64,000 nt of DNA from Octopus bimaculoides (GCF_001194135.2 NC_068982.1:174754231-174818230), one strand, 5' to 3'; shown: positions 1-64,000, counted from the first letter of the stretch. Notes: generated by a model not told the origin, from the sequence alone. Program-made: numbers and translations.

Positions 1-28249: not shown

Positions 28250-28845
28250 GGGAGAGAAATAGAGGATATATATATCCATGTCAACATGGAAGGCATACAT
28301 TAAGAGATGATTATATATATAGCTTCCTTTATCTTGGTGACCAAGTCAGCAGTAGAGGTAGATGCTAGAATAAGAATAGGCTGGGAAAAGTTCAGAGAGC
28401 TTCTCCCTTTGTTGGTTACAAAAGGCCTCTCTCTGAAAGTGAAAGACAGATTGTATTATGCTTGTGTGCATGTACAGCAGTGTGTAAGTGTCTTGAAAGA
28501 AAAGTTGAGCATGAGACATCAGATGTGGTATGCAAGAGAGATGACTGCTCTGAATGGTTATGATGCATATGGACGAGGACAGCTGTGTGAAGAAGTGCTG
28601 ATCTCTAACTGGAAGAGGTAGACCCAGAAGACCTGGGGCAGGGTGGTGAAGCATGATCTTTGAATGTTGGGCCTCACAGACGTGATGACGAGTGATCAAG
28701 AACTTTGGCATTAGGAAGGGCATCTAGCCATAGTAACCATGCCAAATGAGACTGGAACCTGGTGCAGCTCTCTGGCTCACCAGTTCCAGTCAAACCATCT
28801 AACCCATTCCAGCATGGAAAGTGGACGTTAAATGGTGATGGTGAT
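28250..28845 (+). mobile_element. 5-prime-truncated RTE LINE: ORF end running into the shared 3-prime tail
   Basis: ORF VDARIRIGWEKFRELLPLLVTKGLSLKVKDRLYYACV, followed by aggaagggcatc...catggaaagtggacgttaaatg. Another RT remnant lies at about 29590-29870. Confidence 0.8.
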
Positions 28846-30675
28846 ATATATATATATAATTTTCAGCATTTAGGGTCAAGGCCTAAAATTACAGGTAGCA
28901 TAAGGAGATAATCAATTTTCTGGTAAGAAAAGACATTAGCATTTCCAATAAATAGGGCGATGTGCAATATTCATAAACCACTAAATTTGATTATGATGTA
29001 CCTCCATCTAAATTTTCTCTGAGGAAGCTATTATGAGTAAAAGAAAAGAAAATGAGAGCTTATCTATACAATTTAACACATTTAATGATGAAGGTTTAAC
29101 CTTGAAAATAATGGTAACATAAAGAGATCATAAGTAATCACTCAGCTGATACAGGCACACCTGGATATCTCCAAGAAATGAGAAGATACACAACATTTGT
29201 GTGCTGTGAAATTGGAATATGGCATACCTCCATTGTAAAACATTCACAGAGGAAGCCACTTAGAGGGAGAGAGCAAAATACACAATAATATAAGGGGAGA
29301 GAGAGAGAGACTTGGCACACCTCTGTAGTAAAATTAATAAATTTTCATAGAACAAGCCTCCAAGAGAAAAAAAAAAGCATACATAGATTGGTATAAAGAG
29401 AAAGAGAGAGAGAATGACATTTCTCAAAAGAAATTACTACTGAGGAAATAACAGATATGCATAATGGGACATTGTCAAGGAAATGGCCTAGCTTAATGTG
29501 CAGAAAATAAGTAGGGACTCCAATTACATCGACTACATCTCTCATGTGTCCATAATGTTAGTATAGGTAGGATTATAGAGAGGGCAAATACACTGAGAGT
29601 TCATTTGAAATAGACTCTCTTCAATGCTCATTTGACTCACTGAAAGTAGTCAATAGCTTCCATGTCATCAGTGACCAAATTAGCAAGGAAGGTAAGTGTT
29701 CAGGATTCATAGTAAGGGTAAGAAGAGTTTGTAAATGTTCAGGAAGCTATTACTTTGCTGGTAACAAAGGTCTTCTAGTATGATGCATGTGTTAGAACTG
29801 TAATGCTGCATGGTATTGAGACATAGCCCTTCAATGCAGAAGACTCAAAGACAAGAAAGAAACAAAGCAAGAAAGCTCTGATGTAAACTTGATGTAAAAG
29901 AAAAATTCGGCAGCCATACTGCAAAAACATTAAAATTTGCAATGTCTACAAGAGGAAACAATATGTGACAACAAAGACAAAATAAGATCGAGAAGAGAAG
30001 CAGTTACTTCATTAAATCCCTAGAAATTTTGTAGATCTGATGGCCAAAGGGAAATGGCTCTTAAGTAGGTGGATCAACAGTCAGACAGGAAGTAATGAGC
30101 TGATGAATGTTAATGCTCAAGGGAAAGCTAAAAGTTTGTATGATGATAGTGCCACTTCTAACAATTTCTAATGCAAAACTTATAATACTTCCAAAAATTG
30201 TCTGATGTTTCTTGCAGGAGAAAATGCTACTGATGATATGAAATTAAAGTCCTTCCTTGTATATCACTTCCAAAACCTGATGTCTTTCAAGGATTATTCC
30301 TAGTTTAATATAATTGTGATCTTGTTGGTTGGAGAACTTAGAGCACTTTTCAAGACTTTTTTTTTTGCCTTGCTGTTGAAAGGTACTGTACCATCCAGCT
30401 TACTTAAATGGTCTTTCTGATAAACTAAGGAGGATAAACTTTTAGTTAGAGATTTATAGAGAAGGTTCAATATTTTGGTTGCAGTGAATAACATTACTGA
30501 GTCATGAGATGAAGTGAAATCCTCAGCTACGAATGGTGTTTGGCAAAACATATGGTCACATTGTATCTGTGATGTCATGGGTTTTTCAACAACAGAAAGT
30601 TCATATCAATTTCAGCAGGATATTGTGATACTGGTAAATGCTGTTGGATTTGAGGAATTCGAGAGATTTGTCTAT

Positions 30676-30841
30676 AGGGCCATCTTTCCTTTAGACAATC
30701 TTACCATTAGGGCTATCTTTCCTTTAGACAATCTTACCATTAGGGCTATCTTTCCTTTAGACAATCTTGCCATTAGGGCTATCTTTCCTTTAGCCAATCT
30801 TACCAGTAGGGCTATCTTTTCCTTTAGACAATCTTACCAAG
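30676..30841. repeat. Minisatellite, 5 x 33 bp (AGGGCTATCTTTCCTTTAGACAATCTTACCATT)
   Basis: Five near-identical units are visible. Confidence 0.92.
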
Positions 30842-31948
30842 CAATTGAACTAAATGTCTCAGCATTTCCATTTGCTTCAATCATCTAGATTGTCCTTGGA
30901 GAATAATAATTGATCATGACAGTGTGCATAATAATTGCTATAATCTTAATAATAAAATAATAATAATCATTATTGGTGAGCTGGAAGACAAAATTTTTTG
31001 TGGCATTTCATCCATTTTTATGTCCTAAGCTGAAATTCTGTCAAGGTCAAGTTTGTCTTTCATTCCCAAGAGGGTTGATAAAATAAGTACCCACATGAGC
31101 TCTGAGGTTCTTGTAATTGACTAGCCCCCTCTCCACACAATTTCAGGCTTGTGCTTATAGTAGAAAGGATTATTACTGTTGTTATAATGTTTTACTGTGG
31201 TAATTGTTCTTTTTTGATTGTGTGTATATCAGTGAGTAAATATATGCACACACACACACCTATGCAATACAATCCTCCAAAAGAAATGTAAAATAACACA
31301 AAATATGACACCTGCTTTAAACAAACAAATATATAGTATAGATTCTGCAAGTTGAGTAATGTATAGACACTCTAGACTGTAATAGAATTAATGCTGACCT
31401 ACTTGCATTCAATTATTACTTGAAAATTAGTTAGCCATGGTGCATGTATGGTTTTGTGGTTAAGAAGGTCACTTCACAACTTAGTAGTTTCAGGTTCAAT
31501 GCCACAGCACAGCATCTTGAGTCAATGGATAGCTTATGAGTAAAATTTGATAGAAAGAAACAGACTGGATGCCAATCTGAGGGACTCCTCCTGTCTTTGA
31601 GGAGTCCAGTTTAGCATCATCATTTGGTCCTTGGATGCTTTTATAAGAGTGCACTCTGTTATAAGCATTTGGCCCAGGTCTCCAGTCTGAGAATAACATC
31701 ATTCCTTGCTTTAGAGATGATTCAGAAGGAGTAATGGATACTGCCTTTCCACCTTGATTAAACCTTTAAAAATATATAAGAAAATTAGAGGTCAAATTCC
31801 AGTGCAGGTCACAGAATGAACTGTAGACTTTATGAGAATCAAATCAGTTCAATATATTTCTCTTGTCTACAAAGTATATTGAAAAGGGAACTATTTAAAA
31901 AATAGATTTTTCTAAGTATTATTTTTGTTCAAATAAGTATGTTTAGAC

Positions 31949-32158
31949 TCAGTAATTGTGATACGGTTTATTGTGAGCCTTTGTTTTAATTGCGTGTAAA
32001 GTTGCAAAAGTCATTTCACATTCATACATTGTTGTGAATGGAACGATGAATTTGAGGGCCAATTTGGTGACATCCGGATAGGATTGCATCATTTCAATAC
32101 AGAATTCACTGCAACACATGTTACAGAAGGTGTTTTTTGCACCTCCATCATTCAACAA
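31949..32158 (-). mobile_element. hAT/Charlie (ZBED5/SCAND3-like) transposase dimerisation-domain relic
   Basis: EFCIEMMQSYPDVTKLALKFIVPFTTMYECEMTFATLHAIKTK matches FW....YP.L...A...L.PF.TTY.CE..FS.L..IKTK. Confidence 0.7.
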
Positions 32159-34082
32159 GTCGAACTGTTCTTGTGACAGTACTTACTTACTGCCTTCTTG
32201 GCTCTAATAATGAGTTTAACATTACCACAAAGTCAAACAGTTTGGGGGAAGTGTATAATCAATTGTATTGACTGGTAAATATTGGTATATTGTCTAACAC
32301 TCTATTGATTATGTGTATTCACTGCCCTTTCAGATCATTGCAATAAATAATCTCTTACATGGGCACAAGACTTGAAATTTTAGGGAAGAAATTATCAGTT
32401 ATATCAACACTAGTACTTGACAGTTACTTTATTTTATCAACCCCAGAAGGCTGAAAAGCAAAGTCGTTTTCAATGCAATTTAAATTTGAAGCATAAAGTG
32501 ATGTAATTAAATATCATGAGGTATTTTATCCAATGCTCCACCAAATCTGAGAATCCACCCACCTCCCTTCTCAGCTCATTATAATAATAATGTCAGACAC
32601 AAAGATAAACCACTTCTCAACAAAGAACAGATTCGCTTGATCAAAGTTGAAGGTGTGGTTGTTGATTTTATATGGTTTCCAAGCATTTATATAAACAGTA
32701 TTTATATAAACACTACTACATTCACCACACAAGCAGTCATCAAACTGTTTTCTGTATTTCTCCTTCTTTTTACTACTGGGTAAGTAAAAAAATTCTGAAG
32801 TTTAATCTATCGTTGTTATTACTGTTGGTGTTTTAATAATCTAATTGCTATTGTAGTTGCTTTTTAAAAAGTTTAATTGCAAAGTTGATTATTTTTACTA
32901 TTTCTTAGAATTGTTATTTTTCCTTTGTGCATGAAGAAAATGGGATGAATATCATGCCACTGACCATGGGACACACTTGGCACTAATGTGATAGTTAAGG
33001 GTGTATCAGTTAAAGTATGGATTGGAAAATTAGAAACTGGGTGTGATGGGGAAAAGGCAGTCTTTGTTTTGTCATTGTTGTTGCTATTGTTATCGTTGAT
33101 GTAGTTTGGACGATAGAGTAACAGAATCAGTTGAACTACATGAACAAAAATACCTTGAGGTATGTTCAGAGTTCAAATCCTGTCAAGGCTGATTTTACTT
33201 TTTATCCTTCTGGAGTTGATGAGAGTGGCTTTTATACCTAAATAAGAATTCATTATTATCAGTAGAGGTAAGGTAGTGAGTTGGCAGAATCATTAACGTG
33301 CTGGACGAAATGCTTAGCAGTATTTCGACCATTGGTAAGTTCTGAGTTCAAATTCTGCCGAGGTCGACTTTACCATTTATCCTTTTGGGATCAATAAAAT
33401 AAGTACCAGTTAAATACTAGGGTCAATGTAATCAACTCATCCCCTCACCCAAAATTGCTGCCCTTGTGGCAAAATCTGAAACTGTTATTATTGGTAGTGG
33501 TGATGATGACTTATTAGATGAGTGAAAAAGCCGCACACATTTTGAGAGAAAATAAAATCAGTTTTATTGACTCCTGAGATGATGAAAATGTTAGTAGGCT
33601 GTGGTGGCACTTGAACTCAGAACATAATGATGATGTTGTTGTTTTTAAATTATTCCAATCATTTCAACTCTGCCACGCTAGACCCCCCATTTAACTTTTG
33701 TTGTCTAGGCCTCAGGTTTTTGAACAAAAGCATTCCATCTTATATTCAGACAGTATATTTGGGACTGTATTTTGTAATATGCTCTACTCTTCTAAAGATG
33801 TTTAGGGTGTGAATTGAGGGATATTTGGCAGGCATTTTTAGCAGGACATGCAACTACAGTGAATCCTAAAAAAAATTTCAGTTCAGTTTGTGTTCGAATG
33901 ATGCTTATTTTGTTTACATTTAAAAGACATGCATTCTCCACATGGAGTGATTTTTCTTTTAATTGGATGGCCTCTTTCCATAGCTATTTAGATCCTTTAA
34001 AAGTAAAGAATGGTAAAGAATGGCAAGTGAGTTTAGTCCACTTGACATGTCTTTTGAATTGTCATATGTTTTATTATTATCC

Positions 34083-34114
<32 letters not shown>

Positions 34115-34419
34115 GTGAATTAGTAGGATCCTTATATCATCAGTTCAAATAGTGTCACGGTCAACTTTGACTTTCTTCCCTTCAGGGTTAGTAAAATTAA
34201 GTACCAGTCAAGTACTGGAGATTGATAGTATCAACTAAGCCCTCCTTCAACTTTCAGGTTTTGAGCCTGTCATAAAAGCAATTATTGTTATTATTGTTGT
34301 GGAGTGGCAGAATCATCAGAGTCTCACACAAAGTTCCTTGTGACATTTGTTCTGGCATTTTACATTCTGATTTCAAATCTTACCAAGTTTAACTTTGTCT
34401 TTCATATTTTTGTGACCAA

Positions 34420-34826
34420 TGGCGTAGGAGTGGCTGTGTGGTAAGTAGCTTGCTTACCAACCACATGGTCCCGGGTTCAGTCCCACTGCGTGGCATCTTG
34501 GGCAAGTGTCTTCTACTATAGCCTCGGGCTGACGAAAGCCTTGTGAGTGGATTTGGTAGACGGAAACTGAAAGAAGCTCGTCGTATAAATGTATATATAT
34601 ATATGTATGTGTGTGTGTTTGTGTGTCTGTGTTTGTCCCCCCTAGCATTGCTTGACAACCGATGCTGGTGTGTTTATGTCCCCGTCACTTAGCGGTTCGG
34701 CAAATGAGACCAATAGAATAAGTACTAGGCTTCCAAAGAATAAGTCCTGGGGTTGATTTGCTCGACTAAAGGTGGTGCTCCAGCATGGCCACAGTCAAAA
34801 GACTGAAACAAGTAAAAGAATAAAAG
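34420..34826 (+). mobile_element. Full-length tRNA-derived SINE family B with central (TA)n(TG)n, nested in a family A copy
   Basis: tRNA-like head ggcgtaggagtggctgtgtggtaag...gggttcagtccc and tail ...gactgaaacaagtaaaagaataaaag. A reverse copy lies at about 55940-56235. Confidence 0.85.
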
Positions 34827-35339
34827 CGAGTAATGAAATAAAGTACCTGTCAAGTATTGTGACTGATATCATGTTATAATGTCCTTATCCTCCTTGTCCT
34901 CCTCCACCTAGTAATCCATTCTAACATCTTACCTCCAATTTAGCATAATTCATTTTTTTTTTTCTCTTGTTCACCCACTCGAATAATCTATTGAGAGGTT
35001 ATTTTTTACTTTTCAATCCAATCTTTCTTTAGTTCAAAAGTTATTATTTTATAATCTCCAACTACACCATACATGCCATTCTCCACCCACAACTTGAACC
35101 CAAGCATCTAAGACAAATCATCCAAGACAAGCATCTAAGACAAATCAATTTTACAGTCTGATGAAGTCAGCTCACAAAGAAAACTTTTAATTGACTGTCA
35201 ACCTTTTGCTTGCACAAATATAATTGTGTGTGTGTACTACATTTACATGCCTATGTATGTATATGTGAGTGTGTGTATGTGTGTGAATTTATGTACAGAT
35301 GTATATACATACATACATACACATATATATATATATGCA

Positions 35340-35818
35340 ACATCATCATCATTTAACGTCCACTTTCCAATCAAGCAGCACTTGCATCAACCATGCTCAA
35401 ATGGTGCTTTTTATGTGCCACTGGTACTAGCATCGGCCATGCTCGAATGGTGCTTTTTACATGCCACTGGCATTGGTGCCAGTCAAGTGGACCTGCATCA
35501 GCCATGACAACAATTTCACTTGACTCAACAGGTCTTCTCAAGCACAGCATATTGCTCTACGATTGAAGGGTACTTTTACACGGGCCGGTTATGCGATACT
35601 GGTATCGGCCATGGCTACAATCTCACTTGGATTGCTGGATCTTCTTAAGTACAGCATATCTCCAAAGGTCTCAGTCACTTGTCATTGCCTCTGTGAGGCC
35701 CAACATTCGAAGGTTGTGTTTACCACCTCCTCCTTGATCTTCCTGGGTCTACCTCTTCTAGAAGTTCCCTCCACTGTTAGGATGTGAAACTTCACACAGC
35801 TGTCCTCATCCATACGCA
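35340..35818 (-). mobile_element. RTE LINE 3-prime end (ORF end plus 3-prime UTR with gtaaaaagcac modules and (GAT)n tail)
   Basis: Reverse complement shows the RTE terminal ORF motif (GRPRKI..EVVN..FRMLGLTEAM..D.DLWR.AV) then the shared tail. Confidence 0.75.
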
Positions 35819-36149
35819 AATGTGTGTGTGTGTGTGTGAAGGCTTACTGGTCAGGGTGTTGCATTGACAATCGCAAGATTGTAGGTTTGATACTTCCTGG
35901 ACCGAGTGGCTCATTGTATTCTTGAGCAAAAGACTTCATTTCATGTTGCTCCAGTCCAATCAGCTGTAAATAGGTGACCATGTGATGGACTAGCCTTCTG
36001 ATCAGGATGAATATTGTCCAGCCCAGCTAGCCAGCAAGGTGGCATCATTCGAAAGTTAAAACAATGTGAAGCGCATTGCAACCAGGTATGTTTAACAACA
36101 TCCAATAGTTTGATGTCACAAATAAGCAGCAGCCTTATTAAAAATTAAT

Positions 36150-36470
36150 TGTCAGTGACAGAAGCTGTATTAGTACCAAAAGATAATCTTTATATCCAAC
36201 TAAACATTGTCATGGAGCAGAATTGGGCCGCATCGATTCACCAATGCAGGTCTCATTTTTTGCAAGTGAGCATGCATTTCAGCAAGTTGATTGCAGTAAA
36301 CCTCTGCTGTAATGCTCTGATTGGCTTCCAGAAAGCTGTAATGGACAACACCAGACAGTCACTATAATCTTTTGCTGATGCAACTTTGCTTTGGGAAATG
36401 TTTGGGGGACTCATCACAATCAAGCCATTGACCTGATCATAAAGGATCCACTTTATGAGATTGGACCACC
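36150..36470 (-). mobile_element. mariner (Hsmar1/cecropia-like) transposase relic
   Basis: Remnants KWILYD, QWLDCDESPKHFPK and YSFLEANQSITAEVYCNQLAEMHAHLQKMRPALVNRCGPILLHDN. Confidence 0.8.
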
Positions 36471-36531
36471 AAAATCAACCTTCTACATCTCAAATATGGA
36501 ATGCAGGGTAAGGTACTGTTTACACAAAATG

Positions 36532-36709
36532 GTCATGGATTACCAAGATGAATTTAACAAGGATATATACATACAAACTCGAAAGTTTGTTACCAAAGTG
36601 TATCTGCATAAATCAAAACCAGTCATGGATTACTGAGATGAACTTACCAAGGATATATACACAAACTTTAACTTTTATTACCAAAGTCAGCCTGCATAAA
36701 TCAAAACCA
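36532..36709. repeat. Imperfect tandem duplication, 2 x about 89 bp
   Basis: Both units run gtcatggattac...aaggatatatac...ttaccaaagt...ctgcataaatcaaaacca. Confidence 0.8.
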
Positions 36710-36788
36710 GTTAATTTTAATCTATTTTCAAAAATACTTTCTCATATATAAAACAACATTCGATACATTATAAAAACCTTATCTTCTC

Positions 36789-36880
36789 CATCTCTGACGA
36801 GCGGAAGTATTGTCTATCAATGTGTATCAACAATGGATTCCATTATAATGACAATACTTTCGTGAAACGATCGTAAGATG
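36789..36880 (+). ncRNA. Type I hammerhead ribozyme (Penelope-like element type)
   Basis: Stem I CATCT/AGATG; core CTGACGA (36794-36800); stem II GCGGAAGTATTGTC/GACAATACTTTCGT; GAAA (36864-36867); palindromic stem III ACGATCGT; predicted cleavage after GUA at 36875. Confidence 0.82.
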
Positions 36881-37084
36881 CATTAATTTACAAATTTTTA
36901 AACTGTCATGTTTCATATATTTACATATATTTTTAATACAATACTATTTTAGACATATATATCTTCGTGAGGAATTTTTTTGATATTGAATTTCATGCTA
37001 TTATTTCAAAATACAGTATATATAATCGCTCATATTAATGTCTAAATACTTTATAGTATTAATATTTTTGACATTTTATACAAA

Positions 37085-37615
37085 GAGCACACATTATAAA
37101 GTCAGTGTATAATATTCTAACGGAATATATTTAATTAATGATATAATTGAAAAAATAACTGCAAAAATGATAACAGTGCAAATCATTGCAGCTGTCATAA
37201 GAAATCTGCATGTCCACTCAGGAACCAATGCATGCAAAAAAACATCATATACAAATGCACAATCACCACACCACAACATAGATACACATACATAGGAGCC
37301 TACAAAGACCATTTTAAAGTTCGTTATCGCAACCATATCTCCTCATTTCGAAAAATAAGCAAGTGACATGCAACATCACTAGTGGACCTTAAATGGAGAG
37401 TAAAAGAAGGAAAAATAAAATATGGAATAGAATGGTCAATAATAAAAAATGCACACCAATATAATACACTATCCGGCGTATGTGACTTGTGCCTTGATGA
37501 AGCCTCGTGCATTCTGTTAAGTAACGAAAACTTGGTTAACAAGCATGCCGAGAAAATACCAAGATATTGCCACTGCACCAAATATGCATTTTCAAGATTC
37601 AACACAATTAAGTAA
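37085..37615 (+). mobile_element. Penelope-like element, GIY-YIG endonuclease end (disrupted)
   Basis: CSCHKKSACPLRNQCMQKNIIYKCTI, FKVRYRNHISSF and IEWSIIKNAHQY...CDLCLDEASCILL...VNK are the PLE C-terminal motifs. Confidence 0.85.
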
Positions 37616-37783
37616 CAATAATAATTCAGCGAACTCTCTCCCACGCTCCTTCCCCCTATCCATGTGTGTGTGTGTGAGGGAGAGACAGAGAGAGATTGCA
37701 TATCTATATATACATATGCATGCCTGTCCGCATGTTTAGTATGCATGAATGTATGTATCTACACACACACACACACAGGTATA

Positions 37784-38206
37784 TAGTTATGGTATATTCT
37801 GTTAAGAACACAGTAGAGTACAGTATAAAGGTCGTTCACCTTCAGATTTCACCCTGTGCTATCCAGTAATAGTATTATATGTACTTCTGGGTTTGCGTTT
37901 GGGCTTCTGTCGTGTGTGAATAGATAATTGAAAAATTTTGGAGTCAACAATAGGGAGTACGGTTGGACATTATTTTTTAATCCCAACAATTGTTTTCACG
38001 CAATGTAGTTCTTCAGGCGTGCAGTTACTTGATTATGCAACTGTTCCCTGCATTATGAGATCTAGTGTATCCTCAGGCGACATGATTCTCTGCTTCAAGA
38101 TCAACCTCTCTGCCTGTCGTGGCCAGAATTAAGTTGCCTGAAATCTGAAGGTGGACGAGCTTTGTACTGTACTCTACTACGTTCTTAACAGAATATACCA
38201 TAACTA
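37784..38206. mobile_element. MITE-like element, 423 bp, with 68-bp TIRs
   Basis: 37784-37851 is the reverse complement of 38139-38206 with 5 mismatches; the outermost dinucleotides are TA. Confidence 0.85.
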
Positions 38207-39407
38207 CACACACACACATACATACATGTGGTTCAAATGTGCAGAAAACAAAAAGACAGACAGGTGGGGGAAAAACAAACAGGTGTATTTGTTTGACTCT
38301 CTGGAAGAAAAGGACGAGAGAGTAAAATGGGGCGGGGAGAGAAAACAATGTGTTGAGATAACGGTTTAATATGATAACATGTAGCCGAAAGGTACACACA
38401 TGTTTTAAACAGGTTTAGTTTCTCTTCTTGCTTATTTCCTTCTTAGTCTACTTTGTTTAAGGTTTTCACCCGAAACGTTACTTTACTTCTTCCTTTTCTG
38501 TGCTTTCGGCANNNNNNNNNNNNNNNNNNNNNNNNNNNNNNNNNNNNNNNNNNNNNNNNNNNNNNNNNNNNNNNNNNNNNNNNNNNNNNNNNNNNNNNNN
38601 NNNNNNNNNNNNNNNNNNNNNNNNNNNNNNNNNNNNNNNNNNNNNNNNNNNNNNNNNNNNNNNNNNNNNNNNNNNNNNNNNNNNNNNNNNNNNNNNNNNN
38701 NNNNNNNNNNNNNNNNNNNNNNNNNNNNNNNNNNNNATAATTTATTGTGCAGAAGTTTTTATGCTTTTTGTTTTTTCGTGCTTACAGTTTATCCACCACT
38801 TTTTAAATTTTTGTCTACCTGTTGTAACCTCACACCTTGTCGTCTCTGACTCACCTCATTCCATTTGTGTTATTTTGATATTTGCAATATATTAGAAATG
38901 AATTGACACTGTCACCCCAACCACTACATTCTCAACGCTTCATCTCTTTCACTTCTCCCATATTTTTTCCTGCTTTTCCTTTTGACTCATGGCAAAAGCC
39001 TTGTATAAACAGTATTGCATGTAAATGGCCAGCTAATCATAAACTTCCGTCGGCAGTCCAAGCAATCGTTAAGCCAAGCGTATGCTTCTGTCTATCTAAT
39101 GTTACGCGAAGTAATCTGCTCTCATCGAGTTTATTCTGTCCGATGAATCGTCTAAATGAAAGAATGCTCCAGATTAACTGAGAAACAGGCCAGTAGAAAT
39201 GGACTTTGTGTGTGTGCGCGCGCGCGCAAATAAATAATTCCTGTATAGGTAATACATTATCATTAAATAAATATGCCTTTTGTTTTTAGGTGCACATTGC
39301 AAACATAAAGTTGTATCTCCTATCTCTTGTTGAAAAAATGACAAGTAAGTCGAAATTTATTCCATTTCAAGCACTTGCACTTACATTCACACACAGATAG
39401 GTATGTA

Positions 39408-39784
39408 TATATGTAAGAACGACCGTGCGAACCCAAAAGGAGAAACGGTGACGAATGGAAAACAGGCTCCTTTCTTAACGCGTCACACGGTCGAACACAA
39501 AATATATCAAATGATAAATATGTTATACTTCGATAACATAAAGAACTAAGAAATGCCAGTAAGGAAGACGATAGGAACACAACCGTATGAAGATGAATAA
39601 CAGTAGTATTTATTGTAGCATTAAATCGTATGTCTGTGTGTGTGTGAATGCGACAAAATAAAACACAATAAAAGACAGGCCGTCATGTAAATAAAAGAGT
39701 GTGTGTAAGTAATACATGTATGTGGGTGCGAGAGATACACAGTATTGAATAGAGTCAGTAACACGTATAAGGATTTAAGATACC
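39408..39784 (-). mobile_element. LTR-related sequence homologous to 20685-20870, truncated by an N-gap
   Basis: Shared blocks gtgac.aatgga...ggctcc.tt.taacgcgtc.cacggtcga and gaaatgccag.aagga...acacaaccg. Confidence 0.65.
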
Positions 39785-40412
39785 NNNNNNNNNNNNNNNN
39801 NNNNNNNNNNNNNNNNNNNNNNNNNNNNNNNNNNNNNNNNNNNNNNNNNNNNNNNNNNNNNNNNNNNNNNNNNNNNNNNNNNNNNNNNNNNNNNNNNNNN
39901 NNNNNNNNNNNNNNNNNNNNNNNNNNNNNNNNNNNNNNNNNNNNNNNNNNNNNNNNNNNNNNNNNNNNNNNNNNNNNNNNNNNNNNNNNNNNNNNNNNNN
40001 NNNNNNNNNNNNNNNNNNNNNNNNNNNNNNNNNNNNNNNNNNNNNNNNNNNNNNNNNNNNNNNNNNNNNNNNNNNNNNNNNNNNNNNNNNNNNNNNNNNN
40101 NNNNNNNNNNNNNNNNNNNNNNNNNNNNNNNNNNNNNNNNNNNNNNNNNNNNNNNNNNNNNNNNNNNNNNNNNNNNNNNNNNNNNNNNNNNNNNNNNNNN
40201 NNNNNNNNNNNNNNNNNNNNNNNNNNNNNNNNNNNNNNNNNNNNNNNNNNNNNNNNNNNNNNNNNNNNNNNNNNNNNNNNNNNNNNNNNNNNNNNNNNNN
40301 NNNNNNNNNNNNNNNNNNNNNNNNNNNNNNNNNNNNNNNNNNNNNNNNNNNNNNNNNNNNNNNNNNNNNNNNNNNNNNNNNNNNNNNNNNNNNNNNNNNN
40401 NNNNNNNNNNNN

Positions 40413-40454
<42 letters not shown>

Positions 40455-40857
40455 TATATGGGTACAGGACGTCACCAACGGTGCAAATAGCATGAAATAC
40501 GTAAAGAACGAGAAAAAAAGGAAAACAGAAAAGTTAACACAGAGAAAGGACCCTTCATCAGTTGTCGTCCTCATTTCTAGCATTCAACAACAATATGAGT
40601 TGCTCTCATAAGTTCTAAACTAAAATTCATGATTTATGGAGGATCAAAGATGGGAACAACAAAAAATAACAAGTGGAGACATACAAGGAAACCGAACGAA
40701 ACAAACATGGAGAGTAGTTAGACCAGAACGAGAGGAAAATAGTGAACGCTGGGAGAAACATTCTTTTGAAAAGCGAAAAGATAGAAGACAGTGAAAAACG
40801 TATATACGTATTTATATCCAACATGGTCACAGGCTTAGGGTTGAAACAGGCAAAAGA

Positions 40858-40906
<49 letters not shown>

Positions 40907-41369
40907 CACACGCACGCGCACGCACGCACACACACACACACACAAACGTACATGCACACACAAGCACGAATCCAGGAAAAATGTCAAATGAAAGATGTCG
41001 CAAAAAATTTCAATAAATAACTTAATACTACTTTTTTTTTTCCCAATTATTTCTTTTAAACAAATTGAATGAAACGTGATAGTTTACGCTTGCATGATAT
41101 GCCATGTTAAAAATCATGCTATCATACTGTTTAGGTGATGTATTGTCAGTAAATTAACGGTTTAAAATACCATTTATGTAATGACTTTATTATCTATGAT
41201 ATATAAATGAGAGAATATTTTTTCCTAATATTATTTCTCATAACCAAAATTGTGACTGTTTCTTTTTTCTGTGAATTTCTATCATTCGTTGTTTCTATTT
41301 TACTTTGTCTAAGATAACAACACAAAATATGCTTTTAAACTGTACACACACGCACGCACACACAAACAT

Positions 41370-41405
<36 letters not shown>

Positions 41406-41814
41406 CATTCATTTAAAATACAGAGATGCCTATAATAGGACATCTGACCCGCTAGAAAGAGCAGCAAAAAACTCTATACCACAAAAATAGGAATAATTTC
41501 GAAAGGGAATGAAAAATAAAAACATTTACCAATCTATATTCCGTACCATGGTTTCAAGTTATTTTAGCAAGATAAAAATATACCTTACAAGGTCAAACTA
41601 TCTTCAGCGGAATAACCAGATTACATATAAACACGAGTCATAGGAAAGATGGCTTATGTTTATATGTTATTTTTTCAAAATTTACCGCGCATGTGCGCTT
41701 TACCTTATCGGCAGCAGTGCTTTGAACGTGTATGTATGAATGTGTGTAGCTCTCACTCTCTCTCTCTCTTTCTTTGTACATGCACACACACTCACACATG
41801 CACGCGCACATATG

Positions 41815-41950
41815 TATCACAGTGTAGATTTACAAAGAAGAGGAGCGCGGTCATCATGATCTTTATAATTCGGCAGCTCCAGGAAAAGTACCAGGAGCAA
41901 CTTCATGAACTTTTTGTGACTTCTCCAACGTATCGTATTTTACACTGCAA
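41815..41950 (+). mobile_element. Short RTE LINE RT fragment
   Basis: RFTKKRSAVIMIFIIRQLQEKYQEQ matches GFR.GRST.DMIF..RQLQEK..EQ. Confidence 0.6.
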
Positions 41951-42439
41951 AAGGATTTGTTATGGGATGTCCATCTCAGCTAACATCTTCCTCTAGTTCT
42001 ACGAGACGAGTGCTTGTGTGAGTATAGTAGGAGAAAAGTTTGAGCCCTTTCTTTTAAGCGCATGGGTAATATAGCACCAGAACACTTTAGACATAGGCGC
42101 ATACATACACACACGTACATACATACACTCTTAAACTTCGGTTTTTCTTTAGTATTCCTGTTGTTTTAGGTCGATGTATAGATGTATGCATATATGTATG
42201 TATACTGTAAAGTGTTAATATGTATGTTTAATATATAATAAATATATGTTAGTGTTATATAATTTCTGAATGGTTTTGCTGCCATTTGTTTATGTAGTTT
42301 CATTTCTTTATCCATCAGTTTCTACTAAGATAGAGATGCGAGTAAAATTAAAAATAGAGAAACGAAAATGAAACTTTGGACACAGCCTCTAGGGAGATAA
42401 CTGAGAAAGACTTGAAAGTCAATATAAGATCGTAATCAT

Positions 42440-42650
42440 GTAAAGTAAATATAACAAATAATCCAGAATCCTTGTCCGGTACCGGATCGATCCCAAAATC
42501 TAATCAGTTCGTGCTTGTAACGAGGCCAAACATCTCTGAAAGTTTCATCCAAATCCATGCAGCGGTTCTTGAGGTATCTTGTCCACAGACAAATAAACAA
42601 ACACGACGGAAAATAATACCTCCGCCTTCGCTAAGGCGGAGGTAAAAATG
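42440..42650 (+). mobile_element. Non-autonomous Helentron/DINE-1-like (HINE) element, 3-prime part
   Basis: Core ccagaatcc..ccggatc..cccaaaatctaatcagttc..aagtttcatccaaatcc, an acagacaaa-type tract and a perfect 12-bp hairpin TACCTCCGCCTT-cgct-AAGGCGGAGGTA (42617-42644). Confidence 0.7.
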
Positions 42651-42689
42651 GGCATAACATTTTTTTTATTAACTGACATAGGTCGTTCA

Positions 42690-44100
42690 AGTTGCACATA
42701 TTTGTAGAGCAAATCTTCCTCTATACAACGGTACTACTCAGCCTAGTCTCAATCACAAGTGACGCATTTTCGGCATCGTTGGACACTTCTCTAGAATCGT
42801 CTTTGAAAAATTTCAGGTGTGCACTCTTGTAGCCACTTCATCACAGCCACTTTCAACTTGTCTGCATCGACAAACCATTGTCCTTGAAGACCGTCCTTCA
42901 TTGGATCGAATAGGTGAAAGTCGAAAACACCAGATTCTGACTGTACGGTGGATGTGGGACCAGTTTGCCAATTGCTTGATTTATCGCTAAAGGTGTGTGT
43001 AGTCGTACATAGTCATAAGGAATGTGAATAATTTTCAGATTCTCGATTAGTCTCTTCTTAATGGCTTCTCTAAGCTTTTTTAGTGTTTCAATGTACTGCT
43101 TGCAGTTCACGGTACAGTAACGTTCCAGAAACATGGTTTTTAGACTTCCTAGGCCTTGCAGAAGATGTGTGCCATACAGTAGAGTGAGTCTGCTAAGCCT
43201 TTGTTTCTGTATCATAAAGTTAAGGCTACGTTTCATTCCGACACCAGATCGACAAAAATAAAAACGTGTTAATGACTTTATAGGAAAGTGGTTATACACC
43301 ATTAGGTGTACACCTGCTTTCCTATATTAAATTCTAAATAATAACGGAACGCAGAACTCTGAACTATCAACACAGCAATATTTATTTATGGAGGAAATAG
43401 GCAGCCTTAATCTTGGTTGCTGAGACGACTTCTGTGAGAGAGCATGGTTGCTGAGACGTTGGAATGTTGGAATGTTGGAATGAGCTGTCCCCAGAGTTGA
43501 GATGCTGGAGAGACAGCTTGACCCGTCCATGCTCATGGCCGGCCGACCGAGAAAGAGAATGAATTGAGCGGGAACGTTTAGATGTTGAATTCCACGCATG
43601 CGCATGAGACTCTTCCAGTGTTCCTTCCGGAACTATTCCCTGCGCATGCGTAGATGAAAACGCAGTAATGGCGACTGTATCTTGGCGCCAAATGACGTCA
43701 CTACAACTTCAAGCGCTTCCAGCAGATCAGACCAGCCTGCCATCCTTTTTTTCTTCAAGTCGAGTGTCAACTGCTGAGGAGCCCTCTTTGCATACACTTT
43801 CCGATATCTAAAGTCTTCCACCATTTCCGGTTATATACAGTGATAACATTCCAATTGCACCGCGATTTCACAAACTATGACTCATCTGTTCGCGCAAATC
43901 ATTTCGTCCAAACGCTGGCGGGTTTTGTTTGTGGTCGCAGTTGATGGTTTCTCACTGCGTGGTTTGTATACAAGGTTGTCCCCCGCACCTTTCTTTGGAT
44001 TTCTTCATGCATCTCTGCATCTTGTTCTTGACAATGGATTTATTTCCGTTAACAACTTGTAGTTGTTTGTGACTTTCGGACAGCCTGCAACCCTCTTTCG
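42690..44100 (-). mobile_element. mariner transposase pseudogene interrupted by a solo LTR
   Basis: Ordered remnants PRS.KPSTAT.., YRKVYAKRAPQQLT.DLKKKRM..LL, FLS....NET..LYDTETK, TVNCKQYIETLKKLREAIK, HPPYS and HLFDPMKDGL.G. Confidence 0.85.
43279..43705 (-). mobile_element. Solo LTR, 427 bp, inserted in the mariner ORF
   Basis: On -, TGTAG...CTA(T)A, with 4-bp TSD ACTT at 43275-43278 and 43706-43709 and AATAAA about 100 bp before the 3-prime end. The mariner reading resumes across the junction. Confidence 0.82.
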
Positions 44101-44704
44101 TTAACAATTCGATGACAGCAAGTTACTTCTGCTTGGAACCCATTATTTTTCTGCAATATAGAAGACTAAAAATGCGAGTTACCATAGAGAAAGAGTTACT
44201 CTCCCATCATGTGCAATTTGAACAACCAATGTTAATTTTAGAAAAAGTTATGTACACTTCTGCATTATCTTTCTTTTTTTTTTGTGCAACCCACATGTGC
44301 GCGCGTACTGTGTAAAGCCTCCTTTCATTAGCACCCGCCTTTGAGTTCGTCAGAAAAGTAACCCACTGCTTTAGGAAGCTAGGCCGGAGTGTTACATAGC
44401 AACATACTATCTGACTAAAACCTGTAATCTCACAAGTAGAAAATAGTCGATAAATAAGAATACATTTGCTTGGATTTTATAATTATGGAGGGGGGATAAC
44501 TCATAAAGTATTTGGGAGTAATTTCTTTGGTAACAGTGGCTTTAACCTATAAGTCTAAATTATAAATTCTTTTTGGAGTTAAGTACTGAAAACATGTTCT
44601 CTGCAAAGACTAAATATCTATTTGTCCATTTAATACGGCAACTAGGTGTATTTTTCCCAATAGACTTTCAATATTTCAAGCCTGGTGTTGTTCCATAAAT
44701 CTAA

Positions 44705-44778
<74 letters not shown>

Positions 44779-45550
44779 ACGCTCTCTCTCTCTTTCTTTC
44801 TCTTTCTATACATATATACATATGTGCGTGTGTGTATGTAAGTCGTCTAAGAGTCCATAAGTCAGGAAAAAAATTCACTCGTATGTCTACCTACCCTAAC
44901 TAACACACACGCACGCGCGCACATTCGTTTCTACTGATTGATATATAGATAGCGAAACAAAGCAGGAGAGTTACTTCGTAAAATATCTAGTTACTAGAGA
45001 TTATTAGTAAATATATAGTTAAAAAATTATTTTACGAACAAACTCCCGTTTTGGCTTGCTTGCTATTGGTACTCTGAGACCTACCCAACTACGGAGTCCA
45101 ACCAAATAGAACTCGGAGTATAATACGAGTCCTTCTCGCAGTTTTTTCTTTTGAATATGCAGGAATACATCTGTTATTCAAAATAATGGTTATTTGTCAT
45201 GCGATTTAAATTCAGAACAGTAGTAGGCATCTGTCGATCTCGAGAGGCCAGCACACCACACACATACGTTGTGTGTGTGTGTCTGGGTGCGTGTGCGCGC
45301 ACCGAGCATGTATGTATGCATGTACGTATATATATATATTCGGTGAACGCATTTGAAATAACATTAAACCAAAATCACAACCTGCGTATCATACTAAATG
45401 TATTATACACACCGTTCAAAGGCAGGATACCGTGGTTTTTGTCAAAGGAAAGAATCCTTTTATAAACATATTGAATTGAAAAAAACAAAAAAAAAAACAA
45501 TATAGATATCGGAGTGAAGCGAACAACGTTGCAACTGTGACACATGAGGA

Positions 45551-45590
45551 CGACTGACGCGTTTCGCCCTAATTGGGTCTCATCAATCCC
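45551..45590 (-). ncRNA. Degenerate minimal hammerhead ribozyme motif
   Basis: On -: (T)TGATGA GACCCAATTAGGGC GAAA CGCGTC. GAAACGCGTC is the usual PLE minimal-hammerhead signature, but C3 is replaced by T and stem I is only partial. Confidence 0.55.
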
Positions 45591-46699
45591 GTGCACCTGT
45601 TTGTCACTTGCTAATACGAAATTCGTTCTTTGATATGTAGGAAACAGTGAATAATACATTCACTGGTATAGTAGAAAGCTTACCAAGCTTTAAAAACAAA
45701 TTAGTGGATACATCTGAAACAGCATTAAATTTAAAACACCATCTTAATATGTATATATATTTACACTAAATATATGTACGCAAATTGAAAGGCATAATGC
45801 TATGGATTTTATCTGAGAGAAAATCTTTTCGTATACGTGCTATTGCGATTTAAATTTGAAGCTGTTTCAATTGCGTTCGTCAAGTTTAGGAGTTTAAACT
45901 AAAAATGAACGTAAATTAACCGGAAATGACGACAGTGAAATCCGATACTTTTAATATAAATGATTTATGTAACATTATCAATGTATATAACGTGAATCGA
46001 TAAGAACAACGCCACTTCTTCCCGTCGATTCTTTCTTTACAGCTCAGCAGTCATGCAGGATTATTGCATTGCTCAGATGTAACTTTATTGGCCATTATGC
46101 GTTGACATACATGCCTCTGAATTGCCTTTATAGTAGTGTTCGTTGTTGATATAGTACGTTAGTGCACCTCGGCTGTAATTTCAGAAATACTTAAGCTATC
46201 ACGTGAAAGCGCTACACCTGTAGTTACCTGTGGACGCCGCATAATGAACGACTTCTGATAATATAAGTAAGGGATTTCACAAGTTCTCTTTATGTCCTCT
46301 TAATGAAATTATGGGATGCAACCGTTGCGCTTCCAGTCAATTTACCTCCATTTTTTAAAATCCCTAAACTGCATATTAACTGAGTGTTCGTAGTTGTTGA
46401 GGACTAAACTGTTTTCTGGTTCTGAGTAGAATGGCTAGTTCTTGCTGCTATGTGAAAAGGAGCGTTCGTCCGGAGAAATCCTTCGTGATGATGCGGTCTG
46501 GTATATGTGGAAAACAAGATACTTTGCGCTCTATCCTATCAGTTCTAGGTGTCCCAGAATCCCTTGTATCAATGAGCCACGTGTTTTATGAACGCACTGT
46601 CGTTGTCAATGTGAAAAGTTGTTCTCCTTTGACGTACACAGCAGCAACTAGCGTAATTGTGTTTCAGTCTACTAGAACGTATTAAGAATCTTTTCTACT

Positions 46700-46830
46700 G
46701 TAGACACAAGGCCTGAAATTGTGGGAGAGGGGGATAGTCGATTACATCGACCCCAGTGCGTAACTGGTACTTAGTCAATCGACCCCGAAAGGATGAAAGG
46801 CAAAGTCGTCCTCGGCGGAATTTGAAGAAT
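46700..46830 (-). mobile_element. SINE family A, 3-prime part, CpG-rich
   Basis: Reverse complement of the family A core. Confidence 0.8.
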
Positions 46831-47065
46831 GCATTAAGAATAAGCATACAAATCATCGTAATGAATTTCTTAGATTGAGAGAATACTACACACGTTATTT
46901 CAATATGTTTTCTTTTATTATTTACTGTAAGAAATTGCTGCAAATATCTACGAATTTAATTTTGACGTTGGTGATACAGAAATAATATTTTCTTTTTAAT
47001 CATAGTGTGTGTCGTTTTAAAAATCAAATATGTGTCGAACATTTTGAAACGGAGGACATTATTAA

Positions 47066-47370
47066 TCAGTACGGTTTAACATAATAGTTGTATGGTTTGA
47101 AATTATAGTTTGAGGTTGGAGCTTGCATCTTCAGTCTGTGGTCAAGGTCCCTGATATTCAGATCATCATATTTGACACTGAAATCCTCATCTAAGCTGGA
47201 CTCGTCGAAATTAAGAGCGCGAAACGTGTAGTTGCTGGGCAAAACATGAGATCCAGTTGTTTCCAAGGGATCAGTACTCAAAATTAGATTTGTATTCATG
47301 TGATTGACATTCGAAAGTTCTTCTTCTGAATCATTTGCTTCAGCTTGAAGTTCTTCTTCACGTGTTCGAT
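47066..47370 (-). CDS. NRL protein, last coding exon ((D)RTREEELQAEANDSEEEL...NFKPYNYYVKPY*)
   Basis: Acceptor taattttccag|, phase 1, open to a stop at 47066. The three exons total 1237+267+305=1809 nt = 602 aa + stop. Confidence 0.8.
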
Positions 47371-47729
47371 CTGGAAAATTATTTAATATAAATATTGATT
47401 AGGGTTTATAGTTTGTTTCATTAAATTTAAGATTTAAAACGCATGACTATTTCTATGTTCGACGTTATTTCTAAGAATAATTTTGATCTGCAATCGACAA
47501 TATGACGACGTACAGGTGGTGAAAACTAGACTGTAAAATTACTGCAGGATTGATTATTCGACCTACATTTTGATTTTTCATCTTCCAAGTGTTGAAACGA
47601 TTAATGATTATTGGTTTCCATGCTAAAAAATTTAATGTAAGGAGTGGTAAGTGCAATAACAGTAGATGCAAACACGAATTAGTAGTAGTAGTATAGGCGG
47701 CAGCAGCAGCAGCCGCCGTCGTCGTCGTC

Positions 47730-47785
<56 letters not shown>

Positions 47786-49893
47786 TTCGCCACGAGATCG
47801 ATGAGCGAGAGATTACAAGGATTGAGAACAAATTTCTGTGATGGGGTTACAACCAGTTTGAAAAAAAGAAAAAAAAAACAGGCATGTGAAAATAATATAA
47901 GCATGCACATGAAAAGGAAAAACTCCACTAGAGAAGCATATATCTATGACCAACCATGAAATTTTACGGATTCAGGATTACTCTGACTTCCAAGAGCAAA
48001 TTCTCTCTCTTTCTCAGTCGTAGACTCCGGCCTACTGAGAGCAGAAGCCCCAATCACCTAGGTTACACTTGCTACCCTCTCAACATTTTAGTAGGTAAGG
48101 ACGACCCTTTACACCAACTTCACATTCTCTTTGTGGTACTCGAAAACGTTGATGAGAACTTGACCGGAGACGAAGGCTCTTGTCGTCAGACCTCTCGATG
48201 TTGTCCTTCACACAAGCATTTTCACTATAGATATTAGAGAGGAAACAACATTTCCTTCCTTGTACTCATCACAAAAGATGGTAAAGCGATCTTGATGATG
48301 GATGACACGTGACAACAGTTGTCCGACATAATTCCACAACTCAGCAATGTTCAGACACATAACGAGTGCATGTAGAAAGATTTCATCATCACTTCGGACG
48401 TGTCTATAGAGTTTATCCTGGACCTACAAGTGTAATGGTGACCCAGTCGAAAGCTTTAGAATGACCTTAATTTATTACAACCCTACACAAGACAGATCTA
48501 TCACCAACCTTCTCTACTAATGTGTAGCTTGAGTTAGAAATGGAATGGATCCGCAGGAATCACAGTTATGAGTGGTGTAGATGACGGATAAAATATCTAA
48601 CTTTGCATTCAGCCGAGTAATGGATTAAAAATCTTCAATGGCGTCTCTCTTGTTGACGTCTTTCCTTGGTAGCTCTACCACTCACCGCTCTACATATTTG
48701 GGAATTCACCTCGTTTGCGGCCAGTTGCAATGGACATCTGCTAAGATAATAGGTAACACACCTCACGAATTCTAGTTGCTGATATCGTCTTTTCTCAATG
48801 CTCCAACTCGTGACAACCATCAAGGTAGGCACTAAGTTCACCTTCTTCACTCAACCGCTTCCCTAAAACAGTCGAGAAGTGTCACTAAATAAACTACACT
48901 CACCTGTCTGACATCCATTGTTGTCTGTGGAAGACTGAATTTCTTCTCATATGGGCAGAGAGTCTGCCGGATTTATCCAACGGTTTTCGCCTTCATGTGT
49001 TTAAGAGCATGTATCTTTACTCCAATAACGCAGCTTTTATGTTTTATGTTAATGAAATGATCGAGTGATAATCCAGTAACAAGCACATCGATTGCGAAGC
49101 TTTTTCTAACAGCCTCTTCTAAACAGTTTACATTCTCTCCTCCTAGTGATTTGAATTCCAAGCCGGTTCCAGGCCACATGGAACTAACTCTTTGCGACAG
49201 GCTACATTGAGAAAAAAAGTGGGGACGACCACTTATATTGTTCCATGAGGCCGAATAATCGGGTGGGGGTGCGCTCTTGAAGTGTTTATCCAAATTTCAA
49301 ATTTTTAAAAATTAGCAAAACAATTTCACCCACTTAAAAGATTTGGAAGAAATCTGGCTATTATTTCGACCTGACCAAAAGACTACCAAGAAGCTCCTTT
49401 ATTTTTCGGTTCATAGTGCCAAGCTACTAAAAAATAAATATGGATCCCTTCGACATGACTAGAGTCAAAAGTAACATTCCCAGAAGAAAATGAAGTTTGC
49501 ATAAATACTTACTAAAATGCTTGATGGGAGGGGGAGAGAATATCTATAGATTGTAAATGTCAAGAGAATAGTTTTTAGATTCCTCGTGTCGTCTGTGATG
49601 CTCACCGATCATTTCTGTTACAACAGTTGCAGTATTTCCTCATGTATCAACTTAATTTGGGAGGAATTTTTTCTCTGTTCCTACTAACTCTTTTCTTCCT
49701 TTCTTGACATTTCTCTTTCCCTTTCTGTCTCTCCCCCATCCTCTTTCTCTCTCTTCTTCAGTGTGTGTGTGTGTGTCTGTGACTGCGTCTGTGTGTCTGT
49801 CTGTCGTTTTCTGTCTGTCTGTCTCTCGCTCTCTCTCTCTCGTTCTCGTATGCCTTACACACTTTAACCTTCATACATACACATTTTACTTAC

Positions 49894-50160
49894 CCGATGA
49901 CTGGACCCTTAAATAATCCCCGGCAATAAACGAACCACTTCCGCTGGTTACCGGAACTCTGTCGTTTTCAGCCTTTCTGCTTTTTTCAAGGTGTTCAATA
50001 GTCTGCCGAAGTCTTTTACATAGGTTAACTGCAGCTCTAGCAATGTACTTTGAGGGAATGATGCTTTTGTCCAAAGATTTTTCTAATGCTGCTTCACTGA
50101 AAGCACTCCAATCCACTGATTTGATAAGCGACGTGCGTTCCTCTTTAGTCATCGCTTGTT
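49894..50160 (-). CDS. NRL protein, second coding exon ((E)QAMTKEERTSLIKSVDWSAFSEAALEKSLDKSIIPSKYIARAAVNLCKRLRQTIEHLEK...VQSS)
   Basis: Acceptor ttctcttcctag| and donor TCGG|gtaagt; 267 nt, phase 1 to 1. It continues the NPH3 domain end (compare LSE.ER..LC..MDC.KLS.EAC.HAAQNERLPLR) into a coiled-coil-like stretch. Confidence 0.88.
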
Positions 50161-52349
50161 CTAGGAAGAGAAGAGAGAAAGTGAGAAGAAAGGTAACGGT
50201 GAGGGGGGAAAGGGAAGTTTGAAGAAGACTTTGGTGAATATAAAGAGAAATGTGGAGAAGGAGGGTTATAAGGAGAAGGGGAGAAAAGGAAGAAGAAGGA
50301 GAAGAAATAAGGAGAAGGGAAGAAGAAGAAGAAGAAGAAGAAGAAGAAGAAGAAGAAGAAGAAGAAGAAGAAGAAGAAGGTGATGATGTTGTAGGCAATG
50401 CTATTTGAAACAAGTTCGTTTCGCTCGCAAAATATTAGCTGGGATTCAACTACAGTTATCTCCCCTGTCGAATGTTCTAGAACCTTCCAAGCAACAGTGT
50501 TTATCCCCCTTCCTTTGCAAGTATACAAGGCATAACTGCTAAACAACACACAGAGGGGTAATAGAAGCAATATCGTCTACTTAAGAGCGAATTCCAATTG
50601 AATCGCTTCTTCTCTAAGACGCGGCGAGGTCAACATCAGAGAGAGAGAGAGAGAGAGAGAGCCAGGTATAAGGATTCGATATTCTCTCTCATCAGCAACT
50701 CGCTATGGTATTCTTCACCTAGTGCCTGTCTGGAAGTAATTTTTGTAGTTTGAATTCTTCCTATTTTCTCACTGTCATCGTAGAATATGGCAAGATGTTC
50801 AGAATCTTTAACTTCAATCCCAGATAACCTGACTGAACTTTATGTACTCACAGTACGAATTCGTTTATTACGCATCTGAATAAAACATGATACGAAGTTG
50901 TTCACCCACTGATACAAGTGTTTATTGTCCCTTACTGCAGCACAGGAATAATACAGCCATTGAATTAATGACTCGGTGCAGTCGTTAAAGTAGTGATATC
51001 TTCATTAGCGACTTCCTTCGCTAAAATGAAGACTACGAAATTTAGGGATGAGGAAATAGGGAAGATCCTTATTAGTTTGTATTTTCTCAACAGATACTAT
51101 TGAATGAAAACACAATCGACCGCCGTAGGATTTGAAATCGTTAAATATGAGGCTTCGATATTGGTAATATGATACATTTTGAATGGAACTTATATACTGG
51201 TCTTATTCAACTAATCTGTCATGTAGACAAGTTCTGTGTTATAGACATATTGCAATTCTTCATTTCTCCTCCTGAAAAAAAAACTATTCAGGCATACATG
51301 GTTAGTTCAATTGTATACGAAACCGAGGTCAACTCTTTTCTGCCAAATAACGAAACTGAAAGGAAAAATGTATCAGACAATGCGGAAACGAAAAAGATAC
51401 GCCGACCATCAGTCTTCTTTCTGACACGTAGGCAAGAAGAAAAGCACTAAGCTACTAGCTACATCGGTGATCTGAAAGCCAAACGTACCCACCATACAGC
51501 ATCGAGTGGAACATCGGTGAGAGATCTACGCCACACATGAATGGGTCAAGTAAGTACAGACTTTGTAAAACTGAAAGAACACACATCCTTTTTAAGTCTA
51601 AGGACTCCACCGACCTGGTCTTTTATGGCATTTGACTCAACTCCTACTTTTAGGTTCAAAATCTCAGCTCAACTAAATTTGTCTCTGTAAGTTAATAAAT
51701 ATATGATGTGTTTGGATTTATTCCACTGACTAACATTCTCTTTACAAGAAAAAATCTCAGCTTGAACCCACTCAAAAGTAATTGTTGGGTGTATATGTGC
51801 TAGAAAGATCGAATGTTTTATTCTAAATAATCATGTGTTAGAAAGATCGAATAAACAGTTTATTTAAAAGCTAGGAAAAAATCCACACCTCGCCCAATCT
51901 CCCACAACATTGTAAATATTATCACAAGTGCATACGTTGACATATCGATTGCTTCAACAAGTAGAAAAGTTATCAGTGAAAATCCGTGCCCCGTGTCCGA
52001 AGTGTCAAGCTAAATAAATTTACAACTGCAAAGCTGATTAGGGATATTATTGCAAAAAAACAAACATGGCTTAATTCATAAAATCCTCTAAATTCAGAGC
52101 TCAGATGATTTAAGTGATTGTCTTAGTAGTTAGAGGTTGAAAAGTTTGTTTATAATATCGTTATCGCAGTGAGCTGTTGTTTGTAATTAATGAAGGGGTG
52201 ACAAGGGGAGATTCTGTTTTGATACTTAGCTTCAGATTAGAGGCTCAAATATTTAGTCACTATCCATATCGGATCCATATTGAAAACAAAGTGTTTCTGT
52301 ATCTCAGATTGAGTGTATATCACTTGTTGAGGTTCTATTATAAGACCTT

Positions 52350-53680
52350 TGGAAAAATATGTTCTCCTTCTACGTAACGAATGGGTATAGTGGATCCCTC
52401 ACTTCTTCCTTGAAACAGCAGTTCGAGTTGTTCGAATCTACCTCAACCACTGTTCATCTCAGGTGGGTCATCAGCTCAACCCCGAACAATGGTCAACAAC
52501 CTAACTTAAAGAAGGCTGTTGACGCCAAATTCAACGCATCTGACATTAAATGTGGCTGTTCGCCTTCTTTCCTAGCTGTCCTCCCTCGTCGTGTGTACCA
52601 CAGACTCCCTTAACCAACTGAAGGAGAAACATCCTCCGTCCACTCCAGGTGATCATCTACACTGGCCCTACCTACCAAGTTTTCTACAACCCATCTTTAC
52701 CCCTGACAATGTTAGGAGGGCAATTACCTCTTTTCCAGCAGGTTCTGGCGCTGGGATCGATGGCTTACGATCTCAGCATCTCAAGGATGGTATCTCCTTG
52801 TCAGCTGGCGATGCTGGGCTCGAACTTTTGGAGAACCTAACACAGTTCATAAACTTGTTCTCGTCCGAGAGTGTCCTTGCTTACATTCGTCCCATGTTCT
52901 TTGAGGTTAAACTATTTGGTCTCACCAAGCCCAACGATGACCTCTGCCCCCAAAGCAGTTGGTTGTACTCTGCGACGGCTCACGACAAGAGTGTGCCTAT
53001 CCTCAGTTTCTAACTGCCTAACCGAAGAATTTTCCCCTATTCAGCTAGGAATGGGTACTAAGCTAGGTTGTGAGGTTGCCACTCATTCCACCAGGGCTTG
53101 CTCTCTGAGTCCCCAAAGGTCATCCTCAAACTTAACCTTAAGAATGCTTCTAACTCCATCAGTCGAGATGTCACCCTCCGCGCAGTAAGGGAGAATTCCC
53201 CACCATTTTATCATTTTGCTTGGCAAGCCTATTGGGAGCCCTCCTTCTCGTTTGGTGATCACCTCATCTCATCTGCCTCTGGAGTCCAACAGGGTAATAC
53301 ATTTGGTCCTGCCCTATTCGCATTAGGTATTGATGATATTACCAAGATGGGAACCGACCTAGATCTAAATGTCTGGTACCTCGATGATGTTTGTTTGGGA
53401 GGCCTTCCTGACAAGGTGCTTACAACAGCGAGGACGATGATCGAGGAACTTAGTCGTAGAGGTCTTAGCGTTAACAGCTCCAAATGCAAGCTCTGGCTCC
53501 TCAACCACCCAGCTTCGCATGAGCAGTCTATCACACTATTTGTTGACTCCCTCCCCCTCAATCGCGATTCCTCCTTCATCAGTGTGGTGCTCCCTTGGAG
53601 ACTCAATTACTGACCTAGCTATCGAATCCATCTTTAGATCCAAAATGGCTAACCTCGAACAACTTAAAAAAAAACCTTGA
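52350..53680 (+). mobile_element. CRE-clade non-LTR retrotransposon RT region, frameshifted and truncated
   Basis: SFPAGSGAGIDGLRSQHLKD, AVGCTLRRL, QLGMGTKLGCEVATHSTR, KLNLKNASNSISR, SGVQQGNTFGPALF, WYLDD and GLSVNSSKC are RT subdomains in the CRE/SLACS style. Confidence 0.8.
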
Positions 53681-53900
53681 AGTAACTGAGCCCCACCAAG
53701 TTTTTTTTTATACTTTGGAATTACTTGTCAATTCCTAAGCTATTATATTTTGTTTAAGTGAAATAAATATTAACAGTGGATATTAGCTATGGGCATGAAA
53801 ATATGATATGAGAAAGTATAGTCAGAGAATCTTATTTGTTTTGTGCCATTCTTGACTGAAGATATAGCTTTTAGAAGCAACGTCGCCAGGTTTGTATAAA

Positions 53901-54816
53901 TCTATACTATAAATTGCAGTGTTCTTGATTGCTTGCTTGATTGATTGATTGATTGATTGAGTGTCGGCAGATTCACTCGAGAACGGTGCAGTGGAATCGC
54001 GTGAAATTCAGCACAGAGCGACAGCATGGTCCGCTCGTGTTCAGGAGATTTTTATTGCCCTCCAACTCCTATGGTTACCGAGATAATTGATTATTACTTT
54101 TTAAGATAGGAATATCCCATTCAAAGTGGGGAGGGGCGATTTTGTTGCCTTTCCCATGCGCGAAATTTTACGAAAAACCAGCACAATAAAGATTATTTTT
54201 TTCCAAGTAATGTGGCTGGGTTTGTTTTTCGAAAATTTTAATCAGAGGCACAGAAAAAAAATAATTTCAATTTTTTGTGCATTAAAAAAAAAAAAAGCTA
54301 TAGCTTACGCTCTTTCTAATTACTGTTTTTTTTAACTTCAGTTACAAATGTCTTCAAACATCGACATTCAAACAGCTTTTCCATATTGAGACAAACGTAC
54401 TCTGCACAATTGTATTCATCCGGGAACGCGTTTTCAATAATTGAAATTCACAATTCTAATCAGTGTACATGAACGTCCAACCTATGATTGATCTTGAACA
54501 GTTTCGATTAACATTCTTGTGTCGCCAATACAACAACCGCACTACCATATATTTTTCTTTTAAGGCGAGGTTATACCACAAATAAGGTTCCGTGACTACA
54601 TGGGGCTATGGTTACGCACGTGAAGTTAGTTTTACAATATCGACCCGCAAAATCCTTAGCATTTTTTAGTTTTGGGGTTGTTCTTACTTTTTTTTTTGTT
54701 TTTGGAATTTTTGTTTTTTTTATTTTTAGTTCCTTTTATTATTCAAAATATACATAGGAAATAGCCTTTAACCAAATCCACCACACTGCCCGAGTGAAAC
54801 CGGGAAAAACAGCTAG
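53901..54816 (+). mobile_element. Complete non-autonomous Helitron, 916 bp
   Basis: 5-prime A|TCTATACTATAAA; 3-prime hairpin CCCG-agtgaaac-CGGG, then CTAG|T; no TSD; (GATT)n near the 5-prime end. Confidence 0.85.
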
Positions 54817-55939
54817 TATCATATAACTCGCTGATTAAGGTGTCAAACCTTTCTAACGACTATTGTATCTTTGGACTTAAAATGTACGGTCTCGTGCTTT
54901 AGACAGAAATGTATCTTTTTCATTTCTCATTTAAGTTTTTCTGCGAGGAATTTCTTTTCTGTTGTAATACAGGTTCTGCATAATAGCATTATCAAATGCC
55001 TACGGCATCGATAGAAATTATACACGACTTACGAGATACACTTTTAAGATCAGATATGATCAATATGTACAGACATTCAGGTCGAGTGACGAAGAGAATT
55101 CTAACTCTTTCACGTTTAGAAATTAAGGCATGGCTGAAATAAAAGTGTCTCCATAACCTAGAATATCGTAAGCAGAGCAACCGCATACAATAACGAGGCT
55201 AGAAACTGCTGATTTAATTATTCTATAGATCTTTGGCCCTCGTTGTAATACATATTCTATACAACATCATCATGGTGGGTGTTAAATAAATCTTCGTTTT
55301 TACTTATTTATTTCAAAACATTAGTAATTTCAATCAACCTCTGTCCACCTGTTGACAGCATTTGCCTACTTGAAGTGACATTGATAAATTGTCTGTATGT
55401 ATGTGACAAATATGAGTGTCCTGTATAACATATTTAAACATTACTAATCCCCGAATTCCTTTATCTATAGATACTACACTATGGCCTAACTTTTGGGCTC
55501 TAATCTACACAACACATTAAACCTAATCACTTGGTTACCTAACATAAATATTTTCTTCTGTACTTTATTGTTGCTTTTTATGGAAAGAAGGAGTTAATAT
55601 GCCTGCTTGTAGATACATCACTAACCCTCATCTCTCATGCTCTAATCAATACAAAATGTTAAGCCTGTTACCTTGACATGAAATATTCTTACTCTATACA
55701 TTACTATCGTTTTTTAATGGGAAGTAGGGTTTAAATTAATGCCCCCAAGCCTGCCCCACGCCTCACAGTCACTGGTACGCAATGACTACTGACATATACT
55801 CAAAATCTTTCATTTAGGAGAAAAGAAAAGTAGTGATGTTCGAGTGTTTCTCATGGATATTAGCAATGTATTTGAACAGAAAGGGCTTCAATTGATAGGG
55901 GATTTTCTGATGTCATGTAAACCATGTTGTTATATCTTT

Positions 55940-56235
55940 TATTTGTTTCAGTCATTAGACTGCGGCCATGCTGGGGCACTGCCTTGAAGAATATTAGTCG
56001 AACGAATCGACCTCCGTACTTATTACTCTTTCGGCTTTTCTGCCGAGCCGCTACGTTACGGGGGCATAAACACATACACAATGACACACACTTACATATA
56101 TATACGACATGCTTCTTTCAGTTTCCGTCTATCTAATCCACTCACAAGGCTTTGGTCGGCCCGAGGCTATAGTAGAAGACACTTGTCCAAGGTGCCATTT
56201 AGTGGGACTGAATCAAGAATCATGTGGTTGAAAAG
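55940..56235 (-). mobile_element. SINE family B copy
   Basis: Reverse complement of the 34420-34826 family. Confidence 0.8.
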
Positions 56236-57939
56236 CATGCTCCGGATCTATTTTAAAACGGGGCCACATTTTTCATTAATGTTTTACGTAGTGTTTTTGG
56301 TACGGAAAGACTTTCAAACTTCGTATACTTATCTATTTTGTGTTATAGAGCAGAAAAATATTTTTGTATTCGAATTTATTTCATGTTAAAAATTGTCTTA
56401 TTTCGATAATTTCAANNNNNNNNNNNNNNNNNNNNNNNNNNNNNNNNNNNNNNNNNNNNNNNNNNNNNNNNNNNNNNNNNNNNNNNNNNNNNNNNNNNNN
56501 NNNNNNNNNNNNNNNNNNNNNNNNNNNNNNNNNNNNNNNNNNNNNNNNNNNNNNNNNNNNNNNNNNNNNNNNNNNNNNNNNNNNNNNNNNNNNNNNNNNN
56601 NNNNNNNNNNNNNNNNNNNNNNNNNNNNNNNNNNNNNNNNNNNNNNNNNNNNNNNNNNNNNNNNNNNNNNNNNNNNNNNNNNNNNNNNNNNNNNNNNNNN
56701 NNNNNNNNNNNNNNNNNNNNNNNNNNNNNNNNNNNNNNNNNNNNNNNNNNNNNNNNNNNNNNNNNNNNNNNNNNNNNNNNNNNNNNNNNNNNNNNNNNNN
56801 NNNNNNNNNNNNNNNNNNNNNNNNNNNNNNNNNNNNNNNNNNNNNNNNNNNNNNNNNNNNNNNNNNNNNNNNNNNNNNNNNNNNNNNNNNNNNNNNNNNN
56901 NNNNNNNNNNNNNNNNNNNNNNNNNNNNNNNNNNNNNNNNNNNNNNNNTCCCATGCTCCTTACCACACACCATCATATGCATATCAGCATCATATTTCTC
57001 ATCATAATTTTTAACACATCCCAGAACCTTGCAAATGAACGAAAGAAATCAGTTATTGTGAACATAGCAAAAAAAAAAAAATCAAACTTCAGAGTTTTAG
57101 TGACATAGCAACGTTGTGTCAGATTAATCGTAACTTGCCTCACAAAAAAAATTTAACTGGAAATACTCAGTCGCTGAAGAAATGGCATTACCTCAATAAC
57201 TAATATTTCATTACCATTTCGGCAAGTACGAAAGTAACTTGAGACCTGTTTCGGTCTTAGCGAAGGAGACACTTACCCGTGTTTGCCGAAGTTGTTAGGA
57301 AAAAATCACTATGTAGATAAACAATACTGTAGACAAATAAGCGAAAAAATGTAGCATTTTTATATTATATCAGTTTGCGTTATGCATTTTGGTAATGCAT
57401 CCTCCACATGATTCACTTCGGAGAAAATCGGTTCTGACACTTCCTTGACCAAATGGTATCGCATTAAGCATCGAGTTTTTGACTTTATTTTCGTTTTGTG
57501 TGTATTTTTCTTATCGATAAAATAAGTATAAAAACATAACGAACTATCCTTTCTGTCGTTTTTTCACCTCCTCTTCAGCTATAATATTGATCTCTAGCAT
57601 TGACACAAGGCTTTTAGTTTGATGGTATTATAGTATAATTGATTAAATCATTAAATCAACTCATTATTTGACTAGTACTTTATTTTATCGATCTCGAAAG
57701 CATGAAAGAAGTTGACGTTAGCTGGATTTTAACTTCAACAATCTAACATTTCTGTTAATCCACAACGTTTAATANNNNNNNNNNNNNNNNNNNNNNNNNN
57801 NNNNNNNNNNNNNNNNNNNNNNNNNNNNNNNNNNNNNNNNNNNNNNNNNNNNNNNNNNNNNNNNNNNNNNNNNNNNNNNNNNNNNNNNNNNNNNNNNNNN
57901 NNNNNNNNNNNNNNNNNNNNNNNNNNNNNNNNNNNNNNN

Positions 57940-57983
<44 letters not shown>

Positions 57984-59195
57984 GTTATACTATTGATATC
58001 ATAACAGTTTAAAATCACAAATATATTTTGTCAACATTGGTGTGATTAAAGACAATGTCAGTCCCAAACTTATTCAGTGCATAGGTGTATGATTACTACA
58101 TCTTTTTAATGATCGATTAATTGACTACAGGCCTCCCATTCAAATTTGTGGCTTTATACTAAAGTTAAAAATCATAGGTAGAATCGGTGGAGCAATAAAT
58201 TGAATACATTGCGATATTTTGCTACGCATTTTCTTGTTCGACTTTGAATCCCGCCGAGGTCTACTTTGCCTCTCTTCTTCAAGTAATAATTGTTTTTAAC
58301 AAAGGCACAGAGCCCGGGTTTGCCGATTAATTCGATCCCAATACTTGACCTACCCTTTATTTTTCGACACCGGAGGGATAAAATGCAAAGCTGACTTTGA
58401 TGGAACTTGAACTCTGAACAAACAGTGCAAAACCTTTTGACCGACGCTTTAATGACTCAGCCAGTAATCAGGTGTCAGTAATCTCAATCTCAATAAACAC
58501 CCTTTGAGCAAGTTCCCAAGACCATAATTATTTCTAACAGATCCGTAATTCGTCTGACGTTCCGTGTGTCATGTGGTTCGTCTGAGTTCATTGTTTCATT
58601 GTTGTTGTCTTGTGGGACTGTCGGGGTAAAATGTCATTGATATATATATGGCGGACATGACTTTTGTTTATTCATAACGAACATTGGGTGAGTGCGTTCT
58701 TTGTATGTAATTGAACAATAAATGTAATAATTAAATTGTATAACTCGTTATGTTATCTCTACGAGTCACCCGAGGGAAACATAACACTAACATTGGCACA
58801 ACTTTAGCGAGAGGGTATAGTCAATTAGTCCTAACCCTAATTGAAACATCCACCACTCAAAACTGTTGGCGTTGAGCTTAAATTTGAAGCTATGATTAGC
58901 TGGCAAGCATTATTAGAGCGTCAGACAATATACCTCGGGGAATTTCAGCCAAATCTTTATGCACTGAGTTCTAATCGTGTCAAAGTCAACCTTGACTTTC
59001 CTCCCTCCGGAATCTATAAAATAAAAGTTCCAGTCAAGTACTAGAATCGATATAATCAACTAACCCCCCCCCTTCAAAATTGCTGGTCTTGTGCCTAAAT
59101 TAAAAACAGTTACAAGCAGCGAGATGTCAAAATCGTTGGAGCGTCGGAATAGATTCCTTGTAGCTTTCCATCCGGCTTAAATTCCTTGCAGCATT

Positions 59196-59405
59196 CTTTT
59201 CTACTCTAGGTACAAGGCCCGAAATTTGGGGGGGGGGCAGTCGATTAGATCTACCCCAGTACGCAACTGGTACTTAATTTATCGACCCCCAAAAGGATGA
59301 AAGGCAAAGTCGACCTCGGCGGAATTTGAACTCAGAACGTAAAGACAGACGAAATACCGCTAAGCATTTCGCCCGGCGTGCTAACGATTCTGCCACCTCA
59401 CCGCC
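59196..59405 (-). mobile_element. Full-length, CpG-intact SINE family A copy flanked by + strand copies (about 58900-59105, 59430-59560, 59570-59790)
   Basis: 14-bp TSD TTCCTTGCAGCATT at 59182-59195 and 59406-59419. Confidence 0.9.
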
Positions 59406-60566
59406 TTCCTTGCAGCATTACTTCCGGTTCTTAACACTCAGAGTTCATCATCTTGGGTCGATAAAAATAATAATAACAGTCAAGTACTGGAATCGATGGT
59501 ATCGATTAACCTCATTAAAATTACCCTAAACATTTTCTGACCTTGTGTCTTAATTAGAAACAAATATTTTAAGGGTGGTTGATTTGCGGAATTGTTTAAG
59601 CGTCGGACAAAAATTTGCTTTGTGGTGTTTGTTCCCGCTCTTTTATGTGCTGAGTTCAACTCATGTCAAGGTCAACTTTGCCTTTCATCATTTGTAGGTC
59701 GATAAAGTAGAATACCAGTCAAATACCGCAGTCGATGTAATCAATTAACTTCCTCTCACAAATTTTAGGCCTTGTACCTATCTCAGAAATTATTATTATT
59801 ATTATTATTACTAATTATAGTAGTAGTAGTAGTTGCATGCTATTTTTATTTCACTGCGCATCAGTCCTAAGCGAATAACTTATGATCAAAGACATTCTAC
59901 CCATGACCATCTCGTCTTTTTCCTGTCCAGGGAACCTAAGAATAGATCGTTCCACGTGTCCTTTATTTAAGATAGCAAGGTGTATATTTGAGGGAGGTTT
60001 GGCTACCATTTCGAAAACAATTACTAGCGAGGTCGGTGAAAAGCAAAATTGGTAGAACGTCGGATAAATTGCCTGACAATATGTAGTAACTGATGATTTT
60101 TTACATTCTGAGTTTGCAATCCTCATTATGAGCTCGATAGGATAAGGTCTTATTCAAGTACTGAGGTTGGGACCAGATAAAATCGATGTAATCGACTGTG
60201 CCGCCAAAGAAGGGTTGATTACATGCTTTTTTGATCAGCTATTTCTGAAAAGTTTCGTTGGGCAGAAATAAGGAGTACCCCTGTAAAAGAATGTTTTCTT
60301 AGAGAAGATATAAACTTAAATTTAGATGAAGAGAAAATAGGGTTCGGTATTATAACATTCATATCTATTCAAACTGAAACGATTTTTTCAAGGCGCCAAA
60401 ACTGACTCAACTCGTAAAGAATTTACTGCTACAATAATGGCATACGTCAACATCATGCAACGTCCACAAAGTAAAATGACTAGTTTCTATTATTTCTCGA
60501 AGTCTAAATGATCAGGAATAACAGATTTTTTTTATGCATTAATTTTGTTAAAAACTGTAATCTTAC

Positions 60567-61803
60567 CTGAATCGATCAGACATTCCAAGATCTCTAGAAT
60601 CTTATCAGAGTTGGGTTGATGAACAAGCGGAATGGAAGTGAGCAACATTTTAAAAGTTTCTTTCTTCAGACTATTCCTTTGCGATCTTTCGATCAAATAA
60701 ACATTGATAAATTTGCTGAGTTCATTCACCATCAACGGATCTGCTGCAAAGGAACTTGTAACAATTTCATACATTACATCTGGATTTATGAGGGATATTT
60801 CGCCTGAGGATAACCGATTAAAAAGTGGACGAATCGCTTTTTTCAAAACTGCTTGTCTTTGCTGGGGTTCACAGGAAATTATTTCAGGCAAAATTGTTAG
60901 AATATTATCTACAGAAAAGAAATCATTTTCAAAAGTTTCGAGGGGTAGTTCTTCCAACATGGCAGCCATCACAATAGTACTACGCTTGATACGTCCAACT
61001 TCGTTTTCTTCGGAATTAACATATTTAGTGTCTCTAATTAAATCGCAGTCACGAACTATGTGTGGTTTTCCTGATTGATCGTCATTTTTCTTCAAATTCT
61101 CGAAATCTCCCTTTTCAACAAAACTGTTCTCCATTGCAAGGCGAATCAGTGACAGTACCAGCTCAGACAAGCAATTTTTCTGGACCCCTTTCTCTTTGGC
61201 ACATGCTATAACTTTAAGTATCCAAACAATGGGTAATTCATACAACTGTTCAACAACGCCACTGTCATATACATCGATAAGTTTCTTCCGATTGGGGTTG
61301 CTGAACCTTGTCGGAGGTGTAGACCAACATCTTGCCAGTGCATCCGTGCATTTATCAACCAAACCTATTTCCTCAGCCATTTCCCTGACATTGCAACAGT
61401 TCTGTAAAAGCTTAATGATGGTGTCAGCAGACCGACTAATCTTTGAAGACATTACCATATTTTCGATAAATTTTTCAGTCATTTCGATTAAGTTATCTGT
61501 ACCCATCATCTCCAAATAAGCTGCTGCCAGTCGGAGTTCAACCACATTATCGACGATCAAACTTATATTGATTCCATAACAAAAATCTGCAATAAGACCA
61601 AATACATCTGAACCACCCGGGAAATCTTTCAGTTCTAAACTTAGAACGTTTCCAACAATTCCTTCAGACAATTCCCTCACACGCTTGCAAATGTAGTCGG
61701 ACTTGGTTAGCAAAGGAAATCTGTGAAGTTTAAATTCTGTGTTACCAACCCAGATGGTAATATCTGAGAACTCTCCATTTTCCCGGAATTTGGCGTAACT
61801 CAT
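60567..61803 (-). CDS. BTB/POZ + NPH3-domain protein (NPH3/RPT2-like, NRL), first coding exon, 412 codons + 1 nt
   Basis: Motifs SDITIWVGNTEFKLHRFPLL, DFPGGSDVFGLIADFCYG, NVVELRLAAAYLEM and NLIEMTEKF match plant NRL BTB motifs (LHKFPLL, PGG..FEL.AKFCYG, NV..LRCAAEYL.M). Donor TCAG|gtaaga at 60567/60566; upstream acceptor near 61824. Confidence 0.92.
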
Positions 61804-63025
61804 GTTTCGTTCGGGATGAAGAGACTGACTCGTGAAATATTAATAAATGTATAAATATTTGTTCGTTTGTTTGTATGTATGTATGTATGTATGTATGTAT
61901 GTATGCACAAACTGGTTATATTCCTTGCTTTATCTTTCTCTTCCCTAGTTTCACTATGACTGTTTTGTATTTACTGACAATAAAAGTGTAGGTAAATATT
62001 CATGCGTCTATACAGCTATCATTGGTAGTATAATATAATTCATAGTCTTTATATGCGAATTTATAATTATATTTACATGTACACATACCTATAAAATATG
62101 GGACGATGCACACACATGTATGTATATATATATATATATATATATACTACTGCACAAATGTGTGTTTACAAACACTTGTGTTGCTCTTGTAAAAATGCGT
62201 ACTTCTTTGTATATATATGTATATGTGATTGTGTGTTTACAAACAATTGTGTGTGCATGTACGTGTGAGAATAAACAAAAAAAGAGTGTGTGATGTGTAT
62301 GACTGTATGTGTGTGTGGGTTTGTGTGTATGTATTTCTTTCAAAAACTAAAATTCGTGTCTAAAATGTTACACCGAAGAAACGATTTCCTGCAAGGGTCT
62401 ATCAGTGAACGTACGTAATGAGTTAGAAACACTATATCACTCACTGAATGAACAGGTCAATCCCAGAATGCAATTCTCTTTTGTTGTTCATGCTATTTTT
62501 TTTTTGTTTTTTTTTGTTTTTGCTGTCATTGAAACAAAATATTTTCTACTCATGAAAAATTTTCTTCGATATTTATTATTAGTTTTTTTTGTTACTTATT
62601 CTAAAGTTATAAGACTGCTGGTTGATTAATATATTGATTGATTGATTTAGTGGTTCAGTATTCTAAAGTGTCGTCTGGTTTTGCGACAAGAGTCTGCCTT
62701 TCTCAGCATTTATTTATCTCTTTCTTCTTTCTCTTTTATATTACGCGCACAGAAGCACACACATATATCATCTTGTGTGTGTGTGTGTGTGTGTGTGTAC
62801 GTATGTGTGTGTGTACGTGTGTGTGAGTGTGTGTGAGTGTGTCTGCGTGCGCGTGTATGTTTTTTATATATATATATACATTCAGTCGCACGCGCTCACA
62901 CACACATGTATAAATAGCTATATATACACATACATTTTTATGTACGTATATGCGCGTGTGTATAATTTATATATATATATATATATGTACATTATATATA
63001 TATACATACATACATACATACGTAC

Positions 63026-63051
63026 CTGATACTCTAACCCCCTGCCGCTCA

Positions 63052-63094
<43 letters not shown>

Positions 63095-63230
63095 ACTCTC
63101 TCTCTCCCTCTCTCTCTCNNNNNNNNNNCTCTCTCTCTCCCTCTCTCTCTCCCTCTCTCTCTCCCTCTCTCTCTCCCTCTCTCTCTACGCCGCAGAGACC
63201 CGGTTGCTAAGGAAGGGAGTGGTGTTGCGT
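63026..63230 (-). other. Candidate 5-prime UTR exon of the NRL gene, containing a (GA)n tract
   Basis: Donor ATCAG|gtacgt at 63026/63025 can splice to the acceptor near 61824. The left limit is the donor; the transcription start is a guess. Confidence 0.45.
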
Positions 63231-63420
63231 GGTTGGCGATGATTGCAGTGTCGACCGATGATAATCAATGACTTAACTAAGTAGGCAGATCTGCCATGAA
63301 GCTATATTTCCCACTTCCACCACTACCGCTATAACCTGTCCTGCTACTCGTATTTTCTATCGCCGATCCACCCTGTAACCGTTTCTCTTTTGCTTCCCAA
63401 TCAGAGATCTGGAATTCTTT
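63190..63420. promoter_or_regulatory. Putative promoter region (CCAAT box CCAATCAG at 63397; RFX-like half site GTTGCTAAGG at about 63203)
   Basis: Motifs are visible in the sequence, in a CpG-containing non-repeat island just upstream of the candidate UTR exon. Confidence 0.3.
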
Positions 63421-63587
63421 TCAGTGCGATTCATAATTCAGACAAATAATAGGTATTTATAATGTCCATGTGTGTATCTACAAAAGCACGCACACGCAGA
63501 CACACACACACGCGCACAGAAACAAACAACAAACAAACAAACAACCAAACAAAAATATTCATACGTACATACATGCATACATACAGG

Positions 63588-63589
<2 letters not shown>

Positions 63590-63625
<36 letters not shown>

Positions 63626-63785
63626 TCTTTTTATTATAGCCACACAGGGCTAAATACAGAAAATGGACAAATTACAAAGTAGAGCTTTTCTTGGGGGGGG
63701 GGATAATTTCGATCAAAAGGGATCGCGGAAAAAAAAGGTGGGGATTTCGATCAAGAGGGATCGTGGGAAGAAAAAAAAAAGATAG

Positions 63786-63817
<32 letters not shown>

Positions 63818-63960
63818 GTTTCTTTATTAGCCACACAGGGCTCAACATAGAGGGGACAAAATACAAATGTAGAGTTTTTCTTTTCGAGGGGGGCGAAAAA
63901 CAAAGCAGAAAAAAAAACAAACAAAAGTGGGGACAACGATGGAAAAAGAACATCGCAAAA
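63590..63960 (-). mobile_element. Two tandem copies of a LINE-like 3-prime end with AATAAA-like signal and (TATC)n tail
   Basis: Repeated block (gata)n..ttatt..agccacacagggct..a.a.aga...ggacaaa.tacaaa.gtagag.ttttctt at about 63610 and 63815. Confidence 0.55.
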
Positions 63961-64000
63961 CGTTTGGGGTATTTACAAAAAATATGAAATAATACAGAAA

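What the first reader, a model, noticed from the sequence alone, without database searches (positions are those of the whole stretch)
47066..61803. Intact plant-type NPH3/RPT2-like (BTB + NPH3 domain) gene inside an animal genome
Seen: three exons splice in frame (all phase-1 junctions) into a 602-aa protein with NRL-type BTB motifs (LHRFPLL, PGGSDVFGLIADFCYG, LRLAAAYLEM, NLIEMTEKF). An NPH3-domain end is split cleanly across intron 1 (SDKILEILECLIDS|EQAMTKEERTSLIKSVDW, compare DDGLYRAIDIYLKAHP.LSE.ER..LC..MDC). The introns hold the same SINE families as the neighbouring CLINT1 gene, so this is not plant contamination. Established: Arabidopsis NPH3/RPT2 and rice CPT1 are CUL3 substrate adaptors acting downstream of phototropin, the family is usually called plant-specific, and animals have no phototropin. 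Inference: this is either an old horizontal acquisition or an ancient family lost in most animals, and its receptor and substrate are unknown. A membrane-receptor ubiquitination module, possibly light-related, is conceivable but unproven. I recall automated annotations of similar proteins in some molluscs, so the sequence may be catalogued even if its function is not.
Basis: partly seen in the sequence, partly recalled or inferred. Interest (0 to 1): 0.8.

Follow-up and report, generated by a model that had tools for sequence, protein, structure and literature searches.

The report
Octopus gene with 'plant-only' NPH3 domain
An intact, conserved octopus gene encodes a BTB + NPH3 protein, a design the literature calls plant-specific; it belongs to an old, unstudied family also found in sponges, a soft coral, flatworms, annelids, molluscs and an acorn worm, so it is neither contamination nor a recent transfer from plants.

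Summary
On the minus strand, three GT-AG exons (61803-60567, 50160-49894, 47370-47066) join in phase 1 into a 602-aa protein. Both N gaps lie inside intron 1 and hide no exon.

The protein has a BTB domain and a complete but divergent NPH3 domain. Alone it scores 26.3 bits against Pfam NPH3 (cutoff 27). A profile of its animal relatives aligns to plant NPH3 without the BTB domain at E 1e-27.

It is not an octopus oddity. Relatives occur in other cephalopods, gastropods, a nemertean, an annelid, flatworms, a rotifer, a hemichordate, an octocoral and homoscleromorph sponges. Four bilaterian phyla share the same two phase-1 introns. In a tree the animals fall outside a 100%-supported plant clade. 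dN/dS against O. vulgaris is 0.23.

So this is an ancient metazoan BTB-NPH3 clade. Recent transfer and contamination are excluded; a very old inter-kingdom transfer is not.

Papers I found call NPH3 plant-specific and "not found in metazoans", and none describes the animal clade. Automated annotation already names the gene.

The likely mechanism is inferred: a dimeric CUL3-type adaptor or trafficking scaffold. Nothing supports a link to light.

The parts
60567..61803 (-). Coding exon 1 (residues 1-412 plus the first base of codon 413). Holds BTB, the BACK-like helices, a disordered insert and most of the NPH3 domain.
   Evidence: ORF and splice donor. 80% DNA identity to Argonauta over 60546-61807. 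Same exon in O. vulgaris.
61465..61791 (-). BTB/POZ domain, residues 5-113.
   Evidence: Pfam PF00651, E 3e-8, 34.3 bits against a cutoff of 20.5. AF2 pLDDT 80-93. Foldseek matches to ZBTB8A, PLZF and BCL6 BTB domains, TM 0.75.
61123..61452 (-). BACK-like / 3-box helical region, which is the N-terminal part of the NPH3 domain (residues ~118-227).
   Evidence: Foldseek aligns ~230-250 columns of the model with the BTB-BACK of KLHL11, KBTBD2, KBTBD4 and vaccinia A55 in CUL3 complexes. It aligns to the start of the plant NPH3 region in hhalign.
60988..61122 (-). Disordered, variable insert inside the NPH3 domain (residues 228-272).
   Evidence: AF2 pLDDT below 50. This is a gap-rich, length-variable region in the family alignments.
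60567..60987 (-). C-terminal half of the NPH3 domain, exon 1 part (residues 273-412).
   Evidence: hhalign to plant NPH3. The Pfam NPH3 match starts at residue 358. AF2 helices, pLDDT 84-90.
50161..60566 (-). Intron 1 (phase 1, GT-AG). Contains both N gaps (56416-56948, 57775-57939), interspersed repeats and a reverse-transcriptase fragment.
   Evidence: Collinear with the gap-free O. vulgaris and O. sinensis introns. The intron site is shared with Haliotis, Owenia and Ptychodera.
49894..50160 (-). Coding exon 2, 267 nt (residues 413-501). Holds the end of the NPH3 domain (to ~468; window 49994-50160), a long helix (449-478) and the start of the disordered tail.
   Evidence: Splice sites. Pfam NPH3 match to residue 436. 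78% DNA identity to Argonauta. Ptychodera exon 2 is also 267 nt and phase 1/1.
47371..49893 (-). Intron 2 (phase 1, GT-AG).
   Evidence: A phase-1 intron at the corresponding point, between the short middle exon and the last exon, is present in Haliotis, Owenia and Ptychodera.
47066..47370 (-). Coding exon 3 (residues 502-602 plus TGA). An acidic, disordered tail with a motif shared among molluscs (NYTFRALNFDESSLDEDF..K....R.LD.RLK) and a Tyr-rich end (KPYNYYVKPY).
   Evidence: AF2 pLDDT below 50. Tail alignment across molluscs. 71% DNA identity to Argonauta.

Best explanation
Identity (largely shown): this is a functional, single-locus octopus gene for a BTB-NPH3 protein. It is a member of a metazoan clade of the family known from plants as NRL (NPH3/RPT2-like). 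The clade goes back at least to the common ancestor of sponges, cnidarians and bilaterians and was inherited vertically. Its two phase-1 introns are at least as old as the bilaterian ancestor.

Mechanism (inferred, by analogy):
- The N-terminal BTB domain dimerises. Together with the following BACK-like/3-box helices it docks on cullin-3.
- The helical NPH3 domain (residues ~118-470) is the partner- or substrate-binding platform. If the plant NRL5 result generalises, it is nucleotide-dependent.
- The acidic, disordered C-terminal tail carries short conserved motifs for regulation or recruitment.

The protein would therefore act as a CUL3 substrate adaptor and/or a membrane-trafficking or polarity scaffold. 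Its clients cannot be phototropins or PIN carriers, which animals lack (my own knowledge).
For: Gene reality:
- Intact three-exon ORF with canonical splice sites.
- 96% identical 602-aa orthologue in O. vulgaris/O. sinensis and 76% identical orthologue in Argonauta.
- dS 0.083, dN 0.019, dN/dS 0.23.
- Only the exons are conserved against Argonauta.
- Spliced mRNA contigs of a cephalopod homologue in 5 sequencing runs.

Domain identity:
- BTB at E 3e-8. NPH3 at E 7e-6, 26.3 bits.
- 21 of 25 animal relatives hit Pfam NPH3 at E<=0.01, best 2.2e-18. Ptychodera scores 53 bits and Adineta 51 bits, both above the 27-bit cutoff, and Adineta covers profile positions 27-255 of 258.
- Profile-profile, animal against plant: probability 100%, E 7.5e-57 over 423 columns.
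- With the BTB domain removed: probability 99.8%, E 1.2e-27 over 300 columns covering the whole domain.
- A profile of the cephalopod non-BTB region alone pulls plant NRLs out of 1.84 billion proteins at E 1e-8 to 1e-3.

Age and vertical descent:
- Named members come from gastropods, a nemertean, an annelid, a free-living flatworm, flukes and tapeworms, a rotifer, a hemichordate, an octocoral and two homoscleromorph sponges.
- Their neighbours are ordinary animal genes: FGF, GPCRs, GALC-like, PRC1-like, ribosomal L7Ae.
- Intron positions and phases are identical in Octopus, Haliotis, Owenia and Ptychodera.
- NJ tree of the NPH3 region: plants 100/100, cephalopods 100, gastropods 100, molluscs 85, flatworms 83, sponges 100.

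Mechanism:
- The AF2 model is confident for residues 1-227 and 268-480 and all-helical after the BTB domain.
- The N-terminal ~240 residues match BTB-BACK modules of CUL3 adaptors solved with CUL3.
- A hydrophobic-x-Asp/Glu motif sits after helix 3. This is where, as I recall, BTB-Kelch adaptors contact CUL3. It reads L-S-E in octopus and M-x-D in most relatives.
- Plant NPH3-domain proteins are described as candidate CUL3 adaptors and, for NRL5 and six others, as GTPases that bind RABs and VAMP721/722 (PMC11313873).
Against: - No experiment or expression data for the octopus gene itself was available.
- The octopus protein is 0.7 bits below Pfam's NPH3 cutoff, and only the last third of the profile matches it directly.
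- CUL3 binding, dimerisation and GTPase activity are not shown for any animal member.
- The paper gives no GTP-binding motif for NPH3 domains, so that property cannot be checked in sequence.
- The deep branches among animal phyla are weakly supported (30-56%).
- Only about 35 of the 108 hit clusters could be assigned to an organism.
- The distribution across eukaryotes is patchy: plants, animals and one unnamed environmental lineage. That also fits an ancient transfer.
Confidence: 0.6

Rival explanations
1. Ancient inter-kingdom transfer. The BTB-NPH3 gene arose in the green lineage (or in stem animals) and crossed once, before the animal phyla diverged. Inheritance within animals was vertical after that.
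For: - Papers place the origin of NPH3 at the base of plants (PMC4327156; PMC1257465).
- The exhaustive profile search found only 108 clusters. All those I could name were animals or plants, apart from one unnamed environmental lineage.
- No member from fungi or named protists came up.
- Sponge and octocoral genes are intronless.
Against: - Animals fall outside a 100%-supported plant clade. An unrooted tree cannot by itself show that they are not nested within plants.
- Animal-to-plant identity is only about 18-24%, no closer than sponge to octopus.
- Intron sites differ in phase.
- A third lineage with a different architecture (NPH3 + EDC4_C) exists. That hints at a wider and older distribution.
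Confidence: 0.25
2. Same protein, different mode of action. It is not a ubiquitin-ligase adaptor but a trafficking-associated NPH3-type GTPase or RAB/SNARE-binding scaffold, as proposed for Arabidopsis NRL5. It could also be both.
For: - NRL5 and six other plant NPH3-domain proteins hydrolyse GTP and bind RABE1c, RABH1b and VAMP721/722 (PMC11313873).
- RABs and longin VAMPs are conserved in animals (my own knowledge).
- The best-conserved block between animals and plants is the C-terminal NPH3 core, not only the BTB domain.
Against: - No nucleotide-binding motif is defined for NPH3, so none can be checked.
- The fold search finds no GTPase-like match.
- The BTB + 3-box architecture is the classic CUL3-adaptor design.
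Confidence: 0.25
3. Plant contamination of the assembly, or a recent plant-to-octopus transfer.
For: The only support is the plant-like names given by automated annotation.
Against: - The locus is collinear in three Octopus assemblies and in Argonauta, on chromosome-scale scaffolds.
- The introns carry repeats that are also spread through the rest of the window and through the Argonauta locus.
- The sequence is only ~25% identical to plant NRLs.
- A case that looks like real contamination is quite different: a plant-type NRL (P0147) on an unplaced 53-kb contig of a frog assembly.
Confidence: 0.01
4. An ordinary animal BTB-BACK-Kelch or BTB-ZF protein whose NPH3 resemblance is spurious, or a decaying pseudogene.
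For: The single-sequence Pfam NPH3 score is just under the cutoff. Foldseek hits are BTB-BACK proteins.
Against: - No Kelch, BACK or zinc-finger Pfam hit.
- The model is all-helical after the BTB domain.
- NPH3-only profile-profile comparison gives E 1.2e-27.
- The ORF is intact with dN/dS 0.23, and its length is conserved.
Confidence: 0.02

Closest known systems
Plant NRL family (NPH3, RPT2, NPY/MAB4, NRL5; Pfam PF00651 + PF03000)
   Same: - Same architecture: N-terminal BTB, then a complete NPH3 domain, then a long helix and a disordered tail.
- Homology runs over both domains.
- BTB motifs are of the NRL type (LH+FPL, FPGG..F...A.FCYG, LRCAAE.L.M, NLI..TE.FL).
- The NPH3 core is conserved: D.YL...A....L....F..L....P...R...D.L...(L/I)...L, then ...ER......(I/L)D...LS.EA......P.
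   Different: - A separate clade outside the plants, about 18-25% identical to them.
- The octopus protein has lost some plant-invariant residues that other animals keep (N367 for Asp, Q396 for Arg; read).
- Bilaterian genes have two phase-1 introns, where the plant gene examined has phase-0 introns.
- The tail is acidic and ends in ...KPY. From my own knowledge, plant NPH3 has a polybasic membrane-binding stretch and a C-terminal 14-3-3 site. Neither is visible here.
- The plant partners (phototropins, PIN carriers) do not exist in animals (my own knowledge).
Animal BTB-BACK-Kelch CUL3 adaptors (KLHL11, KLHL3, KBTBD2, KBTBD4, KEAP1; vaccinia A55)
   Same: The BTB domain plus the following helical 3-box/BACK-like module superpose over ~230-250 columns. 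A hydrophobic-x-acidic motif follows helix 3.
   Different: - No Kelch propeller.
- The substrate-side domain is a ~350-residue helical NPH3 domain with no solved relative.
- By sequence, the BTB domain matches plant NRLs (E about 1e-15 to 1e-17) far better than solved animal BTB domains (best E 1e-4).
Unnamed environmental eukaryote proteins with (BTB)-NPH3-EDC4_C (P0141, P0098, P0144, P0145)
   Same: They carry an NPH3 domain above the Pfam cutoff (38 bits) and an NRL-type BTB remnant.
   Different: They are fused to the C-terminal domain of the mRNA-decapping enhancer EDC4. Their organism is unknown, and they share no tail motif with the animal clade.

Membership tests
BTB-NPH3 (NRL) superfamily | N-terminal BTB/POZ domain | tested here: met
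   PF00651, E 3e-8, 34.3 bits against a cutoff of 20.5, residues 5-113. Supported by the structure model and fold matches.
BTB-NPH3 (NRL) superfamily | NPH3 domain (PF03000) reaching Pfam's curated cutoff in this protein alone | tested here: inconclusive
   26.3 bits against a cutoff of 27, E 7e-6. Only profile positions 179-256 of 258 match. Relatives do pass: Ptychodera 53.1 bits, Adineta 50.6 bits.
BTB-NPH3 (NRL) superfamily | Homology to the NPH3 domain over its whole length, independent of the BTB domain | tested here: met
   hhalign of the animal against the plant NPH3-only alignments: probability 99.8%, E 1.2e-27, 300 columns. 21 of 25 animal members hit PF03000. Plant NRLs were retrieved by the cephalopod non-BTB profile.
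BTB-NPH3 (NRL) superfamily | C-terminal coiled-coil after the NPH3 domain (a feature I recall of many plant NRLs) | tested here: inconclusive
   The AF2 model has one long helix at 449-478, followed by disorder. No coiled-coil predictor was available.
Plant NPH3/RPT2 orthologue ('plant-type', as the finding's title says) | Groups within plant NRL subfamilies in a tree | tested here: not met
   In the NJ tree of the NPH3 region, plants form a 100/100 clade that excludes all animal sequences. The octopus protein groups with molluscs (85).
Plant NPH3/RPT2 orthologue ('plant-type', as the finding's title says) | Tail features that link NPH3 to phototropin signalling: a polybasic membrane-binding motif and a C-terminal 14-3-3 phosphosite (recalled from memory, not looked up) | tested here: not met
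   Read directly from the sequence: the tail (residues 483-602) is acidic, has no basic cluster and ends ...NYYVKPY with no Ser/Thr near the C-terminus.
Plant NPH3/RPT2 orthologue ('plant-type', as the finding's title says) | Binds phototropin / acts downstream of a LOV-kinase photoreceptor | not testable with these tools
   This needs interaction assays. Animals are not known to have phototropins (my own knowledge).
CUL3 substrate adaptors (BTB + 3-box) | BTB followed by 3-box/BACK-like helices, able to dock CUL3 | tested here: inconclusive
   The fold resembles BTB-BACK modules in CUL3 complexes (TM relative to target 0.5-0.7 for the BTB-BACK-only entries). A hydrophobic-x-D/E motif is present. 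No complex prediction or binding test was possible.
BTB-BACK-Kelch (KLHL/KBTBD) | Kelch beta-propeller C-terminal to BACK | tested here: not met
   No Kelch or BACK Pfam hit. The model is all-helical after the BTB domain, with no strands beyond residue 58.
NPH3-type GTPase (as reported for NRL5) | GTP binding and hydrolysis by the NPH3 domain | not testable with these tools
   The paper gives no sequence motif for it. P335 is not conserved even among plants (PMC11313873). A biochemical assay is needed.

The most novel reading that the evidence does not exclude
The BTB-NPH3 module is an ancient eukaryotic device whose original job had nothing to do with light or auxin. It would be a CUL3-linked, possibly GTP-dependent regulator of membrane-protein trafficking or polarity. 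The animal clade still does this for animal cargoes, in parallel with the way NPY/MAB4 proteins keep PIN carriers polar in plants.
Probability: 0.2. Interest if true: 0.75.

Novelty: new variant of a known kind. Interest (0 to 1): 0.55.

Why it matters
Plant biology treats the NPH3 domain as a plant invention. [quoted passage not shown]

An animal clade that is vertically inherited, under purifying selection and reaches back to sponges shows that this statement is wrong. It also provides an outgroup for asking what the domain did before phototropin and auxin signalling existed.

For animal biology it adds an uncharacterised family of probable CUL3 adaptors or trafficking scaffolds. None of the members I could name came from a vertebrate, insect or nematode. 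That may be why the family has gone unnoticed.

Two points limit the importance. The sequences are already in public databases under automated plant-like names. And no function is shown.

Tried and rejected
- tblastn of a recalled human CLINT1 ENTH domain against the window found nothing. Only a recalled C-terminal stretch matched, at 2063-2200. The neighbour's identity therefore stays a lead.
No octopus transcript evidence could be obtained.
- A word-indexed homologue search with an NPH3-only animal alignment returned only 6 proteins. It added little to the taxon list.
- I searched for exons of the SDR (adh_short) gene that spans this locus in the O. sinensis and Argonauta annotations. Motif scans and DNA comparison found none in the window.
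- I tested whether the intron repeats are tRNA-derived SINEs. ARAGORN and Rfam found nothing there.
- A sequence search of the PDB with the NPH3-only profile found no solved relative. NCBIfam found nothing.
- Rejected readings: contamination, recent transfer, pseudogene and BTB-Kelch. Reasons are given under the rival explanations.
- The plant intron and bilaterian intron 1 lie 4 nt apart and differ in phase. I do not count this as a shared intron.

Full report
1. WHAT IS IN THE SEQUENCE

The region holds a minus-strand gene of three coding exons:
- Exon 1: 61803-60567.
- Exon 2: 50160-49894.
- Exon 3: 47370-47066.

Both introns are GT-AG and both junctions are phase 1. The spliced CDS is 1809 nt, giving 602 aa plus TGA.

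2. THE ASSEMBLY GAPS

The two N runs flagged by the scan (56416-56948 and 57775-57939) both lie inside intron 1. Four independent results show they hide no exon and do not break the frame.
- The orthologous loci of O. vulgaris and O. sinensis (L001, L002) have no N in the gene. They are collinear with the window across the whole intron and carry exons of the same sizes (1237/267/305 nt) and a 602-aa product.
- A 604-aa cephalopod homologue (P0003, 45% identical) is encoded without interruption on ~2.2-kb contigs from five sequencing runs. A genomic contig from a close relative matches it only up to residue 409, where the DNA reads CAG|GTAAGT. The short contigs are therefore spliced mRNAs, and the intron site is shared.
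- The Pfam NPH3 match runs straight across the exon 1/2 junction.
- A hemichordate has an exon 2 of exactly 267 nt with the same phases.

3. IS THE GENE REAL AND NATIVE?

- Against the Argonauta locus, the only DNA that stays alignable is the three exons, apart from one ~90-bp repeat.
- Against O. vulgaris, dS is 0.083 and dN 0.019, so dN/dS is 0.23.
- Intron 1 carries interspersed repeats of 140-220 bp. Copies at 70-87% identity lie elsewhere in the window. It also carries a reverse-transcriptase fragment.
- Contamination and recent transfer can be dismissed.
- I could not show that the repeats are SINEs.
- The 'CLINT1' label of the neighbour rests only on a tblastn with a sequence I recalled from memory.

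4. DOMAIN IDENTITY

- Pfam finds BTB at residues 5-113 (E 3e-8).
- Pfam finds NPH3 at residues 358-436 (E 7e-6, 26.3 bits). That is 0.7 bits under the curated cutoff and covers only the end of the profile. On this protein alone the NPH3 call is therefore borderline.
- Family-level evidence settles it:
  - 21 of 25 animal relatives hit PF03000, best E 2.2e-18.
  - Ptychodera (53 bits) and Adineta (51 bits, nearly full-length coverage) pass the cutoff.
  - Profile-profile comparison of the animal and plant alignments gives probability 100%, E 7.5e-57 over 423 columns.
  - With the BTB domain cut off on both sides, it still gives probability 99.8%, E 1.2e-27 over 300 columns spanning the whole domain.
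  - A profile built only from the non-BTB part of five cephalopod proteins recovers plant NRLs from 1.84 billion proteins.

5. STRUCTURE

- The AlphaFold2 model (mean pLDDT 70.9) is confident for residues 1-227 and 268-480.
- It shows a BTB fold followed by helices only.
- Residues 228-272 and the tail from 483 onward are disordered.
- Foldseek matches the first ~240 residues to BTB-BACK modules of CUL3 adaptors solved in complex with CUL3: KLHL11, KBTBD2, KBTBD4 and vaccinia A55.
- The rest of the NPH3 domain has no solved relative.

6. WHO ELSE HAS IT

The exhaustive search returned only 108 clusters at E<=1e-3. Those I could name are:
- Gastropods: Haliotis, Littorina, Physella, Bulinus.
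- Cephalopods: Octopus, Argonauta.
- Nemertean: Tubulanus.
- Annelid: Owenia.
- Flatworms: Macrostomum, Paragonimus, Hymenolepis.
- Rotifer: Adineta.
- Hemichordate: Ptychodera.
- Octocoral: Dendronephthya.
- Homoscleromorph sponges: Oscarella, Corticium.
- Plants.

No named cluster came from a vertebrate, arthropod or nematode. However, I could name only about 35 of the 108 clusters.

Where I fetched the surrounding DNA, the neighbours are ordinary animal genes: FGF, GPCRs, a GALC-like hydrolase, a PRC1-like protein and ribosomal L7Ae.

7. GENE STRUCTURE AND TREE

- Octopus, Haliotis, Owenia and Ptychodera all have the same two phase-1 introns. Intron 1 sits at the same protein position in all four (...LK[ST]|...). 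Intron 2 sits at the corresponding point, after a short middle exon of 267, 279, 291 and 267 nt respectively.
- Many truncated gene predictions from other animals end exactly at this first site.
- The Oscarella and Dendronephthya genes are intronless.
- In the one plant gene I examined (Juglans), the corresponding intron is phase 0 and lies 4 nt upstream in the alignment. It is close but not demonstrably the same intron.
- A neighbour-joining tree of the NPH3 region has these supports: plants 100/100, cephalopods 100, gastropods 100, molluscs 85, flatworms 83, sponges 100. The deep inter-phylum nodes are weak.
- Within animals the well-supported clades follow the species phylogeny.

8. BEST READING OF THE ORIGIN

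The gene is a member of a metazoan BTB-NPH3 clade at least as old as the sponge-bilaterian ancestor. It was inherited vertically and, as far as my sample shows, is missing from the usual model animals.

I cannot tell whether the link to plants is vertical descent from an early eukaryote with many losses, or one very old transfer. A third lineage of unnamed environmental eukaryotes carries NPH3 fused to EDC4_C, which hints at a wider distribution.

9. HOW IT PROBABLY WORKS (INFERRED)

- BTB-mediated dimerisation.
- CUL3 docking through the BTB domain plus 3-box. A hydrophobic-x-Asp/Glu motif after helix 3 (L-S-E in octopus, M-x-D in most relatives) sits where, as I recall, BTB-Kelch adaptors contact CUL3.
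- The NPH3 helical domain as the client-binding platform.
- A disordered acidic tail. Molluscs share the motifs ..SL[DE][DE][DE][LF].[FV]K....[FI]R.LD.R.. and a terminal YFPY/KPY..Y.

The plant literature offers a second mode, not exclusive of the first. NRL5 and six other NPH3-domain proteins hydrolyse GTP and bind RABs and VAMP721/722 (PMC11313873). No motif is defined for this, so I could not test it.

Nothing supports a link to light. The tail shows neither of the plant NPH3 tail features that I recall (a polybasic membrane-binding stretch and a C-terminal 14-3-3 site). Phototropins are unknown in animals (my own knowledge).

10. COMPARISON WITH WHAT IS KNOWN, AND NOVELTY

- It works like, and is homologous to, plant NRL proteins. 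It is a member of the BTB-NPH3 superfamily, not an orthologue of NPH3 or RPT2.
- It shares the BTB + 3-box design of KLHL/KBTBD adaptors but has no Kelch propeller.
- Papers in the searchable library call NPH3 plant-specific. Six searches found none that describes animal members.
- Automated annotation already labels these genes with plant-like names, so the sequences themselves are not new.
- I rate it a new variant of a known kind, of moderate interest. It corrects a widely repeated statement and opens a comparative route to the ancestral function of the domain, but no function is shown.

Noticed in passing
window 4041-4142 (-): Full-length match to U6 spliceosomal snRNA (Rfam RF00026, 71.4 bits, E 4e-16). 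It could be a gene or a U6-derived pseudogene, and it lies inside the neighbouring CLINT1-like gene region.
   Followed up: no
window 2063-2200 (+) and ORF ending at 21902 (+): Probable 3' exons of a CLINT1/EpsinR-like gene, convergent with the BTB-NPH3 gene. A tblastn hit (E 1.4e-4) came from a human CLINT1 C-terminal sequence that I recalled from memory. There is also a terminal ORF ending ...QAFSDFGNVMSK*. The ENTH-domain exons are not in the window.
   Followed up: partly
window 53098-53613 (+), inside intron 1: Reverse-transcriptase fragment (Pfam RVT_1, E 5e-8, 33 bits) from a retrotransposon, antisense to the gene. The adjacent ORF 52591-53013 has no Pfam hit.
   Followed up: partly
L002 1-28760 (O. 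sinensis) and L015 4597-28601 (Argonauta), opposite strand; would correspond to the window + strand from ~43 kb rightwards: In both annotations a short-chain dehydrogenase (adh_short) gene model on the opposite strand spans the whole BTB-NPH3 gene. The gene therefore appears to be nested in an intron of that SDR gene, and the arrangement is conserved across octopods. I found no SDR exon in the window itself.
   Followed up: partly
proteins P0141, P0098, P0144, P0145 (JGI/ENA environmental contigs of 1.4-9.5 kb): An unnamed eukaryotic lineage has proteins that combine an NRL-type BTB remnant, an NPH3 domain (38 bits) and the C-terminal domain of the mRNA-decapping enhancer EDC4 (49 bits). I have not seen this architecture described.
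   Followed up: partly
L016 10001-13363 (Phyllobates terribilis assembly, unplaced 53-kb contig): A typical plant-type NRL protein (P0147, 630 aa) is annotated as a frog protein. By sequence it is a plant NRL, so plant contamination of that assembly is the likely cause. It is a useful contrast to the octopus gene.
   Followed up: partly
Corticium candelabrum contig of 9.05 Mb (P0005, P0062, P0132, P0134); L011 6776-8674 (Oscarella): Homoscleromorph sponges carry several paralogues of the family on one contig, and a tandem BTB neighbour in Oscarella. This points to a local expansion in sponges, against a single copy at the octopus locus.
   Followed up: no
window 56105-56197 (intron 1): A ~90-bp repeat with at least eight copies (75-89% identity) scattered through the 28.6-kb Argonauta locus. 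It appears to be an interspersed element shared across octopods.
   Followed up: no
window 47680-47830 and 50250-50400 (introns 2 and 1): Long trinucleotide microsatellites that read as poly-Ser, poly-Leu, poly-Arg or poly-Glu in the mechanical ORF list. They account for several of the 'ORFs' there and are not coding.
   Followed up: no
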